DNA of 64,000 bases from Eremomyces bilateralis CBS 781.70 (Eukaryota): NCBI GenBank assembly GCA_010015585.1, contig ML975152.1; one strand, 5' to 3'. A program made the position numbers and the translations under genes. Numbering within the stretch: the first letter of the stretch is position 1; each line of letters opens with the position of its first letter. Below the pieces are notes generated by a model. It worked only from the letters and a program-made list of their open reading frames with translations, ran no database searches and had not been told where the DNA came from. This document shows positions 1 to 64,000 of the stretch, piece by piece.

Positions 1-1225
1 GAGCGACGCAACATGACGAATATTTCGAGGTTGAGCAACTTGGTCGTTGAAATAGAAACGGGCGGTGCGCGATGTGGTTGCAATTGGATATTCAAGGCGT
101 CAAGGCGCCAAGGGGGCCGTCCGAAGACCGAACTCCGAAGGATTTCACATCAAGGATGAGGTCGTCCAGACTCCGTCCCCACTTGAGCCGCGTTGAGCCT
201 CATATCTGAGTAAGGTAAGGCAGAATTCGTGTCTGCCTACTTGACCTTTCTGGGGTTTCTTGCGGGGTGCCAACAGTCGACATAGTTATGCATCTGATGA
301 GTGTGGTGGTGGCGTTGTTTAGGAGCCGCAGAGCCTCCACAGAAGAGTAAAGCAACAAGCGGTGACGTCGAATGTGTGGCGCAGTGTAAGCCGCCACACA
401 TCCCTGTTAGGAGGTCTTGCACGTGTGGGATGATGATCATGGACGGAGTAGTTACAGTAGAGATGTGCACTTCTATCGTGGAGGAGTTAGGACTTAGGAG
501 GCTTCAACCTCCCGTCGCAGCACCGCAGCCAGATTCCTTGACTGCCCGGTCTACAGTGCAATTAGGTCATCAAGTCAGCCTTGGTGTGGCTTCACGCTGC
601 TGCTTGAAACTCCAAGCATGTCCTGATGCTAGTATACACGGCTGCATCTATATGGGCCGGACGGTGTGGAGGAGAAACCCACGGTGGTCGCGAAATCCTC
701 AAGGTACCAGACCCTGGGCTCGCATATCATCGTGTGAATGAACCGAACCTCCGCAAGACTACCCCTTCGGGTTTGAGGGACGGCCGAATCAAGGATTACA
801 AATGGATGGCTTACAAAAACTAATGCAACGAGAGAGGAAGGTTGGCGATTAAGTATTCGTCCAGGGATATTATCTCGGGCAACTCCGTCGGTGATAAGGC
901 ACATCCTCACAATGTATCGTGGAACGAGCCCCGGCCCCGGCCTACCCTGAGCCACAGACTGACCATCTTACTTGACCCTGTCCTGCGGATGGGAATGTCT
1001 TGATACATTGACCGACGCCCCGAGCCGCCCACGGTCTACCCGACTCTGACTATCGTGTTTGCCGGTCCTATAGATAAGAATCTTATGTCCATTGACCAGC
1101 GCCCCCAGCCGCATACTTGATTCTTAAACCGAGACCCGCACATGCTGGGACATGGTCCACTCGAGTCGATCCATCAGGCAACGATCATCGTGACCTGTCG
1201 GCGAGCAATTCGAAGGTTGAATTGG

Positions 1226-2222
1226 TCAGAAACCCGCCTTCTGCCTCTTTTTCACCGGCCGTCCCTTGTCCGATTCGATCGATGCGTTCGACTTGTTTCG
1301 CTTCAAGGCCATCCATCCCTCCTCCTCTGCCTCTCCCGTCGCGCCCTTCGCACCTGTCCCCGGCCTAGAATCGCCCGTATCCGAACCCCCAGGCATGCCC
1401 ACGCCTTCGTCCCCATCATGCCGGAATTTCGCCCGCTTTCCCCTACTTTTGCCCATGCGTAAATCCATCACGCCGCCTTCCACCTCCGCGATGGAATCCT
1501 GCGACCGTCGCTTCCGTTTGTTGCGCTTCCGCTTGGTGTTGGGGGACATGGTTCGTTCGCGACGCCGTTCGGCGCGGCGGATCGCTTGCGCGCGGAGGCG
1601 GACTTCCACTTCGGCGGTGATGTCGTCGTACTCGACCGGGACGGTGTTGCTCTCTTCGGTGGATGGTTTAAGGCGCTTCGAAGGAGAGAGCTCGATCACG
1701 CTGTTTTCTAGAGAGCGTTTCACGGGGGTATCCGGTATGTGAGCTCCGGGAGCTGTAGCCAGCCGTACTTTGTGGGTTCTCGTCGCATCGTCCTCCGGAC
1801 TATTGCCACTCTCGTTTCGCTGATCGAAGGTCAACATGCGAGCCGGAGGGCAGGTCATGACACTTACCAGCTCTGCTTTGACCAGCCTTGCCTGGTCGAG
1901 CAATCGCGTGGATATGTCTAGCATTCCCTGTATGCGTCCGCGGAACACGCTCGAAGCATCATTGGCCAGGTCGGGATGTTGGACGATTTGGCTGATGATG
2001 ATTTGGTGGCTTGTCAGATTGACCAGATGCAGGTCGAGCAACTGCGTCAAGTAAGTATCCTGCACTACGATTCCAGGACGACCAGATATGAGTGCTTACA
2101 CTCTCCCATGCAGAGCTCTGCATGCTTGCACTTCGCCAGCCTTTTGCATCGATGTTTGATAGGGATGCTTGGAGCGTCTCCGCTCGTTGGAGGCGTTCGG
2201 CCCAGGTTTCTGGCTCTGCCAT
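1226..2222 (-). CDS. Hypothetical protein with a basic, NLS-rich C-terminus; 2 exons (2222-2100, 2059-1226)
   Basis: The 41-codon exon MAEPETW...WES joins in frame to the 279-aa ORF (DTYLTQLL...) through a GTAAGC..TGCAG intron (2099-2060). No recognisable family motif. Confidence 0.6.
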
Positions 2223-3641
2223 GGTGGATGTAATGCACGTTGTATCGTATAACTCAGAAAATGTCTAGGTGTTGAATGCTGCGTGTGGACATTACAAAGG
2301 TGGTAATATCACCGTCATCGGGAGTTGTTAATTGAGTGTTTATTTGCGTTGTTCGTTGCCGGGTGCAGTTGATGTTAAGTGTTTGTACGATCGATACCCA
2401 TGCACATGGAACCCCAGGGTAATTAGAGGGTTGCCACTTGCACGCGTAAGTGGGCATTCCAGACTCCAGTTCACAGCGCAACTATTCCATGGTGGTTCAC
2501 TGCATCAACACTCCGGTATACTCTGTACAGAGTTGAATAATACTTAGATACATACATTTATCCTTAAGCCGCATCCACAAGTGCTTTTCTCAGTCACTAT
2601 AAGACCCGTTCCGACTCTATTTATCCATTGAAACCACACGTTTCAATGACCCCTTGAGTCTCCACCACAACTTTTCTTGCAGTTGTGTTGTAGAGATATA
2701 TCAACAATTGCCTTATCGATAACTTGTATGACTGCCGGTGACACGCCCACGGTTATTTCCCATCCGTACGACCCCCATGTTCCAGAACGTCGCATTTTCC
2801 CCACGTTTGACCTGCCACCATCGTACACACCCGAGCCGGACCTCCCGTGAAAACAACGCAAAGGTGTATAGCATAGTCTGCCATCAACCGAAGTGAAAGG
2901 ACTGGGAATTGGGAGAAGGATGAGTCGCTTGCTACGATGTAAAATCGGCCAGACGCGATAGAAACGGACAACTGAGATGGTCCAGGAAAAGAGGAGAACC
3001 CGTTGACCGCAGCGGGTATGAGCCGTGATATTCCTTCCACCCCTCATCATCGTTCATCGTTCATCATAACAAGGAGGAGATATGGGGTCGTAGAAGTCGA
3101 TCAACGCAAACTAGGAGACAAGGGCACAGATCGTAAGCTAAATCACGGGAATGCATAAATATGACACGATGCAATCATCCACTGACCGGCATCTTCGGGC
3201 GAGAAATGGAACCAGCAACGATAGGGGAGAACGTTCAGTCAATACTCCTTATGGAAGCGAACAAAGTACGAAGGATATTCCAAGCGTGGTAACCCGATCC
3301 CCGTGAACGATGCGACGCGCAGGGGGTTGGAAGAGAAGGCAGCGAGAGAAATCAAAGGAAAGGGGAGATGGAAATCGGGGAACCTCGATCTCGATCGCTC
3401 AGCCGCAGCACCAAAGCACGCCGAGAATCGAAATCGAGATCCCCTCCTCCGGCCGGTCAACCCGATCCAGCACGAAAATCAGACCGGTAACCCAAAACGA
3501 ACCGAGACGAGGAAAAATATGTGGGAGATGTGTAAAAGTTAAGGAAAACCCTTTTTGTGACCCCGCCCGAGTTTTTCATGCTACAAACTTTCCCCGTACC
3601 GAAATGATGGCGACGTTTTCGAAACTCCTAATTAGAACCAG

Positions 3642-5946
3642 TTATCCTTGATACCCCCCGAACCCGTTGCCCGGGAACGCGCCAGGATTCGGCCCCGGCG
3701 GCTGCGCCCATTGTGCTTGTCCCTGGTTCCCACGCCCGTAGCCGCCGGCGCTCGCTGGCATCTGAGGGTACGGTTGGCCCATGGCTGGTGGAGAGAATCC
3801 AGCTTGGCCTTGCTGGAAAGGTTGGCCAGCCGGATTAGGACCTAGAGATTCTCAGTTAGCGACAAAGTTCCAAATATATGCGCAGCGAGAAATCAAATGC
3901 ATCAAGTGACAAGAAGAAGCTGGTGGAAACCTCAAGAGGTGGTGTTGCAGATTAGTACATGCCCGAGACTAAAGGGATGCCGAATGCGGAGGGGTCCAGG
4001 TGCGGCATTTAGTGACTCTGTGATGTCCAGGATTGGCATAGGGAGCAGATGGGGATGATGAATAGCGCCTCTGGTTGCCGTTGCCGTGTGGCCTGTTGTA
4101 GGGTTTCCTCTGATATGGGTGGAATTCACCTTGGCCAGTCCACTTGCGCTTCCTCGGCTGATACTCATTTTGGGATGGGGGGGAGGGTGTGTCATCCGAA
4201 GCGCCAGGGTGTGCCTTGGGTTTCCTGGGAAGTGTATGATGCGTTCGGTTACCTTGGTGCCCGGCCTGGACTGGGTAGTCGGGTTCATAGAACTCATCCT
4301 GGCAACCATCGCTAGTTTTCGAACAGAGGGTTACTGCATCCCCATTGTACCCTGGATCAGTTGAGCAATCCTGCATCTCTGTGTCCTCAGATGCATGCGA
4401 ATACTGCTGACCGTGCTGATTTCGAGAGGAACGTCCCTCTGACGATCCTGCGGAATCCATACGGGGCCCTCCGTTTCGACCAGGGGATGATTGCCGACCG
4501 TCTGGATGATAGTGGGACGCAGGTGGAGAAGCAGCGCAATGAGACTTGGAAGGAGGTGGCGGGTAATGAGAGTTGTATGTACCTTGAGGAGACATCGGGC
4601 CGGGTGGACCGCCGTACTGGGGGAAGTACGCACTGGGGGTCTGCGGGAATGCCGAGTTGGGGCCTTGCGCAGGCGAATAGGTTTCAAACTGTCCGGTAGG
4701 AGGACGATCTTTGCCCCACTGAAAGTTGTCAGGTGTGAAAGGATCCATTAGCCGGGAGTGTCAACTTACGCTGCACTTGAGGGGCCTGCCGTTCACTTGA
4801 TACCCGTTGAGCTGGCAGATAGCCATTGCTGCATTCTCATGGGTATCCATCTTGATGAAAGCGAAGCCACGATCGGACTGGAAGCGAGTCTCGACTACGT
4901 ATCCAAAATTCTGAAACAAGGGAACGAGATCCTGCTGAGAAGTGTACGGAGTCAGATTGCCGACGTAGCACGTGGTCTGCCATTGAGGAGTCTGCTGAAC
5001 GATCATTTCGTAGCTTTGCATGCCGTTCGTTGGGAAATGATGATGTCCATAAGGAGTGGTTGGCGTCATCCCCATCGAAGCCATCGCCTGCTGTTGGGAC
5101 ATGGACGGCTGGCCTTTTTGATTCGCCCAGTTGCAGCGAATCGCGCGGGAACCAAGCCACTCCCCGTCCATCGAGTTGAGAGCCTTGTCCGCATCGGAAC
5201 GATCGCGGAAAGCGACGAAACCATAGCCACGAGAGCGGCCGGTTTTCATGTCCCACATGACACGGGCTTCGGAAACGTTCCCAAACGCCGAGAAGGCTTG
5301 GGTTAGAATCTCATCATTGACCTCATTGGACAAATCGCCGACGAAAATGTGGAAGTGGCTCGACGTATCTTCCTTGTTGGAGCTGTTCGATTGATAGGCC
5401 CAGTTGACGCGAATTTCCTAAACGTTGTGAGCAACCGCTGATATTCAAGATAAAAAGCCCACATACCGATTGATGGATGCGACGACCGTTGAGAGTTTGC
5501 ATGGAACGTTCTGCCGCGCCCGGGTCGTCGAATTCGATAAACCCATAGTTGAACCCCTTGGATTGATAGTTCTTGTCCGGGATGATCTTGACGCTTTGAA
5601 CGTGACCAGCCGTCTCGAAGATCTGACGAAGGACTTCCTCGGTCACACGCGGGTCGAGACCACCGACGTATAGCGCACGCTTGTTGGGCTCCGGAGCCGC
5701 GCGGCGGACGTAGCCACCGGCGCTGGCAGGGGACATGACGTTCCCGGACATCGGGGAGCTGATCGCGGTAGGGATCGGATTGGTGTTCTGCGGGATGATG
5801 ACCGGGGCAAGAGCCGGCGGGGGCATATGCGAATTCCCACCTTGTCCATTGCCCGGCACCGTACCCGGAGGGGCATTGTTGTCGTAGCCCGGCGCTCCGG
5901 TCGAGGGAGGGGGTGGGAGGCTAGCAGAGGGATTCGACTCAGACAT
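3642..5946 (-). CDS. pub1: Pub1/TIA-1-family poly(A)+ RNA-binding protein with 3 RRMs and a G/Q/P-rich tail; 4 exons
   Basis: RRM motifs ALYVGGL, NYGFIEF, SRGYGFVAF, TCYVGNL and RGFAFIKM. Introns lie at about 5466-5419, 4769-4719 and 4582-3842. The last exon (3841-3642) reads GPNPAGQPFQQGQ...FGGYQG*. Confidence 0.93.
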
Positions 5947-8030
5947 TGCTGAAGATAATGCTCGACGAGCTATTTCGGTTGACTTTGATGCCCTAAGAGA
6001 TGCTTTCGCAGCGAAAGGAAATTACGGGCCTGACGACAGCTCGATGGCACGGCAAGAAAAGTCGCGTTTCGATATGAAAGCGGACTGCAGTAGACAGACC
6101 GGCCGGTGATGTTCAAATAAAGCGCTCAAAGCTGGACAACAGCAAGGAAAGGCCGAAGGGATGTCGAGAGCGATGAAGAACTGCAAGGCGGTTGAATCTA
6201 TGGCAGGCGGAGGAAAGAATGAGCGCTCCGAGATCATCATGATGGAACCGAAAGGAAGTCTACTGTACTCACCGACAAGTAACCAAAGCTCCCGTCCGAT
6301 GGAAAGGGAATCGGTCTTAGACTGAGGCCAACCGTATCGCTTGGCGAAGGAAAATCGAAGGAGACGGAACTGAAACCCTGAGGAAGTGGAAACAGCACGA
6401 AGGAGATGGAGAGAGGAAAGGAGATATGATAGAAGTATTGGTCGCTCTGCAGGCTTAAAAACCGCCGACCGATAGGAGAAGGAGGAGGGAGAAGACGTCA
6501 AGAAATGAAGACAGAGTGGAAGGAATACTTGAAAGTTGAAAGGGGGTGGGAATGGAGATGGAAAGAGAAAGGAAAAAGAAAGGTGAACAGAGCAGCGGAT
6601 GGAGAGGGTGAAGTGGAGAGAGTGAGGAGGAGGAGTAGTAGTGAGGAGAACGGAGGATGAGGAGAATGAGGAGAATAAGGTGAGTGAAGTGTGATGGAGA
6701 GAGAGAGCGGCGCAAATTATGGCGTTGCACCGTGCATGGGTAGAGGTCACTGGCGGTGTTCAGGGTGCTGGTTACTGGTGGTGCTGCCCCGACGGTCTGG
6801 GTCAGTCGCTGCGTCTCCGGGGCTCTGGAGAGGTTTCTGGCCCTTCTGCCGCGCTGCAAGTGATTAGTTTTCTACGGAATACTACTGTTGGTTACAGAAC
6901 TGGCAGAACCGTAGAACCGGAGTGCAGGACCGTCCGGCTGGCGGGCCGTAGCCAACCTGCAGTAGATAGGACTAAACTAGCGATAATAGAGCCTAGAGCC
7001 CTGGTAGGGGAGGCTGGGGAGGGTATTGGCACTATTGGGTAACCGGTGAGAGATACAGGAGGGGGGATGGTTCACTGTTAGCAGCTGTTCCGGCGCCAAA
7101 CCCCTCGCCTGTCACTGCGACAAATTCAACGTCGGCTAAGGGTTGATTGGATGGTATGCCAGTCGAGCGAGGAGGCGTTGGGCGGATATCAGATTTCAGA
7201 GCCGCCCATGCACATTGCAGAACAAGGTCATGAAGGAATATTAAGGAATAGCTAAAGATTCATCAAGAAATGGAACCCTTTCATCGAATTATTAGCGACG
7301 CTGCGGAATACCGCAACAATAATGAAAGGCCCAGTATCAAGTCGAGTACAATACTTAAATAGTAGGACCCATATAAATTCACCGCAACCTTAAGCCTCTC
7401 ATGATACAATGCGGTACTCACGGTAATACAGATTACTATATATAACCATAGCAAGAATTAGGAAAGAGCCCTCCTTGGTTAGATCATGACAGTGGATGCT
7501 GACAATACGAACTCCTGCCCGGTACGGAGTACAGGATATATACTGGCAGTCCAGTCAGGTAGTACGGACCTCCTGTGGAGTCGTGATACTTTGCTAGGTA
7601 CGGAATACTATTATTCTTTATGTAAGGTACCAGTTTGCTATCAGATTACTATCAATTTGCTCTCCATAGAAAACTGCTCTTCTATGATTAATCTATACAT
7701 GCGGATACACGTCCATCGTGATCTATCAACATTCAATTTACATTCTTCCTGTAGTGAGTGAGTTACACTGAAACGTATTCCGTAGGTACCCACCCCTTCC
7801 CGTCCTCCCCACCAACCAGCCCCGAACCCAGATGAACCAATGAACGGGCACCAATCACCCAACGCGATCATGACCACACCCGCTCCCATCACTTCACTGC
7901 TCCCATTACCATCGCCGCGCAAATATGATCCGCCATCTAACCCCCCCACTTAGTCCCTCCATCTTCCCTCCATCCAAGACATCCATCGCCTCTCCCTTCT
8001 CAATCGCTGCTCCGACTCCAGCTCTCCATC

Positions 8031-9304
8031 ATGTCCATGGCCATGCCGCCGCAGCCCCAAGTTCGCGCGCATCCCGGCCCGCAGCAGGCCCAGCAACCGC
8101 AACCGCGCCAGGGAAATGCCACCCGGCCGCCCGGTGATGCGCAACCAACGCGCGCACCCCAACATCCCACAGAAAGGCTTCAAGGAATGGTCAATTTGAT
8201 GGTGCGGCTCAACCTTTCATATCTGCAATACCAAGTACGCAGTGGCTAACAGGTTCTCATCAGCTCGTCCAAACCGGTCGCATCTTTTCGGACCCTTCCA
8301 AGCGACGCGGACACGGCGCAACCGTGACGCGGCAGCAACTCATGCAGATTTTCCCCGAGGCGGAATCGAACTTCCACAATGCGCTCGATGAGCTCGATGC
8401 GGACTTGCAGCGGAGCCAGGCCGTGCTGCGGCGCGATCTGGCGCTGGCGCGAGAGCGGAGGCGGAAGAAGGAGGAGGAGGCCCAGCAGCTCGACCGAAGC
8501 GCGAAAGCGAATGCCGACGTTGATGCGAAAGTGGTGAAGAAGGAGGACGTCCAGATGGCCGATGCGCCTCCCCCAGCGAGCGCGACAACCGGCGAGAAAA
8601 AGCCCGATGCCGTCGCCAACGTCAACGGCGGCGCGGACGCACGCAACAAGGCGAAAGTGCCGGCGGAAATGCCCACGAAGACGTCACCCAAGGGATCATC
8701 CACATCCGCCATCCCCAAAAACCCCAACCCCACCACCGCCACAACTTCCGCCCCCACCTCCGCCCCATCACCCAGCAAAGCTGCCTTCGCCTCCATCGAC
8801 TTCGAGTCCATCGACTCCCTCTTCGCCTCCCACCCAGGAAGCCCGTCCGCGCCGCTTCCCGCCGCCTCGCCACAACCTCATATTCCCCCCGCGTCTCCCA
8901 CCGGCATCCTCGACAACCCCATGCCCCCCGCGACCATGAACCCCGTCGACGACCTCGACTTCACCATCCCCGGAACCGGCGACGCAGGCGAGGACTCCGG
9001 CCTCCTCGCGGGCCTGGATACGTACGCCAACATCGAAGGACCCGGCGGCGCGGACCTGCCCCTGCTCTCCGCCGCTCCACCGGCACCAGACGCACAGAAA
9101 CCGAAGCTCGCGGATGGCGACGATGTGGCGATGGGCGGGTTGGGAGATTTCGGGAACGTCGACGGGGAGGGGAACGAGGATTCCGTGATGGGCGGACAGA
9201 CGTTGGACGATCTCTTTAACTCGTTGGACGATCTGATCGGGGACTCGGGAACGGGCGAGGGAGACGCGGATGGGGACGTGAATTTCGATTTCGACTTTAC
9301 TTGA
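8031..9304 (+). CDS. Uncharacterised protein with an N-terminal coiled coil, a P/S/T linker and an acidic-aromatic tail; possibly a Mediator tail (Med2-like) subunit
   Basis: Exon 8031-8189 joins in frame to 8264-9304 through a GTCAAT..GCTAAC..CAG intron. Contains FHNALDELDADLQRSQAVLRRD and ends DGDVNFDFDFT. The Mediator call rests on architecture only. Confidence 0.65.
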
Positions 9305-10241
9305 GCGGGGGGTGCGGATGGCACGGGATTGGTGACCATCGCATGGAGGATACGATCACCATCGGGTTGTGGAGCGACAAAATCGTGGCGTATACCAGGT
9401 TTGTCCCGCGATCTTACGCACTTATGATGAGAGCACTGGGCGTTCGGATGTCTTTTCTGTCAGGACGGTTTGTTGGAGACAGCCATTCCCACCATACCCG
9501 TTGTTGACCTTCTCTGGACGTCATTGTATGGGTTGGGCATAGGAGGATGTTCATGGAACGCTTCGTCTGGTCTGCATGGTGGTTGGCGTATGGATTTAGA
9601 CTAAAAGGTGTCGTCTAACGACGTCCGAATTAAATCATAGCAATTTACGAATCCACGAGGACTGCTTGTCAGATGTCGTTGAGACAAGCATTAGGATCTT
9701 TCTTAGGGGTTGGCAATTGCTGAGTCGGATTCTGTCCTACGCTACCGGTAGTTCCCCTATTCACAAGACCACCAATCCGTTGGCAAAGACTCCCACCTCA
9801 AGTTCATGCTTAACTTTACAACGCCGATGGAAAATCAGGACTATGACAGCTGCCTCCGAAGCAATGATATAGGCGTGAGGATTGGGTGTTTTCATGATAA
9901 TCTTTTGGTTCCCTTGCATATCTGCTTTCAATGCACCCCTCCTTCCCCATGCGCGAACTGCTTAACTTCGTTTTGTCAGAATTCCTTACATTGACACCAA
10001 TACACGCATATATTCCGCTCAACGTAGCCCTCTGCATCGCCGCTGAAAAGCCCCTTGATCGGACCGTACCCATCGTCTATTCAAGACATCGCTAAATCCC
10101 TCTGTGTTCCAATCTTCTGTTTTTCAAAGGGCGATTCAGATTCGTGGCCCACGCGACCTCGCTCAAGCAACTATCATGGTGATGTTGGAATGGCAATTTT
10201 CAGACTGATCACTTAACAGGGTGAGGAAGGTTGATTCCATC

Positions 10242-11679
10242 ATGAAGGTGGAGCAAATGGCCTTGTTGGCTGCGTCTGCTGTTTCTATACATGCCATGGA
10301 TTACTCGTTCAGACTGAATGGCGGTCTCTCCGGTGAGGCGGTCTTTTTGATCTCACGTTGAGCTTGTGACCATCACCACGCCACTATATTTCATTTCCAT
10401 CTCAGTCATATCGGTATATATTGTTCGCTCATCTGTTCTGTTTATCATGCCCTTCTACCTCCTAGACTCTACTACTCTTCGACATCAACACGCACACGTC
10501 CTGACCGCTGCTTCCCCCTTTCTCATTCGTTTACTAGGAACGCGTCAACTCCCTTCGGGAGTATCCACCTCAACGTACCTTTACAATGCCGTGAGTTCGG
10601 CCGAGGTCCTTCAGGAGTGGTACAACGCAACCACGGGCCTCTATAGGACGGCCGGATGGTGGCAGAGCGCCAACTGCATCCAAGTGCTTGCCGACCTGAC
10701 CGAAGTCGCCCCCTTGCTGCGCCTCCGAACCGACGGCATCGTTTCCAACACGTTCACAAATGCGCAGACATTCAATTTGAAAGAGATTAAGTCCAATGGA
10801 ACGACGTCGTGCATCTGGGATACCTGCCCGGATTCCACGCCGGGGGTCGAGCCGAAGGGGTTCCTTAACGGCTTCTACGACGACGAGGGTTGGTGGGCTC
10901 TGGCGTGGCTCAAGGTCTACGACATCGGGAGGAATGGGACGTATCTGCGTACGGCACAAGATCTCTTCGAAGACATGCTCGCAACGGGTTACAACGCTAC
11001 ATGCGGCGGCGTGTGGTGGGATCGTGACCGGACCTACCACTCCGCCATCGCCAACGAACTCTTCCTTTCTCTGGCTGCCCACCTGTCGAACCGCGTCCCC
11101 GCGCTCCGTTCGTATTACCTGCAATGGGCGCTCCGGCAGTGGGACTTCTTCCAACAGTCCGGCCTGATCAACGCGAACAACACCATCAACGACGGCCTCG
11201 ACCCCACGACCTGCACGAACAACAATGGCACGGTGTACACCTATAACCAAGGGGTGATCCTCGGCGGCCTGGTCGAGCTCGCCCGCGCCGATCCAACGGC
11301 CACCTGCCTCTACCTCGAGGCCGCGCGAAACATCGCATCGGCCGCCATCGCCGCGCTCACGGACCGCAACGGCGTACTCCACGAGCCCGGCGAGCCCGAT
11401 ATTTCCGGCGACGGTCTGCAGTTCAAGGGCATCTTCCTCCGCAATGTGCAGACGCTCATCGCTGCGCTACCCAGCGACGATTTTGCGGCGAGGGAATACC
11501 TCCGTTTCGCCAGGGTGAACGCGGACAGCATCTGGAAGCATGCGCGGGAGCCGTGGATGGGGAGGCTGGGGCCGGTGTGGAGCGGTCCGTATAGGGAGGC
11601 GGGAGCCAGTAGCCATAGTAGCGCGATGGATGCGCTCATTGCTGCAGCGGCTCATGCTGCGAGACTTGCAGAGGAGTAA
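10242..11679 (+). CDS. Secreted glycoside hydrolase family 76 (alpha-1,6-mannanase-like); exons 10242-10332 and 10538-11679
   Basis: GH76 catalytic motif FYDDEGWW, plus CGGVWW, AIANELF, YTYNQGVILGGL and QFKGIF. The upstream exon encodes a signal-peptide-like MKVEQMALLAASAVSIHA and splices in frame via GTGAGG..CTGAC..TAG. Confidence 0.9.
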
Positions 11680-12515
11680 TTGGGCCAGAGGGGATGTCCA
11701 GGCTGTTTCCTTGGGTGTTGCGCGTGCGAAAATGGACTGGATCGCCATGTGATACGCGAGGGCGAACGGTGCTTTTTATTAAGGAATACGGAAAGGTATC
11801 AAGAGGGAGCATCTGGTGCAAAGCTGCAAACGAAACGGATGGCAGATCGCGACTGATGTCATGGTTGATACAAGCTCCAGAGACAAAGTGGAGCAACGTG
11901 GCGCATACCAGTTGATTTGTAACCGGCAGGTTCGGGAGTCTAGACCAGGGACAATTACATATCCCACTGCAGTACCTAAATCCTGAGTTTCATACAACCT
12001 ACCGAATCCTGTCATCCTTGGTACGGTATCTTCGCCCTGCGGCGGCTTGATTGCGATCACCGACAAGGTCGTCCAGATGCTCCCGCCCCTGCCTTGACCT
12101 CCGTTGACGTGACCAATGGGGCACCGTCGTGTCTAGGTACTAGGTAGCTGCTAGGTGCTGTGATAAGTGATAACTGAATGGCATTAGAATATGCCCCGCC
12201 TTCTGAGGTCTGAGTGTTCAACTTGTACGGAGTATAGAGTAAAGACTTAAGTTGTAACTCGTAATACACAGACAGCATGAGCAGAACTTGGTGTTACGAT
12301 CAAAATATCAATTAATATGATAGTATCGGCTGGTAAGTACTGGACGGGGTATCTTCTCCGGTATGGATCTCTAAACTTCCAGTCCATTCCGCTCTCCCAT
12401 GAACCGATTATTCCAAATCCCAAATTCTCGGCATCGCCTCCATCCGGGAACCCTTTATCCATGCCGTCCTTACGACGCCCATCGCAAGTTCTCTTCGTGG
12501 CATCGAATAAAACAC

Positions 12516-13284
12516 ATGATTCTCTTACGCCATCTTTGTCAAAACTCCGTCCAGAACGTGAACCGCTTGAAAGTCCCTATTATCCATAATCTTATAATCT
12601 CCCGCGCCCCCCATCGATCGATTTCCTGGTCATCAACCTCCATTCAACACCGCACCGTATTCAACCCGCCCTCTAAGCTCCAGCTCCCCCGCCACCGAAC
12701 AATGGCGTCAGCTACGAAGTTCTACGATTTCACTCCTTTGGACAGTACGTATCGATCACCACCGCTTCGGCATTCGGTTCACCCTGCAGCAGCTAACGGC
12801 CTCCGCAGACAAAGGCAAGCCCTTCGACTTCTCTCAGCTCCAGGGCAAAGTCGTCCTCGTCGTTAACACCGCGAGCAAATGTGGCTTCACCCCCCAATTC
12901 GAAGGCCTGGAGAAGCTCTATAAAGAAGTCGCCCAACCCAACGACTTCACCATCCTCGGCTTCCCCTGCAACCAGTTCGGCGGCCAAGACCCGGGCTCCA
13001 ACGATGAGATCCAGGATTTCTGCCGCGTGAACTACGGCGTCACCTTCCCCGTCCTCGGCAAGGTCGATGTGAACGGCGACGCCGCCGCCCCGCTGTATCA
13101 GTGGCTCAAGGCGGAGAAGCCGGGCTTGATGGGGATGAAGCGCATCAAGTGGAACTTTGAGAAGTTTTTGGTCGGCCGCGATGGGCAGGTTAAGCAGCGG
13201 TGGGCGAGCACGACCGGGCCGCCCGCGTTGAAGGCGGCGATCGAGGAGGAGTTGAAGAAGCCGGCGCCGGTGCACAATTCGTAG
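12516..13284 (+). CDS. hyr1: Cys-type glutathione/thioredoxin peroxidase (Hyr1/Gpx3-like); intron 12745-12808; second in-frame ATG at 12702
   Basis: Motifs VVNTASKCGFTPQ, LGFPCNQFGGQDPG and IKWNFEKFLV. The catalytic codon is TGT (Cys), not TGA. Confidence 0.92.
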
Positions 13285-13882
13285 GAGTCCAATGCGATGG
13301 AATGCGGTGTCAATGGACGGCGAACGACGTTTGATGAGGGAAATTGGACTACCGACTGCGTCGTTCATATCTCCTTACTTCTATCAATATCCCTCCCCGC
13401 TTAGAATGAATGAACGATGATGGTTGATTGATGTATTTCAGTGAGCAATCACTACTGTTGTGGATATATTGCCATCTCATCGAAGCTCTCCTCCGGTTCA
13501 GCCTGCATAAATATAACCCGATCTTGTCGGTCTCTAGAATGCAGGTAGTTTAATAGACGTATTTCTTAAACTGATGGGATGATTGGACTGTCCAAACTCC
13601 AAAAGGTGCGATACTTCAGCAAACTGCCTGCAATGACGGCCCATGCAATTTTTCGATTCCATTTTGGCCGAGCCCCACCCCCACCAGAATACCCTGACGG
13701 CGTGAGTGACGAGTCCCGCAGCCAGCGTTTCTTCGCATCGCATGCCTCCGAAAATTTCCATTCGACCAAAGAATTTCGCGACTCTGATCCAACCCAAGAC
13801 CCAATTGCAATTCTCCCACACTCCTCGACTGCTCCCCACTCTCCGACCGCACATCCGAACGTTTCTGTCGCCGACTTCCACA

Positions 13883-14997
<1,115 letters not shown>

Positions 14998-15586
14998 AAT
15001 GGCCGGCCGATGCTTGCGCCGAGGATACTCGGATTATTGCTAAACGTTGTCATATATACGGCGGGTATGATTAGCGGCGGAACTTGATTGACTTTGTACC
15101 TTGTTGAAAAGTCTCGATGGAAGAACCTATAGTTTCTCTGGTTGAGGGTAGTTCACGGATATGATACACGGAAATCAGGCTCATAAGGTTGTAGAGAAGG
15201 CAACAATTTACATTCACACCGCGACCAAAGTAGGGAGTATTTGATTATTGATGCCATTTAAAACAGCGCTGGCGGGTGGAACCAGAAGTTCAGGCATGGG
15301 CAGGCAGGGGACAGCTGTGGCCATCCAGATTCCCAGAAGCCAGACTGCCAGAACTAAGTAGGAAGGCACAAGCCACATATCGGACCTGAAAGCCACACCT
15401 GCACTTCGCCCTCAAATGCGACCTGGACATATAGACCTTGATGACACCTTGATTCTGGAACATTTTGCCCAACAAACCAGATTTTAAACTCTGCCGCCTG
15501 TATTGCGATTCGGTAGTCCTGTCCATTTTAAATTGCCTATCCTAGTATCATCCGATTGCCTTGCAGCGCGCAGGATATCGCACAGA

Positions 15587-16656
15587 ATGGATCCCTTCTC
15601 TGCGGACGGAGGTTCGACGGCCCAGCCCATCAAGACAATCGAGACATGTTCAGTCTAACATCCTTCAGAACTCACGACACTCCATACGTATTTCCACCAG
15701 TGCCTCTACCCCGCGGTTCTCTCCTATGACCTCAGCCCGCTATCGGACTCCAACAAACTCCCTGCCACCATCCTCCAACTGCGCGCACACCTCGCTCTCA
15801 ACCAATACTCAGAAGCCCTCTCCGTCTGCGCTTCGAACAAGGGAAAGGTGGACTTCGACGCCGTAGCGATATGCGCACGGTACATGCAAGCGAAGGACCG
15901 CGGCGATGGTAGCAGCGTTACGAAAGCTAGCGAGGAGGCCAGCGCACTCGCAACGAAGGAAGGGGACAATGCCACGGTCCAGATATTGTGCGGAACTGTC
16001 CTAGCAGGCACCGAGAATGAGGATGAAGCCTTGGAATTGCTGAGCAGACATCAAGGAAGCTTGGATGCGTAGGTCTCACCCGTGGCGGGGTGATGAGTGG
16101 AGAGGTCTACTGACACTCGGTATTTCAGAGTTGCCTTAATCATACAGATTCATCTACAGCAGAATCGACTTGATCTTGCGAAGAAGGAAGCCCAGAGCGC
16201 AAGGAAGTGGGCCCAGGACAACCTGCTGGTCAACATCGCCGAGTCATGGGTCGCGATGCGAGAGGTAAGTGACCCAGACGCTCTACAAGGACTAAAGTAA
16301 CCTGTACATTACAGGGCGGCGAGCAATACCAATCCGCCTACTATGTTTTCGAAGAGCTCGCTCAAGCTCCCGCAACCCAATCGGTCAAGTCATTGCTCAG
16401 CCAGGCCATCTCCGAAATGCATCTCGGTCGCCTCGAGGAGTCAGAGGCCGCCCTGAAGCAAGCGGCCGAGCTCGAGCCGGAAAATGAGCTCGTGAAGGCG
16501 AACCAGTTGGTGCTTCTCACGCTGGCGGGGAAGCGGGACGAAGCCGCCAAGGCGAAGCCGGAGCTTGAGAAGTCGGGGTTTGCTCAGGATTTGGCTGAGA
16601 AGAAGAAGGAGTTCCAAGCGGCATGTGAGAGGTATCAGCCGAAGTTCGCGGCATGA
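15587..16656 (+). CDS. sec28: Coatomer subunit epsilon (epsilon-COP/Sec28); 4 exons
   Basis: Starts MDPFSADG|ELTTLH. Contains VALIIQIHLQQNRLDLAKKE, WAQDNLLVNIAESWV and GGEQYQSAYYVFEELAQ, and ends YQPKFAA. Confidence 0.9.
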
Positions 16657-16928
16657 GGGCACCTTCGAGATGGGGCTTCGTGAGCTACCTCGAAAAAGGA
16701 GGCCGTGCCTTGCTCCCGGCGTACGGATAGATAGAATACATGCGAGTTCTTGTCATTAGACATCATGTGATGTATGCGTCACGAGGTTAAGTAAGTCGGG
16801 ACGAGAATGCATCAATAGGGCAATATCGGTGAGATGAGAGTATCTCACGATAATATGACCTCAGATTGATATCGGATACAATATAGTAGCCGGGAAGAAA
16901 ACGAGAATTAAAAAAGAAAAGAAAAGAA

Positions 16929-17049
16929 TAAGACGCAGAGGAGTTGAACCTCCATCCATAGACCGTTACCTCCCGGCTTCAGACAACACGTTACTGCCTC
17001 CAGGATAAACGCCTTCGTGCTATGATCTGACCACCTTGGCTCTCCCTTG
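16929..17049 (-). ncRNA. tRNA-like Pol III element (degenerate tRNA or tRNA-derived ncRNA)
   Basis: The minus strand has an A-box-like AGCCAAGGTGG, a T-arm/B-box hairpin GGAGG-TTCAACT-CCTCT and a downstream oligo-T tract (about 16910-16925). I could not draw a full canonical cloverleaf. Confidence 0.5.
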
Positions 17050-17348
17050 ATAATAGATCAGCTTAACTGATTTATATGTACTACCAAGCCTCCCTGAAGG
17101 CTAGAAAGCCCGTGTATGCTACGAATGCTCGAAGATTCATGTAGATCATACTGCCTGTGTGGATCCAAAGGAACCTCAGCCAGCTTTAAATTGAACGCTA
17201 ACATAACTTCTATGACGCCGCCGTCCTTCAAAATCCTCGATAGACTATGGCGAGATTACATCTGTTGCACGGGGGTATCATTTCAAATACAATATCTCCC
17301 AATGAACGCCGCATATGCATACCGAATTCCATGCCCACCCGTTTTGCC

Positions 17349-18198
17349 CTAAATCCGGATCTTCGGCAAGACAAACACCACAACCAAAAGGGCCACCCAT
17401 AGCCCTCCTATCCACAAATACAGCATCAGCCTTCCCCATAGACCCTGCTCTTCACTGAGCCTCTTCACCAACCCCATCTGCTTCTCGAGCCCACTGGTAC
17501 TCTTGTCCATCGCCTGCCCCGCCAGATCCACCGTCCCTTTATCCTCTGAAATCGTCACTGCCAGCGACGACGCCTGCGTGCGGAGGGCTTGCGCCGTGGA
17601 GAGCAGCGATTCGGTCAGGTCGGATTGCAGGGAGCGATGGTGGGTGAGAACCTGGTCTTTCGATGCGTCGGCGTCTGCTGAGCCCGAAGTGCCGAGATTC
17701 GATGGCCCGGATCGTCCCTCGAAAAGTGCGTTAGACGTAGATGTGCCTTCCGGGTCCTGTTGTCCCGGCTTTCGTGAACGGAGGTTGGAGTCGGATGTGT
17801 CGGGCGGCACGGTGGGGGCTGCCTGCTCCTGCTCTGGTTCCGAGTCGACGGCATCATCGTCATCCCAGGACGTGTCCTGTGACTCCAGCTCTTTTAATCT
17901 CTGCGCAAGGCGTTTGATCAGTTCGCGTTGAGCTCGTAGGGTTGCTTGGTTGGCATGACGAGCGCCTGGCTTCGACGGCGAGGACTGTTCCAGGTTCCGC
18001 AGCAGACTCCGTGCATAGTCCAAGTTCTGATCACACATCATTAGCACCGGATGATTGGCTTGCCACGCGTCCTGCTCATACTGCAGTTGTTTTATTTCGC
18101 TGGAACTTGTTCGATCGCAATGGCGTATCGGGGTCAAGGATGGTCTGCTCCAAGCTGGCTAGCAGTCGCTTGAGAGTGATTGCATCTTGATCGGGCAT
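17349..18198 (-). CDS. use1: Use1-like ER Qc-SNARE; exons 18198-18082 and 18026-17349
   Basis: MPDQDAITLKRLLASLE...KTTA|NLDYARSLL joined through a GTATGA..GCTAAT..CAG intron. SNARE helix HHRSLQSDLTESLLSTAQALR and a C-terminal TM segment ending VFVLPKIRI. Confidence 0.8.
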
Positions 18199-18429
18199 TT
18201 CTCGGTCTGAAGCTGTCCGACCCATCGAGATACCCTCTGGGATTTGGGGATTTCAGGGATTTAATTGCTTTGTGGTGGCCATAACGGTATCAAATATCTA
18301 TCTATCGTTGCGATATTAGTGGGATGTTGTCCTGTACATCTGGTAGCTCACTACCGCAACAGCTGATTGGCTAAGGATGGCAGGAACCAGATAATGTCCA
18401 AGTCACGTGATATGTCCAGTCAATGATTT

Positions 18430-18794
18430 CAGGCTGGCTAATCGAGCAAGGCCTCGTTAAGCGCCTCGCCTCGCTCGCCTCGTTCCTTGATCAAGGCGTC
18501 GCTATTTCGCTGTATCACGTGTTGCTAGACCCGTTTAGTCGCATGCTACCAGTCTTTCATCGTCGTAGTCCGTATTTTCTGGATCTGACCCAGATTCTAT
18601 AGGATTCAATGACCTTAGCCACCGTGGTATTGGTCACTATATAGTATACAGGACTACGGATGGTATATTTAACCATGGTTCGCGCAGGCCTCGCGAGGCG
18701 GATTAGTATGTAATTGAGTCGAGGCGAGGCGAGGCGCTTAGTCATCCCTCGCGACGCCTCGCGACGCCTCGCGACGCCTCGATTAGCCAGCCTG
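18430..18794. mobile_element. Non-autonomous hAT-type MITE, 365 bp
   Basis: Perfect 17-bp TIRs CAGGCTGGCTAATCGAG at 18430-18446 and 18778-18794. 8-bp TSD AATGATTT at 18422-18429 and 18795-18802. Subterminal GCCTCG repeats and no transposase ORF. Confidence 0.92.
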
Positions 18795-21421
18795 AATGAT
18801 TTACGCCTCTGACCACGTGAGATCCCTCAGGCCAGTCCAAACGTAGCAATATTGAGGTGCAATTCACAGCTTTCTTATTCTTTCTTGCACGCCTTAAGTT
18901 TTTCAAATTCTTATTATCTAGCCGGTGCTTGCTAGTGCCAAGTGGAATGAGTATGGCACCTCGCAAGCTTAGAGGAACTGGGAGAAACGTTGCCCTTCTC
19001 ACTTTTCCCACCCGTACTGAGGTCCTACATACTGTAATCCAGTCGCGACCAGAATCGGTTTCCGGTTTGCACTCTGAATCACAGGTTAGCAAGACGGTGA
19101 ATCATGGCGGTGCGAGTTCGGATAGCAAGGATGAACCTGTAACAGTGCAAAGCTCACTTTATTTGCGGTTCAAGGCTAGGGTACGGAGAAGAGGTTCATA
19201 GTATAAAGTTATTAATTACAGTCTGCCTCCCTAATCAGTACAGTATGTATAGTCTTCGGTGAGTGAGGTTCTACGAAGTGAAGAATAATCACATGATTCA
19301 GCACGCAGAATTATCTAAGGTAGTAACGATCTGAGCTAAGAAAATGATTTGATTATGTTACGTAGACGCTAGTAATGAATACACATATACCCTTGTAATG
19401 TACTAGAACGGAGTAGGAAACCCCCTTGTCATATGGACCGTGCAGTGAGAACAAAAGTGCAAGCCGGAAACCGATTCTGCTCGCGACTGTACTCTATACT
19501 CTCAATGCCTTTCCCCGTCGTGCCCGTCTTCTTGGAGTCAGCCATGAGCCAGGTCGCAGTTGATGCTGTCAACCTTGTTTTGAGTTTTGACCGGACTTTT
19601 CCTGTTTTCCCCCCATCATTGGATCATTGGGTTAGCTTCCGGCAAGTTGGGCATCAACTCCTAACAGCGGGAGCCCAAGATTGAGATTCGCGACGTGCAC
19701 CACCGCAAATGGCTTCGGCGCTAGATGCAACGCCTTGTCGGGTGGGCGGATTGGTCCGGACCGCTTCGACAGCTCGATAAAGTCTCCACGTCATTCGTCG
19801 GGATGGCTACGTGCGTGCAGCGTGACAGATAATATGAATGTGTTTTGTGACAATGCAACGGCGCGTGCATAAGGGCATCCAATATCAAGGCCTGTCCTGC
19901 GGCTGTCCAGCACCCTCCCGGTTCTCTATCCACTCAAGGGGCTTCCGTTGCGACACAGCCAACATAAGCGGCACTGAGACACCAGCAATGTCGAGATCAG
20001 ATTGCCAATCATCCTTCGTGCGGCCATGCATTCTGCAGGCGGCCGGCCTTGTCCATGGACCTAGGCCATCATGCGAATTGCCAACGCATCAAAAGGCGGC
20101 GCACTGCCCTCGGCCGTATCTGCTCTTTTCCCCCCTCTTCAATCCATCCGCCCCGTCGACCTTGGTCTTCATTTATCCATCTTTTTGATCTTCAAGCCAG
20201 CATACCACGCAAGTTCTACCAGCAGACTCGCCACTTCTTGATTTCCTCACACAGTTCCCCTCAATTCCAACCGTTTTCAAGGACTTCTTTCAATTACAAT
20301 TACTGCCATCTGGATACGCGGACGATTCCCTGGAGATCCAAGAACCCCGCGCTTCAGGTCGTCACCAAGCGCTTCGAGTTCCCTCACAATGACCTTGCGA
20401 GCCAGCAAAGGAGGTCCCCATCTCAGGTACTGCCATTTTAAGGTTTTTCATCTTCCGAGTCTTTGCTTTCAAGTGCTTTTCTTATCTTTTCCGACTTGGC
20501 TTTACCGGCATCCGTTCCTCCGGTCTCCTTTCCTCCGGTCTCCTAGCTTCTTGGACCATCCACCGGATTCTTCTGCCAGCCGATTCGAGGTCAACCAAGA
20601 CCAAGCCAGGTCAGGCCGACCATAACAGGCGGATTTCTATCAATTGTTTCCGTCTCTTGCTGGATTTCCGTGGAGCTGGATCTAACTGCTTATATCATCC
20701 CTCCGGACATGGTTTCATCCGGCCGTTCGAGGATTGATACTTACAACTTACTTATGGATTACGGAACCATCCGTTCAATGGGTAAGCCCCTTCATGTATA
20801 CGAGAGACTCACGTAGAATTCCAAGCCTGGAGATAGCTGCGACTTTGTGGATCAATCCCGTTGGCAGACTTCCGTCGTATTGGACTTCCAGTAGGGACTG
20901 GCACTAGCGGGACGATTATCACAGTAGACATCACTGGCCAACGGAGTCGTGTCATGCCATTTGCTTTCATCGGCACGGCTTACACGATGGTCGTCGAGTT
21001 CAACGCCTGCTCGTTCGACTGGAGACAATGAGAACTGCCTGGAAGCCATTTCAAGGATACCGCTGGAATACGGAAGGCTCCGTTGAGCCGTAGAAATGTT
21101 TGGATTTGGAGAGGAACCCCCCTGACAATGAGTACGTGGGTTGAACACCCCTTTTCTCTGATCATGAATAATAGAGAGATGGTGGTCGATGCTAACTTGT
21201 AGTTCGTTTAGCTCTGATATGCACCGACATGGACATCCTAACACCTTGGACTTTCTGCGTTTTGATTTTCCATGCCGGAGGAACCCTAAATCTGTTTTGC
21301 ATCATGGCCGCTTTTCCCTGGACACCTATCCTACTGGCTCACTCTTCTCCCCATTATCTACGCCGCGAACTGTGAGGATTGATTCTATGATACCCTGAAC
21401 CTAGGAACCGCCGAGCTTGCC

Positions 21422-23422
21422 GTGGACGAGTTGTGCATTTTTATATTTCGCCTTTTCATCACTGTCGGAGTCTACCAATCTATCGCATTCCAACTTATCC
21501 CCGTCGCTCCCATACTAACATGCTTCGAATCAGCGAAGCTATTGAAGGTCCTGGTCATTTTCCCTGTCTTAAACCCGAGGATATTGCCAAGTGGACTCAA
21601 ACCGTATCTGGACCTGATATTTCTGATTTCATCTATTGTGGACCGGAAGAATTCCTCCAGGATATGCCTGATTCAAAGGACGATGGGTTCTCTATTGGTT
21701 CCAGCGCGCCTGACAGTGCGTATATGAGTCAGTCTGACACAGGACATGCTCAGCCGAGTTCGGGAAGCTTTTACCAGGGGCCCTCACAATATCTTCGTCG
21801 CCACGCCATCGATACTCATCAGAGGAGCACCTTATCACCAGGATTATTCTCGGATGCTTCAGCTCATTACCCTTCATTTGCTATCGGCCAACAATTTCCT
21901 CCTTCTTCTCATGCATCTGAATTGGATGACGACTCAACCCACATCTTATTCCCATCGCCTATCGAGGGTCGCTTTATTCCTTCTCATGATCAGCTTGACA
22001 CCCAGTCCGGATGGGACCAAGCCTCCTGGACGGTTCAAGGATCCGGACAACCACCGCGGACCGAGGCGTTTGAGGAGCGAGGAACTGAGCACAGTTTCAT
22101 TGACACTCAATTCCCCCAACCGATGCAGTACAGTCTTTCTTCTCAATCTACCCAGAGGTTCGAGATCTCGGAGGATACCACCAGCATGCATGGACTTTTG
22201 AACCGGACCGGGATGTCCGGAGTGCCGACTCCGACAAGCTCATTAGTATCCACGGATTATTCGAAGAACTTACCAAGACTTACAAATGATCCACAGGACG
22301 CAATCATGTATGTGTATAACCCTGCCCATCATATTAATACCGAGCGCTAATCAATCAAAGTTTTGGTCCGAACATTGCCTTGCATTTCACTGGACCAGGG
22401 TCTACCGGAGGCTCTCCCGAGGATTCTGGAGATATCGATGTTCAAGAGGACGTACAGTCCTCTTCCGCTGGAGGGAAAACAACAGGGAGTTCAAGTCGAT
22501 CCGGAGAAGAAGGTTCTAGGAGCGATCCACTTTACAAAGCTCTCCCTGGCCCCAATGGACAGTACCGTTGCCCATTCGCAGAGGATGGTACCGACTGCGG
22601 ACACAAGGAGACGAAGTTGAAGTGCAACTACGAGTAGGTTCATCTCCCAAATATGCGAAAGTCCATGGTCTGACCCGATAACCTAGTAAATACATCGACT
22701 CTCATCTCAAACCTTTCCGGTGCCGAGGGCCAGATTGTGGTCACCATCAGTTTTCTAGCACCGCCTGCTTGCTCCGGCATGAACGCGAAATGCATGGAAT
22801 GCACGGCCATGGTTCACGGCCACATTTGTGCTTGTATGAGGGCTGCGAGCGATCGGTGTCAGGCAATGGGTTCCCACGACGGTATAACCTGCTTGATCAT
22901 ATGCGTCGCGTCCATGACTATGTCGCTGGGGCGGTGGATTTTCCCAGAGACGATGCTATACCCGAGAGGAAGAGTCGCAAGCGAAAGGCTGCCGAAGGGA
23001 GCTCGCCAGTCGAGAAGAGCGCACGCCCGAAAACTCCAGTGAGCTCGACATCCAGCCGTCATCCGTCAAACCTGGCCGTCCCGCATACCTCTGCTCAGCG
23101 ATCTGCAGCTCCTCAACCAACTGTGGCAGCTTCACGCCTAGGATCAGCACAGCGTCATATCTCTCAAGGGGGCATCCAACCGCAAGCATCGCCCAATTTC
23201 CAGCAGCAGATGCTTACTTCCACCTTCCAACACCGGCAGCGACAGCCTGCTTATGCTGCTCAGGGCAGTTCGGCAGATTTCAAATCGTCGGTGGCGTCGT
23301 TGATGTCGCAACTCGCGAGCATCAAGGGGCCACTGGATGACGACGGACTGCAGGAAGTGTCCCTGGAATATGCAAAAATGTGGGCGATCGTCAAGGATGC
23401 GAAGAATATGAGGAGAGCATGA
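21422..23422 (+). CDS. C2H2 zinc-finger transcription factor; introns 22308-22360 and 22634-22686; 5' end uncertain
   Basis: Finger region YRCPF..CGHKETKLKCNYDKYIDSHLKPFRCRGPDCGHHQFSSTACLLRHEREMH..PHLCLYEGCERS..FPRRYNLLDHMRRVH. The start is either the GTG at 21422 (with intron 21433-21533) or the ATG at 21664. Confidence 0.85.
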
Positions 23423-24160
23423 ATGTTTCCATGATGATTAACGACCACTTCTTTACGGCCGATTTCCTAACCTGATGATTTCATTTGATGTTCTTTCTGT
23501 ATTCGGTATACTAGAAAGAGGGAATATGGTTCTTTCACGCCATGTTACTCCACTATCTAGTGGTGGATTTCTTAGGTAGTTATTATGTATCGCTGGGTTC
23601 AGCTGGCCAGGTTGCTTCTTCGGCGTTTGAGAAGTCTCCCTGTGCCAACAGTATGTCCGCCTAGGTTTACAACTGTCTTGGCCTCATGACTTGGCTAGTC
23701 ATAATTGGGGACGTGGACGAGACATAGATACCCTGGCATTTCTTATTGTCATGGAGTTTCATGACAAGGCGTATTAAAAGCTGGGTGGCATGGACATCGA
23801 TTGGGAGATACATTACCTTAGCAGATCCACCGAATAAGGAATTGAAAGTCTTTCGGACATTATGACATAGTTAACTGTTGCCGGTTGTATTGAACTTGCA
23901 TTGCAACCGGCGTCTCCTGATTTGGCACCGTCTAACGATCGTTTCTACATGGTAGGATGAGACATAATCAGAGCTAACGATGTTGGATGCTGACGTAGCT
24001 CCTCTTTTCGTATCACTACAAAACCCACGTCCTTCTCTCACCTTACCATCAATTCATAGTAGGTCGCCACGCCTAAAGGCCAGCGAGCAACTCTGGTTCG
24101 GATCGCGGATGTGGTGAAATCGGGTATCTATTACAATTTTGCAACCCTCTCCCTCTTCTA

Positions 24161-26038
24161 TCATGCTCTGCCCACCTTGAACGACAATATCTGAGTCTAT
24201 GTCAGTCCGGTACGATTCAATGCATGGAAGTAACCTTACATCATTCTTTCCCTTCTCGACGACATCATCCTCAGACACCCGCACGCCGCCCACCGTCTCC
24301 ACGAACGCGAGCGGGGCATCCCCCATTACCTTTCGGTATACGTCGCCGACTGTTGATCCCTTGCCGACCAATACGCAATCTCGGAACACGACCGAGCTAC
24401 CGGCGGCTCCCGAGCCGAAGGTATTCATATTTCGCACGGGATACACCGGCACCAAACCGAGTAATTCGCCCGCGCGCGACAGGACTTCGACCACCCCTGT
24501 GCTGCCGAAACGGTATAGTACGAGGTCTCGAAGGTTGTCGATTCGGCTAGGGTTCAGCGCATCGGATATTAGCCGAGAAAGACACAAGGAGCGACAGATA
24601 CAACGAGGAAAGAACGCAAAACCACGCGCAGGAACCCGGAGAAAGAGGTGGTCGTATGTATAGGAGGGATTTCTCACTTTTTGAGTTTGTCGTCCATCTC
24701 CTTCAACCCTCCGCCATCGGGGTCGCCAGCCTCTATTAGATCTTCCCTCGTATCCACAAACTCGCTTCCTTCCGTGTACCGGATGAAGCCTTGCTTTGCT
24801 AATCGGCGGAGGAACACCTCGCTGACGGCGGATGTGAGGACGAGGGTTTGTGGATCTTGCGCTTTGGCAATTTTGGCGATGTTCTGGGCAAGGTAAGCGG
24901 GTGCTCGTATTATTCGGCATCGTTTGTTGAAGGAAGCCCTCCACGGGGATACGTACCTTATCGGAATCGGGGTGGTCGATTTTATTCAAAGCGATAACAG
25001 TCGGGAATTTTTCATCGATGAAGGCATTGACGACTTGAGTGATAGTGTCGTCATCCCAGTCTTGTAAAGGAGTCTTCAAGTTTAGTCGATCCAGACATCG
25101 AGCGACTACCTTACTACTACTGCCATAGCCCGAGAATTGATTCTGTAATGTCTCGACTGCGGTTGCTTCTGTCCCATTTGTTAGCGGCAGGACATTCCTT
25201 TCGAAACGGATCATTGATTCCGTGATTATAAGAAATGAAACTTACTTACGGCGATATGTCTCCGTTTAATCGAACCCCTTCACCAAGTATTAGCGTATGA
25301 TCCCTTTGTCATTGTCGAAGCGACAATCCCGTACCATTTCTCCACCAGATTTCCCTTCACCCAGTGCACCATCTCACTCCGCAACCATTCAATATCTTTG
25401 CTCGGATCATACCCCCTCGTCTCCTTCCCCTCCTCATCCGTGGTGCCGCTCACGTCAACGACGTGCACCAGCGCGTCCGCATGCCGCAAGTCGTCCAAGA
25501 ACTTGTTTCCCAAGCCTCGACCCTGGTGCGCCCCCGGAACTAAGCCCGCGACGTCAAGCAGCTCGATGGGCACGGATCGTTTGCCGTCGACGCAGGAGCC
25601 GTAGTTGGGCTTGCAGCGCGAGGTGAGGTCGAAGCGCGCACAGGCGCAGGGGATATTGAGGTAGCCGACAGCACGTTGAGGGTCGATGGTAGTGAAGCTG
25701 GACGTCTGTAAGAATCGGCGGGAACGGCACCGCAAGGCGCATGGTTCTGAGGGAAGCGGAAAGGAGAGGAAGCAGCTCACGGAAAATTTCCTGGAGGTCT
25801 ATCAGCTACTTGTCATAGTATAGGACATATGCTCGACTCGAAGCAGATAAGATGGAAGTGCAGAATTCAAGTACTTGACAAATCTTACCAACTTTTGATG
25901 TTGCATCGGTCAAGCTATCAACTTGTCAATTGAATCACTATGACAATGATACTGTCCATCGTCAACGCACCTGTTCAGCGTCGTTGACTTGCCGGATGAC
26001 GGCTTGCCGACAAGGCCAATTAAAGGATCTCGCGGCAT
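24161..26038 (-). CDS. Obg/DRG-superfamily GTP-binding protein (yeast YGR210C-like), highly intron-rich
   Basis: G1 [13 protein letters not shown]2 GNFPFTT, G3 [20 protein letters not shown] and G4 LNKID. Ends ILSFKVGRA*. Confidence 0.9.
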
Positions 26039-26588
26039 ATCGTCACGCAGTTATAGAAGGAATACTTAGGTCGAAGGGATCATAACAGCAGTGGAAAGCA
26101 GTGGGAACTTTGAATTCAGTGTCATGGAACGCCGTTGCGGTGTTCCGCAATAGACCACCGAAAATCATCGTTGCCATCAACTTGCGATGGATGATTATTG
26201 TGGCGCATCGGAGACGCCAAGCCCGTTGCCCGATACTCATCAACTAGAATCCAAGTGTAAAAGTAGCGCATTCGCTCCTGATATATTCAAACTTTCAAAG
26301 AGAATCAAATTCCAATTACATCTTGTGGAAAAAGCCGATTGCTTGAGTATTGTTATTACGGCGATACACGTATCCATTATCAGTCTGCGCTATGAACTAT
26401 TCCGTGCCAACCCCTATACAGTCATTAGTAGAGTATAGGATAGAAGAGAGTATGCCATCTCTGAAGATGCATACCCATACCATACTATGACAAAGTGTCA
26501 CCTAAAGGAGATCATCCTTTTCCGCTTCATATTGTCTCTGAAGATGTGTGATCCGCTCTTTATCTGGAGCTCTCACCTTCGAGACCCT

Positions 26589-28013
26589 TTACAACAGCGA
26601 CATCCCTACACCTGTCGACACCAGGACCACGGCGCACGTCATGAACATGCCCATATCCCCCTTCCATCCCGGCACCTGCACCGAACGCGCCGCAGCCGCA
26701 GTCGAGCTCGCACCCGCGCCTCCACCCGCCGTTGCCGTCGCCGTCACCTTCCCACTGCCCGGCGTCGCCGTCCCGGAGCTGCCCGTCCCCGCGTTCTGGC
26801 TGCCGTCGCCACTCAACCCCGGTCCCGGACCGGCACCCTTCTCCATGTACTCCATGGCCGGTTCCGGGATGGCCGGGAGCTTGTCGTCGCCGACTTCCCA
26901 GGATGAGCTCTTCGCAGGGCATTTACTGGCTTCGCCGCCGGTAGACGCTCCGGCATCGCCGTCAGGGGGACTGGCGCCCTCAAGGGCGGTGCGGAGGATG
27001 TCGAAGTCGTCGAGGTTGCTAACCTCATCACCGTTGATTTGCACGAGTCCGTACTTGCTGCCCTCTTCGGAGTATTCGTAGACAAGACCGCCAGAGTAGA
27101 CGGAGGTCATCTTGTCGGAGTAGAGAGCAGTGACTTCTTCGAAAGTGCGCTCCTTTTTATTGCAGCCGAATTCAGAGAGGCTACAGAAGTTAGTCGACCG
27201 AAAATGCATCGGGATGTTGGGGACGACTTACAAAAGGGGAATGTTGTATTTGGAGTACTGCTCAACCTTGGCCTTCCACCCGGACTCGTCGAACGTTGAC
27301 GGCGGGCACCAGGAATAGTCATTGAAAGCGAAGAAGTCCGACCGCTCATCATCCGTTCCGCAGTTCATGTACTCCGCCATCTCGAATCGGTTCTCGTCCA
27401 CGTCCGCCGCCGAGTATCCGACGGGGATCGCGCGGTATCCGCGCGATCCGATGTACTGCCGCATGTCTCGCGTCACCGCCTTCACCCACGGCGCCGCTTT
27501 CGTCGTGTCGTTATCGTTGATCACCTCGTTAGCGGAGAAGAACAGCAGTGTGTTGTCGTAGTTGGCAAACGCGTCGATGGCGGCGAACACGCTCTGGAGG
27601 TAGACGTCGTTGTACGACGGCTCGGGGTCCGCGCGGTTGAGGCTGTACTTGGGCGAATTCACGTCCAGCGCCAGGTAGATGCCGGCGTCCGCGAGCAGCT
27701 TCATGCACTCGTCGTGGTTTGCGGTGCTGTCGACCGTGTACACGCGGATCGTGTTGATGCCCAACTCCTCGAACTTCTTGACGTCCCGTCGGCAGCTCTC
27801 GACATCGGCAATAGGGTCCGCGATGTTGGAGCTGCCGCCCGGTTGGTAGGCGACGCCGCGGACGTAGAAACGCTTGTCGCCGGCGTAGAAGGCGTTCCCC
27901 TTGACGGACACTTGAGGGACGCTCCCTGAGCTGGTGGAAGAACCCTGGGGGCTTGGCTTGGCGAGGGCCGTGGTGGCTGCCGTGAGGGCAAGAAGGGCGT
28001 TAAGATGCATCAT
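26589..28013 (-). CDS. GPI-anchored beta-1,3-glucanosyltransferase, GH72 (Gel/Gas family, no CBM43 domain); intron 27231-27181
   Basis: Signal peptide, motifs RFYVRGVAYQP, GINTIRVY, FFSANEVIN, LSEFGCN and YSGGLVYEY, an S/G/T-rich stalk and a hydrophobic GPI signal. Confidence 0.95.
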
Positions 28014-29809
28014 TATGAGTTATGACAAAGGTAAAAGAATGTGGTTTAATGCTCAAAGGTTGTGTGGCCGTCTCTGTCAACCAAGGCAACTAATGAGGGG
28101 AAAATGGAGAGCAGCGGGAGTGACCAGTATTAGAAAGAAACAGTCGCGCTTATCAAACGAAGGTGGAACACAATCAGTGAACAGTGAATCAAAATGAATT
28201 TCGAGACAGCAACGATCTCTGAACGACGGACCGGGAAAAAACAGAAAAGTCGGAAGGAAAGAATGCACGTCTGCGTGGTCCTGTGGAGGCACAAGATTAT
28301 AAAAGGGACCTTAGGGTCAAGCACCGGGGGTTTGTCTGGACGTGATGGTGACCTCCATTACTCCATACCACCACAGTCCACAGTCCACAGTCCACTCCAC
28401 ACATGCCAGACATGAAATCTTCCCTGTTTGATCCCGACCCGCAGCTGGCACCACCATCCCGTTCCAGCCTCTTGGGCAAAGATGGGCACCCAGCCAGGAA
28501 CTGCACAGCATCGCTGATTGCGATTCGCAACCTATTGGGGCTGTACGGAGGGCAGATGTACGGGATGGGTAGGTTTCTGTGGTCCCGTTCGCCATCGTAC
28601 AGCGGCCTGCTCCAGCGGTCTCCTGTATATCAGTGCTCATCAATAGGTGCCGATCGGGGTTTCAGGTGTGGACGACATGCCACCAGTCTACAAGAAGTGG
28701 GAAGGGGGAGACGGCTTCTCCACTGATCTACCTACATGTGCGTGTCGAGATATCGCAGGCGGGATTCTTCATGCCTGTTGAGAGCCTGGCCAGGACGGAT
28801 GGGCCATTGATATTGCTGCGATTGCTACCGTCGATGAGACACCGTCGAAATATCACTGAAGGGCAGCAAAAGGCTAGTTTTAGCAATCAGCACTTCCGGA
28901 CGAACGAGAAAGTCTGAAGGTTCTTGTACGACCGGCACGGCAACATTGGACTGTCGTGAACGCTCCTGAAACATTGATGACGTTGCGGCCTGTGGACTTT
29001 GGAATGCTATTGGCAACTAACAGAACCCGACATGAAATTTCTCCGCTCTTTAATATGGAAGATATATGGTGGTCACGTGATTGTATAGGGGATGGTCTGG
29101 GTCTTGGCGCAAATCTTTCAATTGGAATCTGATAATGGCGAGGAGTAACCACACGGAGCATACATATACCGCAGGGACATCTGGCTTGACCGAAGTTGAA
29201 ATTCACGCTCTTAATAGCAAAGCCTACAGAAAAAGCGGTGCGGAGTACGCTCCGTCCACCTCGTCCGTGAAACCGGCGTAAAACCGTGACCATGAATGCC
29301 TCGAATAATTGAATTGTCTGCGATCCGTCTCCTTGAAAAAAAGGGACGTGACCATTCGCATTCCATGCCGTATATCTATCATGTCTCGTTCATACAGTAC
29401 AAAGATTCCCTATCGCCCTCCGCACGAAAAGATGGAATTGAAAAGCATCGCATCCGTCATCATAAGAAGAGATTCCACCGCCCGCTGACGGCCTGAAACG
29501 GGTCAGATGCCCGGTGACTATCCCGGGATTGGCTGGATCGGGTCCGGTAGTAATGTAAAAGTGTCTTCAAAGCTGTTCCATCCGTAAATGAACGCTGCAA
29601 ATGCCCCGACATGAACAAATGTTGGGAAAAATAAATCCGCGTTGGGGGGTCGCGAAATGAATGTCAATCAAAGCCGCCTTCCTTGCGATGCGAGGAGGCT
29701 GTTGCCATCTCCCGTGCACGAAACGCTCGGTGCAAGTCGCGAGTCCGCCAAATAATCGCTCAAACGGTGAAAACCCGCGTCACACCCTGTGACTCTCATT
29801 TCCTCCCCA

Positions 29810-32800
29810 TCAGGACCGCAACCCCTCCTTACTCTTCCAGAACTTCATCATCCGGCTCAACCTGCTCCCCCTTTTTTCCCGCCGCGCATCCGAATCCATG
29901 GAGACGCCGGCTTTCTCTCCCATGTCTCGGCTGTGGCCGTGGCCGTCGCCCTCGCCCGCCCGCTGCTCAACCGATAGCTTGCTCTTCTCGCCCAACGCGC
30001 CGCCCACACCCATTAGTCGCGACAGGCTGACGATGCTCGCGCGCTTGCGGCGGCGGTTATGCAGGTCGGTGTCACTCGGGTTGTCGTGGTGGGCCATGTG
30101 GCCCTGCGCTTGGGGCGTTGACTCGTCGGTGGCGTTCAGGGCAAGGGAACTGCGTGCGGACAACCCGATCGAGCAGACGCTGGCGGAGCGAGCGTCGCGG
30201 AGATAAGGGAGCGTGAAGGCAGACGTCGGGCGGGCGAGCGGTGCGCGTGAGACGGGGGTCCCACTAGAGCTCTGGGGGACGGCGTACGTGGGGTTGAAGA
30301 ATTGGAGGTGATTTGGCGGCCCTGGTGCGGTGACGCCAGAGGTCGGAGGTCCGTTCGTTGCGGTGGACCGCGAGGATGTGAGCGAGGGCACATCGTCGAC
30401 GGATACGCGGATGGGCACCTCGGAGCCATCGGGGAGGAGCATCATCATTTCTCGCATGGATTGCGCCTCCGCAAAGTCACCAGCCTCGTGGGTGCCACGA
30501 CCATCGGTCACCGAGCTTGTCGCTGTGCCAAGTCGGGGGGTTTCGAAGCTCGATTGACTGGCACTGAAAGCTGGGGAAGAGAAGGCGGAGGATGTAGAAG
30601 AATCAGGCGTCATGAGCGGCGGAAGAGGCGGTGGTGGTGGTAGTCCAAGTGAGAACGCGTGCGGGGAAGGAGCGGTAGCTGGAAGCCCCAGAGTAAACGA
30701 GTGTGGTGCGGGGGACGGGGATTTGATAGGGAGCTGGAGAGGGGAGTCCGAGGTCGGATGTAAAGGGGGTGTAATTGTACTGTCGGAATCGCGGGTAAGA
30801 GAAGAAGCACGCGGCTCTTCATGAGGTTCAACAACCTCTACGGGAGATGGGTCCCGATGATAGCTTGGAAAGTGGTAGGAAGGAGCCAAAGGTTCTGTGA
30901 CCATCACGTCAGAGGAGACGGGGAGATCGTCCCCAACGGGTCCTGCCACAGGTGGATCGGCCGTAAAAGCGTCCCCGGGACTCTGGGTGGAAGGTTGGTT
31001 AATCTCGCCAAAGTCAAATCCTGAAAGGTCATCCGAAGGGTTGGCTGGCGGCACGTCATACTGCAACATCTTCCCTTCGTCTTTCGACGCTCCCGTCAAA
31101 CTCAGCTTGGGAACGTTCTTCGCTCCACGCATCCCATTTCGCTTGGGCGAGTCTTCCTCCTCTTCCTCATCCTCTTCAAATACATCAGCCATTGTGGACA
31201 CAGGTGCGACTCCAGAGCGTGCTTCGAAAGGCACCAGCTCGGGCGCGCTCTCAGTCCGCCGATGGTTATTTTGAAACGAATTGTTTGGCAGAGCGCCACT
31301 GTGCATGGAACGACGAGCCGAACGGCAATTGCGTCCCGAATTTCCCACAGATGGCGTATTGAAAGGTCCGAGGGCAGCGTCGAGGTCGATAACCGGACTC
31401 ATGGTATCGCTATCATGCACCGGACCGAGCTTCGGGGTACTTGCGAGGGAGCTTGTTTCGGGGTTGATGCGAGGAGTACGCAAGTCATCGGCGGCCACAA
31501 TAGTGACGGTGTCATCTACGTCAAAGTTCTCCAGCAGAAAGCTTGTCGACAGATCCGGGATGGTATCCATGTCATCATCTGCGCTGCTCTCGGAATCCTG
31601 GGGTTGCGTCTGGGTTCTGGACTTGGTCTGCTGTGATTTTGGCTTCCGGATCAACGAATTAGCCCATGATTTCACTTTGCGGGGCTTGCGGGCTTTGCCG
31701 GTAGCGTCCTTCGTATCGGCGGCCACCGTTTCTTCTCCGGCTGTCGATTGAAAGGGTTCCGGTGAAGATGCAAGTGATGGATCTGATGCCGAAGGATGAA
31801 GCGACGGAGAGACTGGAGTGGGAGATCGTCGATGTTCCCATCCAAAGAACGCCCGCTTCTTTGGCGGAGGCGATCCCGTAACAGTGGGAAATTCTCGAGT
31901 CGGCTTCGAAGGAGAGGGAGAATAAGACGAGTTTGGACGGGATATCGTCCCGGAAACTTTGTCTTGCCCGCCAGTGAATAAGTCGAGGATATCGCCCGCA
32001 GTGCCAGGTCGCGCCCGAGGGCTCTCATCTTCGAATGTTGTGTGCAAAGAAGGACGCCCGCTTCGCGCAGGTGAGGGACTTGACGCACCGCCACTGACAA
32101 CCGACGAAAGACTTCCTGTAACGGAATGACCTCGAATCGTTGAGAGAGAGCTTTCCGTCTCCGAGGAAATCGTGGACAAAGGTCGAATGTACTCAACTTT
32201 TTCCGAGAAGCCGACACGTGCGCGATGAGAAAGGAGTCGTCGAGGACTCGATTCGGGTCCCGGCTCCACGGAAGGATCCGCCGGCAGATTCACGGACGAC
32301 TGAGACACGCTTCGCCTACTTGGAATGGGGAAGAACGGCTTGATATCGGTCTCGAGGGGAGTAACTGGAGCACTCCCGCCTGTGGGAAGTGGATTCGGAA
32401 GCGGATTCAATTCCCTCGGTTGCAAGATCGACTGGAGATCATGACCCGAAATCGCCCCGGACCGTCGATGAGCATGACCGCGTCGACCTGGTGGTGGCCC
32501 CAACCGCGTCGGCGCGCTTCCCGCTAGAGCAAAGCCGTCTCCTTTGGGCGGACTGTTGCTAACTACGGACACCGTCCCATATCGTGCGTCTCCGCCGACC
32601 AGCTCACTTCCGCCACGTCGATGACCCATGGGCCTCGACGGTGTGCTCGGACTGGGGAGAGGAGGTGAGTGAGGCGGTGTTGACGTTGAGCTCCCCGGAG
32701 CGGACCCTAACCCAGCGGGATTGAACGAGAAGTTGGGAAGGGCGTTCACAGAACGGCGTTCGGAGATGGCGGCGCGGGGGACGCGCTTCGAAGTCGGTAG

Positions 32801-32995
32801 GATCTGTGTTGAGAGGGGACGCTTCGTTGACCTGGTTGTAGAACCATCGCTAGGGAGTGCGGGAAAGACAAAGTCGGGATTAGGGAGGAGCTCGACGTGC
32901 GCATCGTTGATCGGAGAGCGTTGCGAGTGCATTGTCGATCCCATCGTGTTTGGTTCGTGGGAAAACGACGCGTCAAGAGAGAACGGCATCGCCAT
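29810..32995 (-). CDS. Large S/P-rich, likely disordered fungal protein (1061 aa), single exon
   Basis: Long uninterrupted ORF with motif-like islands GHRRGGSELVGG, HAHRRSGAISGHDL, RVGFSEKVEYIRPLSTISSET, PVIDLDAALGPF and HRRTESAP. Confidence 0.85.
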   Translation of the reverse strand: MAMPFSLDASFSHEPNTMGSTMHSQRSPINDAHVELLPNPDFVFPALPSDGSTTRSTKRPLSTQILPTSKRVPRAAISERRSVNALPNFSFNPAGLGSAPGSSTSTPPHSPPLPSPSTPSRPMGHRRGGSELVGGDARYGTVSVVSNSPPKGDGFALAGSAPTRLGPPPGRRGHAHRRSGAISGHDLQSILQPRELNPLPNPLPTGGSAPVTPLETDIKPFFPIPSRRSVSQSSVNLPADPSVEPGPESSPRRLLSHRARVGFSEKVEYIRPLSTISSETESSLSTIRGHSVTGSLSSVVSGGASSPSPARSGRPSLHTTFEDESPRARPGTAGDILDLFTGGQDKVSGTISRPNSSYSPSPSKPTREFPTVTGSPPPKKRAFFGWEHRRSPTPVSPSLHPSASDPSLASSPEPFQSTAGEETVAADTKDATGKARKPRKVKSWANSLIRKPKSQQTKSRTQTQPQDSESSADDDMDTIPDLSTSFLLENFDVDDTVTIVAADDLRTPRINPETSSLASTPKLGPVHDSDTMSPVIDLDAALGPFNTPSVGNSGRNCRSARRSMHSGALPNNSFQNNHRRTESAPELVPFEARSGVAPVSTMADVFEEDEEEEEDSPKRNGMRGAKNVPKLSLTGASKDEGKMLQYDVPPANPSDDLSGFDFGEINQPSTQSPGDAFTADPPVAGPVGDDLPVSSDVMVTEPLAPSYHFPSYHRDPSPVEVVEPHEEPRASSLTRDSDSTITPPLHPTSDSPLQLPIKSPSPAPHSFTLGLPATAPSPHAFSLGLPPPPPLPPLMTPDSSTSSAFSSPAFSASQSSFETPRLGTATSSVTDGRGTHEAGDFAEAQSMREMMMLLPDGSEVPIRVSVDDVPSLTSSRSTATNGPPTSGVTAPGPPNHLQFFNPTYAVPQSSSGTPVSRAPLARPTSAFTLPYLRDARSASVCSIGLSARSSLALNATDESTPQAQGHMAHHDNPSDTDLHNRRRKRASIVSLSRLMGVGGALGEKSKLSVEQRAGEGDGHGHSRDMGEKAGVSMDSDARREKRGSRLSRMMKFWKSKEGLRS

Positions 32996-33696
32996 GCCGA
33001 CGTTTGATATGGTAAATACAGACTGTAGCTGCGTATAATCTAGCCACGGTGGTGGATATGAAGGCGGATCTTCTTAGATTGGGTAATTCTTGTCTGCTGC
33101 CTGGACAGGTCAAGAGATGGATTATGATTCCGCAACGTTGTACCGAGTGGGTAACCCCGGTGGATGGGAATGGATGGGCTCAAGGAGCGACACTAAAAAC
33201 AAGCATTCAAAGCAATTTTGCATTACTGGCTCCAGGGCAAGTTAGCGAACTGAAACCAACGGGTGCAGCTGATCGCACAGGGCGTCGATGGAAATGAAGC
33301 GACATACAGAGTACGTAGCAATCGAAGCGACCGAAGCAGCCGCTTGAAGCGAGGGACCGTGGTACAAGCTGAGCAAGGTGGATGGGGGATCGTTTCGTCG
33401 CTCGCAGGTGAGCAATCCGGAGCGACGAAACGGGCGTGGAATGAAGGAACGGACGGCGACGAAGATCGACTCTCGCGATGGAAGAGTCGATCAGCGAGCC
33501 AAAAGAGAGGAGGGGAGAGGGAAGGTAGAAAATGACGGGGGGGGGAGGGAGAGATGGTTGTGGAGAAGGGGAGGGTGGATGAAGAAGTTTAAAAGAGAGG
33601 CAGAGGAGGAAGAGGAGGAAGAGGAGTTTCCAGTTGGGAGGAGTGAGGACTGGAGGGAAACGGTGGAAGTGAGGCACCCGGCTACAAGTCGCTGTA

Positions 33697-33738
33697 GGGA
33701 AGAATAGTGTGGGAAGAATAGTGCGGGAAGAATAGTGT
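33697..33738. repeat. Tandem repeat, 3 x 14 bp (GGGAAGAATAGTGY)
   Basis: Three adjacent copies read directly from the sequence, upstream of the 1061-aa gene. Confidence 0.9.
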
Positions 33739-36700
33739 GCCTGGCTTAGGCCCTTAGCAGCAGTAGCGTCCACACCCCAAATCCGATGACACGGGCGGGT
33801 GCAGTGGGAGAGAGGCGGATTGGCGGGCGCAATCAGTTTGGTGCTGCAATGGGCGCTGCAATTGGCGGGTTGGCAGGCCCAACGGCGTGTTTGGTTCAAT
33901 TGGCGGGGATGCAGATGGGGGGTGCGGATTGGCGGATGGTTGGCCGATTTCTCTAGGGGCTCATCTTATACAGCTGCACTTCATCTGCAATCTGCATAAC
34001 AAACAGCCTAAGAACAACAGTTTGAGGTAAGGTAAGGTACCTACTTAGTTACCTGCTAGTTACCTGCTAACTTAGTTATCATATCTAAATCCTAATACAT
34101 ATTCCTTCCTTAGAGAATATCGTCAATATTCATTCTGCCACAATTCTGTTTTGGTTTCATTGTTATTATGGTCCGCCGATCGGGTGCCTCTGTTGCTCCC
34201 GTCGGATCCCTCCATACCCTCGCTCTCACTCGCTCCATAACACTTCTCAACCGGTTCTTTGCTTAATTACACTTCATTTCCCATTCCCAGCCCAGAGATG
34301 CCTCCAATTTATCCAATCTCCAATTTCCATTTCCCAGCCCAATCGTCCAGCTCGCCCAGCTTAATTCTGAATTCCACGTCCTGGCCATGAGAAGGGATCG
34401 CCCTCCAAATCAGATCCATGGGGATCGTGTTGCACAGGGCAATCAACCGATCCCCATCTGTCCCGACACATCCCACTTTGCATGGGAGGATGGAGGGTGA
34501 TTTACGGAAGATGATGTACCTATCCGCTCGGCGTCTATCGCTTCCCTTCTCTCTTTACTTTCTCAAGTCAACAGATGGGATCGTGGAAATGATACCCGAC
34601 AACACGCCCGAATTGATTCCACCTTTGCACTTCCTACATGGTGGATTGGCCCTTACATCAGGATCAGGCCTGGGTGGCGGCAATGACACCAGCTACATAA
34701 TAGCGTGCCTGACTGACGGGTTAGTCTCTGTTCGTAGCCGACACGTACAAATGCACAAAGGTAGGCTATCATCACCATCATCTCCGTTCCCTTCAGTCGT
34801 GGGACAGTTGGAGTGTTGGACGGTTAGACGGTTAGAGCGGATCGGAGCACCAAATTGGTTCATCTCGGCATCTCGCCAACGCCAACTGGTGACCGGGTTT
34901 CCGCTGACAACCGACAAGCGGTCGACAACACCCATCCATCTGTCGCAGATTCGCAGTCCACCTAAGTCTCAATGTGGGACACGTCCGTTGTCGATCTCCG
35001 CTCCGCTTCAGCCTTCTTTCTTCCCGACATGGGCGACTTGAGAGTTGAGACATCTCTCCCGCTCGCTCTCCGTGGCCTCGGTTTTGGTTTCGAGTGGCAA
35101 CTTTCAACTCACGAAATAGATGATTATCGATCCAAGTAGTACCCATCTGCACGGCTGTGTGTGGTGTTAGGTGATTTCTCCCACGGATATCCCTCAAGAT
35201 TCATCACCATCAGGCCTCAGAGTTCAGACCGCTCCACTCCATCCTCCCACCCTTAATCCATTCCATGGAAACCATGCCAAATTGCCAATTGCCCCAAATG
35301 CCAACACGCACACAAGCACAGTCGCATAAATTGTCCGACTCCCTGTCCCTGCATGCCCAGAGCCCCAGAGACCAGGAAAGCAAGGGCATCCCCAGGCGGT
35401 GCCCCCGCGTGGGCCATGTCCGAATTCCGATATCCCGCATCCAGTGGTCCATCTCCCGTCAAACGTCGCAGATTGCTCGACTCCAATCAACTGCCTTTTG
35501 ACACTAATTAATTATCTGGGCGTAGGCAGCTGGATTCTGGAAACAGTCCCATGTCCAAAATTGCCACACTGACCATCGAGAATGGGACATCGACATTTAG
35601 TCCTTGTTTCAAGAGCGATCTGTACTCTGTCTGTCCTCTGTAAATAAATCAGATTGCGGTCGAGTTCCTAAAGGCTGATTGCCAATGTTGCCAAGGAGGG
35701 GTTTCATCAGCCACGATGCATCTTATTGGTCCCCTTGGAGATTACCTTCCCACTAAACCTCACACTATCCCCTTTTCTCTCTAGTCCTCATCACTCCCAT
35801 GCAACCATGGAACGCACATCACAACTAAACACGCCTCTTGTTCCTCTCAGAGACAGCAGACTAACCTTGATCGGTTATCCTCATGCAATCATCTGCCAGC
35901 TGCCCTCGTTCGCCAGTTCGCCAGTCACCACGCTCTGCCATCCACTACTACCCGACAAGTTAGCGCGTCGACGAATACGGTCGCCACGTCCCCACTAGCG
36001 CTGACGAAACAACCACATCAGGCATTCGAGGATTGCGGAGACGGGAGCAGGAGGACCTGAAAATCGAAACTTGCGTCCGACCCCCACGTCTGATTGGTTG
36101 CGCGTTATCGATGTTCAAACAAAGAATGCATGATCGCGGCTTTCGACTTTCAAGACTCGAGGATCAAGAATCGAGACCGTGGTTTGGTGGTCGAAGGAAT
36201 GAAGGGGGAACATCAGCCATCACGCGTCGAGCACGCTTCCTGCCCGCATATCTGTCGGACATATGATCGTCCTATCATAATGGATACAGCCGTGTCGGAG
36301 ATCATGCAGAAGCCTCCTGCACGCGGGGAAGAAATTTTCCTTGCACGATGGGATACCGCAGGGCGATTCTGCAATGGATGGTTGATACAGATTCATGCAC
36401 TGAACGTCCAAACCAGGCAGGTATGCTGGGGATACGACCAGTTACTACCAGACATAACCAATAACGGTTCGAGAACAACTGCCCAGCGCGCCTTGAAGAT
36501 TTCGATGAAAATGGTGGATTCTAATTTCTGGACTCCAGATACTGGAGCATGGAGGACATGGCATGGCTGACTGACACTTCGGAGATCTCGCTGCACTTGG
36601 AAAGCCACGACTCTCGATCATGTCGTTCCACGATTCCTTCCGGCATTCCCGATGGACCCTCATCAGTCATCAGGTGTTGGCTTTCTTCTTGTTCCACCTC

Positions 36701-37676
36701 GATACGTACTAATTACCTAGGTCCCAACTAGTTAGGACGTCGTGTTCTAAGCTCTCAACTTCCACTCGACCAGATTCTTTTTCGTTGGCATTCGAATTCG
36801 AAATCGGCTTTCCTCCCGTCGATCCATCATCCATATGATTCATGTTAATTGGTGTGGATGCCATCTACCCCGCTAATATCCCGGATTCATAATGTTTCCA
36901 CTTCTTCTCTCCTCAGACCTCAACTCAGGACTCAAGGCTCAAGTGACAAGTCAAGTCATGGGAAATCATTGGAGATCCTGATATCCTCGTTTTGGATGGT
37001 GATGAGCGCCACCACGTCAGCTACCTTGCATGCGAGGGTTGGAACCATTGGTGGCGTCTGCCTGGGCCGATCAGTTTCGGCCGGTCCGACGTCCTAGGTT
37101 GTGGGCGTCCAATCTGGAGATGATTTTGGCTGTGATCTGACCAAGGAAGTCGGTAGTACTAGGTAAGTATTCTCGGGCTGGGAGAAGATTCTAAGGTACA
37201 GATATATCCTTCCTTGCATTACAAAACGCGAAGCACGAAGTGGGATCCCACCGCTATCCATAGGAGAGAGGAAAAGCGTTGTGATGAGATTATCAATAGA
37301 AAGGACATATCTCCTCTTCGGTATCAACAAAGTGACCCCTATGGAGTAGACTATCGAATTTGCTTTTGAGGTATAGATAAATTCTGGATGAGGATCGCGC
37401 CGCTCCATGGCATTCGTTTCTTGATATCGATGGCACCAGATAAATCATAAGCAAAGGACAGCCTGAGCAAGGCTGCGCTTCAGGTTCTACATAGTATCTC
37501 TTACCAATGCTAAGGCCATCATCAATCTGAGGCGTCTTTCATGGCTGCTGGATAAACCGCGCTCTATTCCTCCTAGGTCTATCGCTATCTATTCACCCAG
37601 CACGGGATATTCCCCCACAGAAAAGGGCCGCTCCAGTAATACAGACTGTAAAGTGTTCTCGAAGGAGTCAAATCGC

Positions 37677-39092
37677 TCAAATGTCAAACGCGCCGACAAA
37701 GTGCCCAACGACAACTTTGCCTTCGTCGAATCGAGGCTTCGGCATTCGCACGATGATCGCCGCGTGTGTGTGATGGACCTTGTGGATGTAGACGGGGTAC
37801 TTTTCCCAACCCAGCTCGTCCAACGCGCGAATCATTTCAAATTGGCCTGCGGTGAGCGCCAGAGTAGGGAATTCCGCGTACGGCGCCTTGACCTTGTTCT
37901 TTTCCTTCCCGTTCGCCTGTCCGCTCCCTCCGTCCTCGTGTCCGGCACGGGTGGTTTGTGAGTCAGTGGCATGCTCCTCCTCGAGGTACTCTTCCGCCTG
38001 CGCACTGTTCATGTTCTCGTAGACTTCCTCGGCGGCGCGTCGGACGTTCCGGACTAGCAGCGGGACTTTATATAGGCGAGTCTGTATGCCCGTCTGCCCG
38101 GATTCGTGGAGCCGGATCCGTTGACCGCTCTTGACTGTCTGATATCCCGAGTTGAGGAGGAAGAACACCGTTGCTAGGGGTAGGATGAGGGTGAAGAATG
38201 CAATCAGTGGAATCGCATGAATCGCCCTTCTCGCTCTTGTCGTGATCCACTCCCAGAGTGGGACCGACTGCTCCTCCGCTTTCAATGTGATCGGCTTGCT
38301 CGCATCGATTAAATTCGGCTCATACCCCTTCAAATAGCTGAAGTTCAAATCATGTAACCCCACGAACGGATCTGTCTTCGTGATCGCCGTGGTATAGTAC
38401 ACCGCGCTCCGATCGTTCAGGATGTTCGTATACAAGCTCCGTCTCTTGAACCGCCCCAATGCCTCCATAAACACGCCCTCCTTCTGCGCCAGCACCTCCA
38501 ACAACGGCTTCCCCGTGTCCCGAAACTCATCGATTAGAAACAGCTGCCGCCCGGACATCGATAGTGTCCGCGCCCCCACCACGTTCCACACCTGGTTATG
38601 CCATCCCTTCAACGGCGTCCGCACGCCCAGATGCGGCGACGCGAACGTCACGAAGTTGATCGGCTCCAGTTTCCCTTCCGCGAACCACCCCTGATGGTAC
38701 AGCAACCCGATCGCATACCGCGCCACCAGCCCGCCCAGCGAGTACCCCACAACGCTCAGCTTGCGGATCGGCCGGCCCTCTGACGCGAGCGCGGCCAGCG
38801 TCTCCTCGATCTCATGCGCGACGCGCTCGCCGCCTAGCTCGATGCCGTCGTAGGTGAAGGCGCCGACATTGCGGGCGCAGTTGAGGATGTGGAGGCGGGA
38901 GGGAGGGAAAGCGTCGCGGAGGGTGTCGTGGACGTAGGCGAGGTGTTTCGGGTTGCCCCAGAGGCTAGCGATAAAGGTCAGGTCGGAAATGCGGGCGTAA
39001 AGGCATTTGGGTTATCGCGCAACATCTACGTACCCGTGGACCAAAACACATAGGTGGTCCGGTTCTGCCGAGAATGGCGACTCCGTCCCCAT
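37677..39092 (-). CDS. DUF676 putative lipase/serine esterase (Rog1/Lpl1-like); intron 39033-38965
   Basis: Motifs HLCVLVHG|LWGNP, TYDGIELGGER, nucleophile elbow GYSLGG, TFASPHLG, NDRSAVYYT and HTHAAIIVR, with one TM segment. Confidence 0.9.
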
Positions 39093-40019
39093 CTTCGGAG
39101 TATGACAGTCGCCGTACACGAGAGTCGAGAGTTATCTAAAGAATGGCAGGATTTACAACGGTTACCAGGTGGATATGACCATCTCGACAGAAGATGAATA
39201 CGAATAGTTTGAGGATTCAGAGGGAAGTGACTAGTAGTGGCCTTGAAGTAGGTAATATATATTACATGTGATGGTCAGGAGTGGATGGCGGGACTTGTGA
39301 ATTGATAGCCCGGAAACGGAGTTCATCAGGCATCAGATCTCCCGTAAAATGACGCGTTGGCTACAAGGGGCATCGCCGGTGGGATTTGTGGACTGCGGCT
39401 GCTGCCGAGTGGTGAATCGAATTATGGAAATCAATTTGTTGTCCCGATCCCCGAGCGGCTGTTACTACGTACTACAACACCACCTCTCTTCTGGTTCTGT
39501 TAATACTACTACTATTCCGTACATACTGTCAGGTTCTTTATCAAGGTCCGGATCAGGGTATTGACTCTTTATGATCAGACAATAAGGTTGCTAGGAACAT
39601 CCCGAAATGAAAGTGTGCACGGCCACGTCTGATATCCATTTTCGGAACCCTTCTTCAGTTCTTCTCTCTTGAATCTCGATATATTATCGATCCTAGTCTG
39701 GATTGAATATCGCTGGTCCTAATCTTTCATCTTCCCCAGATCCCGAGTCAGGCACAGTGGGCCAGAATGTCATAATGTCATGAAACGATTGCAGATATTA
39801 CCCCGTCAAAGAAACCTATCTCATTCCAACGCCAGCCTTCTTTGTTCATTGTTTGCTACCTCTGCACTCGACGACCTTCTTAGTGATCTCGCACCACACC
39901 ATACAGTTCGAGGGCTAAGCGTCTGAAACGCAATATTCTTTCGAGATTCACTTCTCGAAAGTTCGCCCTAGAATCCGCGATGAGAGGCTTAAGCGCCGAT
40001 TCATCGATCAAAATTCACA

Positions 40020-42047
40020 ATGTTTGCTCCAAAAGGGCTCTTCAGAAATATCCCTTGCCCGCGGCTCGAGGAATGCCAGCTATTGAATTGCCTATTCTCT
40101 CATGATAACCAAACGGTCGATTCCAACGAGCAATCCATTTCCTTCGCGACCAGGTCGAAGGCAAAAGTCGATCAGGATGGATCCTCAGTTACAGCTGAAC
40201 CGGATAGGAAGAGGAGGAGGCTTTCATCGGACGAAGGGGTCTCCGTCCCTGTTGATGATCTATCGACGATGGAGAGGCTAGTCCTACAGGCTCGAACCGG
40301 CGAAAACATAACGACACCAGCGCCCGAGGCGCCCGAGAAGTCAGAGAAGTCAGAGAATAGCGATTCAACCTCCTCCCTACTCGGCTCGAAGACCTCTATA
40401 GCGGATGCTAAACCAAAGGATAAAAGAGCGGCGATCCCCAGGCGAATATCCCGAGGAATCTCTCCTCCGCCATTGAAACGCCCATCCGGTTCCACAGCCA
40501 CATCAGTTCCGCCCAAACCGGCAGCTAAACCAACCTCTAAGCCCGTCGTTTGGGAGCCGCTGAATCCTCGTCTGGTGCAGAAAGATCCTGTTGGTCACGG
40601 GAGGCGTTTTCTGCTCCTCAAAAGCCTCTATCAAGCAATGAAACGTTTGAATGACGAAGCTGCAAACGTCCCCGAAACAAAGCTGAAAAAGTTACTCCTC
40701 CATGAAGGGCAGTTGACCAAAATGGCTCTTGACGAGGAGGAGAAACTCGTTCATGAAGGTGGCTCTGTATACGAAAATCTGGTCAGGCAGCGGCTCTTCG
40801 CATACAAGAAGATGAAAGTTACGGAGTGGTTGGAAATTCTTGAGGCGCAAAGAAGGCCGAGAGAATCGGAAACGAAAACCGAGAAACCAATCGAGACAGG
40901 TCTTGAGCCACACCAGGAAGTCTCCATGGTATCCCGCTTCAAAGCTGATCAAGAGAGTCTCGAAAAACACGGGTATGTCGCCCGACCTCCGACGGCCGCA
41001 GAGGTCCAAGCCGCACGAGAAGGAGAAATGGACGCGAAAGGCTGGGAAGAGTGCGATCGATGCAAAACTCGCTTCCAAGTCTTCCCCGACCGGCGCGATG
41101 ACGGCGCCCTCACCAGCGGTGGAACATGCGTGTACCATTGGGGCAAGCGACGATTTCCCAAACGAGAAAAGACCGACGCGACTACCGGCACGAAGCCGAC
41201 ATTGTTCGAGTGCTGCAATGAGCCGATCGGTTCGGATGGTTGCACGACGCACCCGACACATGTCTTCAAGGTCTCTGAGGTGAAGCGATTGGCGGTCGTT
41301 CACCCGTTCGAACCCACTCCCGATAACCCCGAGATCCCGTCGTCGACAGCGCTGGCGTTCGATTGTGAGATGGGATATACCACTAAAGGGATGGAACTGA
41401 TCCGCCTCTCTGCCGCCTCCTGGCCCGAAGGCAAATCCGTCCTTGACGTCCTCGTCAAGCCGTTCGGCGCCATCCTCGACTTTAACACGCGCTTCTCCGG
41501 CGTGACCCTGGAGCAATTCAACTCGGCCAAGCCGCTCATCCTCAACAACTCCCAAGTTCCCCCCGGAACCGACATCGCCGGCACCAATAGCTACCTCCAC
41601 ATCGTCTCCAGCCCATCCACAGCCCGTTCCCTATTCCTCACCCTCATCTCCCCTACCACCCCCCTCATTGGCCACGCGCTCGAAAACGACCTCAATGCCC
41701 TCCGCCTCGTCCACCCCACGATCATCGACACCGTCCTCCTCTTCCCGCACCCGCACGGCCTTCCCATCCGCCACGGCCTCAAGAACCTCGCGCGGGAGTG
41801 GCTGCGCCGGAACATCCAGGCGGGCGGGGCGGATGGACACGATAGTCTGGAAGATGCGCGGGCGGCGGGCGACTTGGTGCGACTGAAGATTGCGAGGGAA
41901 TGGAGGAAGTTGAAGGCGGAGGGGTGGAGGGCGGAGGAGGGGAAATTCGTGGGGCCGGATGCCAAGAAAGGGGTGCCGTCGGGGGAGTTGCCGCCTTATG
42001 AGGAACCTTCGGGTGCGTCGAATAGGAAAAGGAAGAGCAGTTATTAG
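40020..42047 (+). CDS. rex3: RNA exonuclease 3 (DEDDh family)
   Basis: Exonuclease motifs AFDCEMGYT, DFNTRFSGV, LIGHALENDL and GHDSLEDARAA, preceded by a Cys/His region CDRC..CVYHWG..CCNEPIGSDGC. Confidence 0.9.
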   Translation: MFAPKGLFRNIPCPRLEECQLLNCLFSHDNQTVDSNEQSISFATRSKAKVDQDGSSVTAEPDRKRRRLSSDEGVSVPVDDLSTMERLVLQARTGENITTPAPEAPEKSEKSENSDSTSSLLGSKTSIADAKPKDKRAAIPRRISRGISPPPLKRPSGSTATSVPPKPAAKPTSKPVVWEPLNPRLVQKDPVGHGRRFLLLKSLYQAMKRLNDEAANVPETKLKKLLLHEGQLTKMALDEEEKLVHEGGSVYENLVRQRLFAYKKMKVTEWLEILEAQRRPRESETKTEKPIETGLEPHQEVSMVSRFKADQESLEKHGYVARPPTAAEVQAAREGEMDAKGWEECDRCKTRFQVFPDRRDDGALTSGGTCVYHWGKRRFPKREKTDATTGTKPTLFECCNEPIGSDGCTTHPTHVFKVSEVKRLAVVHPFEPTPDNPEIPSSTALAFDCEMGYTTKGMELIRLSAASWPEGKSVLDVLVKPFGAILDFNTRFSGVTLEQFNSAKPLILNNSQVPPGTDIAGTNSYLHIVSSPSTARSLFLTLISPTTPLIGHALENDLNALRLVHPTIIDTVLLFPHPHGLPIRHGLKNLAREWLRRNIQAGGADGHDSLEDARAAGDLVRLKIAREWRKLKAEGWRAEEGKFVGPDAKKGVPSGELPPYEEPSGASNRKRKSSY

Positions 42048-42316
42048 GCACTACGTATGAGCTATCGAACATTTCTCGGAAAGGCGAATCCTGCAACGTA
42101 CTAATTGATCATAACTTGTTAACTTCGCCGTCGCTGTCTTGCTGATGATCCCAGATATCCGTAAACCCAATTTTTTGGCCATTGCCATTATATTCGCCCT
42201 GAACCATTTAAACTCTCACTCCATATTCGCGTCGCTATTTGATACACAGCACTAAGTCTTGATCCCTTCCGAAAAGACATTGACGATGCCAGCAAAGGGC
42301 TCAATTAGCATACCCC

Positions 42317-43655
42317 TCATGTCGTCTTCTTCTTGCGTCCACGCTTGTTCTGCTTTGGCGCCTCAACATCAGCAGCGGCAAGGTCAGCGTCCGCCTCCGC
42401 CTCCGCGGGAGGGTCTGACTTCTTGGGTCGTCCTCGCTTCCTCTTGGGCGCTTCGATCTCGTCAGCGGTAGGTTCCGCAGCGGCAGTAGCAGAGACCTTT
42501 CGTCGTGATCGTTTCGCGGGCGCGGCTTTAGGTTCTTCTGCGCTGGCGGAAACCGCAGCCTTTCGGCCACGCTTTTTGGGTGCCTCGGTTTCAACAGCCG
42601 GCTTCTTTTCGACGGTCTCTTCCTTCTTGACGCGCTTGCGAGAGGGCTTTGGCTGAGCCTCCACGTCAGCGTCGGTGGTGTCCTCTTCCTTCTTGATACG
42701 CTTGCGAGAGGCCTTGGGCTGAGCTTGCACGTCAGCGTCGGCGGTGTCCTCTTCCTTCTTGATACGCTTGCGCGAGGCCTTCGGCTGAGCTTCCACCTCA
42801 GCATCGGCATCTGCCTCTTCCTTCTTGACGCGCTTGCGGGATTTCTTGGGCTTCTCTTCAGCAGGGGCATCTTCGTCCTCAACAGACTTGGCAGCCCGCT
42901 TTCTGCCTTTGTTGGCCACGGGCTTGTCATCGTTGCCAGCCTCTGCTGCAGCTTTTGTTTGAGCCCGCTTGGGTTTTTTCTTCGTGGGACTCTCGCTATC
43001 GCTGTCATCTTTCTCGTTTTCGTCTTCTTCCACCTTGGAGGTAGGGCGGCGTCGGACTCGGAATCCCGACTTGCCGGGGCGATTACACTCGAGGTCCTGC
43101 GGAGAGGGATCAACAAGGTATCCATCTTTCTATAGATGGTAAAACCTACTCCTCGCCAATCTTCATCATCAACGTGCCCTTGCTCGAGAGCCTTTCGAGC
43201 CTTGGCTTGAAGTTCGGCCGGGAGCTCGTCGTAGCCATCCAGTAGATCGAAATCATCGTCAATATCGCTTTTCAAATTCGCAATCTGCTTGGGTGTAACG
43301 CAGCCCCTTGAAAGGTAAGCATTTGTGCGGACAAAGTAGCGAGGGAACTCACCAATGACGCCAGCTCCAGCCTCCACGTTCAAGGGCGGCATATTCGACC
43401 CAGGAGCCGAACCTCAGCTCGCCTTTCACGAGCTTGACCTTTGCAGCCTTGCATTCGGTGTTTTTGCAGACTGCCCGACCAGTCGTGGACTCCTCTGTTG
43501 AATATACGAATTAGCCACAGCATCAAGCTGAAAAGGAAAGCGGGACAAAGATAATGAGCGACATCTTGATTGAAATAAGTTAAAAGATACATCGTCGCAT
43601 TATTCTAGTTAAAACTGATAGAAGTGGAAAATATCTTACCAAGTCGGTACGGCAT
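42317..43655 (-). CDS. Stand-alone PARP-type zinc-finger protein (Hpz1-like) with a K/E-rich tail and an AT-hook; 4 exons
   Basis: The spliced N-terminus MPYRL|EESTTGRAVCKNTEC...KGELRFG...WRHW|GCVT gives the CX4C...HX2C zf-PARP pattern. The tail carries KRKRGRPKK. Confidence 0.85.
42617..42847 (-). repeat. Coding tandem repeat, about 3.5 x 66 bp (22 aa, KASRKRIKKEEDTADADVEAQP)
   Basis: Visible in both the DNA and the translation of the zf-PARP gene tail. Confidence 0.9.
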
Positions 43656-43901
43656 TGTGAGCTTGTTGGGTGAGCGTCAGACCACTCCGGAGCTTTGATA
43701 TCTTATGTACGATATACGGGATTGAAGGAGGGATAGAGTTAATTGAATCAATGGGAGATTAAGAGATAGCGCAATGAGAGCGCTGCTGGATGATATATTT
43801 AGTGGGATTCGATTTGAAGTTTGAAGTGAGTAGAATGTATATGCAGGATAGAGGTGATGATCGCAAATTCGCCAATTGGCAGTGGTGTCTGAATCAGTGA
43901 C

Positions 43902-43994
43902 GACACGCGTGTCCTAGACCCATAATTAAGACACGTCTCACGTGTCGAACCCTGCACGTGTGGCTCGTTATGTGGCGCGTGTGCACGTGACTCA
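43902..43994. promoter_or_regulatory. Motif cluster in a divergent promoter: MCB-containing palindrome GACACGCGTGTC, three CACGTG E-boxes and TGACTCA
   Basis: Palindrome at 43902-43913. CACGTG at 43939, 43955 and 43984. TGACTCA at 43988-43994. Confidence 0.55.
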
Positions 43995-44376
43995 GCCCTG
44001 TCACTGGGTCTGATTAGTCATCATTTCATTTCCAGAACTGCAAAACATCTTGTCGAAATAAAGTCGAACCTAAAATTTCCAGCGCCGCTGTTGGATTATA
44101 TACACTATCAACCCCAACGCCGACCTCCTTCTTTCCCTTTCTCTTGAATAGAGCGAAGAAATCAGATGTTATCAGAGGTCCTTCTGCAGCGGGAGTGCCT
44201 ATTTGCCGGGCTACGGGTGAAGGTTGCTCAAACCTCCGACCCAGTATGCTACTCATCACGATTTTGATATATCCCGGATAGATATTGCGAAACCCTTCCT
44301 CCAATCCGCTGTCACATACGACGTCCCTCGATTCCCACTCATGCGACTCCCCTAGTCGGCCGGCTTCGAATCTCTT

Positions 44377-47300
44377 ATGCGCAGCACTCCACCCATTCTC
44401 CTCTCTGCTGGCAGGAGATCCAAGCGCACGCCTTTTTGGTCGGTTCCATCACGCGCCATCCACGGATCGAAAACGTCCAACTCAGAATCGGGGCAATTGG
44501 AGCGATACCTGCCATTGCCAATATGGAAAACCCGGCCGTCCAAGCCCGTCCATGAGGGCACCCGACCCCGTTACGTGAAGCCGACATCAAAGAAGGGGTA
44601 CAGCGAATGGATCAGGCTTTTGAGGCCGTGGACCCATGGGAAATCCGCATTCTCGAGTCCAGATGATACCGTTGGAGGCGCCTTCGCGCAGAAACGCCGG
44701 ACACAGAGTTTGAGGAGTCTGAGGAACCACTTCTTAACGGCCTGGGCGCAAGATCGAGTCAACATTTTAATCAAACTCGGCCGCGATGAGGGTCAATGGG
44801 AAGTTGTTCATAACCTCATCGAATTACTGGTAACCAGAGACGACGATCAATCTCGGGAGTCTTTGGCTCAAACTAATATTGTCTGGGGACAAGCTGTGAA
44901 TCTCGATACCTTAACCGAGACACCGATCAATCACGTAACCGACTGGGTGCCAACCAAGGGTGCCAAGCTACCGTTAGACAACGCCTACTCCCAGCCGCGC
45001 AGACTCGCACGGGAGCATAGCAATAACCATCGGCATGCCACTATCGGACTAATATGGAGGACCTTAGCCGCAATGGTGCTCCATGTTTCGGCTCATGGAG
45101 GTTCCGAGGAGATAATGCCTCATGTCCTACGAATCATTGCAACGTTGCACCATAATGACGATATCCCGGCCGCTGTCTACACTTATCCCCTTGTCCCTGA
45201 AGACACCCTGCCTCTGAAATCGCCGCTCCTTTCAACTCTTTCGACGCGAATACTAGCAGCGTTATCGGATGCTGCGCTTCTGGCCCGGCAAGAGCGCCTG
45301 GATCACACCCGTGGGCAGCCAAAACCTTTCTCACTTACTAGCTCTTGGACCAGATTTCGAAGTGCTGAGATTAGTCACGAGGTCTGGATTGAATTTATTC
45401 TTTCGGCCTGCCTGCATGGAGGTTGGCCCGGCCAAGGCAGCGGGATCATCGCACAGATGTCGGGGCGTCAATGGAAGACCATCGATTGGCGCAAACACAC
45501 GGACGCTTCTCAAGCAGAACATGGCATCCAAAAGTCATCGATCCTACTGGAGGCCGGTCGGGGCCAATCCAGTCTTCCTGATGGATTGCGGCATACAGTA
45601 TCATGGGAAGTTGTCGCAGGGATTGCTTCCGCTTTGGTCAACTCCTTACACGCAGGGGTCGGCAATCGAGGGGTCCCGGCGGACATTACACTTCAAAACA
45701 TCCGAAAGTGTAAAGAAATGCTCCAAAGGAATAACATGTGTCTTGGGACTATGTCCTGGGATATCATGCTCACTCGGCTGCTCAGTTCCGAGGGAGTTGA
45801 CATTGTCAACGCGCCGAACTTTGCCCTTACCGCAACGACCATGCTATCCTCCCGGTTTGGAGTGGAAATCCAAGCGCAGAATGCACCGTCCATCTCTCAG
45901 GGAGCGGTCGATAACGATACTGTTCCGTTTGAACCCAGCTCAGCGAGTCTCGGAATCATGCACTGTATACTTCGATCGCACATTGCCTTCGGAAATCCAG
46001 ATGGTGCAATGGAAGCCTTTTCGCAGCTACTGAAGCTCACCGACGAGAACAAGTTGTTGTCGGTGCAAAGCTTTTTCCGACGGTTTAAGGAACAGGACAA
46101 ACTTCAAACAACAACACCACCGACATTCAGTTTTGAGAGCCGAAGTCCTCGCATAGAGTACCCGAACTACGACCCAAATCTTAGTCTTGATATCCTTGGA
46201 AGATTTCTGGACCTCACCGTTTCATCCGGAAATCTCGCGTTTGGGAAATGGTTGCTTTACTCCGAAGACGTTGACGGGCCCATGATCAAAGAGACCGATT
46301 ACTCTAATATGCATCTTGCACCGGCCATGGTTCGCTACGCCATCAGCGCCAACGACGAGGCCCTGTTGCAGAAAGTATTGACCGTGGGGAGTGACGAGCA
46401 GGCGGACTTGCGGCTCCTGACGCTCGCTGATCTATATGCTCTACGACATGACTGGCGACGCCTGACCGTTATCCTGGGGGACCTATCCGATCAAGCACGA
46501 GCCGCTCTTCCCGTTACTCTCTTGGCCACGGTTGCTCGCGCCCTGCTCATGGTATCCGCCAGCGCTGGAAGCGCAGATCCTTCACAGCTGAATGCAGCTA
46601 AAAGCGTCTATAAGACGCTCCTCGACACCTACGCTGAATCGCCCAAGGGAAGGGCGGCAGCAACGGTAATTAATCTCCTTCTAGCATCCGTGGATCCAGT
46701 GTATTTCCAGGACGGATGGCAGAGGCCTTTTCGCTATGACGGTGGTATCGGTTCCCCCTCCATTGATCACTTCAATTTGGTCTTGGAAGGTGCCTGTGCA
46801 TGCGGAGGTTCAGAAGCGGGTATGAATTTGCTGAGAAGTTGGTGTATCCGTTATCCATCCAGCACCGCGTACGAAGAACCGTCATCATCATCGTTGTTCC
46901 CAAAGACCCCTTCCAAATTCCTTTCTCGACCGCCGAGTACATTTGAGTCTATCCCGAACCTGAACAGGCACGCCGGTGTCCCTGTCATGCGACGCGAAAG
47001 CGACTTCATTGCGAAAAACGTCCAAGATGTGGTCCTTGATCTCCCTGGGAAGGGATCATCGCGTTTAGGAGGGGTCCGACGACTCACTCCCAACGCCAGC
47101 ACCATCCGGGCCCTCTTTCGCTCCGCGCTGGAGGATGCGCTATCACTCCCATGGATTCTTCGTCTAACCCCTCCCATTCAGATCCAGGAGTTGAAGACCT
47201 TGGTTGACATGGACTGTGGTGTTGGAGAAGCTGGCGACGGACATTCGCTACCGTCGTCGGAAACGTCCGAGACGGAGTTGCACATCCGCTCCGTTTTGAA

Positions 47301-47466
47301 GGTGTGCTGCGAGGAGTTCTCCGCGATGAACCGCAGCAGTACGGGCATCAGTGTACGATCGGAGTTGGACGCGGCGTTGACATCACTCTTTCCTCAAGAT
47401 TGGCATGGTCAGGGGCCAGGCGTCATGGAAAATGGACCGCATGGATCAGGACGGAAGGTGGATTGA
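44377..47466 (+). CDS. Large helical protein, probably mitochondrial and possibly PPR-like (1029 aa), single exon
   Basis: Long ORF with an R/S-rich, acid-poor N-terminus and PPR-like segments (GNPDGAMEAFSQL, PSIDHFNLVLEGAC, PNASTIRALFRSA). The family call is an inference. Confidence 0.75.
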   Translation: MRSTPPILLSAGRRSKRTPFWSVPSRAIHGSKTSNSESGQLERYLPLPIWKTRPSKPVHEGTRPRYVKPTSKKGYSEWIRLLRPWTHGKSAFSSPDDTVGGAFAQKRRTQSLRSLRNHFLTAWAQDRVNILIKLGRDEGQWEVVHNLIELLVTRDDDQSRESLAQTNIVWGQAVNLDTLTETPINHVTDWVPTKGAKLPLDNAYSQPRRLAREHSNNHRHATIGLIWRTLAAMVLHVSAHGGSEEIMPHVLRIIATLHHNDDIPAAVYTYPLVPEDTLPLKSPLLSTLSTRILAALSDAALLARQERLDHTRGQPKPFSLTSSWTRFRSAEISHEVWIEFILSACLHGGWPGQGSGIIAQMSGRQWKTIDWRKHTDASQAEHGIQKSSILLEAGRGQSSLPDGLRHTVSWEVVAGIASALVNSLHAGVGNRGVPADITLQNIRKCKEMLQRNNMCLGTMSWDIMLTRLLSSEGVDIVNAPNFALTATTMLSSRFGVEIQAQNAPSISQGAVDNDTVPFEPSSASLGIMHCILRSHIAFGNPDGAMEAFSQLLKLTDENKLLSVQSFFRRFKEQDKLQTTTPPTFSFESRSPRIEYPNYDPNLSLDILGRFLDLTVSSGNLAFGKWLLYSEDVDGPMIKETDYSNMHLAPAMVRYAISANDEALLQKVLTVGSDEQADLRLLTLADLYALRHDWRRLTVILGDLSDQARAALPVTLLATVARALLMVSASAGSADPSQLNAAKSVYKTLLDTYAESPKGRAAATVINLLLASVDPVYFQDGWQRPFRYDGGIGSPSIDHFNLVLEGACACGGSEAGMNLLRSWCIRYPSSTAYEEPSSSSLFPKTPSKFLSRPPSTFESIPNLNRHAGVPVMRRESDFIAKNVQDVVLDLPGKGSSRLGGVRRLTPNASTIRALFRSALEDALSLPWILRLTPPIQIQELKTLVDMDCGVGEAGDGHSLPSSETSETELHIRSVLKVCCEEFSAMNRSSTGISVRSELDAALTSLFPQDWHGQGPGVMENGPHGSGRKVD

Positions 47467-50442
47467 ATTGGAACATTACGGCAATATACCCCATCTCACC
47501 AAGTGCCAATGATGGCAATGTGAATAGCACTCTTGTACGATATATGTAGCATACCTCTTGAATAGATCTATCAACCATCTTCCGCTTCCAGCCACGGTGA
47601 AATCTCCGCGGGGTTGTCTCGGGAGCGAGCGGATCACGTGCAACTTGCAAATCCGAATTCAACAACATCTGCCCCACCGGCAAATCTCGACCTTCGGAGT
47701 TCGGACCCTGCCAAAGAACTAACCTAAGCGCTCGGTTCCGATTGCTTTTCCCCTGCCTCACGCTTATTGGATGATCCGCTCGAAAAAAAGAGCCTCCTCC
47801 GCTTGGAGAATTGGGGCTCTGCTGGGTGGTTGTCCCTCCGTTCCACTTCGACGTTGAGAGCCGGACGATCCCATCCGCGGCGCCGTGTCTCTCGTGTCTG
47901 GGTCCGTGAGAAACTGAGGATTCCGTTCCGCTGCACGTTGAATTGTCCCTCCGCCCCCTTTGTGGAGAAACCGCACGTGTGGCAAATTGAGACATCAGGA
48001 CCATCTTCCGTATTCGGAGCACGATCGAGAGGGGCGGTTCAAGTTAAAGGTGGGTGGGTGGCTTGCATCGACGCCAGTGATGCAGTCGACCCCTCGACGG
48101 GAGGACGCAACAACCCCCGAAAGGAACGGAGGATGTGGATTCATTGTCGATAGTTGATGTCAGATTGTGAGTAGAGTAGTAGACTCAAAGTAGAGAGCAT
48201 TTTATTCCATTGCCATTGGCGCAAAATGGATCTCCATACGACACCCGACAGGGAACCGGCCTCTAATTCCCAGCACACCGCCCTTTCGACGTCCCGTCGT
48301 ATCTGGCGGGATGTTGGACGTTTGACGCAGATTGGACCGCCATCGGATGCCCTCCCATGCCGTGACACGCCGCTACCACGCTACCTGCAGTTTCAGGGAA
48401 AGTCATGAGGGTTCGAGATTCGACTCCAGAAGAGTAGGAGACTCGTGCTTAGCTGTTGTATACGTACGATGGTCAGACATCGGAGGAATCATGTATTCGA
48501 TGGTAGATAGAAGACCACCAGACCATAGCGATTCTTTTGATGAAGAGTGCCCGGCGAGGGGCAAAGAACGATGTTCAACATCCACAATTCCCATCACGAC
48601 TTCGGAGATCCGATCATCAGTGATTAAACGAACGCCGCCTGACATCCTGGCGCCTGTGCTAGTTTCTCAGCCGCCGCAGCCATTGGCAAACCTCGAAAAC
48701 TGGGGGTTTAATCAATCGGATGCGTCTCATTCGTCCGCCCATGATTGATTTGCAGACTGCATGAAGCTGTTGTACACACTACACGATACAGATGAAAGAT
48801 ACTGGTAGTTTCACGGTCGACAACGGGGGGGCGGTCGTCTGCTGTTATGGGGCAAATTCTAGACTCGGTCTCGACAGGCAGCAACGATTTGTCCAGGCAG
48901 TCACGCCCATGGTTGATGCTGCGCATCGTCAAGGACACGAAGCATGATATAATTGGAAAGCGTGAGAAACTCTGAGAAGGGGGATTAGTGGGACTATGGT
49001 GATTTCAATTCTCTTCATGTTTCGGAAGGAGAGAGACAAAGGATGCGAAACGTGAGGTTTGCCACATCATGACTCCCATTTATACCGGCATCAGGCGGCG
49101 ACTCTTAAAGAAAGCCATCTTCTATCACCAATTCACCATGGTGACTCGACGACATCATGAAGTAACCATTAACATGGAAGGATTCGGACCGATCGAGACA
49201 GTGACGATATTCTCCTCATGTTTGGTACGAGGGGACTCACCACGAGCGGGGCGTGCCAGCTGCCAGCAGGTGGTGACCAAATCGCACGTCCATCGTTTCC
49301 TCCAGGGGACGCAGAACGCAGGGGGTCAACCCACCTACAGCGAAGGAAATATGGACCAGCAACGGCAGGTTGCCGCCCACACGCTGAAGGGAACGGAAGC
49401 CCATCCCTGGGCCATTTCAGTTTTCACAGTGGTGAGTTCAAGAGGTGCAATTCAGTGACTGGGGAAGGGCAGTGAGAGGCCATTCGAGCATCAACCATAT
49501 CCCCGCGGTGTCCCTCAGTCTGTCTCCCGTTTACATTTGTTTGTTCATGGTGCCAATAGTCAGTTAATTATTGCCGGTCCAATTGATTATTCCCTAATTC
49601 CATCCCAAATATCAGCCGGTCAGTCCACTGAAGGTCAGATCCTGATGGTTAGGTACGGAAGCACAGTGGTTAGTGGTAGTGATGAAGCTAAAACCGTTTG
49701 ACCGCTAAACGGCGCTAGTGAAGACCCCCAGTTGCTCCGTTGCGGAAAATTCCCCCCCTCCACCTCGACTTTTCCACTCGTCTTCTCTTCTCTTCTCTTC
49801 TTCCTTTCATTAATTCCCCCAAAGGACAACACAGTCACCTCCAGTCAACATTTAGAAGTCTCCAATCAAGGTCAAATCCATAAACCATATCTTCGTCGAG
49901 ACACCATGGCCCAGTCCATCTCTGAGCTGTAAACTCTCCGCTGGGGGACGCTCATCCGGGCGTCTCCCAGTTCGGCCAGCCTCAGGAATACCACAGACAA
50001 GACGCTCAACGAAGATATATATCGAACGAATTCTCGATTGGTCGGTTCTCATAGAGCTATCAGGGTCGACGTTCGTATCAATTCATACCACTCGACTTGG
50101 AAAAGCCTGTTCTCCTTCCGCGAACGCCCCGGCGACCCTCGACACGTTTTGACTCCTCACCCCGTTCCCTCCGACGACAAGTTGAGTTGCTTGCACTTCT
50201 TCTTCTAGCGTTTACTGCAAATACTTTCCTTCCAGGGTATTACACTCGCATCCGCACCGCTTGTCGTCACCACCCATACCACCTTCGAAATCCACCGACC
50301 GACCGAACGATCCCCTCAACTCCAGACAACTCCCTCCTTCACCGTTCCGTTGACGCTCCCCCACTTCACCTTTCGGGAGCATTTCGACCTCAACCACATT
50401 TCTCTTTGCATCTAGTCATCTAGTACTCAAACACCAGTCAAG

Positions 50443-52361
50443 ATGAATGCACAAGCTTCCAAGGCGTCCAAGGACCGTCGATATACTCAGACTCTCCAGA
50501 GCAACGCCGCCCGAAGCCTCCGATCCCGAGCGAGAAGTAGTGCCAGTACGGATTCCTCTTTAAGTGAGACATTCTCTACCCCTGGTGATCCGGCTGCAGA
50601 AGAAGGTTCTGCTGAAGAAGACGACTGTACGGAACCGGAGTCTCAAGCGGAGGATAGCGAAAAGCCAGAGGTGATTGCCCCGTCTGATGGGTTTCTCCAA
50701 GGACTTGATGAGCCTGGCACCGACGGTGAACAAGATGTAAAAGATGTAAACACCGTCGAGTCATGTGGACATCAGGCGGGGCACAAAGACGACGTTCAGC
50801 ACTCTCATATCCCCACCCCAGAGCCAAGCACCACCGGACACTCAATTGCTGATAACCGGGAGTCCTTTCCCATGGACATCACTACCCCTGTCCGGGACTT
50901 TGATATTCACTCCTCTGGAGTGGACGTTCCCACACCAAATGCCCAACCCGAAAGCCCCTCACCGAGGGTTGTCGAGGTTGATGATGACGACTACAACGCG
51001 GTCAATTACATTCCTGACGATGACGATGACGGCAATGACGATTCCATTGAGTTACTAGAAGAGCAGGACATCATCCAAGAAGAAGCCAAGCGGCCCGCTC
51101 CACGGATCGAAGACTTCATGGACGAGCCGGACGAAATTTCCCACCGATTCAGCATGGAACTAGAGATGCTTTCGGCAGAGGAAGACCCCGCGTCCCCAGT
51201 CAACCGGATGGAACTCGACGCTCCCAGCTGGAACATGTTCCAGGCCCATACGCCACTCTTCCCCGCCCGCAAGCGCGTCCGCTTCGACGAGACGGCTGAA
51301 CACCAAAACACCCTCCGCGGATTCAAGGCCGGCGCGGACCAATGGGCTGTCCCAGTCGAAGATCTGAGCCCCAGTATGCGCCGCATGATTGATGGCGAGG
51401 ATAATGGCTTCAGCACTGATGGTTCGTCCGACGCCGCGAGCGAATTGATACGTCTGCTAACCTGATTGATCTAGACTCGGGCGACACGACTGACGAGGAG
51501 ATGCCGGTATGGGTGCCGTCCCCTGCCGCAAACAAACCAACGCCGCCGCGCACCCGGTCCAAGGCAAAGAGCCCTCGTCGACCCTTGGGATCCGGACCGG
51601 CGATTGGGAAGTTCGTCGTCGAGGTGGACAGCGACGCGAGCATCTGCATCTTCAATGGCCGGACGAAGCAGATCGACATCATCACTCCTCGCAAACGACA
51701 GACTCCTCTGTCAGGCATGTCCTCCGTCACCTGCAGCACTGCGGGCAACAGCCCTCGCACTCCGATGTTGCAACTTGATGATGTCGACAGCGATGGGTCC
51801 CCCACCAAATATTTCTCCACGGACGTCATGCTCGCTGGGCAGTTCAACAACATAGGCTCCAGCGGCAACATGTTCGGAGCTCGCGTCGGTCCACCAGAGT
51901 CTTTCATGCCCAGCAACCCCGGCAGCGAGCAGTCCTGGTTCGACCTCTCCGACCCATTCACCGCCTTCGATGGAATCGGCTTCGACGAAGCCGCCGAGAA
52001 CGACGAGCAAGGGGAGGTCAACATGGGCGAATTCCTCGACCTAGAAGAGGATGACGACGTCGCCATCGACGACGCCACCGACGCCGCGCTGCTTGTCCCC
52101 ACCACCCGCAAGCGCAAGGCCTCCTCGTCGTTTCGTCGTGGCTCCTACTCCGTCGAGTCCAGCAAGGTCGGGGCGTTCCGCCGCAACCAGGAAGCGGCCA
52201 AGCGCGGCGGCGACACGCGTGACCTGGAGGCGTCGCGGGTGGCGTTCGCGACGCTGGCGGAGGAGACGTTGATGGGGCTGCCGCGGACGAAGAAGAAGCG
52301 GCGGATGTCGTCGATGAGCCACGGTGGCCGGCGGTTCGAGACGTTGTTCGAGGAGGATTGA
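50443..52361 (+). CDS. Acidic nuclear protein, candidate Ifh1/Crf1-like coregulator; intron 51422-51474
   Basis: Two ORFs join in frame via a GTTCGT..GCTAAC..TAG intron, giving TDDSGDTTDEEMP at the junction. NLS-like RKRVRF and KKKRR are present. Confidence 0.7.
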
Positions 52362-53975
52362 GTGCTTTTTGGAGAGACGCCCATGAAATGATGTGCGCAG
52401 GTAGTTGGTCATGGTTTCTGATCATCTACGGGGATGGATGCGGTGCTTCTTTTCTGTTGAAAGATACCCACGCCTTTTCTTAACGCGACCCACCGACTCA
52501 CGACCGCATGTACCCCACTACGGCACGCAACAAGCGCCTCGATATCGTGGCTCGCATGGACATTACGGCCTCATGATGGATTATGACACTATACATTTCC
52601 TTTCTTGCTGTGGGCCTCAAGGCAGATGGATGGATGGACTGGATGCCCGTTTTCTTTTAATCAGTCGCTCTGATTCCCAGCAGAGCCAACCCAACGCATC
52701 GCTTTCTTTTTTCTTCAAAAAAGGGTTGGGGGAATACGGATGGGACTTGGGGGATGTTTGAGTTCCTTACGGATCATGGCGTGGGAAGGGCGGACATGGT
52801 TACACGGGAAATCCGAGAGATATTGGGATGGCATGAGTAGGGGATAGCAAGCGGCAAGCAACGCAAGCGAGAGACATCCCCAAAAGTATGACGGTATTAG
52901 TATTGCATAGCTATAGTTAGCTGTAGCTGGAAAATAAAAGTTACTATATTTAATGTAGTCTGGACTCCGGATATCTGTGAGGTGTGCGATAGACTCGCTG
53001 CTTCTTCCCGTGCAGTTTAAGCCAGTTTTGTGTTAGCTGTCTACCCACGCGTTCCCGTCCCAAGACCAGCAATCGCAGTATGCAGGCTTGGATATTGCAG
53101 TATCAACGGGTCATTGCGAACGCCTCGGTAGACTCTCCACGCCGGATGGTCCAATTGCTTTTTGTCCTCTGTCCACATGATGCTGTGACGTGACGACATT
53201 GCCCCGTGTCCATACTGAGTGGTGACCGGAGGCTGCGCCATGCCTCTTTGTCTGCCACGGGAACTGGCGAGAAAATGGAATAAACCTGGCGGTGTCAGGC
53301 CATGTTTGAGTCAGGGACAAACTACCATTTAATTAATCCTCTTCTCAAGTAAACCAAGGCCTCGGACGTGGGGATCAAGGAGGATCCAGCCAAGTGGACA
53401 AAGTTCTTTTGGTGAAGGAAGTGGATGGACAGATACAATTTGAAAAAAATCCGAAAATCCCTTATCATTCCCCCATCTTCGATAATGCCACCACCCAAGT
53501 ATATCGTCAATTCTTAATGTCCATTCCATACAAATCCCACCGGATAATCCCACTACGAGTAGCAGAGATCCTTGTGTGGTGACGCAAAGACGCAGGTGCT
53601 TTGCTGGCTCCTCACCTTGGTACTGCCACCCAAATTAACTCTCGTCTCTCGTAGCTACTGACCGGTACATCGGAAAAGTGAAAACTACCATTCACCTCTT
53701 CCCTCCTCCTTCTTCTTCTTCTTTTCTCACATCAAATCGCAAGCACCGCGTCCCTCCTCCGGATCGAAAGCCTTCTCGTGCTTATACCCTGTCTCTCGAT
53801 CGACCATCGAGTGGTGTTTTTTGTCCCACCCTCATCCCTACGCAATTCGACCTGCCCCTCCATCATCGGTCTCAAACAACCCTGCATCCTCAACGCGCTA
53901 TTAGTACCTCCCACAGTGCTCAATCGGTTCTTATTCAACGTCAAATAGGCCCAATCACCTCCAAGAACCCCGACA

Positions 53976-56398
53976 ATGGAGCCCGTCCCCGCCTCTACCA
54001 ACCCCAAGGTCTCGCACAAACGCCGCATCGGCGTGCTGACCAGCGGCGGTGATGCGCCCGGCATGAACGGCGCCGTGCGCGCGGTGGTGCGTATGGCATT
54101 GGCGCAGGGCTGCGAGGCCTACGCCGTGTACGAGGGCTACGAGGGGCTCGTGCAGGGCGGCGACATGATCCGCGAGATGGGGTGGGAGGACGTGCGCGGT
54201 TTCCTCTCCGAGGGCGGCACGCTGATCGGGTCGGCGCGGTGTGCGGCGTTTCGAGCGCGACCGGGGCGGCTGCAGGCGGCGAACAATATGGTGTTGAGAG
54301 GGATTGATGCGTTGGTGATCATTGGGGGCGATGGGAGTTTGACGGGGGCGGATATCTTTCGGCGGGAGTGGCCAGGTCTGATACAGGAGCTGGTGGAAAC
54401 GGGGGTGAGGAAGGAGGAGGAGGTGGCGCCGTTCCAACATTTGAATATCGTGGGGATGGTGGGGAGCATCGACAATGACATGAGCAGCACGGATGCGACG
54501 ATCGGATGCTATTCGTCCTTGCATCGGATCTGTGAGATGGTGGATTACATCGACGCGACGGCGCAGTCGCATCAGCGGGCCTTCGTCGTCGAGGTCATGG
54601 GCAGACATTGCGGTTGGTTGGCCCTCATGGCGGGAGTGAGCTGTGGCGCCGACTTCATATTCATCCCAGAGAGCCCTCCGCCGGAGGATTGGGAGCACTT
54701 GATGTGCGGCCGGGTAGAAAATGTGAGTGCAGGAGACCGATGTTAGGGGAAACGGCATGGAGCTGACGCATCGCAGAACCGCAAGCGTGGCAAGAGAAAG
54801 ACCATCGTCATCGTTGCCGAGGGGTCTCAGGATCGAAACCTCAATAAGATCACGACGGCCATGGTCAAGGACGTGCTGACAAACCGAAGCCATCTCGACA
54901 CTCGCATCACTACCCTTGGTCACGTTCAGCGAGGCGGTCAAGCGTGTGCGTACGACCGCATGCTTTCCACCTTGCAGGGCGCCGAAGCAGTCAAGGCCGT
55001 TCTCGAAGCGACCCCTGAGACGCCCAGTCCGGTCATCTGCATCATCGAGAACAAGATCGTGCGGCGGAATCTGGTAGACGCGGTCGAGGCTACGCAGAGG
55101 GTGTCTAAGCACATTGCGGAGAAGAACTTCGAGGAGGCGATGAAGGGGCGAGATGCGGAGTTTCTGGAGTACTACAGGAACTTCCTCATCACCACGGATA
55201 TCGAACGCGAGGACCTCCTACTTCCGAAGGAGAAGGTGAGTTTTTTGAACGTTCAGGCGTATACTCGTGGCTAATGTCGCCGTAGCGCTTGCGAATCGGC
55301 ATTATCCACGTCGGTGCCCCGGCGGGAGGGATGAACGCGGCAACCCGTGCAGCGGTCGCGTACTGCCTTGCTCGGGGACACACTCCCGTCGCCCTTTACA
55401 ACGGCTTCCCCGGCCTGTGCCGTCACCACGACGATGAGCCTCTGGGGTCGGTCCGCGAAATCAAATGGCTCGACGCTGACAATTGGGCATCCCGGGGTGG
55501 GTCGGAGATCGGATGCAACCGCGGCCTGCCCGAAGCGGACATGGAGACGGCGGCCATGTGCTTCAAGCAGCACAACATCCAGGCGCTATTCTGTATGGGC
55601 GGGTTCGAGGCCTTCACGGCGGTCAGCCAGCTGCGCAAGGCGCGCGAGCACTACTCTAGCTTCAAGATCCCCATGGTGGTCATCCCGGCCACCATCTCGA
55701 ACAACGTCCCCGGGACCGAGTACTCGATCGGGAACGACACCTGCTTGAACGCGCTAATCCAGTACTGCGACGCCTGCCGGCAGTCCGCCTCGTCCAGCCG
55801 TCGCCGCGTCTTCGTCATCGAAACCCAAGGCGGCGCCTCCGGCTACGTCGCCACCGTCGCCGGGCTCAGCATGGGCGCGTTGGCCGTGTACACGCCGGAA
55901 GAGGGGATCAACATCGACATGATCAACGACGACATCAAGTACCTCCGCAAGGTCTTCGCCAAGGACAAGGGCCAATCCCGCGGCGGCAAGATCATCCTCC
56001 GTAACGAGAAGGCGTCGAAGACCTACACGACGGACTTCATCGCCGACATGATCCGCGAGGAGGCGAACGGACGGTTCGAGTCGCGGGTCGGTATCCCCGG
56101 GCACTTCCAGCAAGGCACCACGCCGTCGCCGATGGACCGGGTGCGCGCGACACGGTTCGGGATCAAGACGATCCAGTACCTGGAGATGTTCGCCGGGCAG
56201 AGCAAGCAGGACATCGCGGACGACCCGATGAGCGCTGCGGTCATCGGGATCATCGGGAGCAACGTGAAGTTCAGTGCCATGGAGAAGGTAGAGAAGACGG
56301 ATACGGATTGGAAGAATCGGAGGCCGAAGAACGAGTTTTGGAGGGAGTTTAAAGTGCTGGTGGATACTTTCAGTGGGCGAAATCTGAAGAGGTACTAA
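53976..56398 (+). CDS. pfkA: ATP-dependent 6-phosphofructokinase; introns 54723-54776 and 55236-55285
   Basis: Motifs [59 protein letters not shown] and [11 protein letters not shown]. Confidence 0.97.
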
Positions 56399-56619
56399 AG
56401 ACTAGACGATTTTGGAGGCGATTTAATGAAGGTTGCATTCAAGACGGTCACGACCACTTCGACGCCTAAGGGTCTTCCATCCCTACAGTATATAATCTTG
56501 AGTTGTTTACACGGGCAATTTTGTCGGAAATACTTCGCTGACAGATTTAGCTAAACCCTACAATGACATATCGACTCCCCATCGAACCATTAATATTCTT
56601 CCTTAAAGTCGCGAAGCCT

Positions 56620-56657
56620 GCCTTGCTGAAAGCCTTGCTGAAAGCCTTGCTGAAAGC
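56620..56657. repeat. Tandem repeat, 3 x 12 bp (GCCTTGCTGAAA)
   Basis: Read directly in the convergent intergenic region between pfkA and the reductase gene. Confidence 0.9.
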
Positions 56658-56736
56658 TGTGATCCCAGACAGCATATACTACACATGCGAGGGGTCAGAA
56701 AGCATGGACAATTCTATTGAATATCACTTCGCCGCT

Positions 56737-57651
56737 CTACTCAACAACTAACCTCACCACCTCCGCGACGCCTCCATCCCCTCCCCGTTCAACCATCACC
56801 CTCTGCATCAGCGACGCCAGCGCATCCAACCCACCCCCATCCACCCCCTCCTCCTTACAGGCCTGCAAAATGTTCCGCACCCCCGCGAGCTGCATCCCCA
56901 GCGGATTTCCCATATTGTCCTCCCACGCTTCCTCGTCCACGGCCGTGGCAATCTGCCCCACATATGGCACCAGCGCCGCCAGCAGTGGCACGACGACCTT
57001 CTCCACCGCGGGCGCAATCTTCGCATCCCCCTTGCTCCCCGACCTAGCGAGTTGCTTCTGTAGCAGCCCCATTCCTACGAACGCGCCAGCGAACATCCCG
57101 TACATGGCAGCCAGCGCCGCAAGGTCGCTCGCCGCCGCAGAGGTGACGTCCTCGCCCGTGTAGAGCGCTGTGCCCAGGGGAGCGACGACGCTAGCCATGG
57201 CGGCTTGGAAGCGCGCCTCGGTCGCGCCGCTGAAGAGGAGGAACGCGTGCGGCGTGCCGACCAGCTGCGGGGTGACCATGACGGCGCCGTCAAGGTAGAG
57301 TTCTGCGCCGCGCGCAGTCATCCATGTCTGTGCGTCGGTGGCTTGGCGGGGGGTGCCGTTGGTGAGGTTGATGATGGTTTTGCTGGCGAGGGAAGGGACA
57401 GGGTGGAGGGCGGTGTAGATGGCGGGGTAGTCGAGGAGGCAGATTAGGATGATGTCGGCGTGGGCGATGGCGGTCACGAGGTTCGGCTCGAACTTGGCGC
57501 CGGCATCGACGAGGGACTGGACTAGTGGGCGGGAGGGGGTGCGGTTCCAGATGGTGAGGTTGGTTGTTGGGGAGGAGGAGCGGAGGAGGGTCTGGGCGAG
57601 GGCGGCGCCCATGTTGCCGATGCCGAGACACAGGATTCGAGGAGAAGACAT
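56737..57651 (-). CDS. NADPH-dependent imine-reductase-like oxidoreductase (beta-hydroxyacid dehydrogenase/6PGD superfamily), intronless
   Basis: Motifs LGIGNMGAALA..IWNRTPSR, NLTNGTP, YLDGAVM and GEDVTSAAASDLAALAAMYG. A TATA-like TATATAAAG lies at about 57751-57759 on the minus strand. Confidence 0.85.
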   Translation of the reverse strand: MSSPRILCLGIGNMGAALAQTLLRSSSPTTNLTIWNRTPSRPLVQSLVDAGAKFEPNLVTAIAHADIILICLLDYPAIYTALHPVPSLASKTIINLTNGTPRQATDAQTWMTARGAELYLDGAVMVTPQLVGTPHAFLLFSGATEARFQAAMASVVAPLGTALYTGEDVTSAAASDLAALAAMYGMFAGAFVGMGLLQKQLARSGSKGDAKIAPAVEKVVVPLLAALVPYVGQIATAVDEEAWEDNMGNPLGMQLAGVRNILQACKEEGVDGGGLDALASLMQRVMVERGGDGGVAEVVRLVVE

Positions 57652-59398
57652 GCTGATGAAGTTGAGATCTGAAGATGATGCGTTGGATGGCGATGTAGTT
57701 GTTGCTGTTGTGCTGGTGGTTTGATGTCTTCATCGCCGTCCAACACGGTACTTTATATAGAGTCTAGCAGCGCCATTCATCTCCATTGTTGAAACCGAGA
57801 ACTCCGCAATCCGTAACTTCGCCAATCGCACAGGAAGCTATTCAGTCCCTCGCTATCCACTAATTACCAATATCCCCGACGGTGACCAAATGAAGAACAA
57901 GCCCCTGGCATATCCACTTTGGATATCGTATTCTCCCACCCCAAGACGAAGGGAACCAGACCGTGAATCACGCCGTGCGGACTTGGCGCAGGATAGCATT
58001 AGTAATTCGAGGCACCGGGATAGTATCAGAGGCACTGCTTAGCAATCGGAAATTCAGAACAGCCATCGCCTTCCATTCGCTAGATCAAAGCTTGTTAGCG
58101 GACTTGGCAGCCAGCATTGAAGCCGTTATATCAAGACAAGCAAGACTGCGTCGATAGTTGTGCGTGTACGGGGCTCCGATCCAATCTATCAACATTCAGT
58201 GAAGCCACTAACTCAGTGTACTAGCATTTGTCAGCAAAGTTCAGTGTAGCCTGTAGGGTGCAGTGTAGGGTAGGTATCAACGCGGGGCTGTGGTTGGATT
58301 GATATATGCAGTGGATTTGTGTGAACGACTTCCTGATTAGGCAAACGTGAAGCTATTCCCACATATTCGGACATCGTACCGTCACTTTACCCCAACCGTT
58401 CAAGTTCTGCATATACTTCTATTACCAAAGAGATCAACTCTATTGCGCCTTTTCTGTTTATTGGAAAACTCAATTAAGGCGACGGCAGACTTCTACTACT
58501 CTTACCTAGTAGCGTGTTAGTGAAGCTTCCCAATGTGTCTCCCCTCTCACTGAATCACTGTAATATAGCAGGGTGTGAACAATCAAGACTCTCAAACCGT
58601 GTCAGCGACCGACGGTGTCAATAAGACTCTTGAAGTTCCATTCACTGATGGCCTGGCGGGGCTTACAGAGCACATACCTCTGCCGAACGTCGATGATACC
58701 ATTCGCAAAAGGATAGCTGGGAGACTGAGAGGGGGTCGGCGGGAGTAGTTATGTTTTCGAGTTAAACATGAAGTTGGAAAATAGGACATCGCGCTATCCC
58801 CAATATAGGAGGTACACTGATACGCCAAGTGATTAGATCGATTCCGGATTCTAGTGCATTTATTTATGCCTTAATGCCTAAGTGCCTTGCAGATATTCCG
58901 TTCCAGCTCCTCACTCCCCTGCATCTCTCCAGCCTCTGCTCTCCTTCTCCTCCTCCTCTCCCCATCACCTATCATCCCATCTCCTCTAATTAATACCCTG
59001 CCTCAAATACAGGGAGGCTTCACCACTTCCTGAGGCCACTTCTTTCTCGACGTTCCCTCATCATGCTTTCATCCGTTTAGCCCGTTCAATTCTTCGTATC
59101 TACTTTCAAGCGAGCGTACTATGTGAATAGGGGATCGACATTGAATTCCATCGCCATCCGGCGCGTCTCCAGCTTTTGACTTTTTCTCGCTGATTCCGAC
59201 ATCTATACCACCCCATTCAATTCCATCGGCTCATTAGCACGATCTCCTCATCTCGATTATAATAACTTTCACCCCGTCACGACCCGAATCGCTGCACTGT
59301 CCCTCGCAAACGCATGCCTTTCGCTTCTCCGCGACCCTGACTCCAAATTCGACCCGACCCGAGCTCCACCCTGGAACGTTGATCCGCACCGCTCAACC

Positions 59399-60121
59399 AT
59401 GGCACCACCGGCCTTCGAACCGTTAACCCTCACGCCCGTCTCCTTCAGCCTGACCGCTGGAACCGACATTCCCGCACCGCTCGAGACCCCACCCGAATCC
59501 CCACGGCCCCCGACCCCCGGCCGCGGCCCCCTCTCCTCCCATCCCACCACCCCCATCCTCAAACAATTCTCCAACTCCGACCTCAACAGCAAGCTGACCA
59601 GCGACGGTGAGGCCAACGGCCGCGCCCCCGCCATGAGCCCGCTCAGCCTCAACAGCCCGGCCGAACCCTTCACGAAACAACCGCAATCCTCCCTGACCAC
59701 CAACATCAGCAGTAACCACACCGGGAAACGGCCCTCCTCCGTCCGCAAATTCCTCTCCCTCCGCTCCCTGCACCCCCGCGCCTCGCACCCCGATTCCGCC
59801 TCCGCCCACCGCCCCTCCACCCCCCAATCCGCCGCCTCACACACGCCGAGCTCGCCCGGTCTGTCGCGGAAGCGGAGCAGCGCCTGGTTCGGCGGGCCGG
59901 GGAAGAGAAAGAGCGGCATGTTCCTGACCGGGCGGCCGTCCGAGTCGCGGGAAGGCGCGGACGCAGAGGGGCTGAACGGCCACGCAGCGAGCGGGACCGA
60001 CGCGGTCGAGGAGGAGCAAAAAGGACCGCCGCCACCGACGATTCCGGAGTGGGAGTCGTTATCGGAGGGGTTAGACGGGGGGGATCTCGGGGCGGAGGAT
60101 ATGTTTAAAGATATCAAGTAG
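59399..60121 (+). CDS. Hypothetical S/P-rich protein (240 aa)
   Basis: ATG in good context (ACCATGG), strong codon bias and motif-like ends (SFSLTAGTDIPAP; DLGAEDMFKDIK). Confidence 0.75.
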   Translation: MAPPAFEPLTLTPVSFSLTAGTDIPAPLETPPESPRPPTPGRGPLSSHPTTPILKQFSNSDLNSKLTSDGEANGRAPAMSPLSLNSPAEPFTKQPQSSLTTNISSNHTGKRPSSVRKFLSLRSLHPRASHPDSASAHRPSTPQSAASHTPSSPGLSRKRSSAWFGGPGKRKSGMFLTGRPSESREGADAEGLNGHAASGTDAVEEEQKGPPPPTIPEWESLSEGLDGGDLGAEDMFKDIK

Positions 60122-61243
60122 GGAAGGGAGCGCGGTGTGCGAGGCATCCCCCCCTCACGGACCAGCAGGAGTGGTGCCGTGGATGGCCTTTTCGACAGGC
60201 AACTCCGGGCCTTGTGGCCGTTTCGTTCCTCTCGAAATCACCGAGCGTTCGCCCCGTCTAGGAAGGGCTGTGCGATCATTATTCTTCTTCTTGTTTGCAA
60301 TGTCTTTTCTCCCTTCCTCAAGATCCGGTCGATGTCGTGGCTTCAGGCGGGACTGGAGTAGCGAAGGGCGCCCGGGCGTTCCAGAAAACATTCCATTGAA
60401 GCCGACCTTTGTATTTCTACCCCTTTCTCATCCGATGAAAAGGGAATCTCTTTTGTTTGAAGGGCTCCGCGGGTGGAGATGGTGCCCGGGAAAGTACCGT
60501 TCCAATTTCTTTCCCTCGAGTAGGATACCACCGTTGTTGTGTTGGAGTCCCGCCATTCCGACTCCCCCCCATTGCCCCTGTCCATCTTGACCTCCGTGTT
60601 TGATGGATGCTGCCATTTTCCTTCGCACCGAATCTTTCACCGTCGGATGCTTCTTCAGACGAGCGCTCATGCGGGTTTCTGTTTTTTTTAGACTGAGAGC
60701 TGCACTGCAACTTGCCAGCCCTCTCGCGCTATGGAGGCATATATTACTGTATCTTATGTAGAAGTCGACAGATATGTCTCGATCGCAATGTCACAGCGCG
60801 TCAACTGCGTGCTTCCAATGAAAGTGTGCGGGATGGTGTGATATGAGTACATGGGTTGATGGGTTCGGAGAGCTTCCAACTGTACGATATATTCCTGTCA
60901 CTACAATGAGCGGGAATCATGGATCGACGCGACAGAAGAGTGTTAACTAGTTACCGGTATTATAGGGATGCTGTTCACTGTGCAGTGATGAGATTATATT
61001 TGGAGCTCCCAGACATGATGGCGGATATGGTTCTTGTGGTCTGCCGGACCCTTCGTCCCGACGTCACAATGGAAACTTTCGGCAACCTGCAAAGCTTCCA
61101 ACAACACCTCGGATTGTTTGGCATCAATCATCCACGTTAACCTCAATTGATCCATCAGATGGACGCCGTTGAATTCTATTATTGAGCGAATTCCGAAAAT
61201 TCCCTAATCTATTAGATTCCGCCCTTGCAGGCACTTGCCAGCG

Positions 61244-62464
61244 ATGTCCCCATCATCTGCCACCCGCCTCTCCCGTCCCACCCGCAATGCCTTAACCACT
61301 CTCTCCCGCCCTACCTCCCGCTCCCCCTTCTCTCCCTCCCTCCATCACCACCGTCCCATCTCCTCCTTTGGCTACACCCAATCCCGCGCCCTCATCTTCC
61401 CCGACTACGGCGACCCCGCCTCCATCCTCTCCCTCCACACCCACTCCCTCCCCCCCACCCACGGTGACCACCTCACCCTCCGCTTCCTCGCCTCCCCCAT
61501 CAACCCCGCCGACATCAACCAGCTCCAAGGCGTCTACCCCTCCAAACCCACCTTTACCCCTGACCTCGGCACCCCGCATCCCGTCGCTGTCGGCGGCAAT
61601 GAGGGCGTCGCTGAGGTCCTCGCGGTCGGGAGCGGTGTGAAGGACCTCGCGAAGGGTGACTGGGTCATCATGCGCAGCCCCGGCTTCGGCACGTGGCGCA
61701 CGCACGCGCAGACTACGGCGGCGGGGCTGCTGCGGCTGGGGGAAGCGACGCGCGAGGGGATCACCCCGGCGCAGGCGGGCACGGTGAGCGTGAACCCGTG
61801 CACGGCGTACCGGATGCTGAAAGACTTCGTGGAGTTGAAGGAAGGGGACTGGTGGATTCAGAACGGGGCGAATAGCGGGGTGGGGAGGGCGGCGGTACAG
61901 TTGGGGCGGGAGTGGGGATATCGGAGCATCAATGTGGTAAGGGGGCGGGAGACAGAGGCGGAGACGGAGGCGTTGAAGGCGGAGTTGCGGGAGCTGGGGG
62001 CGGATGTCGTGGTAACGGATAAGGAGGCGATGGAGCGGGGTTTCGGCGACCGTGTGAAGGAGTGGACGGACGGGGGCAGGGGGAAGGTGAGGCTGGGGCT
62101 GAACTGCGTGGGCGGGAAGCTGGTCACGTCCATGGCGAAGGTGCTCGCGCCGGACTCGCGGGTTGTGACGTACGGCGCCATGGCGAAGCAGCCCGTCGCG
62201 CCGCCGGCCGGGTTGCAGATTTTCCGGAATATTGGGTTCGATGGGTTTTGGGTCAGTCGGTGGAGCGATAAGAATCCGGTGGACAAGGAGAAGACGGTGA
62301 AGCACGTGCTGGATTTAACCCGGCAAGGGAAATTTAAGGACTCGCCCATGGAGGAGATTCGGTGGGATTGGGACACGAAACAGGATACCTTGGTGCGTGC
62401 GGTGGCGGGGACGCTCGAGGGCTATCGACAAGGAAAGGGTATATTCGTATTTGGTGATACCTAA
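61244..62464 (+). CDS. etr1: Mitochondrial 2-enoyl thioester (enoyl-ACP) reductase, MDR family
   Basis: R/S-rich presequence and motifs ASPINPADINQLQGVYP, GGNEG, GFGTWRTH, SVNPCTAYRML, IQNGANSGVG and VTYGAMAKQP. Confidence 0.93.
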   Translation: MSPSSATRLSRPTRNALTTLSRPTSRSPFSPSLHHHRPISSFGYTQSRALIFPDYGDPASILSLHTHSLPPTHGDHLTLRFLASPINPADINQLQGVYPSKPTFTPDLGTPHPVAVGGNEGVAEVLAVGSGVKDLAKGDWVIMRSPGFGTWRTHAQTTAAGLLRLGEATREGITPAQAGTVSVNPCTAYRMLKDFVELKEGDWWIQNGANSGVGRAAVQLGREWGYRSINVVRGRETEAETEALKAELRELGADVVVTDKEAMERGFGDRVKEWTDGGRGKVRLGLNCVGGKLVTSMAKVLAPDSRVVTYGAMAKQPVAPPAGLQIFRNIGFDGFWVSRWSDKNPVDKEKTVKHVLDLTRQGKFKDSPMEEIRWDWDTKQDTLVRAVAGTLEGYRQGKGIFVFGDT

Positions 62465-62553
62465 GTATGTGCTGTCACGGCTCCGAATTCAATCCATACG
62501 CCTAAAGAACGGGTCGTGTCTATGTCCGTGTCGTTGTCCAACATCTTTATGTG

Positions 62554-64000
62554 CTACTTGATCTTCTGCTCGTTGAGTTCCTCGAGCAGTCGAACTTCGT
62601 CGAGCAACTGCACCGTCTCGCGTGGATTGGCAATCCATGCAGTGGTGCACGCCATGCGTGCCTTGAAGTCATTCGCGCCCGCCGACAGGAATTGGTCTCC
62701 AACGTGGAGGGTCTTCGATCCGTCGATGCCCCCGAAAAACTGCTGGCATGATCGAACCCCCCATTCCTTGTTACCGATATCAACGAAGACGTCGTTGCCT
62801 CCGTTGAAGGCACAGAACGGCACTCGTTGCCCCACAGAGGAAACTTCCTATAAGCATTCAGCAGGGTTCAAAATATAAGTTAGGAGAGTCTATCTCACCA
62901 GAATCTTGTGAACCGCCAGCACAGTCTCTTCCAACTGCTCCCGAGCGAATTTCACTCCATGGGCTGGGATGATACCCACTGCGCGCTCCTTGCGGATGAT
63001 TTCCGCATCGAGTTTCATATTCGTCACGCAATCCTGAAGCGCGATCTGAGCAATATCCAAGAGGGATTTGATGTCTTCGAGACTCCAGTCCCTCATTTCG
63101 GGCAAAATCCAGGTATGCCGAGGGACAAACATCAGCCGGTCGAGATGCCCATCGTCGTACTTCAACAGGTAGTTGCTTTCTCCACCAAGCACGATCAGGT
63201 TCTGCTTGAAGACCAGGGGAAGATTGGATAGATGGATGGCATCTAATAGTCCATGAAGCCGTTCGTAGTACCGCCTGGGCTCTGTATATCCCGCAGCGGT
63301 GACGATTCCAATCTTGGTGCCTTTTGAGAGCAGGAAAAGTAGTCTCGCGACGACGTCATTGTCGGCTAGCAACGACTGGCCATCATCATACAGCGTCACG
63401 TCCCCATCGAATGTGATCAGCTCGGTATGGCCGCTTCTCGTCAAGCTTAACACCTGCGCCGTGTTGAGAATGAGGCGGACATCGTTGAACGATGGCGGCA
63501 CGAAGCGACGGTACGAGATCATGCGCTTCTGATCCTGATAAAGAAACGCGTCGTACAGTAGTAACGGTGTGAAGAAGGAGCCAATAGATGGAACCAGCAG
63601 CTTCAGTTTCGATCTGTCCTGCTTGCCTGCGCCTTGGTGCTTGACTAGCGGAGAGAAATCGAGTCAATGGACGCCCTCGCGGTCAAGGGAGGGCACGGCT
63701 CACTGTGATCATTGATCAACTCTTCCACATCTCGCATGATTTCGCCATACCTCCGCCGCACTGTAGTAGCCATATGCTCCACCGTTTCTCGCGGTGTCTC
63801 AAACACTCCCGTCGGCTGGGAATGGAGCACGAATGGCACGGCGAGGAGACCCTGTGTGTTTGAGCCACGTCGTTCGCATTGGAGTATGGATGGATCGCTG
63901 GGTCATATGTACCTTGATCCATTCGATCTAGCATTCGTTAGTATACGCACTACGGGGTTTTCAAACTTATATCGAAACATACCAGCTGGTCCCGTCGGTG
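62554..64000 (-). CDS. isn1: IMP-specific 5'-nucleotidase (HAD family), 5' end cut off by the window edge
   Basis: HRRDQL|IEWIK|GLLAVPFVLH, ISYRRFVPPSFNDVRLILN, the HAD motif TFDGDVTLYDDG, AFNGGNDVFVDIG and HVGDQFLSAGANDF. Confidence 0.93.

Follow-up and report, generated by a model that had tools for sequence, protein, structure and literature searches.

A long, coding-like last intron in pub1 of Eremomyces bilateralis and a possible alternative C-terminus

Does the last intron of the pub1 gene in the fungus Eremomyces bilateralis CBS 781.70, which measures 741 nt and continues the reading frame of the preceding exon for 204 codons, give this RNA-binding protein an alternative C-terminus, or is the open frame an accident of composition, a nested gene or a captured relic of coding DNA? 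We examined this question in a 64,000-nt stretch of contig ML975152.1 (hereafter the window), together with related proteins and loci and with one public run (X1) of uncertain library type, which was used as assembled contigs and compared with the window over positions 3200-6400.

Gene structure, splicing and the public protein model

Four coding exons on the minus strand make up a three-RRM pub1 gene. The first (5946-5467, with the ATG at 5946-5944) encodes an N-terminal low-complexity part and RRM1, matches Pfam RRM_1 and is identical to the public protein P0013, in which three RRM_1 stretches were recognized (Pfam, E 3e-57). The second (5417-4770) encodes RRM2 and RRM3, both with Pfam hits. 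The third (4718-4583) encodes WGKDRPP...MSPQ, supplies the first base of a Gly codon and is conserved in relatives, and the fourth (3841-3642) encodes a conserved G/Q/P-rich tail that ends in ...GFGGYQG, followed by the stop codon TAA (3644-3642). When exon 2 was compared with the other 119 proteins among the matches listed, identity was 87-92% over 100% of its length, and many of these proteins are named pub1, TIA-1 or oligouridylate-binding protein (1). On sequence similarity, the gene is a member of the Pub1/TIA-1 family, and it resembles the Pub1/TIA-1/TIAR/oligouridylate-binding proteins in its three RRMs, its exon 2 identity and its spliced ...GFGGYQG-type tail. It differs from the listed orthologues at one point: none of them has the 204 in-frame codons, and their last intron measures ~50-60 nt rather than 741 nt.

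The coding exons are separated by introns of 49 nt (5418-5466; GTATGT..TAG), 51 nt (4719-4769; GTAAGT..CAG) and 741 nt (3842-4582), and a further intron of 75 nt (6198-6272; GTGAGT..TAG) lies in the 5′UTR. The last intron is in phase 1 and follows ...MSPQ-G, with its GT at 4582-4581 (donor GTACAT), a branch-like GCTAAC at 3860-3855 and an acceptor TAG ending at 3842. The main RNA contig of run X1 (2070 nt, depth 3001.7) omits exactly these 741 nt, along with the 51-, 49- and 75-nt introns (the last skipped from 6197 to 6273), and each of the four skips is bounded by CT..AC on the plus strand, corresponding to GT..AG on the gene strand. The four spliced junctions show that the run contains RNA and that the dominant mRNA is the spliced form; the last intron is real and is mostly spliced out. 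Among the four RNA-confirmed donors, GTACAT is the only one that lacks a G at +5.

Splicing yields a product of 487 aa, of which 66 aa form the tail after the last junction, and translation through the unspliced intron gives 625 aa, with 204 codons beyond exon 3 and a TAG at 3971-3969. The first-pass annotation, made from the sequence alone, had described the last intron as oversized and bounded by GTACAT, GCTAAC and TAG, had attributed a G/Q/P-rich tail of 66 aa to splicing and had noted that the unspliced frame stays open for about 204 codons to a stop at 3969. These coordinates all agree on the minus strand, and our translations give both tails as described.

The main contig begins at 3531, so that the 3′UTR was assigned to 3531-3641. 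Another RNA contig (949 nt, depth 1193.1) shares 30 nt (3531-3560) with this end of the pub1 contig before continuing below 3200; it represents either a longer 3′UTR form of pub1 or an overlapping neighbour transcript. A short contig diverges at 3527 and has a loose end that resembles adapter sequence.

The public database carries the unspliced reading. P0013 (625 aa, annotated as a hypothetical protein of Eremomyces bilateralis CBS 781.70) is 100% identical to the read-through translation, and no 487-aa form of this species was found among the 120 proteins in the listed exon 2 matches. Since P0013 corresponds to the read-through translation, the annotated protein represents the minor unspliced reading, without the conserved ...GFGGYQG end. 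The 625-aa public model therefore appears to be a minor read-through form, and the pub1 gene model (3969-5946, minus strand) should probably be corrected or given a second isoform. Without the conserved C-terminus, P0013 can mislead orthology and domain comparisons.

Age of the intron position and search for a source of its sequence

We compared the locus with 80 metagenome loci obtained from a scan with exon 2, many of which are near-duplicates of one another. In the 73 of these 80 loci where both exon 3 and exon 4 were matched by tblastn, the gap between the two exons ranged from -39 to 141 nt, and the intron stretch was absent from every one of them; the remaining 7 loci lacked one or both exon matches, several being cut by a contig end. 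Inspection of 18 loci by eye revealed, in 14, a GT..AG intron of ~50-60 nt that interrupts the same codon (G|GT...AG|G) in the same phase. Two of these, L009 and L010, the closest loci to the window among those with full exon 3 matches, have the donor GTACGC. The short intron shared by relatives indicates that the intron position is old, and that its 741-nt size and coding-like body are special to this lineage.

Both ends have been retained, which favours an alternative C-terminus. Exon-4-like sequence is present in relatives at up to 65.7% identity (tblastn), and the spliced tail aligns with the ends of the Dothideomycete orthologues P0021, P0031 and P0019, so that exon 4 is conserved as exon 3 is. 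Gene calls that read through the same point in other fungi (P0002-P0008) meet stops or pass into other frames shortly after ...PQG. By sequence comparison, the spot in the tail is one that tolerates extra disordered sequence.

In four further loci (L001, L020, L028 and L071), 60-75 nt of in-frame coding sequence rich in P, H, S and G takes the place of the intron, although L020 is ambiguous and could still contain one (GGTGGA...CAG). This sequence could reflect intron loss with insertion, or exonization of the intron.

The 204-codon stretch itself was searched for widely. A phmmer search of 1.84 billion representatives returned 11 hits, of which nine covered the exon 3 part only and two were unrelated repeat proteins. 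In a word-based search of a collection of 5.8 billion clusters, P0013 alone matched the tail among longer proteins, and no match to the tail was found among proteins of near length. Pfam assigned no family to the read-through tail, the ESM Atlas gave a best score of 0.77, below lead level, and scans of metagenome, viral and prokaryote contigs with the tail gave pattern matches and no relative. Comparison of the intron and the tail with the 64-kb window and the 80 loci by blastn and tblastn recovered the self match and short chance hits, and no second copy of the intron stretch was found in the window. By these searches, the stretch is an apparent orphan that is specific to this species.

These results bear on the main rival to an alternative C-terminus, a reading that we consider possible, although we would not expect it: that the old short intron acquired a functionless piece of coding DNA whose source is unsampled, lacks annotation or has been lost. 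The captured DNA would be in frame by luck (1/3 in the sense orientation), too recent to have gathered stops and spliced out, and the intron RNA described below would be pre-mRNA or excised intron. The absence of the stretch from 73/73 checkable related loci fits such a capture. On the other side, none of the searches of the 1.84 billion representatives, of the word-based, metagenome, viral and prokaryote collections or of the window identified a source, and at the stretch we found no terminal inverted or flanking direct repeats that would mark an insertion, the repeats present being short and chance-sized. Introner-like elements and transposons insert in introns, and a lineage-specific gain of several hundred bases resembles their action; the pub1 stretch differs from them in that it lacks terminal and flanking repeats, occurs once in the 64-kb window and occupies an old intron position.

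Coding character of the intron body

The open part of the intron spans 4582-3969 and continues the frame set by exon 3 for 204 codons. Its composition (C 33%, T 19%) is like that of the exons. Past the stop codon, the sequence changes: in the last 127 nt of the intron (3968-3842), which contain the GCTAAC, T rises from 19% to 35%, stop trinucleotides increase from 1.8 to 5.5 per 100 nt, and stops occur in all frames.

The simplest objection is that the frame is open by chance in a C-rich, T-poor intron, in which case the 625-aa model would be a gene-calling error. The T-poor minus strand in this region speaks for it, as does the fact that the conserved protein is clearly that of the spliced form. 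In addition, the numbers of in-frame stops in the 612-nt part are 0, 1 and 10 in frames 0, 1 and 2, so that frame 1 is nearly open as well. When the intron was shuffled with its dinucleotide composition preserved, however, at least 204 open codons arose in 0.22% of 20,000 trials (P = 0.0022), and shuffles confined to each codon position, which gave an expectation of 9.0 ± 2.5 in-frame stops, contained none in 12 of 400,000 trials (P 3e-5).

Composition by codon position is likewise periodic (chi2 52.9, p 1.2e-9). T accounts for 22.5%, 4.9% and 28.9% of codon positions 1, 2 and 3, with 10 T in 204 codons at position 2, and its depletion at position 2 holds in all four quarters of the intron ORF. 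For comparison, we used 612-nt windows from the same 64 kb, in which non-ORF windows were those with no open run of 110 codons. None of the 182 non-ORF windows reached a chi2 of 52.9 (their maximum was 32.3), and for the 161 fully open windows the median was 34.1 (75th percentile 66.7). The nearly open frame 1 follows from the depletion of T at codon position 2 of frame 0, which is itself a coding-type signal. No tandem repeats were found behind the periodicity; a decayed trinucleotide repeat was considered as its source and rejected, given the lack of a repeat signal, the diverse amino acids and the constant phase over 612 nt. The 204-codon open frame is not due to chance, and we regard an accidental frame as a very remote explanation of this intron.

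A nested gene or transcript, on either strand, with its own start and unrelated to the pub1 frame, is another way in which an intron may come to look like coding DNA. Internal ATGs are present at tail codons 42 and 70 and could serve such a gene, and the separate RNA contig described below, which covers 3885-4587 only, has a depth of its own and is not joined to the exons. The coding periodicity, by contrast, begins at the first codon after the donor, and none of the 41 codons before the first internal ATG has T at position 2 (Fisher p 2e-6). As the coding look reaches the donor, it fits read-through from exon 3 and not a nested gene. All three antisense frames contain 5 to 18 stops each over the whole 741-nt intron, and Rfam, searched over 3000-7000, yielded no RNA family at E up to 1. 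A nested gene is accordingly improbable in our view, if somewhat less so than an accidental frame.

Codon usage tells a different story from periodicity. The log-odds per codon of the intron ORF were -0.012 in frame 0 and +0.018 in frame 1, compared with 0.10-0.24 for the true exons of the gene and a 99th percentile of 0.016 for non-ORF windows, and its third-position G+C was 0.505 versus 0.66 in the training ORFs. The training set was crude, consisting of stop-to-stop ORFs of at least 300 codons, some of which overlap on opposite strands. Stop-free frames of more than 300 codons face each other at 61208-62461 (plus) and 61295-62314 (minus), at 59180-60118 (plus) and 59272-60237 (minus), and at 39993-42044 (plus) and 40695-41630 (minus). 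Such pairs probably represent the usual antisense openness of G+C-rich coding DNA, and they contaminate a codon table whenever it is derived from long ORFs. The differences from the gene's own exons in codon usage and third-position composition favour the captured relic. In general character, the intron stretch resembles DNA that encodes a disordered region, either young or of foreign flavour.

We infer that translation in the exon 3 frame extends through the stretch, or did so until very recently. In a neutral relic that has lost its order, stops would be expected (P 3e-5 for zero), so that a captured sequence must be very recent to stay open; as a rough estimate, it would keep 204 codons open only while a few percent diverged from its source. 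A relic so young should have a recognizable source, and none was found for this intact orphan frame, which points to maintenance.

Intron RNA and the proposed read-through

RNA from the intron body is present in run X1 as a separate contig (3885-4587; 707 nt, depth 143.1). If contig depth is taken as the rough gauge of level that it is, this amounts to ~5% of the main contig (143.1 vs 3001.7), the spliced form being ~20x deeper. The contig extends 5 letters into exon 3 and ends 43 nt short of the acceptor with 4 unaligned letters. No contig of the run joins the intron to exon 3 or to exon 4 by 31 letters on both sides. Neither the lack of an intron contig over 3842-3884 nor the lack of unspliced contigs for the short introns was counted as a finding.

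Intron-body RNA thus exists, and it is compatible with an mRNA that retains the intron or is polyadenylated within it, with pre-mRNA and with excised intron. An excised lariat was considered as a possible origin of the contig, whose end letters, as far as contigs can show, do not fit a branch at GCTAAC. The first-pass annotation had suggested that intron retention or intronic polyadenylation may swap the tail of the protein: the intron RNA at ~5% depth agrees with this suggestion, while the contig bridging to either exon that would go with it did not appear. The same observations suit the captured relic, since a signal of ~5% is attainable by ordinary pre-mRNA or by a slowly degraded excised intron, the spliced form is far deeper and no contig bridges the intron RNA to the exons.

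The explanation that we prefer, to which we give about even credence, is that the intron is a lineage-specific coding module that provides a minor alternative C-terminus when it is not removed. The ancient phase-1 last intron of Pub1/TIA-1 genes would have taken up ~680 nt of exon-like sequence in this lineage. In most transcripts, the intron would be removed to give the conserved 487-aa protein with its uncharged tail rich in G, Q, P and Y; a minority of the RNA would retain it, perhaps helped by the weak donor GTACAT. On such RNA, translation would continue from exon 3 through 204 lineage-specific codons as far as the stop at 3971-3969, and the resulting 625-aa protein would have its prion-like tail swapped for a polar, charged, disordered tail rich in His and Pro. 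The intron RNA would then be a mature retained-intron or intronically polyadenylated mRNA that is translated, and the frame would be kept by selection. A more specific version, that an orphan module of 204 codons arose or lodged in an ancient 50-60-nt intron and is kept open by selection as a splicing-selected tail, seems to us doubtful when taken in full, a little more so than the captured relic. Readings other than those named here retain a small share of our expectation.

Retaining the last intron, or polyadenylating within it as a composite terminal exon, is a general mechanism for producing alternative C-termini. The pub1 locus resembles this arrangement in its weak donor, in the in-frame continuation with its own stop, in the intron RNA that accompanies a dominant spliced form and in the absence of an exon junction downstream of the read-through stop. 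It departs from it in the nature of the retained part, an orphan that shows coding-type periodicity and is not ordinary intron sequence. An exitron is a coding, exon-like intron inside a protein-coding exon, and the pub1 intron is comparable in its exon-like composition, its weak splice site, its length divisible by three (741) and its location inside the coding exon of the public model. It differs in having an in-frame stop at codon 205, with the last 127 nt beyond the coding region, in that the main, conserved product is the spliced form and in its ancient position. Classification as an exitron was rejected, as the stop at 3971-3969 means that the intron is not wholly coding and stop-free. 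The available portions of the literature on exitrons and intron retention in fungi, made up of reviews and plant papers, contained no comparable fungal case, and the portions on Eremomyces bilateralis contained nothing about the pub1 gene. Both the mechanism, in which retention of a last intron gives another C-terminus, and the family are known; an orphan coding-like module in an ancient short intron is unusual.

The two tails and what they may mean

The two predicted tails differ sharply in character. The spliced tail (...PNPAGQPF...GFGGYQG) is G/Q/P-rich and of uncharged type, with 1 K+R and 0 D+E. The read-through tail is polar, charged and of disordered type, with 23 K+R, 18 D+E and 15 H; its commonest residues include P (27), S (26), G (19), H (15) and R (15), and only 12 of its 204 residues are hydrophobic, this scarcity following from the depletion of T at codon position 2. 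The low-complexity C-terminus rich in G, Q, P and Y is present in the spliced form only and is replaced in the read-through form. Tails of Pub1 and TIA-1 drive condensate formation.

The first-pass annotation had gone further and proposed that the alternative tail might be targeted to the nucleus. The strings that it quoted, QPRKRKW, FHPY, RKPY and TYNSHYPPPPSK, were all found in the read-through tail, which also contains RKRK and HPYQRKPY. The proposed nuclear targeting was not supported, because such motifs are not significant against shuffled tails, of which 61% contained a PY-type match, 10% a basic cluster and 6% both. Control of the splicing by Pub1 itself, an idea extended from TIA-1, is purely conjectural.

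The case concerns one little-studied fungus, and the product already stands in public annotation without comment. If the more specific version, with selection for the open frame, is true, the splicing efficiency of one weak donor would set whether Pub1 carries an uncharged, prion-like tail or a charged, disordered one, and an alternative terminal exon would have been caught as it emerges within an intron. A natural tail swap of this kind would be a ready-made experiment on the role of the tail. An orphan coding-like stretch in an intron of ancient position also offers a clean case for the study of how terminal exons and disordered regions are born.
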